From Tetramitus jugosus (taxonomy: Eukaryota; Protista; Heterolobosea), in the NCBI GenBank assembly GCA_937625935.1, contig OW569383.1:248001-312000 (forward strand): a stretch of 64,000 nucleotides of DNA, read 5' to 3'. The notes beneath the pieces are model-generated. The model did no database searches and was not told the origin of the DNA. It saw nothing but the letters and a program-made list of their open reading frames with translations. Below, one piece after another: positions 1 to 64,000 of the stretch. Both the position numbers and the translations under genes were made by a program. Numbering within the stretch: the stretch's first letter is position 1; the number at the start of each line of letters is the position of its first letter.

Positions 1-2652
1 TCTGTACACAGCAGAAGGAGCATCTGGCCATATCTCTCTCACACTCTGGCAATCAACAATATTTCTTTTCTCACTATTAGTGAAGAAGTCTACCTCGATC
101 ACATCTCCATTTTGATTTAAATATGGACCATAAATGGAAGAAATATTCCTCAGTGTGGATGAGGGATTTCCTGAAGCCATTCTCACTTGGACAGGATCTA
201 TTGTTCCCCAAAAATTGAATTGTGCATTCACTACAGAGCTTCCTCTGTTGTTGAGTACAAAAGAGCCTGATTTAAATTGGAAGTAGTTTCTATGAATTTT
301 GACTCCTCCAGTCACATCGACAAGTTGATTAAAACCTGGAAGAATGGTATTATCAGCTATCTTATTGTTTCTGAAGTCGGATAGAACACATCCTATCGTT
401 GGAAACTTCAGTGAGACCACTTGATTAAAAATTAAATTATTAGAGAAAATATTACTTTCAATCAGGATTGGTTGTGAGCAATTCACAGTTTCAAATGACA
501 GAATACAACTGGCATTGTTCCTTTGGAATGTGTTCTTCTGAATGTAAAATTGTCCCTCACTTTGTTTGTTAATCGTAACAGCTCCAGTGCATTCTGTAAA
601 CTCATTATTATTGACTGTTCCAACATCAGCTTTAGTCTTGACATTCAACGGATCTCCTAAATTCGCGAAACGATTGCCAGTAATACTCAATTGACCATGT
701 TCACTATCTACTTTTACACCAGTACCCATACCAACAAATTGATTCTTTGTTATTGAAACTGATGCAGAGTTCTTTGATACCACCTCCATTATGGGAGCGT
801 TTCCATCGATCTGAAATAAATTATCGTTGATATCCGTGGTCGATGATGAACCGGTTGCTTTGATGTAGATAATGGGATTGACACTGGAATTGTTGGAAGA
901 CATATTACTGTACTTGATCTCCACATTCTCTGTATCCTGTGTTTGAATTGCATATTCATCCACTTCTTCGAAGCGAGAATATGAAATGACCAATGATCGA
1001 CCTTCTCGTGTCTGTAGTGTAATACCTTTCCCACAGACAACATAAACCAGCAGTATCTGGGATGAATTTGAAGTAATTTTTGGTTGAGAGACAGCGTTCA
1101 GGCTTCGGATATGAGTATGCGATGTGAGACTTCCTTGCATGTGTAGAGTTGCATTCAGGAGTGAAAGGGCCCCATTTCCACTAAAAATCAACTCAGCACC
1201 AGGATACCCAGCTAGAGAATTATTTGTCACCTTGATTGGTCTGTTGATGAGATATCGATAATTCGTCTCAAGATTAGTGCTCATTACAATGTGTTGAGAC
1301 AAGATGATGCTTGTATTTGACATTGTTCCGAGACTCACAATCAAATTGCCATAACCACTCGGAAGAACAATACCACTCCATAAGCTATTAGAGAAGCTTG
1401 TTTGAGCTGCAATAATGATGTTTCCAATTGTATCAACGGTGATCAATCTTCCACTCTCAGTCAGTCCCATGCTTCCAAAGGTTTCACATATCACCGTACT
1501 ACCAATTGGATATGAAATTTTACACACAAAACCATCTGAGAGAAGAAGGTCACTCGACGATATCGTGGTTTGTCCGAGTATGTTGACAGTGCCGAAAACT
1601 TTACCCGTAACTACCAGGAAGTCAGATGATCGACCATTAATTCCATAGATTTCTAAAGAACCTGAAGATGAATTGCTAAAGATTCTTCCTTTTAGAGAAT
1701 CTGAATAATCATATAACCGAGTCCCATCGAATGAAAGACTGTAATGAGAGTCCGGCTGTTTGGAAGTCACAAGAGGTGCCTTATCACCATATTGCTGAAC
1801 CTCAATTATTGTTTTTTGATTTAAGTCCACGAGAACATAGAAACTGGTTGAGTTAGTAGTTGGGCTCATTACCTTTCCACCCATAGTAACTGAGCTCTCA
1901 GTGCTGAGACCTAACCCCATAGTACCGTTGTGAACCGCCAGATTCATACCAACATTTTTTCCCCCTCCAACACTGGAAGCAATCTCTTCTATGAGGTTGG
2001 GAGCGTCATACTTACTCACGAATATGCATGAAGTGTCATTGGATGACCTCATCGTTCCAGTGAAATACAAAATGTTCGTCACGGGATCAACAGAACTACC
2101 ATAGAACATAGTGTTTGGCAGTGCTGCTGATCCATACGAATCTCCGGCTAGTGAAAATTGATGGAGAGGTCCAGCATTATTTGTTGCTCCTGCAACAAAG
2201 AGGCGGTCTTGCCATAGAGAGACAGTGTATGGAGTGAAATCAACGAGAATTGTCCATGAAGGAGTGCCGTCACTCTTCATCAAGGATAGAAATCCAACAA
2301 ACGATAAACTACCGAGTGCACCCACGTTCAGAACATTGTTCATCAGTGGAGATCCATCAGTCAATGTTCGATTCATGGTTCCCACAACAGCAATCTCATT
2401 TGTTGATGGAACATTTGTCATGGCATAGAAAGTGACACCATCACCCATTCCTTGAATCCAATTGACTGGAATGTTTGGAGTGGGAAATGCCGTCGCGACA
2501 GGGAGGGAACAACATATGAGCCACAATAGGCACACATTAATACAGAACGAAGAGAGAATCTCACCAACTCTTCTCCTTGAAAGAACAGTTGATTGTTGAT
2601 TGAAATGTCTTGAGGTTGTACAGGGATACTGTTGCAAGATTGAATCACTCAT
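1..2652 (-). CDS. Large secreted/surface protein (3' end runs off the window): hydrophobic signal segment, parallel beta-helix-like repeats, start of a fibrinogen-like module
   Basis: Missing from the ORF track because no stop lies in the window. ATG at 2652 reads MSDSILQQ...NVCLLWLICCSLPVATAFP. Frame read by hand with no stop over 1-1260 and about 1960-2652, same phase at both ends. Motifs PGAELIFSGNGAL, VVNAQFNFWGTIDP and, at the edge, DCQSVREIWPDAPSAVYR. Confidence 0.8.
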   Translation of the reverse strand, partial: MSDSILQQYPCTTSRHFNQQSTVLSRRRVGEILSSFCINVCLLWLICCSLPVATAFPTPNIPVNWIQGMGDGVTFYAMTNVPSTNEIAVVGTMNRTLTDGSPLMNNVLNVGALGSLSFVGFLSLMKSDGTPSWTILVDFTPYTVSLWQDRLFVAGATNNAGPLHQFSLAGDSYGSAALPNTMFYGSSVDPVTNILYFTGTMRSSNDTSCIFVSKYDAPNLIEEIASSVGGGKNVGMNLAVHNGTMGLGLSTESSVTMGGKVMSPTTNSTSFYVLVDLNQKTIIEVQQYGDKAPLVTSKQPDSHYSLSFDGTRLYDYSDSLKGRIFSNSSSGSLEIYGINGRSSDFLVVTGKVFGTVNILGQTTISSSDLLLSDGFVCKISYPIGSTVICETFGSMGLTESGRLITVDTIGNIIIAAQTSFSNSLWSGIVLPSGYGNLIVSLGTMSNTSIILSQHIVMSTNLETNYRYLINRPIKVTNNSLAGYPGAELIFSGNGALSLLNATLHMQGSLTSHTHIRSLNAVSQPKITSNSSQILLVYVVCGKGITLQTREGRSLVISYSRFEEVDEYAIQTQDTENVEIKYSNMSSNNSSVNPIIYIKATGSSSTTDINDNLFQIDGNAPIMEVVSKNSASVSITKNQFVGMGTGVKVDSEHGQLSITGNRFANLGDPLNVKTKADVGTVNNNEFTECTGAVTINKQSEGQFYIQKNTFQRNNASCILSFETVNCSQPILIESNIFSNNLIFNQVVSLKFPTIGCVLSDFRNNKIADNTILPGFNQLVDVTGGVKIHRNYFQFKSGSFVLNNRGSSVVNAQFNFWGTIDPVQVRMASGNPSSTLRNISSIYGPYLNQNGDVIEVDFFTNSEKRNIVDCQSVREIWPDAPSAVYR

Positions 2653-3098
2653 GTTTGAAATAATAATGATTAGCCAATTTGAATCCGTGTGGCAAATATC
2701 TAAGTCCAAGGAATGGTGGGGGTGACTGTCCAGTTGGGCCTCAAAAAGATGTTCTAGGGATTATCGGATCTCTGGGAGATATGGACTCCCCTGAAAGCGC
2801 GTGTCACATCATATTACTCCGCGATTTCGCTCAAAATGACCTCGAAATTGGACCCAAGCTAACATGTTTGTACGCTTCTCACCTTAATGAAACCCAGTCC
2901 AGTGTGAAAGTCCAGTCGTGACTAGTAATCAAAACAGTGGAGAGTCCATCATGGGTTGCATGAAACTAACAGTAGTGTTCACATCGCTATGAGTTTGGTT
3001 TGCATTGATGTAGTGAGCATGCGGTGGAGAAATAACTTTGAGATCAGATAATTTCATTGAAGCTTCAATGAACATTCCAACAACAAAAAATCTGAACA

Positions 3099-4118
3099 AT
3101 GACTTCCCGTGGACGTGGTCGCGGACGGCGAACATGTGCTCCCATTCCAAGATGGATAGGGTGTGGCGAACCTATTGCCAGCAGCAATCGATGTCCTTGG
3201 GCAACAAACACACACACAAGAGCGTTTAACATTAGACTACTGAGAAGTATTCACGCAACAACAGCATCAAATGTGGAATTTGATCCCACATGGAAGTTAA
3301 TTCTTCCGCAAGAAGTCATATTGAATAATATCATTGTATTTTGTGACGCCTTGTCCCTGATGCGATGGAGGAGTGTATGTAAGCAATGGAACGAGTTCAT
3401 ATTTCATTGTCACACAATTGCAAAGAATATTTGGTCTATATTTAAGTATGAACTACGCATGTGTATTGAAGGCTTAATGAATCTGCCATGTACTTTCACA
3501 TTCCTTCCCATTTATAATATCAATTGGCCTGATGGTGAATGGGAATCAAATGGTAGAAAGATATCTCTAGTTGCGCCACAAGTGCCACATAACTATGTAT
3601 TATTGAACAATATTGCATGTATGTTAATCAATGGAAGAGATCATCTGGTGGATGCATTGAGATCAACAACAGAACAAGGAGTATCTCATCAGAAACATAT
3701 CTGGAACCCTATCATAGTGAAACATGACGTGGTACATGACAGAGCTCCATTTAGATCATCTCTGAATGATGCAGCATGGAGTGAACCTTATAGTGATTCA
3801 GAGAATGTAGGTGGATTGGCATTCACTACAGTGAAGAAACTGTTTCGATTTCCAGATGAAGCAGAATACAATGGAGTTGAGTATGAGACTCTGTTCGAGG
3901 AGATTGCAGCAGGATCATCATTGTCACAGCAGGTTAAAGATGGATACAGATCCTTGAAACAAGGGATGGAAAGCATGTTCCAGGATATATCCATTATTCG
4001 TATGTCATTCCATAGTTATTACAAGGATTATGTTTCATTGTATTTGTGGCTTGGTGTCAGTGGAAGTTATCTGGGTGGCTACTGGTGGATAGGCACGAAG
4101 AATGTTCATGAAGTCTGA
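3099..4118 (+). CDS. F-box protein with possible NuiA-like C-terminal domain
   Basis: F-box motif LPQEVILNNIIVFCDALSLMRWRSVCKQWNEFI; C-terminus resembles the nuclease A inhibitor pattern (by eye only). Confidence 0.7.
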   Translation: MTSRGRGRGRRTCAPIPRWIGCGEPIASSNRCPWATNTHTRAFNIRLLRSIHATTASNVEFDPTWKLILPQEVILNNIIVFCDALSLMRWRSVCKQWNEFIFHCHTIAKNIWSIFKYELRMCIEGLMNLPCTFTFLPIYNINWPDGEWESNGRKISLVAPQVPHNYVLLNNIACMLINGRDHLVDALRSTTEQGVSHQKHIWNPIIVKHDVVHDRAPFRSSLNDAAWSEPYSDSENVGGLAFTTVKKLFRFPDEAEYNGVEYETLFEEIAAGSSLSQQVKDGYRSLKQGMESMFQDISIIRMSFHSYYKDYVSLYLWLGVSGSYLGGYWWIGTKNVHEV

Positions 4119-4322
4119 TCAGCGAGTGATTTCAAGTAGTTTATAGTCTGGAGTGATAGTGCTGATCCAATCGAACTAAACTTCATAACAAGAACCACAA
4201 GAAAACAAAGCGAAGAAGAAGAAGACATAAGGGTTTGTTATTCAAATTCAAATCGGTCGTGCGTTACATCTTAAGTTTGAATTTATTTGATTTTCTCCGA
4301 GTAGCATAAACAAATTCCGAGC

Positions 4323-4922
4323 ATGACGTTTCGATCATCGATCACCAGATTAATGGCCAAGTCCAGCACCATCAGCAAGACAACAGCCACATCCACCAAT
4401 AGTCACCAACAACAGCAGAAAAAAGCATTGTTCCAAACAGAGATTTTCACGCTCAAAAAATCAAAATTTTTGGCGAGCGCTCAAACCGTTCACTCTGAGC
4501 GCGAAGCTTTACAATTTCTCGATGAACTAAAGTTGAACAATAAGAAAATTTCAGAGGCGACACACAATATTGTAGCTTACAGGCTCAAAGCTAACACTGC
4601 AAAATCACCTCTAACACCTATCCAAGCAACATCTTCTCAGGTGAAAACAACAGTTGTTCCGACACGGTCTTCTGTCAAACAACAAGAAAAAGTGGAAGCT
4701 TCTTCTTTGACAAGCGTTGAAGTAATAGAACGGAGGGATGATGATGGTGAGAGTGGTGCGGGTGATCAAGTATTGAGTCTATTGAAGAGGTATGATGTCG
4801 TTGGTGTAGTTGTTGTGGTGACGAGGTGGTATGGAGGTGTCAATCTGGGAGCAGATCGATTCAAGATGATTAATCAGTCAGCGAAACAAGTGCTGCAAGA
4901 TATGGGACTCATTCCTAAGTAA
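4323..4922 (+). CDS. IMPACT/YigZ (UPF0029) family protein with a transit-peptide-like N-terminus
   Basis: KKSKFLA, ATHNIVAYR, DDDGESGAG, VVVVVTRWYGGVNLGADRFKMI. Confidence 0.92.
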   Translation: MTFRSSITRLMAKSSTISKTTATSTNSHQQQQKKALFQTEIFTLKKSKFLASAQTVHSEREALQFLDELKLNNKKISEATHNIVAYRLKANTAKSPLTPIQATSSQVKTTVVPTRSSVKQQEKVEASSLTSVEVIERRDDDGESGAGDQVLSLLKRYDVVGVVVVVTRWYGGVNLGADRFKMINQSAKQVLQDMGLIPK

Positions 4923-4967
4923 TCATCTCGATGTAAAAATCCTTCTTCTTAAAGATTGTAAGAATCT

Positions 4968-5698
4968 TTACTGTTTAACGGCCAAATACAATTGTGTTTT
5001 GTATGGGACAGTAATCGTCTGATCATCTTTTTTGTGCGCGTTGACAATCTCCCAGAGTTGTCTAGTGAATTCCTCATCCCCCAGGTTCTTGCGTGCCTTG
5101 TTTGCTTGATTAGACGACTTGGCCATGGTGATGTAGTCAGACGGGTGCATCTCTCTAATCCATTCGAAATGAAAAGTTTGACAATTTCCAAAGTAGTTGC
5201 TCATCTCTTGTTGATACGGCCATAATCTCTATTGTTCTCATAGAGTGCCAATACACCACCCTTTTGCAATACTCTGGATGCTTCCTGATAAAAAACAGGT
5301 CTATTGAACCAATGAGCTGCTTGTGCAACGGTGACAACATGAACAGACTCCGTATCCAAGGGAATATTCTCTGCACTACCATCAACATAAGAAATGTTCA
5401 TGGAGGATGGTGTTTTGGAGATGGCGGTCTTTCTCATGTCTTCTCCAGGTTCCACACCAAAGCATCGAATCAAACTGAGACTGCTTCTTTCTTGTACTGC
5501 ACTCAAATAGATTGCCCTTGTACTAATACCTGTCCCGCAACCGATGTCTGCAATGATCAAATCATCAGAGTCGTTGCTCTGGATGGAAGGAATTGTTGCT
5601 TGATTCAATATCTCTTTGAAAAGTTCATTGGGATAGTGTGGTCTGGCTTGATCGTAATTTTGGGCCAATCCGTTGAATGCTTGTGTTGAGTCAGTCAT
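4968..5698 (-). pseudogene. Class I SAM-dependent methyltransferase (Methyltransf_11-like), frameshifted near 5215
   Basis: YDQARPHYP, DIGCGTGIS, VEPGEDM, GSAENIP, AQAAHWF, LQKGGVLALY in 5201-5698. The C-terminal part (FEWIREM...VPYKTQLYLA) is in another frame at 4968-5204. Pseudogene or assembly error. Confidence 0.7.
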
Positions 5699-6182
5699 CG
5701 CAGTATCAGGATGTTTTTTGTTTGCTATGTCTGGCTCTTCAGGAGGATGATGATAGGAGAGACTTTCTGGATAAACAATCTGAACCGGGATCCGAGAATA
5801 CCCGTTTCCCTATCGGCAATTCAGGGCATCCGATATTATTCGCTAGAACAGCCTTTTGGGATCCTTCTATTTCCTACTTTTGAATGGTTAAGTAACTATT
5901 CCAAGAAATGGGTCATTTGTTGCGGCTTGCACTCACTTTGTCATTTCCATCCTGGAGGCAACAACTATAATCAAATTGATGTTCAGAATTGAATCAGTGT
6001 TTACGGTATCAGGTCAGAAGCAATATACGTGTGAATTGAAGAGTTTCATGATAATCTCAAAGTTGTACCATAGTAAGGTGGAATTGTGCTTGAATACAAT
6101 GATCCCACCAATTGCAATTTGTTTTTAACAATAACACTTGAAGGCGAAACAAAACAAACTGAGACAAAGAACATCCTCTGGT

Positions 6183-6680
6183 TTAATAGAACAAGATGGA
6201 CAATAGCGCAACAACCATTGCAACAGCGATTGAGCTCTTCCATTGAATAGCTGATGCTGCTCCATAGGTCATACAATTGGTTTCAGGCAGAAAATCACAA
6301 GTCAAATTGCCTTGTACAACCGTATTCTGGCACGCGATTTGGATATGCTCACATTGACTTCTGCATGGAGGAACACCACCTGGATATTCTTCAGTACACT
6401 TTGGATAAAAAGAGGCGCACATCCATGTCTTGTATGCCTTGGTACACCTATCAGGTACAGCAAACTTCTTTAAAAATTGAATTCCAGTGATAATCATGGC
6501 ATCTTTAAACTCTTGAGTAAGTGCAGTTGTCGAATTCACCGGCACCAGATAGTTGACTGGACATGCGGAGGAACCCGTGGAGACACAGGCCTGAGAATTC
6601 ACGGTTCCAATGAAACCGCAGCAAATCAATACGCAGAGCACAACTGTGGACAATAAGAATGGGACAATGGAGAACCTCAT
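6183..6680 (-). CDS. Small secreted protein with a Frizzled-type cysteine-rich domain and a hydrophobic C-terminal anchor (GPI/TM)
   Basis: Signal peptide; CTKAYKTWMCASFYPKC...PPCRSQCEHIQIAC...CDFLP; hydrophobic tail. Confidence 0.82.
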   Translation of the reverse strand: MRFSIVPFLLSTVVLCVLICCGFIGTVNSQACVSTGSSACPVNYLVPVNSTTALTQEFKDAMIITGIQFLKKFAVPDRCTKAYKTWMCASFYPKCTEEYPGGVPPCRSQCEHIQIACQNTVVQGNLTCDFLPETNCMTYGAASAIQWKSSIAVAMVVALLSILFY

Positions 6681-7054
6681 GTTTTGTGGTCGTGTGGGTG
6701 TAGGGGTATGTGATATCGTTGTTGTGGCTGGCAGTGTTTATGGTCAGATTTCGAATCAGAAATCATGATCCTAGACACCTGACGTGTGAAATATCTCGTG
6801 CTTTAGCCCTTTTCGCGTGTTGCGCGATCGCCAGTTCGAGACGAAAATTCTTCAGTACCGGAGAAATACTTGGATAAAGATAGAAACCGTTTATTATGGG
6901 CGAGTGTTTCATGATGCACTATGAACAAACAAGCTCCGCTCTTTGAAGGAAAGAAGTTTGAGATGTAGGAGTTTAATAGAGGTATCAAGGACGATAACAG
7001 TCGTTTCTGAACAAAGAAACCAAACCACACAATAAATATTTTCGACTAGAACAA

Positions 7055-7345
7055 ATGGGTTTAGTTTCAGCAGTAACTGTAACAGGAGTGGGTCTCGTCG
7101 CGGCAGTCACCATCGTGCCAGTAGTCACAGTACTTGGATTCACTGGTGGTGGAATCGTTGCAGGTAGTATCGCAGCCAAAATGATGTCTGCTGCAGCGAT
7201 TGCCAACGGAGGAGGAGTTGTTTCAATGGCTCTCGGAGGTCTAGTTGCTGCATGCCAATCTATTGGAGCGATTGGTGGAATCACCGGAGCTGCTGCCGCG
7301 GCATTTGGCGCAGGAGGAGTTGCTTTGTTGACCCCAACTCCCTAA
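7055..7345 (+). CDS. IFI6/IFI27 (ISG12, Ifi-6-16) family small membrane protein
   Basis: LGFTGGGIVAGSIAAKMMSAAAIANGGGV...GGLVAACQSIGA matches the family signature. Confidence 0.9.
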   Translation: MGLVSAVTVTGVGLVAAVTIVPVVTVLGFTGGGIVAGSIAAKMMSAAAIANGGGVVSMALGGLVAACQSIGAIGGITGAAAAAFGAGGVALLTPTP

Positions 7346-7558
7346 ACTCGCGAGTTGACTTTAGTCCCATGTTGACAACAGCATGAGACAAATCGAAAAC
7401 AATTTGTAAATTCAAACGGTCGAACTCCGTCATGCGAACATGCACCCCAGAACAGAAGAAAAAACAGAACATAAAATTATCAGTCCCATGATTGTTTTCA
7501 TCCTTTGCCAGTTTTCACACAAACGAAACAAGACAATAACAAATAAGAGAAACTCAAA

Positions 7559-8797
7559 ATGAAGAAAAACTCCGTTTCCGGTTCCGGTTCCAGGAACAAA
7601 CAAAAGGAGAGTTTACAACAAACCAATAAACGTCAAAACACGAATAACAAGAGCAAGAAAGGAGGAGCTGCTTACTCATCATCAAACAATGTTCAGACCA
7701 CCAAGGCACCTACTACTATCACTCTCAAGGATCAAGAAGACTTTCTGAGAACACATCTGGAGCCTCTGATCTTGTCAGACCCTGTTCCAAGTGACCCTTC
7801 AGACAACAGATACACTCAATCGTTTGATCCAAGCGAACAAGGACAGATTCTAGAATTTTTTCACAAGTATGGATTCGTTGTTGTTCGAGATGTGCTGACC
7901 AGTGAAGAATGTCAGCGAACGTTTGGCGAAATTATGGATATCATGGAGCAGAACACGAGACGTGCTTTCCGAAGAAATGATAGATCAACATGGGATCATT
8001 GGCCAGCCAACTCGATTGAACACTTTGGTTCGGTACAGAGAGCTCCCATCTTCTCTGAACAATTTCTAAAGAATCGTTGTAATCCAAACGTTTACAATGC
8101 GTTTCGCCTGCTGTTGAATGAAGACAATTTGATGGTGAGTCAAGATAGAGCATGTTTTTATAGACCAACGGTCAATGTGCCAGGACTGAGTGCATCTGTG
8201 ACGTCCAAGTTCCGAACTGTACTCAACTTGCATTTGGATATGAATCCTTGGAATTGGATGGATAGTGATGGGTCCGAGCAGGAAGAAGCGCTAGGAAACT
8301 TAACTTATGGTCACCGATTGAATGACTTTATTTTTGAAAACAATCAAGTGACAAAGAGTGAAGGACCTATGCACCTACAAGCAGGTATCAATCTGTTGGA
8401 CAACTTTGAAGAAGATGGTGGATTCTTGGTCGTGCCACACTTCCACAAGGTATTCGAACAGTATTTTACTCATATCATGTCCATTGGAGATCGAACAAAG
8501 CCTTCCTATGGCTTCACAAAGAATGACCCGATTCTCAAGTATTCCCTGCGAGTAGCCATGAGGCCGGGATCTATTGTACTTTGGTCTCAGAACATGCCTC
8601 ATGGCAGTGGACCAAACTATAGTTCAAGGCCTAGGAGTGCCCAATTCATCAAAATGTTCCCAACGAGCATGATTGAAAAACAACAGAGTCGTTTCAAAGA
8701 GCGTTGTTCAACCATTCGGGCACAACTAAAGAAGGCTTCTCTAGAAGAAAGTGAACTCAGTGAGTTGGCTCAGCAACTCTTGTTCAATAAACACTAG
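7559..8797 (+). CDS. Phytanoyl-CoA dioxygenase (PhyH)-like Fe(II)/2-oxoglutarate dioxygenase
   Basis: FFHKYGFVVVRDVL, HLD Fe ligands, GGFLVVPHFH, PGSIVLWSQNMPHGSGPNYSSRPR. Confidence 0.85.
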   Translation: MKKNSVSGSGSRNKQKESLQQTNKRQNTNNKSKKGGAAYSSSNNVQTTKAPTTITLKDQEDFLRTHLEPLILSDPVPSDPSDNRYTQSFDPSEQGQILEFFHKYGFVVVRDVLTSEECQRTFGEIMDIMEQNTRRAFRRNDRSTWDHWPANSIEHFGSVQRAPIFSEQFLKNRCNPNVYNAFRLLLNEDNLMVSQDRACFYRPTVNVPGLSASVTSKFRTVLNLHLDMNPWNWMDSDGSEQEEALGNLTYGHRLNDFIFENNQVTKSEGPMHLQAGINLLDNFEEDGGFLVVPHFHKVFEQYFTHIMSIGDRTKPSYGFTKNDPILKYSLRVAMRPGSIVLWSQNMPHGSGPNYSSRPRSAQFIKMFPTSMIEKQQSRFKERCSTIRAQLKKASLEESELSELAQQLLFNKH

Positions 8798-9107
8798 ATA
8801 CCGCGTCTGTTGGGCTGAATGGATCTTTGTCCGTCGTTATCCTTCTTCCTGTCACATCTCTCGCCAGAGAGAACGGACTAAATAGATGACCTGATGTTTG
8901 GGTGGTTGACAAGGTTTTGCTTGAATCATCACATAGTTCGATTTGCCATACATGTATGTTCTTGTCAAGTCAATCACAGAACAATATTGTCAACAAGTTT
9001 TTTACTACCACAATGCCTGACAAGCCAAAAACTCAAAATTGAGATTATAACAAACAGCACATTTTCGAAGAACAAAGCAAGTAAAATTTACGGCGCAAGC
9101 TCCACAT

Positions 9108-11780
9108 TTACAATCCTGTTGCATCAGGCGAGTTCTTCAATTTAGAGTGAATCCCAGATGTTAGGACAGAGTGAGTGTCGTGTGCATCGTCAGTGTGGTG
9201 CGTAGCCTCCCTTCTCTTTCGATCACATAACCACATTAAATTATTGAGGGTATTCACAATCTCATTCATCTCGACAATGGTTCCTGCCTCCCAATACAAT
9301 GTTTCATCGTCAAACACAGTAGTGAAACTCAGGGGCTTCAATGGATTAGTTGTTACACTCAATAATGTTTCAATTGGTCTCTCAGGTCTTCTCGTCTTGG
9401 CAGGCAAACCCAAAAAGTTATAAGCTGCATGATTATATGGCAACTTGTTATAGATTTTCTTATCATCAATTGCAAATATACGCTCCTGCCTTCGTCCATA
9501 CTTGTTGATCTTAATCACTGAATACTCTCGATACTCTGTAGGCATAAAGGTGGGAATGTAGAATCTCATATCCTTTTCTCGCTTTTGTTTGATATCTGCT
9601 CGATTCGGTGACGCTCTACCAATGTCGGACACAACATCCTGTGAATTGTTGTCTGTGACATGAACACTGGCAAATATGGAAACATTCGACCGTAACTCCT
9701 TCATACTGCGTCTGCCTATTACTTTTGTAATATTGCTTCGACTAGGTGTGTTGCTGTCTCCGAGTTGTACTTCAACAGAGTATTGTTCTGGCTGGGCCTT
9801 ATCCTTCTTTGGAGATGCATCGTTATTCTCCGGTTGTCGTTGCTGCTGCTGTACAACTCCCTCTTTCTCTTCATTCAAATTACTGTCTGTCTTGGATGCT
9901 TCTGCCAGCAGCAACTTGCGCCGTATAAATTTCTCAATATCTCGCACTAACATATCCGGAGCAAACACTTGATACAACTCTCGAGTAGCACCATCACATG
10001 ATAAAACAACTCGTATCCGAATATCTTGAATAAAGTTAAGCTTTGGTATCTCACTTCGCTCATAGAATAACCGATTCACCGACAAATAATTGTCTATAGG
10101 AGCAATCACAAACCGTGTAATTGGCAGTTTTGACAAGATGATACTATCTAGATTGATATCAATCTTTGGATACTCGTAATCAATGCATCCACTCTCCTCT
10201 GCAGCGTGCAATGCATAGGAAGATGGAGAGTCATTAATCGGTTGCATATTGGTCTCAATTGTGTATCGTTGAAGTGCATCTCTCACCAAAGATCTCATAA
10301 ACACATTCTGTGGTGCCATTAGTTTTACACGATGAACACCTTGAGTCCGATGAGGAACAAAGATGGAAACTTGTCTCAACTTGTCTTTTGCATGGTTGTT
10401 CATAATACTATCGAACTGAGTTTTGAGGAGACCTTTGACTTGACCTGCATACCGCTGTGATTCCGATGATTTTACACTCTTTGAATTGTGCTTCTTGAAC
10501 TGTGCGCTCTGAACAAACAAATCATCCAATTTTCGCTTCTTTTTCTTCATTGGAGATGTCTGCTGCAGTGGAGGCGCCTTATTCTGTTGTTGCATTTGCT
10601 GTTTCTGCTGTTGTTTCTCATTCATCGATTGAATGTTTGACGGAGATGATGAAAGCAAGTCTGGCGGTCCATCATTCACATGTTTCATTGATTCTTCATG
10701 CCTTGAGTGACCATTGTTCGTTATCGTCGTTGATACTACTTCATCAAATAAATCTTCATTTGCTCCCGGAGGTGAAAAACTAGCTTTGAATCTCCTTCGT
10801 TTCGTTGAAAAATAACTTGGATCACTCACTTTACGCCTTGGCGTTTGTTGTTGTCTCTTGGGTGATGAAACAATGTTGGGCAGTAATTGTGTAGCTGTTA
10901 AGCTATATTGAATCGGTTGAAGTCTCCTACTACTACTATTATTATTATTATTATTGTTAATACCAGTATTATTGTTATTACTACTACTGTGAAGAGGTAT
11001 ATTTCGATGATGATGATGATTGTTGTTATTATTGGATGTATTTACATGGTTAGTTGTAGTTGAAGTTGTAGTAGGAGTATTAGGAGTAGTAGTGTTAGTG
11101 GTGGTGGTAGTGGTGGTGGTGTTGAGAGTGGAGTGATCCAAATCGACACTTCTCCATCGCTTGTGCAAATTAATTTTGGCACGTAATCGTTGAATGTGCG
11201 AAGGATGGGGGTTTGCAGCTGTAGCAGTTGAAGATGGAGGTGGCGGCGTTATTGTCGAAGTCGTAGTGGAAAAGGCGGCAATAGTTTCGTTTGGAAAAAC
11301 AGACGGTGGTGCCAATGTTTGATTGTTTCGATTCATTCCAACAGCTGTCGTAATCGACGAATTTTTGGCGCCAAAAAGAGTTCGATCTCCGGTAGCGGCA
11401 ATTGTTTCCCTCGTTGTCGGAATCATATCAACAACCATTGATGGATAATGATTGTTCTGAACAACCTGTTGTTGTTGATGTTGATGTTGCTGTGATTGTT
11501 GTCTGAGCTGTTGAGTATACAAGTGATCCATATCCTCATGTTCAAACAAGTCAAAATCAAAATCATCATCATCCTCAAATTCATCATCTGAATGATCTGG
11601 TGCTGCACCACCATAATCCAAATCCATCAATGTTGAACCATACTGATGATGATGATGATTTTCATCGTCATTGTCGCTGAAATAGCTAAAATTAAAATTA
11701 AGTTTTTTGTTATTATTGTTGTTATTGTTATTGTTGTTGTTGGGTCGACCACTGAAATCTGGTCTATTGAAACAAAACAT
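9108..11780 (-). CDS. SIN1: TORC2 subunit SIN1/Avo1-like protein (CRIM plus C-terminal PH domain; low-complexity N-terminus)
   Basis: CRIM-like YALHAAEESGCIDYEYPKID; PH-like EYSVIKINKYGRRQERIFAIDDKKIYN...EIVNTLN. Confidence 0.72.
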   Translation of the reverse strand: MFCFNRPDFSGRPNNNNNNNNNNNKKLNFNFSYFSDNDDENHHHHQYGSTLMDLDYGGAAPDHSDDEFEDDDDFDFDLFEHEDMDHLYTQQLRQQSQQHQHQQQQVVQNNHYPSMVVDMIPTTRETIAATGDRTLFGAKNSSITTAVGMNRNNQTLAPPSVFPNETIAAFSTTTSTITPPPPSSTATAANPHPSHIQRLRAKINLHKRWRSVDLDHSTLNTTTTTTTTNTTTPNTPTTTSTTTNHVNTSNNNNNHHHHRNIPLHSSSNNNNTGINNNNNNNSSSRRLQPIQYSLTATQLLPNIVSSPKRQQQTPRRKVSDPSYFSTKRRRFKASFSPPGANEDLFDEVVSTTITNNGHSRHEESMKHVNDGPPDLLSSSPSNIQSMNEKQQQKQQMQQQNKAPPLQQTSPMKKKKRKLDDLFVQSAQFKKHNSKSVKSSESQRYAGQVKGLLKTQFDSIMNNHAKDKLRQVSIFVPHRTQGVHRVKLMAPQNVFMRSLVRDALQRYTIETNMQPINDSPSSYALHAAEESGCIDYEYPKIDINLDSIILSKLPITRFVIAPIDNYLSVNRLFYERSEIPKLNFIQDIRIRVVLSCDGATRELYQVFAPDMLVRDIEKFIRRKLLLAEASKTDSNLNEEKEGVVQQQQRQPENNDASPKKDKAQPEQYSVEVQLGDSNTPSRSNITKVIGRRSMKELRSNVSIFASVHVTDNNSQDVVSDIGRASPNRADIKQKREKDMRFYIPTFMPTEYREYSVIKINKYGRRQERIFAIDDKKIYNKLPYNHAAYNFLGLPAKTRRPERPIETLLSVTTNPLKPLSFTTVFDDETLYWEAGTIVEMNEIVNTLNNLMWLCDRKRREATHHTDDAHDTHSVLTSGIHSKLKNSPDATGL

Positions 11781-12356
11781 GTCAATGTTTTTTCTTGTAA
11801 AAAATTGTTTTTGTCGTTGTTTGTTGTTTGTTGAGAGTGTTCTCCGAGTTTTTTTGGCTTCTGTGATCCGCGAAATTGGACATGTTCCCGTTTTTGTGTC
11901 GCTCGTTGTTCTTCGTGTTCCTTTCTCTCATTCCGTTGTCGATTTTCACACAGATCTGGTTTTGTCACAATACTTTGTCACAATGAATTGTAATTCGGTT
12001 GTTGTCTGACCGTATGAATCGTTCACTGCCTCGGAAGAACATTATCCTTGATTTGTCACGGAGTTCGTCGGTCTTTACGTTTTTTGAACAGTTCGGCGAA
12101 TTTTGCCAAACAGGTTCATACGCATGCCCTAGAATGGGCGGTCAACTGCTGACATCCAATATTTTTGCAACCAACATTGATTCTGTTGTTGCATTACGTG
12201 TGGGACAGCACCACTGGACAGTGAGAGAGCTATAGTTCTTCCCCTCAACAAAAAAAGACCTCATTCCAACCATTATTAACCCAAGCAACAACCAATCCCA
12301 ATTGTAAATTCCCCCTATACCTCGAACCATAAATCCAACCATTAACATATCCAAAT

Positions 12357-12926
12357 ATGAACGCCAGAAATATTGTCCAACTCGCAGCTCGTAGAGCTAC
12401 CGTCTCCAGAAAGCCATCATCCCTAACTCTTCTCCAAAGTGTCGGAGCGAACCAAAATGTTCTCTTCAAGAGCTTTATCAATCAAGCAAAGTTCGGAGCT
12501 ACCCAGTTCCGAAGCGTCGCCATCGAAACAAAGAGAAACAATCCTGGTTATTTGGATTCACTGTACGGTGAATACGAAGATCCAAATTACAAGCTCGACA
12601 ACAAGCCAGAAGAGTTCAGACAAGGTGAATTCTTTTACTATGTGTCGGACTTTGGTATCATGATTCTATGCGTGCCAACCATTTCTGCTATCCTATTGTG
12701 CTTCTCCATGCTTACTTGGTATACTTTCTTTGATAGTCAATCTCAGATCTTGAGAGATGATCCTTTGAAGATGTTTGGATTCAACAGTGGAGCTGATTTG
12801 CACGAGACTAGAAATCCAATTCTCATGTGGGCTTATCCTTTCGGAGCTCATGTCGACCGAAAGATTCATTTCTACTATGAGATCCAAGATGCCATCAGCA
12901 GAAAGAAGTCTACCACCAACCAATAA
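12357..12926 (+). CDS. Probable mitochondrial single-pass membrane protein (possibly NDUFA4/B12D-like)
   Basis: Arg/Ser-rich, acid-free N-terminal presequence; one TM helix (FGIMILCVPTISAILLCFSMLTWYTFF). Family call is weak. Confidence 0.6.
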   Translation: MNARNIVQLAARRATVSRKPSSLTLLQSVGANQNVLFKSFINQAKFGATQFRSVAIETKRNNPGYLDSLYGEYEDPNYKLDNKPEEFRQGEFFYYVSDFGIMILCVPTISAILLCFSMLTWYTFFDSQSQILRDDPLKMFGFNSGADLHETRNPILMWAYPFGAHVDRKIHFYYEIQDAISRKKSTTNQ

Positions 12927-13077
12927 GCACAACCTGCAGAAAGAATTCAAAAATCTTCAACAACAACAAAATAAACTCTTTGGAGGGATCACGATCAACA
13001 ACAAAACAACGTCGTGTCGAGAAAAGAGAAACTTGCTTTTTTTGATTGTACAACAAAACTCAAACAACCTCAAGAAA

Positions 13078-14463
13078 ATGAAGCGACAGAGAAGAGAGTG
13101 TGCCATTCGTGCAGACGAATCACGCAAACACCTCATTCAAGAATTTCTGCTCATTGATCCACTTCATCTCCACTCTTCTTCTTCATCTGTCTCTCAAGAC
13201 TCTGAAATTTCCAATATTCGTCGAAAGAGCACGGGTACAGTCGATGAAAAACAACAATTTGTGTTTAAACAAAAGAGAGTTGTCAAGAGAAGGAGATCAA
13301 CCAATGATGATGATCATCATCACCATCAGACGCAAATCGGTCAAGTCAATGTTGAAGAAGTTGTTGATTCTGTGAAAAAGGAGAATCATAATTCGAGTGA
13401 GTCGTTGTTGTTGGCTCAGAATGATTTCAACAATAGTGAAAATGTTGAAAATGTTGAAGGAGGAGAAGGTGACAATGTTGATGGTAATGATGAGATGATT
13501 GCAAATTTTGATGGAAATTTTGATGGAAAGGATGCCATGGATGATGATGATGAATACCATGAAGAGAATGATTCTTCTGAAGATGATTATTCGTTTAGTG
13601 AAGAAGAAGAAGATGAAGATATCAAAGATGAAGAAGATGAAGAAAAGGAGGATGAGCAGCAAGAGGTTTCTGTCATTAGGCGGAGAGTCGTTCGAAGAGA
13701 TCGTTCTCGCACAAGAAAAGTACAAAAAGTAGGAAGAGCTACAAAATATGTTCAAGTAAAGAAAAACGAGTCGGTGGAGCAAACATTGATCAATGGTCAA
13801 AATAATGCTGATTTGTCAAAACAAGCGAATGGAGAGACAGAAGAGACAAACAACGAGAATGAACAAGAAAAGGATGAAAAATTGAGAAGGTCGACGCGAC
13901 GGAAAACAGTTTGTAGTAAGCTCAGATTTGACCGGTATTTAGACGGTGATGAAGATCAAGTAACGACTGATCAACAAAAGTATTATGTAGCTGATTCATT
14001 GTCTGGTTTAAGGCAAAAAATTCAAACAAGATTCGAAGCTCCTTTAACTGCAGGTCACGTTTCGAATTCAAAGGGCAGTGGTGTATTTGCAAAGTCATTG
14101 ATTACTCGTGGTTCATTTGTCTGTGAGTACTCTGGTGAGTTAATTACAAACAAGCAAGCAAAACAAAGAGAAGAAAAGTATGCATTGGCACACAAGGGCT
14201 GCTTCATGTTTTATTTCAATACGAGCTCTAAAATAATGTGTATTGATGCAACGGATGAGAACTTTTGTTTTGGTCATGGCAGGCTGATCAATCATCGTAT
14301 TGAACCGAACAATAACCTGTTTCCAAAGAAGGTGATGCTGGATAGTGTACCACACATTGTTTATATTGCTGCTAGGGATATCAAAGCAGGTGAGGAACTT
14401 TGCTTTGATTATGGAGATCGGAGGCAGGAAACAGTAGAGGCTTTCCCTTGGTTGCTCAACTAG
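13078..14463 (+). CDS. SET8: SET8/PR-Set7 (KMT5A)-like histone H4K20 methyltransferase
   Basis: KGSGVFA...FVCEYSGELI...REEKY...GCFMFYF...CIDAT...GRLINH...DIKAGEELCFDYGDR...PWL. First ATG at 13078; the ORF-track start overlaps the upstream gene. Confidence 0.88.
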   Translation: MKRQRRECAIRADESRKHLIQEFLLIDPLHLHSSSSSVSQDSEISNIRRKSTGTVDEKQQFVFKQKRVVKRRRSTNDDDHHHHQTQIGQVNVEEVVDSVKKENHNSSESLLLAQNDFNNSENVENVEGGEGDNVDGNDEMIANFDGNFDGKDAMDDDDEYHEENDSSEDDYSFSEEEEDEDIKDEEDEEKEDEQQEVSVIRRRVVRRDRSRTRKVQKVGRATKYVQVKKNESVEQTLINGQNNADLSKQANGETEETNNENEQEKDEKLRRSTRRKTVCSKLRFDRYLDGDEDQVTTDQQKYYVADSLSGLRQKIQTRFEAPLTAGHVSNSKGSGVFAKSLITRGSFVCEYSGELITNKQAKQREEKYALAHKGCFMFYFNTSSKIMCIDATDENFCFGHGRLINHRIEPNNNLFPKKVMLDSVPHIVYIAARDIKAGEELCFDYGDRRQETVEAFPWLLN

Positions 14464-14781
14464 AGATGGTGAGCTGTAGATCCACACGAATTTTTGTCAC
14501 AGATCGGAGAATCTTGATTCAGCGGATTTTTATATCAAAGATATTCATGATTCGTGTCATCACCGCGGAATCTTTCAGAGCGATTTTCAACAGTCATCTG
14601 ACAGAAACGACGTGTGTGCTGAACATGCTCTCTCCCAAGGCACGCGAGAAGCACTTCCCCAAAAAAAACCCTCGATATCGTCCACAAAAACAGTCTCCCA
14701 AAACAAAAGGAACAAACACTTTACACGAAACAAACACTCTACTAACAACGAAACAAACAACTTTGACATCATAAAAAAAAC

Positions 14782-17700
14782 ATGATGCGAAAAAGCGCTA
14801 CCAACAAAAATTACTCTACGGATCACAGCTCTCTGCTGGATTTTGACGACGTGGAGTCTTTTTCGACTCCACCACCCAAAAACTCCAATTCTCAACAACA
14901 ACAAACTACACCACGAAACTCCTCCACTGACTCCCCTCTTCCCTCCAATCGTGCCGTCATGACTGGCGAAGAAATTAATTTCTCCGATGGTTTTAATACT
15001 CCGTCAAAAAACACCATTTCTAGAACATCTCTCGATTTCAACAACAATAATAATAACAATAATAATGCGAATATGACCAATCGATTAAGATCACCAAGTG
15101 CCGCTTCCATGTCTCCTGCAGCTCATACTAATGGTATTCGAACTGGACTCAGTCGATCAGTCAGTGAAAGTGTCAGTATTTCAGGCTTTACTAATAATCA
15201 AAGTGGAAGTGGTGGTAATATCACACCAAGAAGTCAATCATCATCATCAAACAGTGCAACACCAAGCACACCAACAACACCTGTTATTTTGGGAGGTGGA
15301 CTCAGTCGATCGACATCCAATCACAGTCACTTGAATTACTCTTCTGAACAACAAGCTCATCCTCCTCCGCATGCTTCTCCTCGATCGTCACTTTCAAGTC
15401 CTGCACCTTCGACGTCATCATCGACATTATCCACTGAAAAACTCAAGGGTTTCATGAAGGGCTTCGGTTCTGCATTTACAAAGGCCAAACAACCAACCAA
15501 TGAAGTCAATGGTGGCAACATTGGAAATGGAGAGAGTGATTTATCACCACAAGATTTAATTCGACAATTGAAACAACAATTGATTGAAAAGGAGAAACAA
15601 ATTAAGGACTTTAAAGAATTCTCCGCTTTGGAACAAGAAAATAAGGTGCTTATTATGCAACAATTGTCCGATTTGGAGAGTGAAAAGAAAAAGAATGAAA
15701 AGGATATACGGGTGTACAGGCAAAAATTGGAGGACAAGGAATTGGTGACGCGAAAGAATGTGGATCAATTGAAGGAGATGGATTTGTTGAATCAGAAATT
15801 GACACTCGAATTGAGTCAGACAAAGCAAGAATTGACTAAAAAGTCGGATGATTTGAGAAATGTCATGCAACAAGTGTTTCTGTTGAAGAATAGTGCTCGG
15901 GAGGTGGTTGATTTGGAAGATGAAAAGAAGGAAGAGTTGAACATTGCAAAGAGCAGTGCTGCTTCGTTGCAGAAAAAGGTAGAGTCGTTGGAGTCGCAGA
16001 TTGACAAGCTGAACACTGAGATTCAATCAATAAACAAGAAGAACAGGGAAGAGTTGGATCGGTTGCACAAGAATCATGCAGCGGATATACGATCGTTGAA
16101 TGAAGAGTACAAGTCAAGTGCAAAGGAATCCGAGTCTCGATTGATGGCCAAAATGAAGCAATTGGAAGATGAAAAGGCGCAACAACAAAAAACCATGGCC
16201 GAATTGAATCAAAAGATTGAAGATTTGGAGCAGATCAAATCCAAGTATATCATGCTCACGGGTGAACAATCAGAGAGTGTTCATTTGATTCAAACTCTTG
16301 AAGATCAGATTTCTCAGTTGCAGAATCAGAGAAATGAGTTGCAGGACAGCAAGTCTACATTGGAGATGAATGTGGCATCTCTGACAGAAAGCAACACGAA
16401 TCAATCACAAGAGATTGAAAAGTTGAATGAGCAGTTGAAGCAGATTGAGAGTGATTCACAAGAGAAATTGGACAGTGTATCTCAGGATTATGAGTCAAAG
16501 ATTGCCAGTCTGACAACTGAGCACGAAGAATATGTGACTCAATTGAAGTCCACACAAGAGAGCAAGATTGCTGAACTAAAGGAGGAGTCAGAGAACAAGG
16601 TTTCTTCTCTAACAAGCAAGTTTGAATCAAAGATTCAATCCATTAATGAGAGCTCTGCTCAACACATGGAACAGATCACTAGTCAGTTCGAAGAGCAGAT
16701 TGTGACATTGAACACCAAGATTGACTCGCTCACTGAAACTCTATCTGAGACTCAGCAGAAGAATAGTCAGTTGACGCAAGAGCTTCACGATGCACAAACA
16801 GAGGCCTCCAATCTGAAGGTTCAACTGAACCAAGCTATCACTGAGGCTGAACAGACATCAAAGGATTTGAATGAAAAGCTCTCTGATCTCGTTGCCTCTA
16901 GCGAGGAGTCCAAGGCTCAAAGTATCTCCAAGATTCAAGAGCTCGAAGAACGTATCACATCTCTGGAGAGCGACTTGTCCACAAGTCAATCTCACGCAAG
17001 TAACCTGCAGACACAAGTCAATGTCGCTCGCGAAGAGATTGAGTCTATGCGAATCGCCGAGGAAACCTACACAAAGAGAATCAATGACTTGGCAAACTTG
17101 AATCAGGATTACAAGAACAAGAATGCACACTTGCGTGATACGTTGGCCAGCAAGCAACAAGAATTTGAAGAGGCACAAGCAGAGTTGAAGAACAGAATGG
17201 AACAATCGATTGTTGACTACGAGGACAAGATCACAAAACTGACTGAAGAGAGTCAACACGAGATTCGTACACTCCAAGGACAAAATACCTCGTTGGTTGT
17301 AGAGCTCGAGCAGACTCAAACAAGATGCAATGAACAAATTCAGCAAATGAAGCAAGAATTGGCCACTATGCGATCAGATCTTGCAAGTGTAACAGATAGT
17401 CTCAATATTAAGGAGGCCCAGATTGACAGAGTGAACACATTGCTCCAGAAGGCTCAAAACAAATCTGAGAAGCTCACTGAGGAATTAACAAAGGCAAAGA
17501 GCAAGTTTGAGTTTGCGACTCAATCTTTGGCTCTTCTCAGGAAGGAATCTGAATCCATCAAGAAGAGCTTCACTGCTGAGGTAACCAAAGCACATAGCAT
17601 GTTCAATGACTTGAGCAGAGAACTGAACAGTCCAAGGGCTGGTTTGCAAGCCCTTCTCAGAAAGGAGAAGGACAAGGAGAGAATGGAACGATTGGAAGGA

Positions 17701-17856
17701 GAGAAGAGATTCTTGGCAACGACAATAGAAAATTCGAGAAGACAGACTGCAATCTCAATTGAGAAGATTGATGTGCTTGTTGACCTTGTTTTCTCATTGG
17801 TTGAAGGATTGAAGCTCGAACCCGACACAAACGAAGACTCAGAACAAAATTTGTAA
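14782..17856 (+). CDS. Long coiled-coil protein with Ser/Pro-rich N-terminus
   Basis: 1024-aa ORF; about 750 aa of E/K/Q/L heptad-like sequence. Confidence 0.85.
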   Translation: MMRKSATNKNYSTDHSSLLDFDDVESFSTPPPKNSNSQQQQTTPRNSSTDSPLPSNRAVMTGEEINFSDGFNTPSKNTISRTSLDFNNNNNNNNNANMTNRLRSPSAASMSPAAHTNGIRTGLSRSVSESVSISGFTNNQSGSGGNITPRSQSSSSNSATPSTPTTPVILGGGLSRSTSNHSHLNYSSEQQAHPPPHASPRSSLSSPAPSTSSSTLSTEKLKGFMKGFGSAFTKAKQPTNEVNGGNIGNGESDLSPQDLIRQLKQQLIEKEKQIKDFKEFSALEQENKVLIMQQLSDLESEKKKNEKDIRVYRQKLEDKELVTRKNVDQLKEMDLLNQKLTLELSQTKQELTKKSDDLRNVMQQVFLLKNSAREVVDLEDEKKEELNIAKSSAASLQKKVESLESQIDKLNTEIQSINKKNREELDRLHKNHAADIRSLNEEYKSSAKESESRLMAKMKQLEDEKAQQQKTMAELNQKIEDLEQIKSKYIMLTGEQSESVHLIQTLEDQISQLQNQRNELQDSKSTLEMNVASLTESNTNQSQEIEKLNEQLKQIESDSQEKLDSVSQDYESKIASLTTEHEEYVTQLKSTQESKIAELKEESENKVSSLTSKFESKIQSINESSAQHMEQITSQFEEQIVTLNTKIDSLTETLSETQQKNSQLTQELHDAQTEASNLKVQLNQAITEAEQTSKDLNEKLSDLVASSEESKAQSISKIQELEERITSLESDLSTSQSHASNLQTQVNVAREEIESMRIAEETYTKRINDLANLNQDYKNKNAHLRDTLASKQQEFEEAQAELKNRMEQSIVDYEDKITKLTEESQHEIRTLQGQNTSLVVELEQTQTRCNEQIQQMKQELATMRSDLASVTDSLNIKEAQIDRVNTLLQKAQNKSEKLTEELTKAKSKFEFATQSLALLRKESESIKKSFTAEVTKAHSMFNDLSRELNSPRAGLQALLRKEKDKERMERLEGEKRFLATTIENSRRQTAISIEKIDVLVDLVFSLVEGLKLEPDTNEDSEQNL

Positions 17857-18187
17857 AATCATATGCTCATAAATTATTTATCCACTGGTTACAATTTACT
17901 TTTATTAAAGTGCAACAAATCCTGTAAAAAATTTCTTCTGATGCTGTGAGAGCAAGTTCCTTCTTTGCGTAAGTGGAGATTGCCAAGTACCCATACTCAT
18001 CTCAGCAGTTTTTGTAATTGAGATTCAATTGTGCTTGGTTCGTTGAACAAGGCGAACAAGAGTTGAAAAGCCTATTGATCATCATTTGTTTACTAGCTCC
18101 TGGAGGGAGAACAGAATTCACACGTGGTTCAACGAGTGTCCTTTGGGGGTCGCATACATAATTGAGCAACGGTCGGCACGCGCACAA

Positions 18188-19816
18188 TTAGGGTCTTTCT
18201 TCGGCACAAAGGGCACATCGACATGTTATGTTGAAAGAATCCAATATCCGGCATCTGTCTTTGTAGCTCGCATCTGGAACACAATAAGACAAGGTAACTT
18301 CATCTCCCTTTTTAATCTGTGCTGAAGCTCGTACAAACATCATGTCACCGATCGTATGCTTGCGAGTGTTAGAGACACATGAGTGATTAAAGAAAGATGG
18401 CTCGATCCAGATACCACATCCCTCTTGATTCTTAGTGGTCGGTTCTAGTTCAAATGCATTAAAGGCAACGATAGCCCGGACTTTCTCAACATCCACTCCG
18501 ATACTTTTTACATCGGATAGACGGTCAGACATATCAATCCTCTCACCATCATATAGCTGATAAATGATTTCTTTCAATTGTGGTTCTGATTTTAAGCGTT
18601 GGGTTATCAGAGTGACCAATTCTGTTTGAGCATGATGATACATGGTTCTTCCTGACCAATCAAATGTCATAGATGAGATTTTGTCCCCATATGATATCTC
18701 AAATGCCTTGCTTGCCATTAGCAGAGTACCTTCTTCTATAGCTTCAGTAGCCACAAGTCCCATACCTTTTCCTTCAACATATTCTCTACGTAAGTGGGGA
18801 TGAGAAAAATCTGCATGATCAAGTCTAGGTGATTCCTTTGAAAGTGATTCTTCATGGATTTTCCTAAAATTATATGATCCAGATTGTTCTTGGATCGATT
18901 GTTTAGCAATGATTAACGATTGGAGAAACTCTTTGTTCTGAGGTGCTTTCCGAATTCCCCTTTGAAGAACAGCAACTTCTTCGTCGTACCTTTTCAATCC
19001 ATGAAGGGCCTTTGCTTTCCTATACATGGCTTTCAAGTCGTTAGGATCGATATCAAGTACTCTTTCAGCATCTGAAAGCGCATTGTACCATTGTCTCAAA
19101 TGGGCATATACCAAACTTCTATTTGACAGAATAACAACATGTTTGTCATCAATAGAAAGAGCTCTGTTGTATAATTCTATCGCTGAATCATAATCCTTAT
19201 TTTTGAAACACTCATTACCTTGTTGTTTAAGCTTCTCTACTTGATCGTTCATGGGTTCTGACGGGGAGTGACCCTCGAAAATTTCCTTCAAGAGAGGATC
19301 GTTCTCCTTCAGCAGACAAATATTGCATGGGTTGTCGCATCTGATAAGCCTCAATCCGTCTGTAGCAATCTTGTAATAGGGGTCCTTAATGATCAACATA
19401 GTTCCATTTGGAATTAAGTGACTCAAATCAGAACAAATTCCAGAATGGTGACTGTAGTTGTACAGAGAGAGCTTCTCGACTGCACCATTTCTATCTTCAA
19501 TAATCAAACTAATGGCTGTCATCTTGAATGGTTGTGCGATACTGCGACAAAGAAGATATCTTCCCTTGTGAACATGATTGAGCACTAACTCATCTATTGT
19601 AATTGGTTTCAGATCCTTGAAGTGGGTTGAGGAGGCACGTAACGCGTTGTTATCTGCGTTCGACATTTGAACTGAGTGTCTATTCTTGCCTAGTGCATAC
19701 TTGACAGACTCGAGTGCAGAGTAATGCTGCTTTAACATCTCCTTTTTACTGCTTCGTTCGCCCATTTTGGCGTAGTTCACAGTGAATTCCTGAATAAGCT
19801 TCTCAAAAGTTTTCAT
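18188..19816 (-). CDS. TPR plus SET domain protein (SMYD-like lysine methyltransferase)
   Basis: TPR LKQQGNECFKNKDYDSAIELY; SET GKGMGLVAT, SFFNHSCVSN, GDEVTLSY; post-SET CRCALC. Confidence 0.88.
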   Translation of the reverse strand: MKTFEKLIQEFTVNYAKMGERSSKKEMLKQHYSALESVKYALGKNRHSVQMSNADNNALRASSTHFKDLKPITIDELVLNHVHKGRYLLCRSIAQPFKMTAISLIIEDRNGAVEKLSLYNYSHHSGICSDLSHLIPNGTMLIIKDPYYKIATDGLRLIRCDNPCNICLLKENDPLLKEIFEGHSPSEPMNDQVEKLKQQGNECFKNKDYDSAIELYNRALSIDDKHVVILSNRSLVYAHLRQWYNALSDAERVLDIDPNDLKAMYRKAKALHGLKRYDEEVAVLQRGIRKAPQNKEFLQSLIIAKQSIQEQSGSYNFRKIHEESLSKESPRLDHADFSHPHLRREYVEGKGMGLVATEAIEEGTLLMASKAFEISYGDKISSMTFDWSGRTMYHHAQTELVTLITQRLKSEPQLKEIIYQLYDGERIDMSDRLSDVKSIGVDVEKVRAIVAFNAFELEPTTKNQEGCGIWIEPSFFNHSCVSNTRKHTIGDMMFVRASAQIKKGDEVTLSYCVPDASYKDRCRILDSFNITCRCALCAEERP

Positions 19817-19965
19817 TCTTTTGTTTTTTTGTAGTTGATTGTTGTTCGAGACTGAAGTTTGCTTCTGAACTGGAAACGGACAATAATTGAATTGATGACG
19901 GGTCCTTCAAAAATCGAAGGAGGGGTAATTTATACCTTGTTTAAAATAAGATCAGACGGGCCCGT

Positions 19966-22900
19966 TTACAACACATAATTTTCCTTCAGGGAAACCAATG
20001 TTGACTCCAAGTGATTTAAATCCTCTAACCAAAGCATTTCAGCGGTCTTCGCAGCGAGTTCGTCGTAACGCTCTTGTTTCTCTGCAACTTGCTTTTGCAA
20101 TTTTTCTACATTCTCGATTGTTAAATTCCATACAGGTAGGTTGAGAACATATTGGAAGGAGTCATTGATTGGTGCTAATCCCAATTCATCTTTCAGATAA
20201 GCAATAATATCTTCACGCTTCTTGCTGGCAAATGTACTCAATGGGTTGTTCTTACCTCCACTATTTGTTGATGTGAAGTGCTTCAAGAATGTGAGCTTGT
20301 TGTTGAAGAGCTTTAGCTCTGATTGATACTGATCTAACATAAACTGTCTCCGCTTCTCATAATACTTGAGTCTTGTTGGATAAAATTGTTTCATGATATC
20401 CGTTACAGATGAGTACTGAGCAATGTGGCCCTCCTCGTCAAAAAGTGTCATATTATTCAATGAAACATGACTCTCTAGCTTTAGGAGTTTGTGCAGCAAT
20501 TTTTGGTTGATGCTATCAATAATTTCTTCAGATCCATTCGGAAAATGCTCTGCCTTTAGAACGATATCAAATCGAACGTTGACATCAGTGTGATGCTCTG
20601 AGAACTTCTTAATCATACTGTCATCACCAGAAGCTTGATTGACCAAGTAACTTTTGTAATCTTCTGTCCATTTGCCAAGGGGTAATTCCGTGATTGATAT
20701 TGTGTAGTCCTTATCATTCTTTTTCATGGGTAATAGATGAATAGTTCCAAAGGAACTGTATCGTTTCTTTTCATCATCATATTGAAGCTCGCCCGTGAAG
20801 TTTCTTGTCCAAATCTTAAGATCCTTGCAGCGCTTCTTATTGATCATATTTTTGAGATTTTGGACAATCTCTAGAGGATGGAATGTGGGAACACTCGTGC
20901 TCCAACCAGTACCCACTCCTTCTGAACCATTGACCAGAATCATAGGAATTATGGGAACAAAGAACTTTGGCTCAATTTGCATACCATCCTCTTCGTTGTA
21001 TTCGAGAATTGGATCGTCAGCCTCTGGGAAAATTTGACGTGTGATTGAGTTCAAACGAGTAAATATGTAACGAGAGCTGGCAGCATCCTTTCCTCCCTGA
21101 AGTCTCGTTCCGAACTGACCCGAAGGAAATAGTAGTGGAATGTTATTGCCACTTCCAACAAAATCCTGAGCCATGTTAACAATTGTAGAGTTGAGTGATG
21201 CTTCACCGTGATGATAAGCTGTCTTCTCGCCTACAAAGCCTGCTAACTGAGCTACTTTTATCTCACTATTCGAATTACTCTTTCTTTTGTTCATGATGGC
21301 GAACAGAACCTTGCGCTGACTAGGTTTCAATCCATCGACCAATGAGGGGATACTTCTTACATTGTCGTATTGAGAGAAGTGAACAAATTCTTTGTTGAAG
21401 AAGTGTGTCAGTGAAACCCGACCTTTGGAATGATCCACAAATTGATCACCTTCATTCTCTGACAGTAAGCGATAATTTGAGAGCCATTCTTTTCGTTTTT
21501 GGGCGTTGCTCCTGTGAAAGATCATCTCGATTAGATTATCGTCAGTAGCTTTCTTCTCATCAAAATCAAATATAATTCTGTGCTTTTCGTTGAGTTTGGA
21601 AAAGTATTCTTTCGCTTCGCTACCGGTACTGGTACCCAGACCCTTGTAGTATTTAATACTCCATTTGTTTGCTTCGTCAGTACCACTTTCCTCAATCAAC
21701 TTTGATCTCCACTGTTCATACTCAGCAATAGAAAAAAATGACAGAGTATTCTTTTGTTTGCTTGCTTTGATAAGTGGAGTGATAAACTCCTCAACAAATC
21801 CAGATCGCAATAAATTAGGATAAAAGTAATGCAAGAAATTGATAAATAATCCCTTAATGTGCGAACCATCATGATCTTGATCACACATGAGCATGACACG
21901 ACCATAACGAAGACCTTTCCTAACATCTCCATTCACATTGTCGCTATCTATATAATTTTCCAATCCCAGAATTTTCTTCAGATTTGCAATTTCGGCATTA
22001 TTCGATATTTGATCGATGGAAGCATCTCGCACGTTCAACAACTTTCCCTTCAATGGGAAAACACCAAATGTATCTCTTCCAATTACACTCAAGCCAGCAA
22101 CCGCCAGAGCCTTAGCAGAGTCACCCTCCGTTAAAATCAGTGTACACTTGTGAGAGTGAGGTCCGCCAGCCAAATTGGCGTCATCCAATTTCGGAATCAT
22201 CAGTCGTGTAGCAGTTTGGCTAGATGTCCTCGTTTTGCTTCTCATTTTTCTCTGTTGTCTAAACAGAGCGGTTGAGAGAATATCTTCGAGGATATCCGTT
22301 TTTTGAACAAATTGCTTGACAAGATCATCAATCTTTTTCTCGTTTTCAGCTCCACTGTGCACCATAAAGTGTTTGTTCATGAACTGGAAGCTCTTCGTTG
22401 TTAGTGTTTCTTTGGTTTGTGAGTCGAAAGATGGATTCTCGATCAAACAATTAGCAAATAATGATATCTGAGAGAGAATAAGCCTGAAGAATTGCGCTTC
22501 GTTGTTCGCTGAGTTTGTAGAATTCATCTCATGCTCTTTGAACAAGGCATGCTTCTTCACATGCTCCCAAACCTTTCTTGCAATAACAGATGATAAATGG
22601 GAAATGTGTGTTCCTCCATTGGATGTTGCGATACTGTTCACAAATGAAAAATGAACAAATTCATTCATTTCATGAGAATGACCCTTCATGGGCGAAGAGG
22701 AATGGAGTCCAACTGATGGACCCAATGCCAACTCTAAATTATGATTGATCTTCTTATAGGCAAACACTGTATCACTTGTCGCATCAACTTGCTCACTCTC
22801 ACGATAAAATAACTTGATGTAATCTTGGAAATTGGATACGGGAACGAGCTCATCATTTAAAAACACTTTCAATTTTGGATTACAGGCAGCCAAGTCATAC

Positions 22901-24042
22901 ACTCTTCTACGTAACAAGGCTAAAAAGTCCTCAATTTGCTCTTGATTCTCAAAACGAGCAAATTTGCTCAAATCTGGTTGAATCGATATCTCAATCGATC
23001 CATTACTATTGCTGTTGCTTTGGCCCTTGGTCTTACTTGAAACTAAAGGAGTGACCAGAGCCTCTGAACACTGACTCATATTATCGGACCATACTTGCTT
23101 ATAGTGCTTGTGATGCAACGGATCAACAATCTCAACAATAAACTGACAACTAAATATGTTGGCCAATTTGGCACCATAACCGTTTCGACCACCAGTGAAC
23201 TTGACCTCTGAATCATCAAAGTTTGAACCAGTCAACAAATGACCAAACACCAACTCTGGTACATAAATTTTCTCCGTTTTATGGATTTGAACCGGAATGG
23301 ATTTTCCATTGTTCCAAACATGAATCCAAAAATTGTGATTGTTATCCGTGTTTGACATTTCAAAACGCACTCGCAGTTCATTGGTGCCCGTTCCTGATCG
23401 ATTATGATTGTCCACTGCATTCACCAACAGTTCATCAATAATCTTGTACAGAGCAGGTGCATAGGATATGCTCTTGTTAATAATCGATTGTTGTGCAGAG
23501 GCAGTAGCAGTAGCAGTACTGGCAGTTGTAGTTGATTTTGTTCTTGTTGGTTTCGATAAGGACAATGAGGATAAAATAAAGGCATTGCGAGTGAAACGAT
23601 CCACAGATCCAACATAGGTATCCGGTCGATCCAACACATGTTGAATGGGTGATTTTTTTTGATAAATGTCTTCAATTGATTTTTGAGCACTATTATTATT
23701 ATTTGCAATGATAGTAGTAGGAGCACTCATGTGTTGTTCATCATCATCATTATCGGCAACAACAACCGCAGTTGCTGCCCTTTTCGTGCTTTTGACTACT
23801 ACATCAGTGTTTGATGTAGTTGTTGTTGATTTTTTGACTGCTCTTGTGGTTTTGGGTTTATTGGTGGTCGGTGATGCACGCAATGGATTGGTTGATTGTC
23901 GCAGTGAAAAATGAGTCATGTTATGAAATGATAAAGAAGAAGATGGTTGGTGTTGTAGTGATTGAGTGGTGTGGAGTCTGATGCGATGGAGAAGTGTCGC
24001 ACTGCTTCCATGACTACTCTTTGATTGCAACAATCGTTTCAT
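19966..24042 (-). CDS. TOP2: DNA topoisomerase II (type IIA), probably the mitochondrial paralog
   Basis: RPDTYVGS, DELLVNAVDN, GGRNGYGAKLANIFS, LTEGDSA, PLKGKLLNVR, DQDHDGSHIKG, catalytic SRY. ATG at 24042; basic/Ser-rich presequence; no long C-terminal domain. Confidence 0.95.
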   Translation of the reverse strand: MKRLLQSKSSHGSSATLLHRIRLHTTQSLQHQPSSSLSFHNMTHFSLRQSTNPLRASPTTNKPKTTRAVKKSTTTTSNTDVVVKSTKRAATAVVVADNDDDEQHMSAPTTIIANNNNSAQKSIEDIYQKKSPIQHVLDRPDTYVGSVDRFTRNAFILSSLSLSKPTRTKSTTTASTATATASAQQSIINKSISYAPALYKIIDELLVNAVDNHNRSGTGTNELRVRFEMSNTDNNHNFWIHVWNNGKSIPVQIHKTEKIYVPELVFGHLLTGSNFDDSEVKFTGGRNGYGAKLANIFSCQFIVEIVDPLHHKHYKQVWSDNMSQCSEALVTPLVSSKTKGQSNSNSNGSIEISIQPDLSKFARFENQEQIEDFLALLRRRVYDLAACNPKLKVFLNDELVPVSNFQDYIKLFYRESEQVDATSDTVFAYKKINHNLELALGPSVGLHSSSPMKGHSHEMNEFVHFSFVNSIATSNGGTHISHLSSVIARKVWEHVKKHALFKEHEMNSTNSANNEAQFFRLILSQISLFANCLIENPSFDSQTKETLTTKSFQFMNKHFMVHSGAENEKKIDDLVKQFVQKTDILEDILSTALFRQQRKMRSKTRTSSQTATRLMIPKLDDANLAGGPHSHKCTLILTEGDSAKALAVAGLSVIGRDTFGVFPLKGKLLNVRDASIDQISNNAEIANLKKILGLENYIDSDNVNGDVRKGLRYGRVMLMCDQDHDGSHIKGLFINFLHYFYPNLLRSGFVEEFITPLIKASKQKNTLSFFSIAEYEQWRSKLIEESGTDEANKWSIKYYKGLGTSTGSEAKEYFSKLNEKHRIIFDFDEKKATDDNLIEMIFHRSNAQKRKEWLSNYRLLSENEGDQFVDHSKGRVSLTHFFNKEFVHFSQYDNVRSIPSLVDGLKPSQRKVLFAIMNKRKSNSNSEIKVAQLAGFVGEKTAYHHGEASLNSTIVNMAQDFVGSGNNIPLLFPSGQFGTRLQGGKDAASSRYIFTRLNSITRQIFPEADDPILEYNEEDGMQIEPKFFVPIIPMILVNGSEGVGTGWSTSVPTFHPLEIVQNLKNMINKKRCKDLKIWTRNFTGELQYDDEKKRYSSFGTIHLLPMKKNDKDYTISITELPLGKWTEDYKSYLVNQASGDDSMIKKFSEHHTDVNVRFDIVLKAEHFPNGSEEIIDSINQKLLHKLLKLESHVSLNNMTLFDEEGHIAQYSSVTDIMKQFYPTRLKYYEKRRQFMLDQYQSELKLFNNKLTFLKHFTSTNSGGKNNPLSTFASKKREDIIAYLKDELGLAPINDSFQYVLNLPVWNLTIENVEKLQKQVAEKQERYDELAAKTAEMLWLEDLNHLESTLVSLKENYVL

Positions 24043-24186
24043 GTTGTTTTTTTTGATGGTGTTGATTCTTTTTCTTTGATGGTGTGGAAAGTCGTGCAAA
24101 AAATTGAACTGTCCTCACAGAGCGAAATGCTTTTCGAATCCACGATGGATTGAGAACCTGAGTCGAGCGAAACTCTAGGCAATAGT

Positions 24187-25065
24187 TTACACGTTATTTA
24201 CATAGTCGAGAGCCGTTTTCCAAAACGAGTCTCTTATCTGTACATCAATACCAGCAATCAACAGTGCTTGCTGTATCAGTTGAACACTAGAATTCTGTCT
24301 GCTTCCACCACTGCCACCACCTCCACCACCAGCCAACAATGAAAATCTTTTACTAATGGAGCTAAAGTTGTGAATAAACAAATGATGGAGCGCTGTTCTT
24401 CCCTTGTGATCCTGAAGGTTCAAATTAGGTTTTCCCTTGAGCAGAGCTTGCACTGAACTAAAGTTCATATTGGCACAGGCGTACATGAGAGCTGTTGTGC
24501 CTTCAGAGTCTTGTGCGTCGATATCAATGCCACTCACAGCACTACTGCCTTGATTGTTGTTATTGTTGGCAAACAACAGGGAAACAACAATGACTGAATA
24601 CCCTCTTTCAGCAGCAAACATGAGAGCATTCTTCTTGTCCATGTAGGTGCAAGAGTTGACTGATAAGTTCTTGAATGATAGGAGACGATTGGCCAAATGG
24701 AAATGACCCTTTATGATACATAGTATGAGTGGTGTTTGTCCAATGTAGTTTGGACGGTTGATTACTTCAGTCGTAATGTCATAGCTTGTTGTTGTTGTTG
24801 TGGTAGCATTTGTGTTGCTGCTGGAGCTATTGTCTGTTCCTGTGGCTTGTGGTTGCTGTTGAAAATTCTGTGTATTGTTGGTTGATGTTGCTGTAGACGC
24901 ATTTTTGGCGGCAGAATCAAGCGCAAAAAGTTCTTCCAAGACACGCAAAAAAAATTCTTCGTTTCCAAATGTGCACGCCAAGATGAGTTGTTGATGTAAT
25001 AGTTCATCTGGTGAGGAAAATATTTGTTTAGGTCGTTTTATATCGTAGGGTGTCTGGGTGAGCAT
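24187..25065 (-). CDS. Ankyrin repeat protein
   Basis: GQTPLILC, KNALMFAA, DSEGTTALMYAC, DHKGRTALHH; first ATG at 25065. Confidence 0.88.
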   Translation of the reverse strand: MLTQTPYDIKRPKQIFSSPDELLHQQLILACTFGNEEFFLRVLEELFALDSAAKNASTATSTNNTQNFQQQPQATGTDNSSSSNTNATTTTTTSYDITTEVINRPNYIGQTPLILCIIKGHFHLANRLLSFKNLSVNSCTYMDKKNALMFAAERGYSVIVVSLLFANNNNNQGSSAVSGIDIDAQDSEGTTALMYACANMNFSSVQALLKGKPNLNLQDHKGRTALHHLFIHNFSSISKRFSLLAGGGGGGSGGSRQNSSVQLIQQALLIAGIDVQIRDSFWKTALDYVNNV

Positions 25066-25469
25066 TCTTCTGTGTTCGTTGTTGCTTCTCTTTGAGGTTG
25101 ATTGGTGCCGAAATTTGATCGGATTTTTTATGAACCAAAAATACAAAAATTTACGATGTTTTCAGTCCTCTGGACTTTGTTTTTTTCTCTCTCAGGTAGG
25201 CGTTCAAAAACCTGTGGGTCTTGTTCACTAAGACAACACAGCTATCTCTTGGTTTTAGAGAGTCTCATTTTTGTGTATGGTTCGGAATGATTCGTCCAGC
25301 TGTCATCACACGTCAAGACAAAGATGAATAAAAAGGATTCCACCACATTGTGCATGGTAATTTTTGGTTGTGAAGATGAAGGCCCACTCCAAAAAACAGT
25401 GCAGAAGACCAGAAAAGCTTTTCCACAATATCCAACAAGAAACCGTAAGAAGAAGTCATCTTTGTTCCA

Positions 25470-26868
25470 ATGACAGAACAATCACAAACAGTAACAGCAC
25501 CTGCCGTTCTTCGAGTCTTTATCGAAAAGGCTTACAACTTGTCCAAATCTTCAGATTGCTTTTGCAAGGTGCGCTTGCTTCAATCTGAACCAACAGCAAC
25601 AGGCGATCAACCGTCGATCGTCATTGGCGAAAAGCAAAAAACAAAGACTGTGAAAAAATCAGGCGACCCTGTTTGGGATGAAGAGCTACAACTGATTGTG
25701 CCTTCATCGACTGTGCTTTCTTCACTTCGTTTAGAGATACGACTGTTTGAGGAGAGAGTATTGAGAAGGAGTGCTCTGATTGACACTGTGAGCTTCTCTC
25801 TCGATCGTCTTTACTATGGTGACAGCGTTAAAAGTAAGTGACGAGCAAGCTCGAGTTTAGAGTTTTGCCTATTTGTCATCATAGGATCACTGTTGGTACT
25901 TACACATGTATTTTTTAATTCATTGTGCAGAGGTGTTTTCAATTGAAGGTCAAAAAAATTTAGTAGGTCAACTGTATGTGAAATTCACAGCAGAAAACTT
26001 TGGGAGACCATTGCCCAGTGTACAGGAGCGAGCACAAACCACAACCAAGAGAATTCATTTGACAAAAGCATGTGAGTTGTTCAAGGTTCCACTCACGGGC
26101 AATCTAGTGAAAGATTACAAGGAGTTGCGCGCTAGGATTCACCAGTGGCGACTCACACAGGTCACCATGGAGAATGTTGCTTCATTGACGTTTCATTATT
26201 ATGACAGCGGAGCTAAGGGCCATTTGTTGGTTAGTGATTTAACACGGATGGCACAACACATCTTGTCCTTCTTGACCAGTAATTCATCTGGTAACTTGTT
26301 GAGCAGCAATACGAAGCGATTGATGCAGAAATGGGAGAAGCACAAGGAGGATCATTTGATCGAGTATTATAACAAGCAAGAGTTTATTGGCATTGCCAGT
26401 GATATACTGAAGCAAGAACATTTTTTGAACAAGGCACCCATCACGAAAATCGTAGATCGAAGCGAGAGCCAAAAGTTTAATGAGATGGCACTCACTGTGC
26501 TCGGTGTCTTGGGATTTGAGAAATCGAGTACATCGATTGACATGTACAATGAATCGATGATTGATTCACAGACTGGCGTAAAACCATTCCACATTGCAGC
26601 CTATCTCTGTCCTCAGGAGCGGCCACTGTTCCAATCCAATCTGGCTCAACTGTTTTTTGATTTTTATCATCTGAGTCGAGTGGACGATGATGGAACAGAT
26701 ATCGATAATCCAAGCCATTGGAGAATGACACCACACGATTTTCAAACTTTCCTTGGACATACGGACAACAAGATGAAGAATATTCTTGTGAAGAGTGTTT
26801 GGGAAAGCTATGCTCTGGGTGATTTTAGAACGGAGTTTGTGAAGCTTGAGGAGTTAAATTTTGGATGA
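25470..26868 (+). CDS. C2 domain plus EF-hand-like protein; two exons (25470-25833, 25931-26868); 3' end possibly disrupted
   Basis: C2 motifs LRVFIEKAYNL and KTKTVKKSGDPVWDEEL. GTAAGT...TGCAG intron 25834-25930 joins in frame (DSVKKVFSIEG). EF-like FHYYDSGAKGHLLVSDL. Confidence 0.75.
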
Positions 26869-27238
26869 TGAACTCAGAGTGCTAACGTGCCAATATGGCA
26901 ATAAAGAAGGCTCGATAGAGCGCAACGGCCATACCAATCACATCGTGCTCGACAATGCTCAAAAGTATTGCGTTTAGTTGTATTTAAAGTTTTTGCAACA
27001 AAGAGATGAAGGCAAAACGACATCTTTGAGATTGTTGCTTGTCGGATTGTCTCCAAAATGTAGGAGGATAGAGGATATACAATTACCACAAAAACCATTC
27101 AACAATTATGAAAGTTTACAATTCTGTGAAGGAGTTGTACTAGAGATTTTTTTTCTCTAAAAAAAAAAATAAAAAAAAAAAGATAGAAACTGTAAAACAA
27201 TTAACGCTTTATTTGGCGGCTAAATAAACCTCGGTGGT

Positions 27239-27922
27239 CTACCTCAACATCATGGAGTTAAGGAAGTCAACTACCTGAGCCCTCGTTTTATTAATGACCC
27301 AACCATTTAATGTTGTAGCTTTGAGATCCTCCTTCACTGATTCTACTGTTGTATCCTTCAACAGAAGACCCACATTGTATGCGTCGAGTATACAATGAGT
27401 GTGAAGACTGCTGGCGAGGAACTCTTCGAACCATGATCGCGGAGACTCAGTAAAGTACAACAACACTCTCTCAAGACCAGGAACCGAGACAACCATAAGA
27501 TGAGGATGTTGTGGCAATGAGACCTGTGGCACTTGATTCACAAAAATGGAGAAGTACCTCGATCGAACAGGTACCAAAGCATTGCTATCCAATTGCATTC
27601 CAAAGCAATGTTTCAAGCACCAGATTGCCTCCTCTATATTGGTGTCAAACACTTCCCCAGCAATTAGCCTGTTACGCAACCAACTGTGAATGAAACGTTC
27701 CCAAGCAACACAATTATTTACAACAAACACATCCAAGACCACATCCAAGACCAGCACCTTGGTCAACAACTTCCTCAGCCTATTGTACATATCTGTACTT
27801 TGACCTATTTTAGCACCACGAACCTCGCGGGATGACAACACATAGATACACTGTCCAATCTCACGAAGATCATTTTTAGAGATTTGATTCTCTCCATTGA
27901 TTGTAATAGCACAACTAATCAT
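27239..27922 (-). CDS. T5orf172/MUG113-type GIY-YIG superfamily nuclease
   Basis: CIYVL...AKIGQSTDMYNRLRKL...WERFIHSWLRNRLIAGEVFD. Confidence 0.8.
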   Translation of the reverse strand: MISCAITINGENQISKNDLREIGQCIYVLSSREVRGAKIGQSTDMYNRLRKLLTKVLVLDVVLDVFVVNNCVAWERFIHSWLRNRLIAGEVFDTNIEEAIWCLKHCFGMQLDSNALVPVRSRYFSIFVNQVPQVSLPQHPHLMVVSVPGLERVLLYFTESPRSWFEEFLASSLHTHCILDAYNVGLLLKDTTVESVKEDLKATTLNGWVINKTRAQVVDFLNSMMLR

Positions 27923-28020
27923 AAAACGAAAAACAACAAAGAAAGAAGTGGTTAAGTTTGAGTGCTTGCAATTGCATGAGATTTTTTTTTTGTGTGTCTA
28001 TTTATTGTTTGTATGATGGC

Positions 28021-28093
28021 TGTTGATGGATTGTAATAGTTTGTAATAGATTGTAATAAGGTTGATGGGTGTTAGATGGGTTAATAAGGTGGA
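28021..28093 (+). repeat. Irregular 10-bp-period, cytosine-free G/T-rich tandem repeat between the nuclease and RT genes
   Basis: tgttgatgga/ttgtaatagt/ttgtaataga/ttgtaataag/gttgatgggt/gttagatggg/ttaataaggt. Confidence 0.75.
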
Positions 28094-28150
28094 CTTTTTG
28101 GACTAGAATAACAGGATCTCAAAAAGCAATCACAAAGTATACTACACTAG

Positions 28151-29383
28151 ATGAATGACCAATGGAAAGAGGCGGCCATGCATTTAATGAAGGCATTACA
28201 AGCGGTTTTACAAACCCAACAATTTTTAACAGTGAACAATGGAGAGCCGTCGGTAGTGGGGGAAAGCGTACTCACCAATTATGAGCCTCCAAAGCGCTTC
28301 AAGTTAACTACTGGTCCTGTGCCAACTAGTATGGACAATGAAAAGAACAACAAAGTTTCTGCGAAGGCACAGAAACTGAGTCGACCATATTGGCAAACAC
28401 CACAAGAAATCTTGCAGGAAGGAATGACGATTCGATTTTACAAGCCAGAAGCCATTGTTCGCAGCAAGCTTCGTCAACCAATGATCCTTAATAGGGTTAA
28501 AGGCTCAAATATTCAGTTGATTGATACTCGAGTTGAAGAATACGTGAAGGAAGGTATTCTAGTTGAAATTCCAAGAGACAAGGCATTGTTCATTGAATCC
28601 ATTGCTGTAGTTCCACGAGCATCAGATCCAAGCCGTCCAAGAGAGGTTCTTGACTTTACTGAACTGAACCAATTCATCCTTGATTCAGACTGTAAGTTGC
28701 CAACCCGAAAGAATCTCGTCGGACTCACTGACCAATATTCCTATGCAGCCTCAATTGATGTCAAATCCTGTTACACAAACATCAAGTTAAATGAATCATT
28801 TCAAGCCTATTGCTGTGTCGGATGGAAAGGAAAGGTATACAAATTTACTCGCGTGCCATTTGGTATCAAATGTGCCCCTGCATGTTGTCAAGTGGTCACG
28901 TCCCATCTCGCACATAAGACTACTCTGGTGTATCTGGATGACTTCTTGCTATTGGGTGAGTCAGAGGAGCGTGTCCTAGCCCTTGTAGAGGAACAAAAGG
29001 TTGCTCTCGAAAAGAATGGCTTCCCCATCAGTCTCACAAAGTCTATGTTGAAGCCGCGACAAGAAATTGAGTTCTGTGGTTACAGAATATGTTTTGGTTC
29101 AGAGCAAAGAGGTGTGTATACTACTGACAAGCATCTGATGGATTTGTCATTGCTCATAAGACTCTGTCAAACGAGCGAGCACATTGATCTCAAGACCTGG
29201 CAACGATTTCTTGGTAAGTACAATTGGTGTAGAGCCAAGAAGGAGGACGAAGCTGTCCACGACAAGCTAGTGGCCCTCATGAATGAACGCGACAGTGAGA
29301 CCAATCACATCATGCTTGACCACGTCGCTCGAGCAATGCTCAGCAATATGGTAGCAAGATGTTCTCTTTCTTTTGATTTTTGA
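28151..29383 (+). CDS. Stand-alone reverse transcriptase of DIRS/LTR type (no RNase H, protease, integrase or recombinase)
   Basis: [59 protein letters not shown], thumb [10 protein letters not shown]; stop about 50 aa later. Confidence 0.9.
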
Positions 29384-29476
29384 TTGTATTTTATGGTGTG
29401 TGTATTGTAAATACATTGTAAAACTCGTTGTAAATAAAAAGTCCGTCAAAAAGCTCAGACGGAGACAAAAGGACAT

Positions 29477-29549
29477 CGCCCACCGAGGGGCTCGAACCCT
29501 CGACCACAAGGTTAAGAGCCTTGCGCTCTACCGACTGAGCTAGACGGGC
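29477..29549 (-). tRNA. tRNA-Lys (CTT)
   Basis: GCCCGTCTAGCTCAGTCGGTAGAGCGCAAGGCTCTTAACCTTGTGGTCGAGGGTTCGAGCCCCTCGGTGGGCG; cloverleaf; T-run downstream. Confidence 0.97.
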
Positions 29550-29587
29550 TATATATTCAATGTTAGAATAACCGCTCCCGAATCGGA

Positions 29588-29699
29588 GTAATTCGTAGTT
29601 CTGTGCTAGGAACTTGCCTGCGATAGGGTCAGAAGACGTAAGGTAGTTATTGAATTCGGTGCAGAGAATAAAGTTGCAACACTCGTTGTCTGGAAAAAA
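29588..29699 (+). mobile_element. Heavily 5'-truncated non-LTR retroelement (3' end only) upstream of tRNA-Lys
   Basis: TSD GAATCGGA at 29580-29587 and 29700-29707; A6 tail; 3' end cggtgcagag-aataaagttgcaacactcgttgtctgg matches the LINE 3' end at 33272-33337. Confidence 0.82.
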
Positions 29700-29711
29700 G
29701 AATCGGATATG

Positions 29712-30562
29712 TTAACAAAATTCATCAAAACTCGTCGATTGTCTATCTTTCCTTTCTTGAAAGGCTTCTTCGTGATCGTCTCCAGTGCAACGACTCTTCA
29801 CCTCAGTATTGAACTTTTTCTGATTGCTTTCTTGTTTGTTCTTTTCACTCTTTTTTGAGTTACAACAGCATGGAAAGGAGAGGACTCTCTCCTTCACCTC
29901 TTCACCACGACAAAAACGAAACAACAATGACGCTATCCATCACAGTATTATTCCACATCCCCAAACATTTCCTGATAATAAAACTCGTCAACTGTCTCTC
30001 TTTCCTTCTTGTGAGGCTTCTTGGTATTCGATGGTGCAGGCACCCCATGCACATAGTGTCTCGATTCATACCACAACCGCTTCTCTCTGATAAACAACTG
30101 TCTCTCCACATCTTTGTCTGTTAGACCAAATCTTTCTCTACTGGATGACAACTGATTCACATCATGAATCGCTCCACTGCAATGACTCTTCACTTCCATG
30201 TTGAACTTTTTTCTGAGCCGTTTTCTCTTGTGGCTAATCTCCTTTTCGTTCGTTCTGGGCACAAATGGTGTTTGACCCTTGTTCTTGCCCGCTCTTGCAA
30301 GCGATCCCATGAGAATAATCATTGAGTAATTTTGTTTCTGTTGTTGTGTTCTGTTGTGGCAAGCTCTCTGTTTGAAAAACAAATGGTTCGGAACTTGTGA
30401 AGGCGAACATGGTTTCGTGAAAATGTGCATTTCTTGGGGGAAGGATGGAAGGACGAATGACTCCTTAAGTTTAGTTCTCTTGACCGTCTCTTCAAATTTC
30501 AACACTGTAATCACCCAAGAGATCAATAAACATAATGGTCCGTCGTTTACGAATTTATTCAA
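29712..30562 (-). pseudogene. Degraded coding-like region with an internal duplication
   Basis: KKFNMEVKSHCSG (about 30150-30230) vs KKFNTEVKSRCTG (about 29770-29830); 29727-29775 resembles 29979-30029; broken frames. Confidence 0.4.
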
Positions 30563-30705
30563 TGATCTCGCAACAACAAACAGAAGATTCCATCATACGA
30601 ATTCATCCATTCCGAGCTGTGATAAAGTACTTGACACATAAGCGAAGGTGACGATTTCCAACAAAAGGTTCAAAAGTCTCAGGAAAGAACACTGATCTCA
30701 TTACT

Positions 30706-31017
30706 ATGGTAATTCGAGAAGCTTTTAGAGACGTGAGCTCTGATAGTTCATTTACTGCTTCTTCAAGCAACCTGCGACCTCGAATACTAGGTTCATCTGT
30801 GGGTGCACGAGACGAAAATGATGATGTCGGTGACACCATTCCAAAAATCTATCTATACAGTATAAGCTTTGCGGTCTTGCTATGCTGTCTCTTGTGTATT
30901 GGAGGAGCGATAGGAATCGCAATAGGAGTATACAAGGTGTTAGATAAACATAGGCCACCAAGGAATAACACGTTTACAGATGATATTGTTCATTCGTACA
31001 ATCCCGATCGTCGATAG
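30706..31017 (+). CDS. Small single-pass membrane protein, unknown function
   Basis: ATG-initiated 103 aa with one strong hydrophobic helix. Confidence 0.5.
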   Translation: MVIREAFRDVSSDSSFTASSSNLRPRILGSSVGARDENDDVGDTIPKIYLYSISFAVLLCCLLCIGGAIGIAIGVYKVLDKHRPPRNNTFTDDIVHSYNPDRR

Positions 31018-31090
31018 TGTCGATCTTTGTTCAAGAGAAAATGCTTCATAAAATATAGGTATCATGATAACCACTTCCTTTTCAACTTCT

Positions 31091-32389
31091 TCATGTTTGT
31101 TCGTGGTTGTTACAGCTTACAACAACATCGCACAAGAGCTGCTTCAGACGCAACGAATTGATGTTGAGCATAAGTCGCGAGCGTTTTCCAACTGCTAGAT
31201 GTATTATTGTTGTGAAGTATGAGCCTGTCATTTTCACAACCGTCTTGTCATCTCTATCTACTTCAGTGCCAAACTCCAATAGTTCTGGTGCAGTAGTATC
31301 CATACAACTTTCTGAAACCTTGTACAATTGCTTCTTAGAACGAGCGTACATGGTGATACTACCGGAACCAATTTGATTCACCAGACCCAAGGAATGCAAA
31401 GTAATAACCTTCTCTGGTTGTTTTGGGCCACCCATATGAGCATATCCACTAGCATCCAGAGCAATAAATTGATCGTAGGAACAACAAACATCAACTATAT
31501 GAGTATTCTGACGATGGAAGTATTCATGACGTACAAAATCCTCCTTCTTGGTAGCAACAAACAATTTGCCTTGATGATCCAAAAGAACTGAAAACTCTGC
31601 TCCAGCATCAATTTTCTTGCATTGGAAATTGATGGGTCTACTCTCCAGTGAATCAGGATGAACGTAGTGCATGAGTGAGGGATATAGATTCAAGGTGTCA
31701 TTTGGACTAAAAATACCTAACAAGAACACATTCAATGTGTACAGGTCTTGCATGAGCAAAAATCGACGGCCACGGCCGATTTTGCAGATTCGAAAAGTGT
31801 TGCTCGCATCAATGGGAACTCGCTTTGGTATATATCCCGTTGTTTGTACGTTGGAAGAATTGATTTGAAGCGCGACACTTGGCACCTGTGTTTCATCCCA
31901 AAACCAACGGCGAACATTACCACAGGTGAACGCCTGACCCGATGCACTCAAGAAGGCAGAGAACCATCCACCAACCTCCACACTCTCAATGTGCTCCTTC
32001 TCTATATCACCACGTATCAACGTTGGGTACTCTACCTTGCTACAATGACCCAATCCCAACTGCCCATCACGATTATCACCAAGTGCCCAACATCTCCCAC
32101 CGAAATCCAACAAAATGACATGCAACGCTCCACAGGCAACTTGTTTAATTTGTCTTTGACCTCTCATGGTCAACCACTGCTCGGCCTTGTGCTTCACAGA
32201 GTAACCATCTGTTTGAAAGTCCAAATCCGAAGGAGACACATCAGTGAACTCTCGTCCAAGGGGCTCCACTTTGCTCAGTTCTCCACTTGTCCAGAGTTCA
32301 CCATGAGACCCGTTACCACGGCCGAGAAGAACAGTCGTTCCAGGAATGATGTGTTGGGTCAATGTTTCTTGATCTATCAAGGTGTGCAT
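31091..32389 (-). CDS. RCC1/BLIP-II repeat protein
   Basis: IKQVACGALHVILL, GDNRDGQLGLG, IDAGAEFSVLL. Confidence 0.85.
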   Translation of the reverse strand: MHTLIDQETLTQHIIPGTTVLLGRGNGSHGELWTSGELSKVEPLGREFTDVSPSDLDFQTDGYSVKHKAEQWLTMRGQRQIKQVACGALHVILLDFGGRCWALGDNRDGQLGLGHCSKVEYPTLIRGDIEKEHIESVEVGGWFSAFLSASGQAFTCGNVRRWFWDETQVPSVALQINSSNVQTTGYIPKRVPIDASNTFRICKIGRGRRFLLMQDLYTLNVFLLGIFSPNDTLNLYPSLMHYVHPDSLESRPINFQCKKIDAGAEFSVLLDHQGKLFVATKKEDFVRHEYFHRQNTHIVDVCCSYDQFIALDASGYAHMGGPKQPEKVITLHSLGLVNQIGSGSITMYARSKKQLYKVSESCMDTTAPELLEFGTEVDRDDKTVVKMTGSYFTTIIHLAVGKRSRLMLNINSLRLKQLLCDVVVSCNNHEQT

Positions 32390-32446
32390 AATGGTTTTGT
32401 TGTTCGTCCTTTTCTCTTCCTTGAGAGGTTATGTAAAAGCAAAACA

Positions 32447-32518
32447 GGGGACAACGGAGAATCGAACTCCGGGCCTCTCGCACCCAAAGCGAGAATCATA
32501 CCACTAGACCATTGTCCC
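32447..32518 (-). tRNA. tRNA-Pro (TGG)
   Basis: GGGACAATGGTCTAGTGGTATGATTCTCGCTTTGGGTGCGAGAGGCCCGGAGTTCGATTCTCCGTTGTCCCC. Confidence 0.97.
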
Positions 32519-32560
32519 TTCATATCGAATAAAAATTCTAAATAGTTGCAAAAAAAGAAA

Positions 32561-33354
32561 CAAAAAAAACAAAAAAAAAAAATACCTCAAGAGCAGAAAA
32601 GAATTGATTAAAGAAAACGAGAAGTGGTGGTTGGAAGCAGTATTGATGGACTGGGATGAATGGAACATGTTCCTCAAGTGCCCGTTTGGATTGGATAGAA
32701 GAGAACTCTGGTTTTATCACCAGGTTAGGAGTGGTACATTGCACACGCTATCGGTAATGCGTGGACTTTATGGCAGTGTGGAAGATGCGAGATGCCCAAT
32801 CTGTAAGAAAGAAGATGACACTATAGTTCATCTGTTAGTTGAGTGTCCGCCCGCACAGGAGGCTAGGCGTAGAATTAGAGAGGTTTTTGCCTTACAGCTG
32901 AACAAATTGAACATACCTAAGGATATAAGAGTGGTATTGTGGTTCGACAGCTACCTATTTTGTAATGGAAATATAACGAAAAGAGCGGTAGATATGACGT
33001 CGAGTGATATTCTCGCAGGTATGATGGGGAAGGAAGGAGACACGAGGGAGGATATCACCACGGCACTACAAAAGTCGGGATGCAAGCAAAAAGAAGCTGT
33101 AAAGAGGGTAGCGAGTGTGATCAATAGTACTAAAAGAATATGCATCAAAGCACTCCACACGCTGTTCACCGCCTCAAAGGAACAGTGGAGAGAAACTATG
33201 CTCAGCACTACAAATGTTAGTCCGCACGGACTTGATGACGATAGGAAGTGATACAATACTCTGCACCGTACCGGTGCAGAGTTGAATCGCTTCTAAACTT
33301 GTTGTACAGAATAAAGTGGCAACACCAGGTTGTATGGAAAAAAAAAAAAAAAAA
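32561..33354 (+). mobile_element. 5'-truncated LINE (ORF2 C-terminus with CCHC zf-RVT) upstream of tRNA-Pro
   Basis: ORF 32604-33251 has CPICKKEDDTIVHLLVEC; 11-bp hairpin 33258-33282; AATAAAGT; A17 tail 33338-33354; near-perfect TSD GCAAAAAA(A)GAAA at 32548-32560 and 33355-33366. Confidence 0.9.
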
Positions 33355-33366
33355 GCAAAAAAGAAA

Positions 33367-33482
33367 ATAGGCTGGTGAAGTCTTGCATCAAACGGTTACA
33401 CAATGTATGGAGAGACTCAGTCGCGAAGAGATGTGAACAATAGGTTCTGAAGGACAACACGTCTCATTGTAGTGTATAGAAC
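33367..33482 (+). mobile_element. Older LINE 3' remnant stacked behind the 32561-33354 copy
   Basis: Translates NRLVKSCIKRLHNVWRDS*, similar to NSTKRICIKALHTLFTAS; degenerate acaacac...gtgtatagaa end. Confidence 0.5.
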
Positions 33483-33673
33483 ATCGAGCCAGTATGAGGA
33501 TTTGTTTTCGATCCTGAGCCCACTTTCTAGTTAGTCCACCAAGTTCAAGTTGGGGAGAACTTCTTTATCTCCGCCAATGTTCCAAGGACAATGACAGTTT
33601 TTTCTTTGCCTCTTTTTTCAGCAATCGACCTTTCATTACCAAAACAACTGTACTCTATCAACAACAACGAATC

Positions 33674-36600
33674 ATGTTTTCTGCACTGAGTAGATTAAGG
33701 GCATCTGACGCGTCCAAGGACGTTTCTGATTTCCAAGCCAATAACACCAATACCAATGAAGAAGTAGGAGAAAAGAAAATTTCTCCAACAGAACAACAGC
33801 CGACGTCTACGGGTGATAAACAACCGCGAGAAACTTCAAAAGACCAAGATGTCAAGAGTCAAAGGAATAATCTCCCTCAGATTACCTTTTCTGATCAAGC
33901 AAGCTCTCCATTGGAGGTCCAATCCCTCAATGTTCAAGTTCAAGTCAACTTGCCTATTGCTAAAATCACCTCTGTCTTCACCTTTGTCAATCCTCATGAT
34001 AGAACATTGGAGGGAGAGCTCGTTTTTCCATTGCCTGACGATGCTACCCTCATTGCTTATGCCATGAATGTTGATGGAAGCACCACTGAGCTCATTGATG
34101 CTGTTCCCGTGGAAAAAGAGAAGGCCAAGATGATTTTTGAGCAGGAAGTAAGAGAGAGAGGCAAGGGTGCTGCCATTGTAGAAATGGCAACTCATCAGAG
34201 CAACAGTTTTAGAACGAGAGTGTATCCATTGGTGCCACAAAAACCAAAGATCATTAGAGTGGTGTACACGATGCCTGTTTCTACGTCTGCCGTTGCTGAT
34301 GTGCCTTGTTCAGAGGTTATGATACCATTTGGATTGCCAGGAAAGAACAGCAATGTAAATGCTAATATCGAATGGTACAGTGAGAGTGATAATGAGCAAT
34401 CATTGGTGCTTTTGTTGAACTCTGACCGTAAGCTGACCGAATCTCGTCAGTCTACTGGCAAGTATATGACCGCAAAGATTGAAAACTCCCAATTGGATGA
34501 CTCCGTGGACAGTCTCACGGTCCGTTGTAGTCAAACACTCGAAGACAATTGTGTCATTATCGAAGACAATTTCTTCTGTGCTCGAATCCAAGTAGAAAAG
34601 CCAACGAGTGATAGCAGAATGAAGACTGACAAGATTCAAGTTCTTTGGGATTGCTCTTACAGTCGTAGTCGCAATCCTAAGATGATTGAGAAGGATTTGG
34701 AACTGCTGAGTGCTATCATGAAAGAATTGAAGCCAAAGCAAGTTGTTTTTACTCCATTCTGCAATTCAGTTCAGGAGAGAAATCGTGCTACGTTTGACAA
34801 TGTCCAATCATTGATGGAGCATGTAAAGAAGGTGGATTATGATGGAGCTACCAATCTATCATTGCTTGAGTCTGAGTTGGACGAGTCTGCTTCGTTCTGT
34901 GTTGTGTTTACTGACGGTATTCATACCATTGGTCAAGAAACAACACCTTACACAGCTTACTCAATACCATTGTACATTGTCTCAACTAGCATGTCCGCTA
35001 ATCACCAATTGCTTTCCCATGTGGCAACAAAGAGTGGCGGAATGTTGTTGAATGCCAACAAACTCCGTGTTGAACAAGTTGTAGAGCAAGTGGGAAAACC
35101 AGTGTTGTACTTTTTGGTTGCCGACTACGAGACAGAGGAGTTTGAAGAGGTGTGTCCAAATGAACCAACCATCCTGGATCCTAGTGGCCACTTCCACTTG
35201 TATGGAAAGGTGAAGCAGGGAGGACAAATTTCAATTGCCTTCCGATATGGTGGTGATATTATTGATACTAGAGTTTATGACATTGAACCATCTGCCACAA
35301 CAGCAGCAACAGCTCAGGAGAGATCTGACAGAATTATCCCCATGCTATGGGCTAAACAAAAGATGAACTCTCTCTCCGTGTTCCCTCACTTGTTTGAGAA
35401 AGAGTTGAAAGACTTGGGTCGAGAATGGTCTATTGTCACACCAACAACCTCTTTGATTGTGTTGGAGACATTGGATCAATATATTAAGCATCAAATCACG
35501 CCTCCAACAAGTTTGAAATCAGTCAGAGAATCCTACGAGAAATTTGTCCAACAGAAAGACAACGATGAGAAGAAGCGAGTGGCAAACAAGATTCAGAATG
35601 TACTAACAAAGTGGGAGGAAAGAAAACGCTGGCATAAAACAGAATTCAAGATTCCAGAGAAAAAGGAGAAAGAAGAAAGTTTCAAGAAGATGGCAGAATC
35701 TGCTCCTGCTCCAAGAGCATTCTTATCCATGGCTAGATCATCATCAGTCAGATGTGACGCTGAAGCAGCACCACGATTGTCGAGCTCTCTTTCATCCACC
35801 TCAAGTGGAAAGAAATGTAGGAAAAGCAAGAAAAACTCTGCTCGCTCTTCATCGCCAGCTCTTGATGATGATTTCATGGACGAACAAGAGGAAGAACCTT
35901 CCAATGCAGTCACTGCATCCATCAATATTCAAGAATGGAAATCTGATGCAGCATACATGGCTACTATTAGCAAGGCAAGCAATCCTTATGAGGCCTACCT
36001 CCAGGAGAGAAAGAACCTGAGCACCTCGCCAGCATTCTTCTTAGATGTCGCAGACTTTTGGCTCACAAAGCTCAAGAATTTAAATGATGGTGTTGCCATC
36101 TTGACCAACATTCTTGAACTGGAACTAGAGAATGCCCAATTATTCAGAATTGTGGGCTATCGTCTCGATCAGGCAAAACAGTACGAATTGGCTGAAATGG
36201 TGTTTGAGAAGGTGAAGAAGATGAATCCTGAGGAGCCACAGAGTTATCGTGACCTTGCATTGGTTAAAGAAAAGTTGGGCAAGCTCGAAGAAGCTGTCGA
36301 ATTGTTCAACAAGGTCATCACTGGCAAGTGGGACATGAGATTTGACGAGATTGAACAGACTGCTGCCATCGAATTGAATCACTGTTTACTAAAGAACCCT
36401 GACTTGAAGCCATGTCACGAAGGCTTCCGATACAAGATGGATCTCGACTTGAGAATCAGTATGGCCTGGGATACCAACGACATTGACATTGATCTTCATG
36501 TTCATGAAGATTGCGCTGGAGGTGAACACTGTTACTTTGCCTATCCAAGAACAAAGATTGGAGGCTATGTAAGCAGAGATTTCCGTCAAGGATACGGTCC

Positions 36601-36811
36601 AGAGGAATACATGCTCAGAAAAGCTCCTCACGGTGAATTCAAAGTCACCACAAACTACTATGCAAATCATCAGCAATCATTGACTGGAGGAACAACTGTG
36701 CTGTGCACATTCTTCACCAATTACATGAGACCTGAAGAAAAGAGTGAAATTGTAACGATTCGATTGCAAACCAATCAATCTAATATCCCTGTTTGCACTA
36801 TTAATGTTTAG
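33674..36811 (+). CDS. VIT + vWA-like + TPR + DUF2135/YfaP-like protein
   Basis: FVNPHDRTLEGELVFPLP (VIT); LWDCSYSR and FTDG (MIDAS-like); PEEPQSYRDLA; DLRISMAWDTNDIDIDLHV...GYGPEEY. Confidence 0.88.
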   Translation: MFSALSRLRASDASKDVSDFQANNTNTNEEVGEKKISPTEQQPTSTGDKQPRETSKDQDVKSQRNNLPQITFSDQASSPLEVQSLNVQVQVNLPIAKITSVFTFVNPHDRTLEGELVFPLPDDATLIAYAMNVDGSTTELIDAVPVEKEKAKMIFEQEVRERGKGAAIVEMATHQSNSFRTRVYPLVPQKPKIIRVVYTMPVSTSAVADVPCSEVMIPFGLPGKNSNVNANIEWYSESDNEQSLVLLLNSDRKLTESRQSTGKYMTAKIENSQLDDSVDSLTVRCSQTLEDNCVIIEDNFFCARIQVEKPTSDSRMKTDKIQVLWDCSYSRSRNPKMIEKDLELLSAIMKELKPKQVVFTPFCNSVQERNRATFDNVQSLMEHVKKVDYDGATNLSLLESELDESASFCVVFTDGIHTIGQETTPYTAYSIPLYIVSTSMSANHQLLSHVATKSGGMLLNANKLRVEQVVEQVGKPVLYFLVADYETEEFEEVCPNEPTILDPSGHFHLYGKVKQGGQISIAFRYGGDIIDTRVYDIEPSATTAATAQERSDRIIPMLWAKQKMNSLSVFPHLFEKELKDLGREWSIVTPTTSLIVLETLDQYIKHQITPPTSLKSVRESYEKFVQQKDNDEKKRVANKIQNVLTKWEERKRWHKTEFKIPEKKEKEESFKKMAESAPAPRAFLSMARSSSVRCDAEAAPRLSSSLSSTSSGKKCRKSKKNSARSSSPALDDDFMDEQEEEPSNAVTASINIQEWKSDAAYMATISKASNPYEAYLQERKNLSTSPAFFLDVADFWLTKLKNLNDGVAILTNILELELENAQLFRIVGYRLDQAKQYELAEMVFEKVKKMNPEEPQSYRDLALVKEKLGKLEEAVELFNKVITGKWDMRFDEIEQTAAIELNHCLLKNPDLKPCHEGFRYKMDLDLRISMAWDTNDIDIDLHVHEDCAGGEHCYFAYPRTKIGGYVSRDFRQGYGPEEYMLRKAPHGEFKVTTNYYANHQQSLTGGTTVLCTFFTNYMRPEEKSEIVTIRLQTNQSNIPVCTINV

Positions 36812-36907
36812 AATAAACCATATCCTATACTATAGACTAGTGCACACTTTCAACTCCAAGAGAAATGATCACCGTTGTATCCAAAAAATATACAAATAGA
36901 AAAAAGT

Positions 36908-36997
36908 TGCTTCTGGTGGGGTTCGAACCCACGATCCCTGGCTAACTCACTATGTCTACATTATAAGACCAGTGCTTTACCACTAAGCTACAGAAGC
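36908..36997 (-). tRNA. tRNA-Ile (TAT) with an 18-nt intron (36944-36961) at the canonical 37/38 site
   Basis: GCTTCTGTAGCTTAGTGGTAAAGCACTGGTCTTATA[ATGTAGACATAGTGAGTT]AGCCAGGGATCGTGGGTTCGAACCCCACCAGAAGCA. Confidence 0.92.
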
Positions 36998-37037
36998 TGT
37001 TATATTTATAGAAATATCAACAGGGGACATTTCTCCG

Positions 37038-37243
37038 ACCCTCGTTCACTCTCCTTGCTGGATCTTCGTCGCGGGTGCCAAATAATTTGTCAATCGCTCG
37101 ATCGTGGTTGTTGTATTACGAGCGTATCATTGGGTTTGTTCAGTAAAATAAGATTCAATCAGTCATCATCGTGTTTGGTTGCTTGTGAATTGTTTTGTGT
37201 GAAAAAATATTTGGTTTGGGAATGACTTTGATGTCTGAAGCAT
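37038..37243 (+). mobile_element. Candidate decayed retro-insertion upstream of tRNA-Ile
   Basis: 9-bp direct repeat ATTTCTCCG at 37029-37037 (32 bp upstream of the tRNA) and 37244-37252; internal degenerate aataa...gttgttgtatta; no clear A-tail. Confidence 0.35.
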
Positions 37244-37376
37244 ATTTCTCCGGAAAACGTCCAGTTTGATTTACAGAAGTTTAAAATGTGCTCAAAAACG
37301 TGAACACACTAACAGACATGTTCGAACACATTACTAGGTTTATTATCGTTTTGAAAAATTTGTTAGGGGAGCGTAC

Positions 37377-39491
37377 TTAACCACCTCTTGGCTTCTTGAG
37401 CAGAATGACAATGTAGGCCATCACACGACAAAAGACAATGAGCACACCCAGAAAGCCAATATCGATCCAAATGTTGGACAATCGCTGGTCCATGCCATAA
37501 CTCGAAATCACCTGATTGCCAGAAGTGTACATGCAGGGTGGAACCGTGCAGGAAATCTTTGAATTCTTGAATTCATTGATGACGAACGCTTCCAAGCCAA
37601 AATGGAAGATACTGATCCAGTAAATCCAAATGAACCATGGTGGAATATTGTCCACGTTGAGGTAGAAACCACCAAACAACATGAACAGAGTCATAATCAC
37701 AGGTGTGATTGCTTGAGCGACTTCCATTGATGGTGCAACAGCCGCAATCAGCATACCCATCGATTGAGCAGTGATCGAAAGCACAATGACAATCACCAAA
37801 AAGGTAAAGAAGGCTGGTGCAGTTGGATTCAAGCCCACCATCCAGTACACAATCACAGATAGTAACACTGGGAAAATAAAGTTGCTCGGCAGCTCAGCAA
37901 TCGTCTTACCCAGGTAATAACTCGAGACACGATAGGCCTTTGCTCCTCTCTCTCTCATGAAAACAGGTTTCTCAGCCGATAGGAAAGTAATGACAGAACC
38001 AAAGATGCCACCCATGATGGAGAATGTGAGCACAAAGTACAGCACACCAACCTTGTTCTGCACAGAGGACTGAGAATTGTCCAACCGTAGGAAAATGAGA
38101 CCAATGACAACACCCATGATAATCGTTTGGAAGAATCTGGCATTGGTCAACATTTTGTCTCTCGCGATACTGACCAACGATCTCCATGTCAACACTGCCA
38201 ACTGAACAATCCACATGGACTTGTACGAACCATATTTTTTCAGATTTGGATCCAATTCAGCATCCATCTCCGGCTTATGATACACATAATTATTGGAATA
38301 ATAATCTAAAATGTAATCGATACGTTTGCTGTCCAATTGACGCTCCTCTGGATTGTTACTCGTTGACTCTGTGATCAAATCAATGAAAAAATCAGCGGGA
38401 TTGAAATCAGAGGGGCACTTGAACATGTCTGGCTTCTTCTCCGGGTCCAACGACTCTAATCTAGTAAAATACGATGTTGCTCTGTTTGCTTCACCAAAGT
38501 AAGCCACTTTTCCACGCGCCAACAACAACAATTTATCAAACAGCTTGTAAATGTCACTGCGAGGCTGATGGATCGTCATGACCACTGCTCTTCCATTCTC
38601 TGCCAATCGACGAATAGCCTTGATGACGTCCTGTGCAGTCTTTGCGTCCAATCCCGACGTAGGTTCATCCAAAAAGAGAATCGACGGCTCAGACAACAAT
38701 TCAATCGCAATGGCAAGTCTCTTTCGTTCACCACCAGATATTCCCTTTGTAATACCAGGTGTGCCCACATACGTGTCCAAACATTTTGTCAATCCGAGTT
38801 CATCGGCCACAGCCAACACTCTTCTCCTCTTTTCCTTTAGTGAGACTTCACTGCCCAATCGCAACAATGACGCATAACGCAAAGTTTCTCTCACAGTCAT
38901 CGTACCCATCAATACATCATCCTGCTGCACAAACGCACTCAATGCACGAAACGATTTACCAATATTTTGTCCATTGACCGTCACTTCACCCTTTGCTCTT
39001 GTTCTCTGAGCTAAAATGTTGAGTAAACTTGTTTTTCCTGCACCTGAAGGACCCATGATGGCCAAGCATTCACCTGGAGCGACGTGACCACTCATTGGAA
39101 ACAAAATGGTTCTTTTTTCCTTTTTAAAGAGATAGCGGAGTTTTGTCAATGGATTTCCTTGGGCGGGAATATCGGCTCGAACCATGACTTCAAAGTACAA
39201 GTCTTTCCATTCGAGTTGGATAGGTGGTCTACTACCTCCCTTTTTATTCATATTATTGATATTGTTGTTGTTGTTGTTAGTGTTGTTAGATGTACTATAG
39301 TCAATGACTGCATCACCATTGGTATCATTTGATAAGATGACTTCTGGGTGATGTTCTATTGTAGCTATTGTTGTTGTTGTTGATATTTCTGGTTCTATTG
39401 TTGTTGTTGTTGTGTGATTCATGTTGTTGTTGTTGTTATTGTCATCATTGTTGACCGAAATGGGAAAACTACTCAGTGTTGGTGACGACAT
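37377..39491 (-). CDS. ABCG (White-family) half transporter
   Basis: Walker A GPSGAGKT, signature ISGGERKR, Walker B LFLDEPTSGLD, TIHQP, C-terminal TM domain; first ATG at 39491. Confidence 0.95.
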   Translation of the reverse strand: MSSPTLSSFPISVNNDDNNNNNNMNHTTTTTIEPEISTTTTIATIEHHPEVILSNDTNGDAVIDYSTSNNTNNNNNNINNMNKKGGSRPPIQLEWKDLYFEVMVRADIPAQGNPLTKLRYLFKKEKRTILFPMSGHVAPGECLAIMGPSGAGKTSLLNILAQRTRAKGEVTVNGQNIGKSFRALSAFVQQDDVLMGTMTVRETLRYASLLRLGSEVSLKEKRRRVLAVADELGLTKCLDTYVGTPGITKGISGGERKRLAIAIELLSEPSILFLDEPTSGLDAKTAQDVIKAIRRLAENGRAVVMTIHQPRSDIYKLFDKLLLLARGKVAYFGEANRATSYFTRLESLDPEKKPDMFKCPSDFNPADFFIDLITESTSNNPEERQLDSKRIDYILDYYSNNYVYHKPEMDAELDPNLKKYGSYKSMWIVQLAVLTWRSLVSIARDKMLTNARFFQTIIMGVVIGLIFLRLDNSQSSVQNKVGVLYFVLTFSIMGGIFGSVITFLSAEKPVFMRERGAKAYRVSSYYLGKTIAELPSNFIFPVLLSVIVYWMVGLNPTAPAFFTFLVIVIVLSITAQSMGMLIAAVAPSMEVAQAITPVIMTLFMLFGGFYLNVDNIPPWFIWIYWISIFHFGLEAFVINEFKNSKISCTVPPCMYTSGNQVISSYGMDQRLSNIWIDIGFLGVLIVFCRVMAYIVILLKKPRGG

Positions 39492-39975
39492 TGTTATCTG
39501 CGGTGACACTGATGTTGTTGTTGCGTGTTTTTATTTCCTGGTGTTTGTTGAATGTCTGTCGATGAGGTTGTTTGTGCTTGCGCAAGAAATAGGGAAGCTA
39601 AAAGGCAGAATGAACGGTGAATCTCTCGTCTTCCTCGAAAGTCACCCAACAAGAAGCTTGAATTCAGCCGATGCGCGACAACATATTCGGAATTTGGAGC
39701 GGATGGCGAATTGTTTTTTTCTCCAATCCACCGAACAATTCCCACAAGAGTCCATTTCGGGTTTATTTTTCCGAATACAAAAAGGACATCCGATGTTCTT
39801 CTGTGATGCATGGATGATGGTTTTATTGTAAAGGGTTACAACCCAAAGTCTCAGTATAAAACATGTCACACAATCATGAATGTAGAACCAACACCAACAA
39901 CAAAACAAATGAAAGCAGGACGTCAAGCAGTCGCAAACATCATTAGTAACAATATCCAAAGACACAGAGAAGCGC

Positions 39976-41159
39976 TTGTTGGAGGATGGAGTGACCAATG
40001 AAGAGTGGTATCAGACTGTTGCCAGAGTTGTGAATGGTACAATGAATATGAGCAAGAACTGGATGGTCAAGTCTGGATTGGGATGGGATGAGTCAGTAGC
40101 AACTGAGATGGCAGAAGAGTTGTATGACAGGATCTTTACTATGAAGTTCTTACCACCCGGTAGAGGACTCTAGGCTATGGGATCTCCTATCACTGAAGAG
40201 AAACGTCTATTTGCCAGTCTTAACAATGTAGGTACAACATTCTGTAAGTGTAAGTTGTTTCTAACTGCAGTGATTAGTGTGCTTTCGCTTCAACTGGGAG
40301 TATTACAGAGTCTGTAAGCAAGTGTTTTGAATTCATGATGGATATGGCTATGCTTGGTATTGGTGTTGGCTTTGATACAAAAGGAAAGGGTAAGGTGGTT
40401 GTCAGAGGTACTTGTCATCCACTTAGTGGTGATCTGGTACATGTTGTTGAAGACACTCGTGAGGGATGGGTCAAGTCATTGAAACTATTGATTGATAGCT
40501 ACTTCACAGAGAGCTATGGAGACGTACAGTTTGATTATTCATTGATTAGACAAGCAGGTCTTCCTATCAGAGGATTTGGTGGTGTTTCAAGTGGTCCAGA
40601 ACGTCTGAAGGTCATGCATGATCACATCAGACAAGTCCTTGATAAGAACAAGGGATCTGCAATTACAGCCACTATCATTGTTGATCTGATGAATCTGGTT
40701 GGAAAGTGTGTTGTGTCAGGCAATGTCAGAAGGTATGTGACATGATTTGTATATTCTGGTGACTAATACGTTTATAGAACTGCTGAGATTTCCTTTGGTG
40801 ATCCAGATGAGGAGTTCATGGATCTGAAGAATTATGAGAAGAATCCTTATCGTATGGACTTTGGTTACATCTCCAACAACTCTGTATTTGCATCACTTGG
40901 TATCGATTATACAGATGCTAAGTCTGATATTGTACAATGACATAATCTAACACTTTATTCTAGAACAAACCCTTGAGAGCTACGAGTTATGCTGTCTAGT
41001 AGAGACCTTCCCAGCTAAACACGAGTCTCTGGAAGACTATATGAAGATTCTGCATTATGCATTGTTCTATGCAAAGTACAGTTAGTCTGTTAGCTGGTGC
41101 AACACCTGGAATGCATTATCCAAAGAGCAAGTATTACATCAGAAGAATGCGTATTGCAA
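39976..41159 (+). pseudogene. Class II (adenosylcobalamin-dependent) ribonucleotide reductase pseudogene, monomeric NrdJ/RTPR type
   Basis: KFLPPGRGL*AMG (TAG at 40171 in place of Trp); LNN|CAF across intron 40228-40277; GVGFDT, DTREGW, IRGFGGVSSGP; VSGNVR|RTAE across intron 40733-40777; EQTLESYELCCLVE; GTVSLLAGATPGMHYP. NPC motif, N-terminus and C-terminus missing. Confidence 0.9.
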
Positions 41160-41331
41160 CATGCCAATAATACGCAATCACCAACGTATCTACCCATGTT
41201 CCTATTGTGTTGTATGTATCTTCTACATATTTTGTCAATCAAGTTCAATACAGGTCGTGGAAGGTCTGACAAGTTCAACGCTGTTGTTGATAAAGATTCT
41301 ATGATTAAATAAAAAAATAAGTGCACACAAC

Positions 41332-42171
41332 ATGGCTTGGAAGGGTAAACAATTCGATATTGAAACAAGTGATAAGAAGAGCTCAATCAACATCCACCAT
41401 TTCTTTCTTCGATTGTCATTCTATTCACAACTACCCACAACACCAAATGAGCGAAAGTTTGCCACAGTTCATTTTCACTACACTGACAAAACTGACTTTT
41501 CTCTATTCGAGATGAGTGGGTGGAGTCCACCTCTATTCAAAACAGTGGAAGATAAGTATTATCAATTGCCAAGTCAATACTCTCATTTAGCTCACATGGT
41601 TTGGATTAAGAGAAGAGTACATTTAGAACCAGAGCACAAAGAAGAATGGATAATCAGTTTTGTACAGCTCTGCCTTGATAATAAGCGTTTGGAAATGAAA
41701 GAGAGGACGTGTGAATCAGTGGAGAAGAGAAACGAAGTTCTGAACGAAAACGGGATATACATAACGGATGAGTTAACTCTGAAAGAAACTCTACTGATAT
41801 ACAAGCAGATTTACACCCACAATAGCGGACTGAGTTGTTGTATTTCTTCTACTCTATTTCCAGATGGAGATTTTTATAATCATGGAACATTGAAGGGTGT
41901 ACAAGAAGAAGATATTGAGAGATTACTGGAACAATTAAGTGTAGAGAAAGGATTGCATGCAATTGTTGAATTAATGAGAAGAACAGACAATGAATCTTAT
42001 GAACAGCTACCCACACCTACAAAACAAAAGAAGAGAAACAACCCTCTTGCAGAACAGAATGAAGAGGAATTACCTTCTGAAAAAGAATTGTTGACGATTC
42101 TCTCTTCTTCTGAATTCAAAGAAGCTAGCCAATTCATCCATCAAACTTTTTCCAGTAAGTCACCAAGCTGA
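41332..42171 (+). CDS. Hypothetical protein
   Basis: 279-aa ATG-initiated ORF; no recognised motif. Confidence 0.55.
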   Translation: MAWKGKQFDIETSDKKSSINIHHFFLRLSFYSQLPTTPNERKFATVHFHYTDKTDFSLFEMSGWSPPLFKTVEDKYYQLPSQYSHLAHMVWIKRRVHLEPEHKEEWIISFVQLCLDNKRLEMKERTCESVEKRNEVLNENGIYITDELTLKETLLIYKQIYTHNSGLSCCISSTLFPDGDFYNHGTLKGVQEEDIERLLEQLSVEKGLHAIVELMRRTDNESYEQLPTPTKQKKRNNPLAEQNEEELPSEKELLTILSSSEFKEASQFIHQTFSSKSPS

Positions 42172-42314
42172 AGTTCATTTACAATTAAAGCAGAAGATGT
42201 CAAGTGGTTTCCCGGATATATCTGTCGCTTCTGTATGCTCACCCAATGCACGCTTTGCTCTTTCATCAGCGATGAATTCTTTAGCTTTCTTTTTCGACAC
42301 ATGTTCGTTGTTGT

Positions 42315-42941
42315 TCAATCAAATGGCCAGCAGATAAAAATTGATAAAATTCTGTTTCCAATTCTTGTAACCCTGAAACACGATTTTCTAATTGCAATTA
42401 ATTTCTGAAATGAAATCATCTTGTGCTTTCTGTTGGAGGAGCTTTTGTAATTCTGCTTTGTCTTCTTGCTGTTTCTGGACATACCATCGTCCCATAAACG
42501 ATAGTTGCAAGCAGAAGAATATACATCGTTTCCATCCTTGCTATTCTTCAATCCTATGTAAAAGTAGAAATTCACTCTTGAACCAGATTGCTGTGGTGGA
42601 GAGCATGAGGTTTTATCGGCTACAGCCCGAAACTGAGCTTGTCCACCAACATTTACAATACCCCTGACCTCTATTGTATAGTACGTTGACTCTTTTCTAT
42701 TAGCTACTACAAACCCTGCATTTAGATTATACCAGTTGTTGTTGGCAGTGGACAGTGTCACAGAATCCGATCCTGCAAGGGTAGTTGTAACAGCGAAACC
42801 AACACATGATGGTCATGGGTTCTCTATACCACTAGTATAATCCCAGCCATGATACAGAGTGTCACCTTTTACCAGATCATACTGAGCTGTAACAGCACCG
42901 ATGACGATGGTTAGTAACAATAGTATATATCCAATCTTCAT
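42315..42941 (-). pseudogene. Secreted-protein reading frame interrupted by an in-frame TGA (42813-42815)
   Basis: MKIGYILLLLTIVIGAVTAQYDL...GIENP*PSCVGF continues in frame into ORF 42315-42761. Confidence 0.55.
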
Positions 42942-43412
42942 TTCAAGTCTGTAGTTTGTTTTAACGAGTACGACAAAAAATCAATTAGTTGTATATAATG
43001 GAATCACATCCGTAGCACAGTTCCACTAGCTACTACACATGCTATTCTTGTACGATGTTCCACGCTCACAGGGAAATCCTGTTCATGAAAACCATTGCTC
43101 GTATACACTTCTACAGATATATCGTTCCATCTAGTAAAGTTCTTCTTTGGGATATTGATCATTACATCTGTAGTGTCTGGTGAGTTTGCGTGATTGGTTG
43201 CCCAGAAGATACATCTCTGTGATGGCTGTGGTATATCGCTAGTAATGAACCATAAGGGTGATTGAATTGATATTGATTCTCAACAACTACGATCGGGCAA
43301 CCAAATATTCTTCTGTTCAGGGCGGTAATGTCATCGAGAGCAGCACAGACACAGGTTGAGAGAAGATAGACATGGTCTTGTTTTCAAAAGAGAAACAAAA
43401 AAGAAAAAAAAT

Positions 43413-44315
43413 TTATGGATACATAATGTCCCAATGGTTTCCTTCCTTGGCATAGATGCTTCCAGAGGATGCCTTCCACATCTCAGCTCCATCACCTCTT
43501 CTGCCAGCGTGAGCAAAGCTAGAAGTGATATAGTTGTTAATGCAAGAGTTCAATGAGATATCGAGCTTGTAACCATTGCTGTGGCTGTAAGCACCACCAG
43601 CATGACCAATCTCAGTTCCTCCAGTGATGGTAATTGGGCATCCAGAGGCTCTCTTGAGTGTCAAAATCTTGTCAATCGTTCCACTGTTGACTTGATCCAA
43701 AGAGGTGCATCTACGGTTGTTCTTATCGTGGCATCCACCAGAGGAGGAAACTGCGATACCGGCAGAACGAACCTTGTTCAAAGCATCACCATTGGACATT
43801 TTGTAACCAGAAGCAGAGTCACTCATGGAGAACAAGCCCTTGATGTTTTGGACGTGACCAGCAGCCTCAGATGCCTTACCCAAACCGTCCAACACCTTAT
43901 TCCACTTAATCTTCTTCCAGAATGGCTTATCAGTCATGGATTGAGGTCTCTTGTAACCCAACACATTGGCAACCTTCTCAGCCTTGTTCACATAGTTCAT
44001 CAAGTCCTCGAAAGAGAACTCTGAGTCACTGTAGAAATCAGGTTGAGTGATGCAAACAGCAGGACACATCATACCTCTTGGACAATTGTTCAAGCATCTG
44101 ATTTCGGAATCGGAGAGAACGAGAGCGGTGTCTTGATACTTTGAACCACCGTGAGCACGGAGACTACTTCTGCGTCTGACGACATCAGACAGAGCATAAC
44201 GGGTACCACCATTGCTGCCATTGTCAGCACGGAGACCACTTCTGCGAGAAGCAGAGACAACAACAGCAAAGTAAACAAACAATGCGACTAGAACAAGGAG
44301 AGACTTGATAGACAT
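43413..44315 (-). CDS. Secreted modular precursor: peptide modules plus a C-terminal Hedgehog/DD-peptidase (M15-like) Zn domain
   Basis: Signal MSIKSLLVLVALFVYFAVVVSA (ATG 44315); C-terminal ITITGGTEIGH...SHSNGYKLD...EGNHWD with HxxxxxxD...H Zn ligands. Confidence 0.8.
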   Translation of the reverse strand: MSIKSLLVLVALFVYFAVVVSASRRSGLRADNGSNGGTRYALSDVVRRRSSLRAHGGSKYQDTALVLSDSEIRCLNNCPRGMMCPAVCITQPDFYSDSEFSFEDLMNYVNKAEKVANVLGYKRPQSMTDKPFWKKIKWNKVLDGLGKASEAAGHVQNIKGLFSMSDSASGYKMSNGDALNKVRSAGIAVSSSGGCHDKNNRRCTSLDQVNSGTIDKILTLKRASGCPITITGGTEIGHAGGAYSHSNGYKLDISLNSCINNYITSSFAHAGRRGDGAEMWKASSGSIYAKEGNHWDIMYP

Positions 44316-44569
44316 GATGATTTGTGTGTATATGTACGATGTTGATAAAAAGGATGATGAGGAGAAGAAGATGTTTTGTTGGGGGAGGCAAACCGAAAAA
44401 AATGTCGTCGTCACCCAGCCTGAGGCCCCTGCTGCGATTGTAAAGTGTTTCGGTCAAAAATAAAATTGGGGTTCACATCCATCACGAGCCCAATTACTTC
44501 TTCTTTCCCGCCAGAACTGCTCGTGGTAAAAAGTTCAACAAGGCGCGGGAACAAAAACAAGCAAAAAAT

Positions 44570-45724
44570 ATGGCAGGGGCCATTGTAGCGACATGGGGCA
44601 AGAGTGTGCATGAAACAGAGGGTACACCAATCAAGAAAATTGCAGTGCCCGTCAAGGTCAAACTTCCCAGAACTGAAACTTCAAGAGTCGTGTCAGTGTC
44701 CTGTGGTGGTCAATTTTCAGCTCTGTTGACAGAGTCTGGTCATGTTTACACGTTTGGATCAAGTAAGGATGGTAGATTGGGATACAAGGTACAAGAAGCA
44801 ACTCAAGCCTTTCCTAAGAGAATCGAATGCTTGAACAACGTGTCACAGCTCAGTTGCGGTACCTGGCATGGTTTGTGTCTCACATCGGATCACCAAGTGT
44901 ACATCTGGGGTAGGACAACAGTGCAGTACGATGGTCCTACAATTGTACGATCGCTCTCGGATCTGGCTCATAGCGACCCGGTCATCAAAGTGGGTGCTGG
45001 TTATGCCTACAGTGCCGCACTTACCAGATCAGGTAGATTGTTTCTGTGGGGAAAGAATGGCCAGGGGAAGATGGGATTCGGTCCCGATGTTGCAGCCGTA
45101 GAAGAGCCGAGATACCTCTCGGATTTTGTTGTTCGAGACTTTAGTCTGGGATATGAATCGACGGTGTTCTGTACTGTTGATGGCCGAGTGTTCTCCATGG
45201 GCTCCAACGATTACTATCAGTTGGGTATAGGAAAGAATAAGAGCGCAAGAGATAGGCCTCATCTCGTACATTGTGCAGACTTTCAGTCTGACCCAGTTAT
45301 TCAAGTCTCGACATCTGTTGGTAGTGCCCATAACTGTCACTCTGGAGCTGTGACACATTCTGGGGCCTTGTACATGTGGGGTTCTGGCTACAAATTCAAA
45401 TTAGGAACAAATACTTTGGATGATCAACCTACTCCCATACGAATTACGTTCTTTGACAAACTTGGATTGCGAGTGCAAAAGCTCGTGTGTGGAGGCATAC
45501 ACAATCAAGTACTTACAATAGATCATCAGATTTACTCGTGGGGTTGTGGTAGTGACGGTAGACTCGGACATCCAGAATCTGACGGTCATCGCTATCTATA
45601 CAAGGAAGAAACACCTCGGCGTGTACAGTTCTCTGCACCGAGAAAGGTGTTAGATCTCGCTTCGAGCTACTATCATGTACTGGCGATTCTGGACGAGTCA
45701 CAGACAACTGAAAACCACAAGTGA
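44570..45724 (+). CDS. RCC1 repeat (beta-propeller) protein
   Basis: VSCGGQFSALLTESGHVYTFGSSKDGRLG and several similar repeats. Confidence 0.92.
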   Translation: MAGAIVATWGKSVHETEGTPIKKIAVPVKVKLPRTETSRVVSVSCGGQFSALLTESGHVYTFGSSKDGRLGYKVQEATQAFPKRIECLNNVSQLSCGTWHGLCLTSDHQVYIWGRTTVQYDGPTIVRSLSDLAHSDPVIKVGAGYAYSAALTRSGRLFLWGKNGQGKMGFGPDVAAVEEPRYLSDFVVRDFSLGYESTVFCTVDGRVFSMGSNDYYQLGIGKNKSARDRPHLVHCADFQSDPVIQVSTSVGSAHNCHSGAVTHSGALYMWGSGYKFKLGTNTLDDQPTPIRITFFDKLGLRVQKLVCGGIHNQVLTIDHQIYSWGCGSDGRLGHPESDGHRYLYKEETPRRVQFSAPRKVLDLASSYYHVLAILDESQTTENHK

Positions 45725-45783
45725 AACAACTCACAAGCACAAGCTCACTCATTTTCAGTTCTCTGATCATTTATTTGTTTCAT

Positions 45784-46404
45784 TTACAACTGCTGTGTTA
45801 GCTTTTCATTCTTTCGCACAAAGGAAAACGTGTCGTACATGTTCTTTGTCGCATGAATAATCGATTGACCATAGGCCAAGCAACCCATTGAAGCCACCAT
45901 TTCAATACCATATGTCCTACCACAGCAATAAAACATTGACACCGAGGCACAACACAATCCAAACATGCTAAAATTCAATGACCAACAGCAAATGCTAGGA
46001 ATAATACCTAATCACTTTGGGATCAAATGACAAACAAAAGAGCTAAACAATGTTACGATAGAGGTCACTAGAAACAATAGAGCAAATAAGCTCTTGTGCA
46101 AGGTAATGCATCCTTCAGTGTCACCTCTCATCCAACATGAGTTCTGATACACGTAATGCGCAAAGAGACAACACGTGCACACTGTGTGGACCAAATTCAG
46201 CCATAGTACAGTTCTAATGTTACTCGTCGAAAAAACAAAGCTCGAAAGCTTTTGAAGGAGTTTGCTCTGGAATGTTTGGGGTTTCTTTTTGTAATCTTGG
46301 TTGACCGCACCTGAAAAAAAGTTTCGGTCCTTTGAAAAAAGGGCTTCTCTTTCATTGTCGAACTGGTTGTTCATATTTTCTTCGTTTGATGTTTCGTCCA
46401 ACAT
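45784..46404 (-). CDS. Multi-pass membrane protein reading frame with one internal TGA (46012-46014)
   Basis: ORFs 46012-46404 and 45784-45978 share a frame: HLIPK*LGIIPSICCWSLNFSMFGL; hydrophobic segments on both sides. Confidence 0.5.
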
Positions 46405-46765
46405 TTTTGAATCTCCAGGGTGAAAGGATCTGGCAGTTGTGAGGTTGTTTTGTTTCTTTTGATGTTTTCAAAGGGTGCGGTTTTCTGGATGGATGTCAAG
46501 AGAAGTCCGATTCGCATGCCGAACATGTCTCGGAGAATATTTTGGCTAAGAAAAGCTGGAAGACACAACGATCCTTGATTTTATGGACTAGTCCTTTGGA
46601 TATCGATCTCAACTATCATTCTATTTTTCAGAGTTCATCTCTATTGCTCTCTTTATCTAATCAGCAGAACAAGTGACGGAGTTTTGTGAGGCATCTCCTT
46701 TTCACATTGCTCACTGAAGTTTTGGCCTTCTTCTCTGTCACCACCGTTGAACGTCAATTCTGGCC

Positions 46766-48137
46766 TTTTTTTTTTTTTTTTTTTTTTTTTTAATACAACA
46801 AATGGTGCGTGAGCACCACGTTGCGGAACTTTTATTTTTCTTTTGTTTGAGAGCAGGCTTGCCTGCTCTCAATTGTCTAACATGGTGTGGTGCTTGCCCC
46901 GTGGAGTGGCAGGCCTACGCAACAGGATTCATTCTCTTCTTGGAATGTTGTTTTGATCCCTTCTTCAGGGATTCGTTGCGAGGGCCTCCACTACCGACTG
47001 GAGCACCACTGGTGAGGTCAGATGGCTCCGTAGTCCTAGCCAGTTGGTAGGACCTACGGAGAGCACCTGACTTGATACTGGCCAACCTGGCCGGGATCTT
47101 GTTAGCAGCAGTGTCACCAACGGTGACACGTGCTGATCGTTTCTTGTTCTCGTTGAGTTGGGGACTCTGTAACTCGCAGTCGGGGTTACAGAGGTCCAAC
47201 TCAACTGGATCCTCTTGGGTGGTTGTGCTTCTTGCACGGTCCACCATGATTGCTCGGGCAGCAATCTCCTTCTTGGCTCTCTTGAACACCTCCGAGGATG
47301 GCTCTGTTACGAGCATCCTCATCCATGGTGTTGTTGGTTGGCTCTTGGATGACCGTAGTTGGAGTGGCGGGGTTGGACTCCGGCAAGATCGACTCCCAGT
47401 CGTCGGTCGTAGACGGAGTCGAAGGTTCGAATTCGGAGATTCGGTCCGGCGTCCTTGGAGACGGGGACGCGAAGGGAATCCGGTTGACGGAAGCCATTTC
47501 TTTTAACACACTGACTTGGTGGCGCAGGTCGTCCACCACAGCCAGGAGTTCTTGATACATCTTAGTCAGCCTCTTGCTGACAGCCTTGACAGGGTCACGT
47601 GGGCGTGGAAGGAAGCGTTTTGCTTCCACCTCCACTGGCATGGCTTGAACGTTCCGGCATACGTTTCAGACTCCATCACAACAAAGGCAGTGTTGTGCTT
47701 CTTGAGCACATTCTTGACCTTTGTTGTGCCGAGCATGGCCTTGATGTCGTCCTCCGTCTTACCTTTGACTCCGTGGAGGACGACCTTCTTGGCACAATCA
47801 ACGTTGTGCTTGAGTGCTGCCTTGCAGCCACTCATCTTCTTGTTGCGGTTGAAGGATTCAACAAATGGGTAAATGTTGTCATCAACAACAGTTACCCACG
47901 CAACAAACCTCTTGGGGCCCTTCTTGATGACTTGGACCCTGGTGAGCAAGTCACCAAAATCCAAGCCAATCTTCTTGGCCAAGGCAGCTTTTGGAGAGTC
48001 ATCGCACTTTCCAGTGATGATGACCTCCTTGCTGCTTGGAGCAGTTCCTCTTGGTGCTGTGGTCCACACAGCATAGCGTGGATTCTCATACTCACGAACA
48101 ACAGGGGTGTGTGTTCGTTTTTTCATCGGCGTTTTTT
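46766..48137 (-). mobile_element. Non-autonomous non-LTR retroelement (ORF1/RRM-like only, two frameshifts) upstream of the 5S rRNA gene
   Basis: Perfect 16-bp TSD AACGTCAATTCTGGCC at 46750-46765 and 48138-48153; 26-nt A-tail (T-run 46766-46791); 12-bp hairpin 46847-46872; overlapping ORFs 48126-47566, 47641-47201, 47322-46915; no RT. Confidence 0.92.
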
Positions 48138-48187
48138 AACGTCAATTCTGGCCTTCGGCGCGAAATACTGTGAAAAACAATATTAAC

Positions 48188-48307
48188 GTCTACGTTCATA
48201 CAATGGTGGAACCACCTCTTCCCATTTCGAATAGAGAAGTTAAGCACCATCTGGCTGAGTTAGTATTGAGATAGGAGACTACTCGAGAACCCTCAGTAAT
48301 GTAGGCT
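48188..48307 (+). rRNA. 5S rRNA gene (solitary copy)
   Basis: About 120 nt; 5' GTCTAC pairs with 3' GTAGGC; CATAC, CCCAT..CGAA, box A GAAGTTAAGC, TTAGTA; followed by a TTTTT terminator. Confidence 0.92.
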
Positions 48308-48361
48308 TTTTGATCTGACACAAACAACGAAAAGAAGTCCGACACTACACAACAAAAGGCA

Positions 48362-49815
48362 ATGCCCGTTGGAACGAAACTGGAAAGAAAGTTGAATGTC
48401 TATGGTGCTGGTCTCTCACAAGATGATCAAACTGGATTCAATCGCTCGTACTATTCGGACAAGAAGGAAGAGGATCTCTATCTGACACATGGTGGTGCAA
48501 TCGACGATGATGAGACCACTGGAGATGTTGTCCATTCATTTGCGCAAGTGGTGCAATATGGTTCAATCGGAGAGGAGTTTGCATCTGAGAAGGAACTGTT
48601 TGGATCTGGGGAATATGTCACACATGTCTCCTGTGGCGAACATCATTCTCTGTTTGTGACCAATCATAGACGCGTGTTTTCATGTGGTGACAATGTTTAT
48701 GGTGCTTGTGCATTGCCTGAGGAAATTTCCACTGTGAAGCAAATAACCTTGATACCACAATTGTCCAATTGTAATATTGTTGAAACAAGGTGTGGATGTT
48801 GCCATTCATTCTTCATCAGTGAAGGGTACCAGTCTGTGTTTGCCACAGGGTTCAACGCGAATGGAGAATGTGGATTATCAATGAGGACAGCCAAGATTTA
48901 TGGTGTGGAGAGATTCGATGGTCTCAACGGCACACAGATAAAGTATGTTGCGTCTGGAGCTTATCACACAGTGTTTGTCACTGTTGACAATTGTGTGTAT
49001 ACTTCTGGGTTTTGTGCATTTGGTTCTTTGGGTCAGGGGAGCCGGGACGGGAAGAGTTTCACACCTCGCAGCGTAAATCATCCTGATCTCCGTGGATTAA
49101 AGTTGATCAAGAGCGTTGAGTGTGGGCAATGGTATTCCATCGTGATTGCAGAGGATGGATCAGCATACTCTTGGGGTTATAATAATCATGGTCAATGTGG
49201 ACTTAACTCTTCTTTGCAATCTCATGTAGTGAATCCAACTTTGGTGACTGGCATTCCGTCGGATGAGAAAATTGCTGATGCTAGATGTGGGAAAAGTTTC
49301 ACATTGTTTCGAACAATGTCTAACAATTTTTATGGTTGTGGTGAGAACTCACACGGTGCTCTGGGGCTTCCCAGTGTCTATATTCAATCGATTGTAACTC
49401 AAATTCCTTTGTCGATTGGAACTGTGCTCGATTACAGATGTGGAGTGAATTTTACAGTGTTTACAACTACAAAGGGAAAAACCTATATTTGCGGATACAA
49501 AGGGTTAGTACTTTATCCATTCATTCAGTTTTTTTCTGTTCAATGTATTGCTGTGAACTCACACTTTTATTATTGTCTGTTAGTATGTTATGTCAACTCA
49601 AGGATGATACTAGTTCAGTTGCTGAAGTGCAAATGCACTGGGTTTCACATAGCGCTTCCTACAACACTGGACATCTTATGGCCTGTTCTCCACTCGGTGA
49701 TCACATGCTGCTGTACAGTGTACCAACAAATTATTACCCCTTTCCAAGCAAACTCTTCACCGCTCAGCAAAAGGGACTCTTGTGTGATACAATTCTTGTT
49801 TTGGCGTTCGAGTAG
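48362..49815 (+). CDS. RCC1 repeat protein; two exons (48362-49503, 49584-49815)
   Basis: VSCGEHHSLFVT, VASGAYHTVFVT, WGYNNHGQCG. GTTAGT...GTTAG intron 49504-49583 gives YICGYKGMLCQLK...GLLCDTILVLAFE. Confidence 0.85.
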
Positions 49816-50009
49816 TGAACCCTCAGACACCTGACATATGTTGCCATAGTGTGTTGGTATTTTCATTAACCACAACTACATTCAAATGAACTGCCATCAA
49901 TGTCCAAATGGAAATCATGGGCCATAGAACTGTAAATCTCATTTTCAAAGCCCCATCTGCTGTAAATGACGAGCATGAGAATTCTGCTGAGCAAAAAAAG
50001 GATGATACT

Positions 50010-50262
50010 CCTCAAGAGAATTCCACACTTGTGCAATTGGGTACATCCTAACTATCGACTCCTGTGTTGAGCTCTGTTGATTCTCCCGACGAGGCTTGCC
50101 GACATCTAAGTACCAACTGCACCATTGTAACCATTGCCTGTCTTTCTCTGCTCATTCATTGTTCGTTTCCATTGCATCACTGCTGGTTATCAAACCAAAT
50201 ATCGACACATAGCTACTTATGCTGACACATAGAGCTTTTTGCGACATCCTTTGAGCAAATTA
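50010..50262 (-). mobile_element. Older degraded LINE ORF2 fragment stacked behind the 50272-50741 copy
   Basis: LCVDIWFDNQQ*CNGN duplicates QCVDIWFDNQQWCNGK of the neighbouring copy; left boundary approximate. Confidence 0.65.
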
Positions 50263-50271
50263 TTCAGCCGC

Positions 50272-50741
50272 TTCTTGTTTTTGAATACAACCAATGGTTG
50301 CGCAGTTTATTCGTTGTTGTTTCTCTTCTACATGATGTAGCTGTTTATGACGGCAGAATGCTGTCACTGTTGCTTTGCTTGTTGCTGGTGCTCGTAGAGC
50401 ATCAGCAACCAGCCATCTCTTTGGAGCTTGTGAAGAGGCGAAGCATCTCCTCAATACATCTCCTCTTAGTATTATCCACGAACTGTTTCGCTTTCTTCTT
50501 GGTGATATCCTTCTTGATTCCATTTTTTGAGCCCTTTGGCAACTTGTTTCGAAGCTTGCGTTTCCACACCTAGAAAACCTAACATGTTGTTTCCCAGTCT
50601 TCCTTTGCCGTTGCACCACTGTTGGTTGTCAAACCATATGTCCACACATTGTGACTTGTGCAGTCCCATTGAACTCAGTTTCGCAGCAATTTCCTTTGTG
50701 AGCAAAATTCTGGCCATCCTTACAGTGAAGAACTATTGATT
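50272..50741 (-). mobile_element. 5'-truncated LINE fragment upstream of tRNA-Ala
   Basis: VDIWFDNQQWCNG...NTKRRCIEEMLRLFTSSKE aligns with VVLWFDSYLFCNG...STKRICIKALHTLFTASKE of the 32.6-kb LINE; 3' end AATAAACTGCGCAACCATTGGTTGTATTC-AAAAAC; TSD TTCAGCCGC at 50263-50271 and 50742-50750. Confidence 0.85.
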
Positions 50742-50796
50742 TTCAGCCGCGTCTGGGACCCGCGGCCAAAATATCAGTAAAATGAATCAATGTATA

Positions 50797-50869
50797 GGGG
50801 TCATGGCTCAGTTGGTAGAGCGCGTGCTTTGCATGCATGAGGTCCAGGGTTCGATTCCCTGTGGCTCCA
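50797..50869 (+). tRNA. tRNA-Ala (TGC)
   Basis: GGGGTCATGGCTCAGTTGGTAGAGCGCGTGCTTTGCATGCATGAGGTCCAGGGTTCGATTCCCTGTGGCTCCA; G3:U70; TTTT follows. Confidence 0.97.
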
Positions 50870-50909
50870 GTTTTGAATGTTTTCTGCTCATGAAACATTG
50901 CACAACACC

Positions 50910-52462
50910 ATGTCATCATTCTTTGCTCATACAAGACCCAAATCAGCTCCTCGAGCGAGTTCACGCAGGTAAGAAAGATTACACGATCATTTCTCTCGCG
51001 TAGAGGTGGATCTTTACACTAAATCCATTTTGTTTTGTTCAGAACGCAACCAACAGGGAGTAATGTAGCTTCTGTTGCCACTCCCGATGGCAGTCTTGGT
51101 TACACGCTTAACAGATCTCATACTCCCACAAATTCTAGCTCTATATCCAAAAAGGCTTCTGGTATGACTGGAAAATACTTCTCCAACAGGCCGCATTCAG
51201 CTACAGCATATGGCTCTCAGCAGGCAGTAGCGAGAAGTCACAAGAACCCGATCGAGGTGAATAGTAGCCTTACTTCATCACAGAGACTGTTTCTGGTGGC
51301 TTCTTCGACCAATAATGACAGTATCGGAGGAGAACAAATCTCGATACATGACCGGAACAATGATCGAAATTTCTCTCATCATTCTTCCTTGCATCGGAGG
51401 TCATCCTTGCGCAACAATGACTACGCACTTCAGAACTCTAGGAAACTTCGAGTTAGTAATAGTGAAGCAAGAAATGCCACAGAACGAGTTAATGCAGAGA
51501 AGAAGGAAATTGTTCAAGTCGAAGGACCTGCTGGAAAGAGAGTCAGTAGCCGTCAGTCTGACAGAGACACTCCATCGAACAATGAGAAAGAAGAGAGTCA
51601 ATTGTCCAAATCGTTGAAACTGTCCATATCTCTTCCAGAAGTACAATCAAAAGTGAGCAATGAATCTGTCATTGAAGAAATTGCACAACACATATCAGAC
51701 TCAATTCATCCCCAAACGAACAACGAAGAAAAGAACGAGAAAGAACTGAAGGAAAAGGAAATTACAAACTCTACCCCTACTAGTACATCAGAAGAGAGTG
51801 GTAGAGGATATGTGCGAACAAATGGATCCATGTTACTTGTCATCAGCAAGTTAGAGATATCTAGTATGATACATAACATGAAGCTTCATTCATTAACCCA
51901 AGTTCACTTTCATAAAGTGCCATTTGCTCATTTCCTTGATGAGCAGCAAGAGTTGACAGCGATTGCGAAACAGCTCTGTGATTCCCTCACTTTAACCCAC
52001 AATTCGATCGATAGTTTAGAACAGATTGAGATGATATGCTCCATTTTCTCACACGTGAAGAGAATTTTCATCTCTGATAATCCAATCTTTACAAATTTGA
52101 AGCGAATACTGAAACCATTTTGTATTTGTCATTTGCCAAACTTGATCGAGTTCAATGGAAGATCCATCCAGAAACAGGACAGACTCAATGCCGAGAAGAT
52201 ATTTAAAAAGAGGCAAGTTGTCATGAGACAACACCCCATTCCTCCTCCCTATCAACCCAAAACTCTCACGACAGCTCATTCATACATCTCCTCAATTTTG
52301 ACCCAAAGTTGCACGATAGATAAGAAAGTCAGAATCATCGAGAATCAATGGGATCAATACTTAGATGATCTCATTTCATCTACACTACGCTCATACGAAT
52401 CTCCAGAGAGCATGCAGAAACACTTGAACGACTTTGTAGAACAGCTAATGGACAAAGTATAA
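50910..52462 (+). CDS. Protein with C-terminal LRR and LRR-cap (resembles the LRRC49 C-terminus); two exons (50910-50968, 51043-52462)
   Basis: GTAAGA...TTCAG intron 50969-51042 supplies the ATG in frame; SLTLTHNSIDSLEQI...ISDNPI...LPNLIEFNGRSIQKQDRLNAEKIF. Confidence 0.7.
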
Positions 52463-52511
52463 AAGTAAGCATTCTAATTGATTGCTGGAATAAATATTTA
52501 GTTAGAATAAG

Positions 52512-55500
52512 TTACGTGCTTGTGCTGCCATTTTCATCTTGCATCTGGTCTTCCGCTGAAGGCTCCGTGGCAATAGCACTAAAGCTGAGTAACATTGCAG
52601 CGTTGTCTTCTTGCACAACTGAAGGCTTGACTTCCGTCTCTTCCTCCTCCTCCTTCTCCATACTGACATCGTCTGATTCATCAGACGCAGCATTGGTGGC
52701 CTCGACCTTATTGTGAGTACCCAAGATATTCAATGCTTCGAACAAAACCTTTTGTCCTTGATCGTCGTCCTCCTCCGTATCACTGGACTTTTGTTTCTTG
52801 ATTTGTTTTGAAGAAACACGCTTCTTTTTGGCTCCGAATCGACCAGAAACGGTTGACTTGATATCATCGTCGTCCTCGTCTGAAAGGGTTTTCAATTTTC
52901 TCTTTTGAACCCGAGGTCCAGGTGCAGCTTGTTCGGCCTCTTTCTTCTTTCTCTCCTTCTTTGGCTTGTCTGCTTTCTTTTCCTTTGGTTCCTTCTTTTT
53001 GCGATCCTTCTTCACGAATCGATCCTTCTTTGACTTGACTTCCCTTAAGGCTCCGAATTCTGACTCCAGAACCTCTTCAGAGTACTTGTCACTGGGAGTA
53101 ATTGTTGACATACTGTCAGTAAAATCAACTTTGGCTGCCTTCAGTCTCAAGTAATGCCTCTTCAGTACATCAGGAGTGTGTAGCGGATGGAAAGACATGC
53201 TGTGATGAGTTAAAATGGTGGCAAAATCAGGCATCTGATCTCCATAAGCGAGGCACTCTTTCTTGAGAACAACCTCTTCTGCTTCACTCCAAGGAATAAA
53301 TACGTTTAGGTTACCTCTCATACGATTCACACTGCCTGTTGTTTGCTTCTTTCCACCCTTCTTCCTGGATAGTTTGTCATGTGTTGAAGATAGAGCGGCA
53401 TCTCCCGAGTTAAACAATGACACAATGATTCTGTCTCCCGTAGCACTTGGAGACATTAACAAGTGAATCTTTGTGTCTTCGTCAACTGAGGATTGATGAG
53501 ACGTAACTGTAGATGGAGCAACAGTCGATGCACTGGTGGTGGATAAAGAGATCGAGGGTCCTGTTGGAGCAGTTGAAATACCATCATCTTGATCAATCTC
53601 TAGCATTTCAGCGTCATCGTCTTCCTCGTCCTGATCCAGATCAAGCATGCGAGCCGATCGATGTGGTACATTCATCACAGGAGCAGTCACATTTGATGGC
53701 GTAGGAGATGATGGCTCCTGCTGTTGTTTCTCTGCAGAAACAAACTCATAGATGCTCTCTTGTTCTTCATAATCATCAAACATCTCTTCTTCGACATATG
53801 AGAATGATGACATGTCATTTGTCACAGAATCACCACTTCTCTTTCCATAGTTAGCATATTGGCGAGCAAACTTTCTATACTCTGCAATGTCCATGGAGGG
53901 AGCGGTCTGTTGTTGAATATCAGCATTCGACACAGCAGCATCACTACCTTGTTGATCTGCAGCGGAAGTCAATGATTGTCTCTGTTGTTGCTTGAGTAGC
54001 ATGGCAGATGGAATCAATTGACCGTGTGGAGAACTTTCCAACAAGGCACTAAACTTGCTGGATGGAGTGTTTGGGAAGGACATGTGAGTGGATAGTCTTC
54101 TTGGAACAGGAGACTCTGCACTCAACAATGGACCATCCACAGCACTATTGTTCAATTGCTCATGTGACAATAAACTGCTACTGCTGCCGCCATTGTTGAT
54201 CAATGAATCCTCCGTATCATCACCTTCATCATCAATCATCATGTCACCGCTGTTGCCTTGCTGCTGTTGATCACCAATCTTCTTCAACAGTGCACTCGGT
54301 GTTGCCGACGACAGAGAAAACGATGATATGGAAACATTGGCCGACGAAGGTGAATGCACTGAAAAGGTGCTTGTGCTTGAGGCAGTACCACTACCCACAC
54401 CCATCGCACCAAGCATGCTCGATGAACCAGACGAAGAAGAGTTCTTTGCGACGACACTCGCTTCAATCTCTCTCTTTCGTTGAAAGAATCGATGTCTGCA
54501 CTGAATATCCGTTCGACCGGGAATCGTTTCTGCAACCTTTGTCCACGCACTCTCACCAAACTCTTGCACCAATGAGAACAACAAATCGTCTTCCTCTGGT
54601 GTCCAATCACCCTTGATAATTCTCGGATTGGACACTCGATGCCACCTCTGATTGCACTGATCTGCTGTAAAGTGACCTCCAATCTCCGATGCAATTCTCT
54701 TCCAGTTTCTTGGTCCGTACTTGAGAACGGCTTCTCTCAGTGCACGATTCTGAGCTTCTGTCCATCGTTTACACGTCTTTGAACGAACTCTGTTTCCACT
54801 GCTGCTACTGCCAGTAGGGGTACCACCTGGAGAGGTCGCTCCACTACTGGAGGAAGTAGGCGTAGAAGCGGAAGCTGACGAAGATGATGATTTGGATTTT
54901 TTGGATTTCTTGTCATTTGAGCTCGATGTAGGTGTATTAGGAGGAAGTTCAGAATGGTCAGCAACGACTGATGCTTGTTCTTGTTGCAATGGAGAAGTCA
55001 CAGTCGCTGATGTTGTTTTTTTGGCAATGAAAATATCATTACTACCAGTGGCAGCAGCAGCAGTAGTAGCAGTAGTGGGTGAAGTACTTGTCGAGTTTAG
55101 TGATGCAGTTGTTGTTGTATTGGTAGTGGATGATGCAGATACGACGGATGGATGAAGTGCAATGTTGAGTCCACCACGTGGAGATTGTTGAAGGTGAGAG
55201 TGATGTGAGTCAGTTGTTGTTGTTGTTGATGATGATGATGATAGAGGTGGTGGAGTGACTGTCGTAGTAGTAGTAGCTGTGGAAGCAGCTAACGATGGAT
55301 TCATCATGGCCAAGTTGGGATTCGCAGGAAATTTAATGTTACCAATCACAATGGTGCCTCCTGGTACACTGGCAACACCTGTTGTTGTAGTAGTAGTAGT
55401 AGCTGTGTTGTTGGTGGTGGTGGTGGTGGTTGGTAAGGTTGATGATGATGTTGAAGCTTGTTGTTGCTGTTGTTGAAGTGCATTCAAGTTTGAGTTGACG

Positions 55501-56045
55501 CGAACAGTGAATTGAGCAGCACCACTGAGTCTTTGTGTTGTAGTTGTTGTGGTGGTGGTGGCTGTGGTGGTTGGTGGTGATGGTGATTGATGAGAGCTAC
55601 TGTCATGTTGCTGTTGTTGTAGGATTGGTGGAGATGATGATGATGACTTGTTTGCTAACATTGGTTGCTGTTGACTCTGCATAGCTCTTGCTACAGCGAC
55701 AGCTTGCAGTTGCTGAGAGCTCAACATGGTTGCAGAGGAGTTTTGTTGTTGCTGTTGTTGTTGTTGTTGATATTGTAAAGGAGTTTGCATATTGTTGTAA
55801 ATGTTGCCGTTTGTTGTTGTTGTGTACTGTAGTGAAGCTACAGTGTTTGGAGAGAGAGTTGCTGACAATAGTTGTTGTTGTTGATTGGAAGGAAAATTGA
55901 AATAATTGGATAAATTGGCGTCTTCATCCGACTCTAGCGATATATCAGCCAGTTGACTGTTGGACAATAAGACTTGATTTGTTGTTGTTGTTGTTGTTGA
56001 TTGTGTTGGTGGTTGTTGTTGGAATGGATAGTTGTTGTTACTCAT
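52512..56045 (-). CDS. Myb-domain transcription factor (two tandem Myb repeats; Q/T/S-rich)
   Basis: RWTEAQNRALREAVLKYGPRNWKRIA...QCNQRW; KGDWTPEEDDLL...WTKVAETIPGRTDIQCRHRF. Confidence 0.92.
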   Translation of the reverse strand: MSNNNYPFQQQPPTQSTTTTTTNQVLLSNSQLADISLESDEDANLSNYFNFPSNQQQQLLSATLSPNTVASLQYTTTTNGNIYNNMQTPLQYQQQQQQQQQNSSATMLSSQQLQAVAVARAMQSQQQPMLANKSSSSSPPILQQQQHDSSSHQSPSPPTTTATTTTTTTTQRLSGAAQFTVRVNSNLNALQQQQQQASTSSSTLPTTTTTTNNTATTTTTTTGVASVPGGTIVIGNIKFPANPNLAMMNPSLAASTATTTTTVTPPPLSSSSSTTTTTDSHHSHLQQSPRGGLNIALHPSVVSASSTTNTTTTASLNSTSTSPTTATTAAAATGSNDIFIAKKTTSATVTSPLQQEQASVVADHSELPPNTPTSSSNDKKSKKSKSSSSSASASTPTSSSSGATSPGGTPTGSSSSGNRVRSKTCKRWTEAQNRALREAVLKYGPRNWKRIASEIGGHFTADQCNQRWHRVSNPRIIKGDWTPEEDDLLFSLVQEFGESAWTKVAETIPGRTDIQCRHRFFQRKREIEASVVAKNSSSSGSSSMLGAMGVGSGTASSTSTFSVHSPSSANVSISSFSLSSATPSALLKKIGDQQQQGNSGDMMIDDEGDDTEDSLINNGGSSSSLLSHEQLNNSAVDGPLLSAESPVPRRLSTHMSFPNTPSSKFSALLESSPHGQLIPSAMLLKQQQRQSLTSAADQQGSDAAVSNADIQQQTAPSMDIAEYRKFARQYANYGKRSGDSVTNDMSSFSYVEEEMFDDYEEQESIYEFVSAEKQQQEPSSPTPSNVTAPVMNVPHRSARMLDLDQDEEDDDAEMLEIDQDDGISTAPTGPSISLSTTSASTVAPSTVTSHQSSVDEDTKIHLLMSPSATGDRIIVSLFNSGDAALSSTHDKLSRKKGGKKQTTGSVNRMRGNLNVFIPWSEAEEVVLKKECLAYGDQMPDFATILTHHSMSFHPLHTPDVLKRHYLRLKAAKVDFTDSMSTITPSDKYSEEVLESEFGALREVKSKKDRFVKKDRKKKEPKEKKADKPKKERKKKEAEQAAPGPRVQKRKLKTLSDEDDDDIKSTVSGRFGAKKKRVSSKQIKKQKSSDTEEDDDQGQKVLFEALNILGTHNKVEATNAASDESDDVSMEKEEEEETEVKPSVVQEDNAAMLLSFSAIATEPSAEDQMQDENGSTST

Positions 56046-56910
56046 TTTTGATCACTTGTGAAAATACGTACGATTATGGTTCCAAATGAACAATAGTCAA
56101 TGAGATACTTTTGTTTGAAGTTGTTGTTGTTGTTGTTGAAAACTCAGTGAGTGTTTCTGTTGTTGAACCAATAGTTGATAGTGCACTGTGAGTTTGATGA
56201 TGATTTTTTTGTCGTAGTTGATTTGTAGAAGCAAAAAGGTCTACAACAGAAAGAACAACGTTTTTTGTTTTGCGTGTGCAAGAAACTCTCTGACAAGTGA
56301 CCGGTTTTGACACATTTACAACAGGAATTGTTTGTTTATGGATTTACAATAAAGAATTCGATCTGTTTCTCCGAAACGGAGATTCGCGTATTTTGTCTCG
56401 ACAAGGCATTCCACCAGGGAAGACCAGGTTTGGCAAGGACCCCCAAAGCTACATCCGATCACTATTTCTGCGCTCAGAGGTTGCGTTTTGGACAAAAGGT
56501 TTCGTTACTCTTCAAAGCCCCGTCCTCTTCTTGGACAGGTTAACCATCACTAGCTATCGTTGCAACACGCGGATCAAGACTCAGTTCCATTTTACATTCT
56601 CACCCCTAAAAACGAAACAAAAACCATTCAACAAAAATTGCTTGTCTTGCTGATCCTGTGGACAACCGGTTTGGAAAAGATAATATAGTTCGCCCGACCC
56701 TTTCACATATTTTTTGTGTTGGAGAGACAGAACCCTTGAGGAGATCCACAATTTCAAAGGCTTTTCTATCTTTACAAAAAACCAACAACATTTTCAATTT
56801 CGTTTCCAAAAAAGAACTGTATTAGTTGCGAACTTTGACTCTTGTGGCCACAATTTCTCTCAAGATTTCTCGTGTGCAGTTGAACAAGACGGAGACATTT
56901 AGCTTATTGG

Positions 56911-58230
56911 ATGGGACCAATGAGCGAGAGCAACAACAACATCAATAATAATTATACCAAAACCAATCGGGGGAATAGCACTGGTTACGAAAGCAACACA
57001 ACAAGATCCACGACAAGTCAGTCTTCATCTACCAATACAACCAGTTCTACAACCACGACTGGCAACAATAACACCAGCACTGGCAGTGCAAAGAGATGGT
57101 ACTTTTATTCGTTTGAAAAAGAGTCCAGAGAGAAGGCGCGACGGGAGAAATCAATGGCGCCAAACGAAGAAATTTTAGCTTTTGATACCCCACTTACGGC
57201 ATCGAGTGCAGCTTCTAGGGAGGCACACTTGCAACACTCTTCCAACCTTGTTTCTAACAGAGGCAGCAGTGGTGAATTTCATTTGAAGAGAAAGAAACTG
57301 GAAGATATTGTTGCTCAGACGCAGCAACAACATCCTGCTATTGTGACTGCTACAGCAACAGCAGCACCATTACTGAATAAGAGCCAGGTAGGTCAACAGA
57401 GTAGCTCTAGTAGTCAGAGTCAACCATGGTATCCACGATCACGACCACAGGCCACTGTTCAGCAGGAGAGCAATATTCATTATCAAAACAACAATAACAA
57501 AGTAAGTAGATTTGAAATCTTTCGTGACAATCTAGGTGGAATGACGAGTGAGAATGATAGGAACAGACGCAACAACCAGCATTGCAGTAGCGCAAGTAGT
57601 GTCGGTAGTCGCACAAAGCAGAACATTATGAGCTCTACTCCTCATTTGGAAACTGTTGTTGCGACGACTTCGAGCATTGCTTCTAGCACTGCTACTGCTG
57701 CTGCTGCTGTTATCAGTCCTACCTTTTTCTTTGCTGCTCCTTCGGATCAACCATCAAATATACCTTCTCTTTCTAATTCAACGATAACACAGTCAACCTC
57801 TGCATTCAAGCAAACTGTCTCTACAATTGATATTGCAAGTGATGAGAGTGATGATCTCGAAGCCACAAAGCCCAATAACGACAATAACAGAACAAAGGTT
57901 ATTCCTGCCGGTGAGCTCACATCAAGCCAACAACAAGACAACCAATCTGGTTTTGTTTTGTCGCCAGCACTCTCATTATCCTCATCTCACATCGAAGCTC
58001 AAAACCAGAGCAACAGCAACAGCACCTCAGCATCACAGCATCATCATCTTCATGAACTTTCAACGCCTTTATCTTCTCCTCGCTCAACTGATCAACAACA
58101 ATTGGTGGATCATCTTGCAGAGATTGAAAGGAAAAGAGTGGTTTGTCAGCGAATAGCAATTCCACAGCTATTGAACCCTGTCACACCAAAGGAACAGAAA
58201 GACGAACTCCCTCCAGAAAATGAAGAGTAA
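56911..58230 (+). CDS. Low-complexity, probably disordered protein
   Basis: 439-aa S/T/N/Q-rich ORF; short C-terminal motif RIAIPQLLNP. Confidence 0.65.
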   Translation: MGPMSESNNNINNNYTKTNRGNSTGYESNTTRSTTSQSSSTNTTSSTTTTGNNNTSTGSAKRWYFYSFEKESREKARREKSMAPNEEILAFDTPLTASSAASREAHLQHSSNLVSNRGSSGEFHLKRKKLEDIVAQTQQQHPAIVTATATAAPLLNKSQVGQQSSSSSQSQPWYPRSRPQATVQQESNIHYQNNNNKVSRFEIFRDNLGGMTSENDRNRRNNQHCSSASSVGSRTKQNIMSSTPHLETVVATTSSIASSTATAAAAVISPTFFFAAPSDQPSNIPSLSNSTITQSTSAFKQTVSTIDIASDESDDLEATKPNNDNNRTKVIPAGELTSSQQQDNQSGFVLSPALSLSSSHIEAQNQSNSNSTSASQHHHLHELSTPLSSPRSTDQQQLVDHLAEIERKRVVCQRIAIPQLLNPVTPKEQKDELPPENEE

Positions 58231-58429
58231 GGTCATTTGCGCGCCAAAAATTTTGGTGTAACGGCCACATGACAAAACAATTTTTGACACTTGCTTTTCC
58301 ACAGGAACTCTCCTTGTCACACAATCAACACGAAAGTCAGACTCGAAGAATCCAAGGTCCATTCACATTCATTGCCATTAAAAAAACGCTCAGCGTACAC
58401 TACCTTGTTGTTGTTTGTTGTTGCATGAT

Positions 58430-59866
58430 ATGCGAGAGATTATTTCCATTCATATCGGACAAGCAGGCATGTTTTTTGATCATGAATCGTTCATGCGATC
58501 ATTTATTGACTGACATTCCAAATTTTTGTTGTAATTATTTTCGGATGAAGGAGTTCGCATGGGAGAGGAGATTTGGCGATTGTATTGCGCGGAGCATGGA
58601 ATACAGTTTGACGGCACGATTAGTGACAAGTTTGGTACTGATGACACTATTGTTCAGTCATCAGCTAATATATTCTCTGAATACCAATCAAAATGCTATA
58701 TTCCAAATTGTGTCATGCTGGACAGCGAAGACTCTTCTATTGAGCATGTTCGCTCGGGTGAACTGCGTGGCTTGTTCAATATGAAGAATTTGATAAGTAC
58801 GGGCACTGAATCCCTTGGAAGTTTTTCTAAAGCTTATTATTGTCCAATGCGCAAGAGTCAGGTGAGTCAGTGTATTGAGAGAATACAATTGATGACTGAT
58901 GGAATTTCAGAGCTGCAAGGATTTATGATATTTCACTCGATGGGTGGTGGATCAGGATCAGGATTAACTTCTTTATTGTTGGAGGAGTTGTCGATCGAGT
59001 TTCCAAAGAAGATTATTGCGAATATTGCTGTCCATCCTTCCCGACATCCATCACCTTGTATTATTGAACCTTACAATAGTGTTTTATGCACGAGAGAAGT
59101 AATAGATTACTGTGATGCGTCATACACGATGGACAATCATGCTTTGAGTGAGATATGTCGTCAAGTATATCGTACTGATGGCTCAGATATGCATCGGTTG
59201 AATAGATTAATTGCGCAATCTACTTCAGACGTCACTTGCCCTCTTAGATATAGCAATTTTCAGATGGAGCAGCTCTATAGCAATCTTTCACCATATCCAA
59301 GACTGCACTTCTTGTTGACATCAGGTCGAAGGGCTCCTAACACTGCTCATCACAATATTGATCTAATAACAAAGAAGATACTGAGTGGGCATCTCGTTCA
59401 AGCGACCTGCATCCCAAGTCGTGGCATCTATACCTCTTATTGTTTACAATACAGAGGATCATCCGTGAATTTCAATCAAATCAATCGCGCAATTACTCAG
59501 TCAAAGGATATCATTCCCTTTACTCGCTATTCTCCCTCTAACATTCAAGTGTTAGTCAATCCTAAAGCACCACCGTCACACGGTCAAAACCTAACAGACA
59601 TCAATTGTGATGATTCCGGACTTAGTACCTCTTCCTCTCCTAATCCTCAACTCGCATCTAAAAACGCTGTATCTCTCAGTGCCACATCGAATTGTTCATC
59701 GATACGTCATGTGTTATCACGAAATCGACGGAATGTTGATCTCATGCTGCAGAAGAAAGCGTTCGTGCATTGGTTTACAGTCGATGGAATGGAGGAAAGT
59801 GAGCTCGCAGATTGTCGTGAGACAGTCTTTCGGATTGAGCAGGAATACAGAGATCTCGAGTCCTAG
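58430..59866 (+). CDS. Highly divergent alpha-tubulin-like protein; two exons (58430-58466, 58551-59866) joined by a GC-AG intron
   Basis: MREIISIHIGQA|GVRMGEEIWRLYCAEHGI; LQGFMIFHSMGGGSGSG; IEPYNSVL; NLSPYPRLHF; KKAFVHWF..DGMEE. Confidence 0.9.
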
Positions 59867-59919
59867 GAGTACCCGTGTTCGCTATTATTCTCCGACTCTA
59901 TCACGACCGTTAGCATTTT

Positions 59920-62076
59920 ATGCCTTTCAGGAAACTACGAATCGGTATGAAGCAAAGATTATCTCCTATTCGATCCAACTCTCAGATAACTACGACTGAT
60001 CACTCAACAGACGCCACTGGAGTGAACAATAATCGAATGACATCTTCAAGAGCTTCCACATCTAGGTCCCTCTCTAAAACGAGTAGAAATTCGAGTCGAA
60101 AGAGCTCTCATTCAACAACAACAACAACTTGTTCTTCATCTTCAGGTAGTGCTGTGAATGGTAGTGGTGGAGGTAGCTCGAATGCATGGATGAGAAGTCA
60201 TCCGTTAGAGGGTGATGGCGTACTGGTCAACTTTTTCCATTTTCTATTCAAGAAGAACAAGGATTTGATGGGTTGTCCCGTGAGGATACCGCAAACAATT
60301 GTGTATGAACACAACTTTCCTAGAGATTGGTTTACTTATGATGAGAAGACACAGGAGATTCGAAAAACATCGGGCAAGGACCTGGATACCAAAAGAATAG
60401 CAGTGGAGTTTACCAGAGGTCAAGGTATAGATGGTGATAGTAGTGGAGCCAGTACGACCATACACAATGAAAACACATCTAGTTCCTTGGATAATAATTT
60501 GATTCATAACAATGATTTTGAGCAAGAAATTGGGAACACAGAGATTGTAGCATCGTACTTGTCTCAAACTGAAGACGCATCTGGACAACTAGCTACAATA
60601 GTCGAGTTTTTTGATAAACAGGGGCTGGACGAGTTCTTGTATAAGCGATCAAGGAGAGAGTACGGAATATTGCAACAGTTTATTCCTCCAAAGGGAGCAT
60701 ACAACTCCACTGTGCAGGCGATATGGTCACCGCATGTGATACGAGTAGAGCGAAGAAGTAATGCATTCAAACTAATCGATAATAGGAGAAAACAACGTGT
60801 TTCGAACTTTGAGAGATCTGTGACATATGAGGGTCCAGCTCACTATAGCACGCAAGTACTGTGTGCTCCACAGTTGAAGAAGGAAGTCAGCGAAATTTGT
60901 GAAAATATTGTCAACCATTTCTATTCGACAGAGCACAGGAGAATAACCAGAATGGTGCTGTACTTTAAAGTTGATGCACTCAATAGAGTTTGGCTTCTAT
61001 GGTCCTCCTGTATTCGTGTTAAATCGAGCCATGCTACAAATAATGCGGTTATAAATGGATTAGTGGCGAACGAGTTAAACCTTGCTCCTAGGTTTTTACC
61101 TCCGAACTCTGAAATGAATGATCATGGTCTTTTTGATCAGGTTTCTAAACCACAGTGGACAAAGAGTAATAACTATTCGAACTTAAAATTGGAAGAGCTA
61201 GTTGATTCTTCTATACATATACCGAGAGTGAATACACCACCAACTCCGAACAAGTGCTTTATCTGTGGTTTGCCACTTAAGAGTCGAAGAACTTTATCAC
61301 CAATCATTAGACATAATGATCTCAATAGAGCATCCTTCGTAGCAGTCGAAACTACATCAATGTTAGATTCCCAAAAGAGAGAAGAAAAGATACATGTTCC
61401 CGATACAGATGAGATACGATCTCTTTTAATGCTGGTAGAGGAACTGGAGGACCTAAGTTATGCATGTCATTCACACTTCCTGGATGAGTGTAATAATTTT
61501 CGTTTTATAATGCCTCTCAATATTCAAGAAGCACGAGAGAACCAGAATGACATAATAATTCATTATTGGCAAACATTTGAACAAAGATTAGGGATAAGAA
61601 GTGGAGGGGATTCTGATCACTGTCTCTATATCTCTCCTACGAACAATATCAAGCTCCAAAAGTCATTTGCCCAGGTTATAAAGGACATTCAGGCTCACAT
61701 TGAGGAGAAGCGTCAGGAGTTGCTTCCACCACGAGAGAGCGATATCAACCCAATTAACATGACACCAGATTCAAGAGCAAGACTCAATCAATCACCGCAG
61801 TTATCTCCTTCCACACCTAAGCGACATCAAGGAAGGCAGTTATGTGATTTGTGCTCAGTTGCTTCACCAAGGACCTCTTTCCGGTCTCGACGATTCTCAG
61901 TATCTTCAGATTTGAACAGATCAAGCACTAGAAGTGATGATAGCTCGATTGTACTCCACAATCGACCTCATTCTGTCGTCCAACTTAGAAGTTCTTCAAC
62001 TGATTCAAGGAGGAGTCGCTCTAGCAGCGTGTTTGAATCTCATGGAGAGTTGCCTTCCATTAATCGAAGGTTGTGA
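59920..62076 (+). CDS. Uncharacterised protein with a conserved-looking central domain
   Basis: 718-aa ORF; globular core GILQQFIPPKGAYNS...ITRMVLYFKVDALNRVWLLWSSCIR flanked by Ser-rich tails; start codon uncertain. Confidence 0.75.
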   Translation: MPFRKLRIGMKQRLSPIRSNSQITTTDHSTDATGVNNNRMTSSRASTSRSLSKTSRNSSRKSSHSTTTTTCSSSSGSAVNGSGGGSSNAWMRSHPLEGDGVLVNFFHFLFKKNKDLMGCPVRIPQTIVYEHNFPRDWFTYDEKTQEIRKTSGKDLDTKRIAVEFTRGQGIDGDSSGASTTIHNENTSSSLDNNLIHNNDFEQEIGNTEIVASYLSQTEDASGQLATIVEFFDKQGLDEFLYKRSRREYGILQQFIPPKGAYNSTVQAIWSPHVIRVERRSNAFKLIDNRRKQRVSNFERSVTYEGPAHYSTQVLCAPQLKKEVSEICENIVNHFYSTEHRRITRMVLYFKVDALNRVWLLWSSCIRVKSSHATNNAVINGLVANELNLAPRFLPPNSEMNDHGLFDQVSKPQWTKSNNYSNLKLEELVDSSIHIPRVNTPPTPNKCFICGLPLKSRRTLSPIIRHNDLNRASFVAVETTSMLDSQKREEKIHVPDTDEIRSLLMLVEELEDLSYACHSHFLDECNNFRFIMPLNIQEARENQNDIIIHYWQTFEQRLGIRSGGDSDHCLYISPTNNIKLQKSFAQVIKDIQAHIEEKRQELLPPRESDINPINMTPDSRARLNQSPQLSPSTPKRHQGRQLCDLCSVASPRTSFRSRRFSVSSDLNRSSTRSDDSSIVLHNRPHSVVQLRSSSTDSRRSRSSSVFESHGELPSINRRL

Positions 62077-62228
62077 CATGGTGCTTTTATTTGTCAGTCA
62101 GTGTTTCACTGTCTGACATTCGTAATTACAAATAATACACACCGCATCATTTTTACACAAGGGAGCAAACAAATGACTCTAGAGTTATTCGAGCTTGGAA
62201 TGTTAGTTCATCGTTGATGAATTCTTTG

Positions 62229-62477
62229 TTATTTTGTTGATTCTGGGTTCCCAATTGGCTCTTCAGATTGCGTGTTGTGCTCTGGATGATTCTTGAGGCG
62301 GAAAGGTGGTTTCTGACCTGCTTTCACGGCAAAGTAGTTGGCTGACCACTTGTAGAGGTCTTCCGGAGATGGTTGAGCTCGGATTGCATCCTTCGTAAAT
62401 ATCTTGATGATCGATCCTAGATCTTGAGGAATAGCGATCTGTTCCGAACAATACAGAATCTCACTCTTCAGAGGCAT
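62229..62477 (-). CDS. Ropporin-1-like / radial spoke protein 11 (RIIa dimerisation-docking domain)
   Basis: YCSEQIAIPQDLGSIIKIFTKDAIRAQP..DLYKWSANYF. Confidence 0.85.
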   Translation of the reverse strand: MPLKSEILYCSEQIAIPQDLGSIIKIFTKDAIRAQPSPEDLYKWSANYFAVKAGQKPPFRLKNHPEHNTQSEEPIGNPESTK

Positions 62478-62584
62478 TTATGAATCGGTTGGTACTGTGT
62501 TTCTCAGAAAAAGCTTTGAGCTGCATTTGCAACCAGTTTATCGTTAATCAAATTGGCGCGCACTCCCGGAGAATCATAAAGAAA

Positions 62585-64000
62585 CTAAAATTCTGTATTA
62601 TGCGATTGACGATGTTTCTGTTGCACGACAGTAAAGTGTGTCAACAGCTCCCTATTAATTTCGTCATCCCGTTCCGTTGATGGTTGTGGTTTTGAGTCAT
62701 TCACTGGGATCAACTGGAGCAGTGCCAGTGTGTTCACGCATTGTAACCTCTTGTTCAACTTGTCGTAGGCTGTACTCTGTGGAAGTAGCATTAAAATACC
62801 ATACAGAGCTTTCAATAAATAAATTTCTTTGGCTGGCTCCAGTAGTTGAAGTCTTAAGTCAGCAAACACGGGTGATTCGATAAGCTGTACCAAGTTATCA
62901 ATCTGAACCAAAAAGCTAACAGAAGCATCAATCTGAGAAAATGTTTTGACCAACTCGCACGCATGCTTGTAGTTCTTTGCCAAGAGACACAAGCTGAGTG
63001 TTGCCACAGGGTTATGACACCAACTCTTGTACAATTGTTGGAATAGTTCTACACTCTCGGGACAGCTTGACCCCTTCTTGATCAACTCTCGCAACTCCGA
63101 CAGCTCCTTGCTGGTCAACAGGATCATGTTCAGAGTTTGAATCATAACACTGCAAAACTCTAGATTCGTGTCATATGTCTGTAAAATCTTGGACAATTCA
63201 CAATAAATCTTCTCCGGGTCCAACATGACTGACAATTGTCGAATGATGAAACCTGCCTTGGCCAATAATTTCTGATCCGTGCGCAACATACTCACCAAAT
63301 TCTTCAAAAACTTGACAAAGTTTTGCTCAGTGGAAGAGACAATGGCCAAAACTTCCAAGTCCAGCGAAACGACTTCATCTGAAGGATCAGACAGCGTCTT
63401 CAACAGCAATATGAACACCACATCAATCACCTTCATCACACTGTCCATGTCCTTGTTCAACAAAATGTGTAACCAATTGAGTGCAACCACTCTACTCGGC
63501 ACAGAAAACTTTTCCAGTTCAACCTTTAGATGATGCAACAGTTCATTGAACGCAATCTGATGCTTCTGACTCTTTTGTATACACGAAATGAGTTCCTTGT
63601 TGGTCAAGGCAGCTGCCGTCCGTATCGACTCTTGCTTGTGCGATATACTGGGCAAAACAACAGCCACCAGCGACGCATAGTACGGTATGAGCTTATTGTG
63701 CTGACCCAGCAACAAAAACTTGTGAATCCACTGCAGTGCTCTCTCCCTTGTTCTCTCATCTTCCGATGTCGCATGACTACTGATAATGGTCACCAGTGGA
63801 CCCAGATCCACACTATCAGACAACTCACCAATCTCAATCAAAAACTCTTCGAGCACACTGGACGCTCTCTGAACAATTTCCTTGTTTGGATCACTGAGCA
63901 TTGAAAACAGCCCGTGCAGAAACTGTGGCAAATACTCAATCATGTTTATATCGGGAACACTGTCCAGAATCATGATCCAACCCACCAGAAACTGTCGAAC
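62585..64000 (-). CDS. VAC14: VAC14 (PIKfyve/Fab1 complex scaffold), 5' part outside the window
   Basis: LLKTLSDPSDEVV, LNMILLTSKEL, LYKSWCHNPVATLSLCLLA, LVQLIESPVFADLRLQLLEP, ALYGILMLLPQS. Confidence 0.95.
   Translation of the reverse strand, partial: VRQFLVGWIMILDSVPDINMIEYLPQFLHGLFSMLSDPNKEIVQRASSVLEEFLIEIGELSDSVDLGPLVTIISSHATSEDERTRERALQWIHKFLLLGQHNKLIPYYASLVAVVLPSISHKQESIRTAAALTNKELISCIQKSQKHQIAFNELLHHLKVELEKFSVPSRVVALNWLHILLNKDMDSVMKVIDVVFILLLKTLSDPSDEVVSLDLEVLAIVSSTEQNFVKFLKNLVSMLRTDQKLLAKAGFIIRQLSVMLDPEKIYCELSKILQTYDTNLEFCSVMIQTLNMILLTSKELSELRELIKKGSSCPESVELFQQLYKSWCHNPVATLSLCLLAKNYKHACELVKTFSQIDASVSFLVQIDNLVQLIESPVFADLRLQLLEPAKEIYLLKALYGILMLLPQSTAYDKLNKRLQCVNTLALLQLIPVNDSKPQPSTERDDEINRELLTHFTVVQQKHRQSHNTEF

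Follow-up and report, generated by a model that had tools for sequence, protein, structure and literature searches.

A two-gene, tRNA-targeted element family in Tetramitus jugosus that pairs a reverse transcriptase without RNase H with a separate GIY-YIG nuclease

Two intact genes stand head to head beside a tRNA-Lys gene in the heterolobosean soil amoeba Tetramitus jugosus, one coding for a reverse transcriptase (RT) and the other for a nuclease, within the 64,000-nucleotide stretch of contig OW569383.1 that was analysed (here called the window). Do they form a mobile element, have they been domesticated by the host, or are they the remains of an ordinary retroelement next to an unrelated nuclease gene? 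An earlier note, made from the sequence of the window, had proposed a new two-gene retroelement, with a domesticated retron-like pair as the alternative. Its account of two intact, divergent ORFs was accurate: the RT ORF occupies 28151–29383 on the + strand (410 aa) and the nuclease ORF 27239–27922 on the − strand (227 aa). The 228 bp between them (27923–28150) contain TTGTAAT three times at 10-bp spacing (28031–28062) and are presumed, from their sequence and position, to be a bidirectional promoter. An AATAAA follows each ORF, as had been noted; it lies on the + strand at 29433, and as TTTATT at 27208, 31 nt beyond the nuclease stop on the − strand. The extent first given for the cassette, 27239–29460, had to be revised, because blastn of copy against copy places the start of homology at 27028 and its end at 29488 or at the end of the tRNA, giving a unit of about 2.46 kb (27028–29488). 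Only two ORFs of at least 60 aa in this unit carry a domain, for which Pfam gives RVT_1 and T5orf172. The unit encodes nothing beyond RT and nuclease, in agreement with the reported absence of gag, protease, integrase, recombinase and LTRs, and Rfam detects no structured RNA in it besides the tRNA.

The RT matches RVT_1 with an E-value of 1.5e-18 and 67.7 bits (cutoff 29.6), and the motifs first used to recognize it (YLDD, PFG..AP and KS.L.P.Q.IEF) can be read in the ORF, the last of them as KS.L.P.QEIEF. A low-complexity N-terminus leads into fingers, palm and thumb, after which the ORF ends, with neither an RNase H nor a Dam-like domain; the earlier statement that it stops before RNase H was therefore right. 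The AF2 model has a pLDDT of 55. In the RT alignment the catalytic residues D203, D263 and D264 are invariant. The nearest solved structures by sequence are the RTs of foamy virus, CaMV, Ty3 and MMLV, with no telomerase among the PDB sequence matches; the best database relatives are of DIRS and Ty3 types, many of the next-best being RT-RNaseH-methyltransferase proteins of the DIRS type. By these sequence comparisons the RT belongs to the retrovirus/Ty3/DIRS class. In a tree of 130 RT cores, drawn from the best database hits and containing no named reference sequences, the element family forms one clade (SH-aLRT 99) and is joined by uncharacterised short RTs (support 97). They lie on the side of a split that also includes Ty3-type RTs, whereas a 93-row clade with all the methyltransferase-bearing proteins lies across that split (support 86). 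The earlier label of a DIRS-type RT thus holds for the broad class and is only approximate, since in this tree of best database hits the clade of methyltransferase-bearing DIRS proteins does not include the RT. Beside one RT of the sister clade (L065) is a 367-aa ORF in which a GIY-like motif is discernible by eye only; when the ORF was compared with the nuclease family by profiles, the match had a probability of 0.06, short of significance.

Could the RT be merely what is left of an ordinary DIRS, Ngaro or Ty3 element, lying beside a nuclease gene with which it has nothing to do? Its LTR/DIRS-like class is what such an origin would leave. However, full copies from three lineages have RT ORFs of 398–428 aa that share their C-terminal residues, ending in ..CSL(S/P)F(D/N)(F/Y) with the same last residue in all lineages; no longer version was found in the genome or among the 5.8 billion and 1.84 billion database proteins searched; and the nuclease is present at every well-preserved locus. 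From the common end residue we conclude that the RT did not arise by truncation of a DIRS protein, a possibility that the earlier note had allowed for together with an absence of linkage between the two genes elsewhere, and we regard this explanation as scarcely tenable.

The nuclease ORF belongs to the GIY-YIG superfamily and is of the T5orf172 type. It matches Pfam T5orf172 (PF10544) over residues 25–104 with 25.0 bits (cutoff 20; E 2.8e-5), and also MUG113. An N-terminal GIY-YIG/T5orf172 domain (residues ∼21–114) is followed by a C-terminal domain (∼121–227), for which there was no usable Atlas match, only Z-scores of ∼3–4 to unrelated folds. Exhaustive structural alignment of the AF2 model (pLDDT 78.6) gave GIY-YIG nucleases as the top matches, with modest Z-scores of 6.2–4.4 (HIGLE 6.2, Slx1 5.2, UvrC 4.8 and I-TevI 4.7); a Foldseek search of the PDB with the nuclease model returned nothing at E ≤0.001. 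Seven nuclease sequences, with identities down to 40%, all share Y27, K38, G40, R48 and E90, which are predicted from the known GIY-YIG motif to be catalytic. The dN/dS of the nuclease is 0.07–0.29; for the RT, pN is far below pS in every pair, and dN/dS is 0.065–0.27 where dS is unsaturated. Judged by these ratios, both genes are under purifying selection.

The same pair is found at at least 10 loci of the 26-Mb genome, with further divergent pairs at C30 (two loci), C15, C23, C16 (two loci), C14, C35 and C28, and it is conserved in other organisms. In one species from soil metagenomes, represented by contigs from four different samples, it is located in tRNA-Asn with a 24-nt repeat, and in one unrelated assembly an AT-rich contig carries the pair adjoining the 5′ half of a tRNA. 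This recurrence of the same divergent layout in T. jugosus and in two other sources bears out the proposal of a two-gene retroelement. Exact 151-nt pieces were also present in soil ‘metatranscriptomic’ runs, where they may derive from DNA. The copies at C30 and C15 are 98.5% identical over 2.7 kb within unrelated flanks, so the family has moved recently. Where copies form tandem arrays, the intact copy is the one beside the tRNA, and copies with internal deletions retain both termini (C30, C15 and C8). Where an RT fragment occurs alone, it usually represents the C-terminal part and lies close to the tRNA. The other retroelement copies in the window had been described as truncated or frameshifted; truncated copies of this family do exist, but on other contigs, and because no second copy of the family was found in the window, the broken copies there represent other element types.

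These copies also bear on the reading in which a retron-like RT and its nuclease effector have been domesticated by the host, for example in defence, the pair lying beside a tRNA gene by chance. The intactness of both ORFs and their purifying selection are as expected of useful host genes, and an RT with an effector is a known bacterial defence layout. Retron and defence pairs, though, are single-copy and immobile and use a non-coding RNA template, whereas the pair described here occupies loci that are mostly decayed, tandem, internally deleted or inverted, which lie without exception at one kind of target and are flanked by a repeat of it, and includes near-identical copies in unrelated surroundings. 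Such a structure is that of a transposon population and not of a host gene. Many decayed and recently duplicated copies at one target led us to reject domestication, which had been the earlier note's alternative and which we consider very improbable.

That target is the 3′ end of tRNA genes. A link to tRNAs had been suggested from the window, and the family is indeed tied to tRNA genes, but it does not lie merely downstream of them: the last 12 nt of the tRNA are shared with the element. In the window the tRNA-Lys(CTT) gene, on the − strand at 29477–29549, is intact (ARAGORN; Rfam tRNA, 66.7 bits), its 3′ end is 93 bp from the end of the RT gene, and its last 12 nt (29477–29488) form the right limit of homology between copies. 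Canonical copies are flanked on both sides by a direct repeat of this 12-mer, so that the junctions read trailer and 12-mer, then a non-coding terminal segment that we call X, then the genes as far as the UTR, and finally a second 12-mer that continues into the tRNA body. The 12-mer occurs 33 times in the genome, in 26 tRNA-Lys(CTT) genes and at 7 left junctions of elements, and nowhere else; every 12-mer outside a tRNA (7/7) is thus an element junction, and the reversed 12-mer, used as a control pattern, occurs once. Remains of the family were found at 9 of the 26 tRNA-Lys(CTT) genes. At C40, C30, C15 and C23 the tRNA lies tail to tail with the RT, ∼93–98 bp from its stop; C35 has the same layout with a decayed RT end, and at C18 and C7 tRNA-Lys(TTT) takes the place of tRNA-Lys(CTT). 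A search for very short insertions (12-mer, 5–35 nt, 12-mer and tRNA) found none.

The 12-mer copy that adjoins the tRNA leaves that gene whole, and the element supplies it with a new trailer and Pol III terminator. In the window copy, the 3′ region of the element (29384–29476, + strand) contains TTGTAAA repeats and the AATAAA, and is 98% identical to the C30 copy, an identity that extends up to 29488; its last part is the element-borne trailer (29461–29476, + strand), of the AAAAGGACAT type, which gives the adjoining tRNA gene its T4 terminator. On the left flank, at 27011–27024 on the − strand, is a remnant of the original tRNA-Lys trailer, of the AAAACGACAT type, with a T4 Pol III terminator on the tRNA-sense strand. 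A trailer of this type, which is not that of the right end, is also present behind four other tRNA-Lys(CTT) genes.

A nuclease that cuts at a tRNA gene could spread its own gene at the DNA level. The GIY-YIG enzyme would then cut empty tRNA-Lys genes, and double-strand-break repair, for which tRNA body and trailer would serve as homology, would copy the cassette into them, with the RT as a passenger or in some other role. T5orf172/GIY-YIG proteins are typical phage homing endonucleases (10.1101/2023.03.23.533998), most of the 26 tRNA-Lys(CTT) trailers resemble the last 10–20 nt of the element, as they would under co-conversion, and neither junction shows poly(A) or any other sign of an RNA intermediate. 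Yet purifying selection on the RT is comparable to that on the nuclease, its catalytic aspartates do not vary, and the pair stays together in three lineages at several tRNA targets. On one side, moreover, only 12 nt and a short trailer are available as homology. Subfamilies occupy different tRNAs (Lys-CTT, Lys-TTT, Asn and Trp) with repeats that match each target, which requires insertion de novo, for which homing is not enough. We therefore think homing an improbable account of the family.

The window copy differs from every other copy at its left end. Segment X (27028–27228) is non-coding, about 200–210 bp long, and contains two short hairpin palindromes; by blastn it is 89–96% identical to the corresponding segment of the C30, C15, C23, C35 and C8 copies, where it always runs the other way with respect to the nuclease gene, and it is inverted in this copy only. 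Nine nucleotides of the tRNA-Lys 3′ end, part of the 12-mer, have moved with it and abut the nuclease stop codon (27229–27237, + strand), and the 22-bp spacer that separates X from that stop in other copies is missing. L1 retrotransposon insertions include copies that are 5′ truncated and inverted by ‘twin priming’. The topology of the window copy resembles such insertions and by this analogy hints at target-primed reverse transcription; the twin-priming reading has one clear case and requires an 11-nt target deletion. At C14 the nuclease and RT are fused on one strand, which may be a second case of inversion.

We believe that the family is probably an autonomous, site-specific retrotransposon, in which an RT without RNase H and a separate GIY-YIG nuclease bring about target-primed insertion at the 3′ end of a tRNA gene. 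The nuclease would cut the two strands at the 3′ end of the tRNA gene with a stagger of 12 bp, and the 3′-OH freed on the tRNA-sense strand would prime reverse transcription of RT-sense element RNA, starting from the 3′ end of the RNA. A full-length RNA spanning both divergent genes would be required as template, and a second, internal priming could have produced the inverted far terminus of the window copy. Transcription of this template by Pol III read-through from the tRNA was considered and rejected, because five-A runs on the + strand amount to T5 terminators within 50 nt of the tRNA end. The model is favoured because the element has no coding sequence for RNase H, integrase or recombinase, and target-primed reverse transcription would need neither RNase H nor integrase; because the tRNA-proximal, C-terminal RT fragments look like the products of 5′ truncation; and because of the inversion topology of the window copy. 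The flanking 12-mer would also fit recombination or homing, and no 12-mer was found at the truncated side of fragment copies, for example at C37. The 12 nt at the end of the RT-sense strand are complementary to the tRNA-Lys 3′ end, as the tRNA primer-binding site of an LTR retrotransposon might be, but without a complement of CCA; they can also be explained as the target repeat.

Alternatively, a complete and perhaps circular DIRS-like cDNA with one 12-mer might be made off the chromosome and join a nuclease-cut tRNA gene by annealing or recombination through the 12-nt identity, in a manner reminiscent of prokaryotic integrative elements, whose attachment site includes a tRNA 3′ end. The nearest characterised relatives of the RT include DIRS-like RT-RNaseH-methyltransferase proteins, the element has a trailer and a 12-mer of its own at its right end, and head-to-tail tandem arrays join as UTR-12mer-X, exactly like the junction of a circle; the lack of an RNA-specific mark at the junctions fits as well. 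Against this, double-stranded cDNA normally requires RNase H, which the element does not have, any more than it has a recombinase or integrase, and copy-to-copy blastn shows neither terminal nor internal complementary repeats of the DIRS kind. The tRNA-proximal RT-end fragments and inverted copies are better suited by priming at the target. We consider the cDNA route unlikely, and retain target-primed insertion as our working model.

How does the family compare with known systems? Penelope-like elements, which are thought to use target-primed reverse transcription, likewise combine an RT with an endonuclease of the GIY-YIG superfamily and lack RNase H. R2, in 28S rDNA, and TRE5/TRE3, near Dictyostelium tRNA genes, are site-specific non-LTR retrotransposons whose insertion is primed at a nuclease-nicked target and which leave 5′-truncated and inverted copies. 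The present family resembles them in these copies, in having a multicopy host RNA gene as target, and in its proposed nick-primed insertion. Its RT, however, is not LINE-like, its nuclease is a separate gene, and it inserts within the last 12 nt of the tRNA and rebuilds the gene exactly, neither disrupting it nor landing 50–100 bp away. Penelope-like elements encode nuclease and RT as one fused ORF, with a telomerase-related RT (PMC8557442). Here the T5orf172-type nuclease is a separate divergent gene at all loci, 228 bp from the RT in the window copy, and the relatives of the RT with solved structures come from retroviruses, Ty3 and caulimoviruses, telomerase not being among the matches. DIRS1-like elements are defined by a tyrosine recombinase, a Pol with RT, RNase H and methyltransferase, and ITRs with an internal complementary region or split direct repeats (PMC3266345). 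The present element shares with them the broad RT class, with its YLDD motif, and the absence of LTRs and of a DDE integrase. It differs in having, by ORFs and Pfam, no tyrosine recombinase, RNase H, methyltransferase or gag, and no ITR or internal complementary region, the 12-nt target-derived direct repeat being the only one seen by blastn against itself and between copies. Further differences are its GIY-YIG nuclease, the repeat of the target that it leaves, and its specificity for tRNA genes. From Ty3-like LTR retrotransposons it is set apart by the lack of LTRs, gag, protease and a DDE integrase. Prokaryotic integrative elements at tRNA 3′ ends also carry a 3′ segment of the tRNA, keep the gene intact and are flanked by a direct repeat; those, however, are DNA elements of bacteria and archaea with tyrosine or serine integrases, whereas the present element is eukaryotic and has an RT and a GIY-YIG nuclease and no integrase.

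No description of such a layout was found in the literature searched, which took in few subscription journals and had Repbase outside its scope, and within that literature the family is apparently undescribed. Retrotransposon orders are few, and are sorted by RT class and integration enzyme. An LTR/DIRS-class RT found together with a stand-alone GIY-YIG nuclease of the homing type departs from the usual pairing, which suggests that integration modules are exchangeable. We see an even chance that eukaryotes possess a new group of retrotransposons, at the level of an order, made up of this family and a sister clade of RTs whose nuclease gene is instead of the HNH/endonuclease VII type. Its members would use an LTR/DIRS-class RT that has lost its RNase H together with a modular, stand-alone nuclease of the homing type, and would insert by target-primed reverse transcription inside tRNA genes that they rebuild. 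Two small proteins and a short, defined target make a compact system for the biochemistry of site-specific, RT-mediated DNA insertion, and the way in which the target is read, which differs by subfamily (tRNA-Lys, Asn or Trp), is open to direct testing. For the family itself, landing inside a multicopy tRNA gene and restoring that gene is a ‘safe harbour’ solution otherwise found mainly in prokaryotic integrative elements.

The two divergent ORFs described in the earlier note are present at the positions and with the 228-bp spacing claimed. The nuclease gene (27239-27922, - strand; 227 aa) matches Pfam T5orf172 (2.8e-5, above the cutoff) and MUG113, and the reverse transcriptase (RT) gene (28151-29383, + strand; 410 aa) matches RVT_1 (1.5e-18). 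The adjoining tRNA-Lys(CTT), at 29477-29549 on the - strand, is separated at its 3' end from the RT stop by 93 bp. On the nuclease side the element starts at 27028 with X, a non-coding terminal segment that is 89-96% identical to other copies; from 27028 on, the stretch 26850-27185 belongs to X and is not the decayed coding end of the gene upstream. No second copy of either gene was found within the 64-kb window. TTGTAA(T/A)/TTGTATA motifs occur in the intergenic region (28031-28062) and past the RT stop (29405-29434), and also past the nuclease stop of canonical copies, in their 22-bp spacer, always on the RT-sense strand; UGUAAAUA, as RNA, resembles a PUF-protein site. The neighbouring host genes are a 1377-aa intronless ORF, which by its motifs would encode a DNA topoisomerase II-like protein (19966-24099, - strand), and a gene for an RCC1-repeat protein (31091-32389, - strand; Pfam RCC1 3.1e-13). 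Some 85 bp beyond tRNA-Pro(TGG), on its 5' side, lies an ORF (32447-33251) with a weak zf-RVT match (8.8e-5, below the cutoff); it may be a piece of another retroelement, of non-LTR type and likewise tRNA-associated.

A six-frame search of the whole eukaryotic assembly (26.35 Mb, 56 contigs) gave 37 RT matches and 27 nuclease matches. The divergent pair recurs on contigs C30 (twice), C15, C23, C16 (twice), C14, C35 and C28, and the remaining matches are solitary fragments. ARAGORN, run on stitched loci, placed tRNA-Lys(CTT) tail to tail with the RT gene, ∼93-98 bp from its stop, in the window (C40) and on C30, C15 and C23; C35 has the same arrangement with a decayed RT end, and on C18 and C7 tRNA-Lys(TTT) occupies the corresponding position. 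When the window element was compared with all loci by blastn, homology between copies ran from 27028 to 29488 or, because the tRNA genes are identical, to the far tRNA end in some copies.

As we read its junctions, a canonical Lys unit opens with the native trailer and the last 12 nt of tRNA-Lys, followed by X (210 bp), a 22-bp spacer, the nuclease gene on the - strand, 228 bp of intergenic DNA and the RT gene on the + strand; next comes a 3' region of ∼93 bp that closes with the element's own trailer, which has a T4 terminator, and then the same 12-mer again, here continuous with the rest of the intact tRNA gene. The genome has 33 occurrences of the 12-mer: 26 in tRNA-Lys(CTT) genes, seven at element left junctions with X next to it, and none elsewhere; the reversed 12-mer, a control pattern, occurs once. 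Family remains lie within 2 kb of nine of the 26 tRNA-Lys(CTT) genes. The 12-mer alone cannot be the recognition signal, since Lys-CTT and Lys-TTT tRNAs differ within these 12 nt. Approximately 19 of the 26 genes, many with no element nearby, carry a trailer of the form AAAA-[G/C/T][G/T/C]AC[A/G]T resembling the last 10-20 nt of the element (29461-29476 and 27011-27024 were among the trailers compared). Dispersed tRNA paralogues do not normally have similar flanks, and either earlier insertions or co-conversion may have left this resemblance behind.

The full copies on C30 and C15 are 98.5% identical across 2.7 kb within unrelated flanks, with dS at 0.004 (RT ORF) and 0 (nuclease ORF). In the arrays on these two contigs the intact unit adjoins the tRNA, and older, internally deleted units are stacked on its far side. 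An internally deleted unit of ∼600 bp on C8 has a perfect 12-mer at each end; such gene-less units, which keep both termini, look like non-autonomous derivatives. Selection on both genes is purifying: every pair has a pN far below its pS, and pairs with unsaturated dS give dN/dS values of 0.065-0.27 (RT) and 0.07-0.29 (nuclease). The RT catalytic residues D203, D263 and D264 and the nuclease motif residues Y27, K38, G40, R48 and E90 are invariant. Solitary RT fragments are mostly C-terminal and tRNA-proximal (C37, C18, C7 and C8). The C14 locus is a jumble of copies, head to head, and contains an open frame of 343-370 aa (G000:C14:166176-167270; loci L007 and L038) in which nuclease residues ∼72-203 are fused to RT residues ∼177-410 on one strand. 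For two genes that are normally divergent to be fused in this way, an inversion must have occurred between them.

By sequence, the nearest solved structures to the RT are those of foamy virus, CaMV, Ty3 and MMLV, with no telomerase among them. Among 1.84 billion representatives, profile searching found ∼12 family members, after which the score dropped from 165 to 140 bits and general LTR/DIRS-class RTs followed. The 47 next-best mid-sized hits included eight with a Dam-like methyltransferase and 12 with RNase H, the DIRS pol layout; the very long hits, outside this size class, were Ty3-type with integrase. The family forms a clade (SH-aLRT 99) in a tree built from 130 RT cores; its sisters are uncharacterised short RTs (support 97), and both fall outside a 93-row clade holding every methyltransferase-bearing protein, a split with a support of only 86. 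'DIRS/LTR-class' is therefore a fair description, and 'DIRS' goes beyond what the tree and hit classes show. All full-length members share the same C-terminal end residues; the lack of RNase H therefore characterises the family and does not come from truncation. The earlier note had raised a domesticated retron-like pair and, against its own proposal of a two-gene retroelement, a truncated DIRS fragment; copy structure and the conserved ORF ends essentially exclude both a domesticated gene pair and such a fragment.

The N-terminal part of the nuclease is predicted to adopt a GIY-YIG fold. In a model with a pLDDT of 78.6, residues 21-114 best matched the GIY-YIG nucleases HIGLE, Slx1, UvrC, I-TevI and T4 EndoII, with Z scores (6.2-4.4) that are modest but consistent with the Pfam hit and the motif. 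Structure comparisons assigned no fold to the C-terminal half, which, at a guess, reads the target. The sister RT P0012 (metagenome contig L062:1257-4027; also L063 and L064) has an ORF 41 bp upstream, the two perhaps being one gene with a short intron, and is followed on the same strand by a 240-aa ORF matching phage endonuclease VII/HNH families (PHROG 5.8e-9 and 2.8e-7). A related small RT beside a different stand-alone nuclease suggests that nuclease modules have been swapped. A second sister, P0029 (L065:3776-6945), adjoins a divergent 367-aa ORF whose 3' end abuts tRNA-Ala(AGC); a GIY..YVG-like motif can be seen in this ORF by eye, and its profile comparison with the nuclease family was not significant.

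Outside the genome, only five RT-like and three nuclease-like proteins were found among 5.8 billion. The same divergent pair is present in a soil metagenome species, whose contigs come from four separate samples; its RT shows 51% identity. There the nuclease stop is followed after ∼65 bp by an intact tRNA-Asn(GTT), and the far end of the element, on the RT side, carries a repeat of 24 nt from the 3' end of this tRNA. The pair is also present on an AT-rich contig of an unrelated assembly, with a tRNA 5' half ∼260 bp after the RT. Conservation thus extends to the gene pair, its association with a tRNA and the tRNA-derived repeat that flanks it; the subfamilies differ in tRNA species, tRNA end and orientation. 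Soil runs labelled metatranscriptomic (X1-X3) contain 151-nt pieces identical or nearly so to both genes (26900-29700 compared), one of them with the canonical, non-inverted X junction. This shows that the organism or a near relative is present in soil, and is evidence of expression only if the libraries are truly RNA.

We believe that the nuclease probably cuts the tRNA gene and that synthesis is primed there, variants of this scheme included: the nuclease would cut at the 3' end of the tRNA gene with a 12-bp stagger, and cDNA synthesis would be primed at the cut target. The absence of RNase H, integrase and recombinase is consistent with target-primed synthesis. Site-specific target-primed elements are the closest functional likeness; prokaryotic tRNA-integrating elements are similar in their effect on the target. 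An unlikely alternative is that the 12-nt identity serves to join in a cDNA that is free or circular, as with DIRS. The window element does not show the defining features of DIRS1-like elements (PMC3266345). Neither does it show those of LTR elements, or of Penelope-like elements (PMC8557442). That the GIY-YIG enzyme drives homing of DNA has, in our estimate, only a slim chance of being correct. A full-text literature search, with Repbase and most subscription journals outside its scope, found no published description of the layout.

The window copy is unusual in two respects. The C30, C15 and C23 copies match it at 96% identity over X and the 3' 580 bp of the nuclease gene, but beyond 27817 it cannot be aligned with them; its RT protein is only 61-67% identical to theirs and is of a type shared only by the decayed C35 copy (92% DNA identity). 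The window copy is thus a mosaic, pointing to exchange between subfamilies. In addition, X and 9 nt of the 12-mer are inverted relative to all other copies, so that the outer end of X abuts the nuclease stop, as an internal junction, and the inner end abuts the flank. The 22-bp spacer is missing, and the left flank keeps a native-type trailer (AAAACGACAT) but has the 12-mer reduced to its first base.

L1 elements produce inverted 5' segments by twin priming: cDNA synthesis from the second target strand starts inside the RNA and runs to the RNA 5' end, and a small deletion is left at the junction. The window copy has the same topology, with X inverted and the spacer lost at the junction; a DNA-level rearrangement is another possible origin of the inversion. 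The tRNA-proximal, C-terminal RT fragments are compatible with 5' truncation on an RT-sense template, and the C14 fusion may be a second inversion; truncated copies lack the 12-mer repeat at the truncated side, which weakens the reading as twin priming and 5' truncation. Twin priming is what we infer from few cases. If it did produce the window inversion, the template would be an RT-sense RNA, with its 3' end on the tRNA side and its 5' end extending 9 nt or more into the tRNA-derived repeat.
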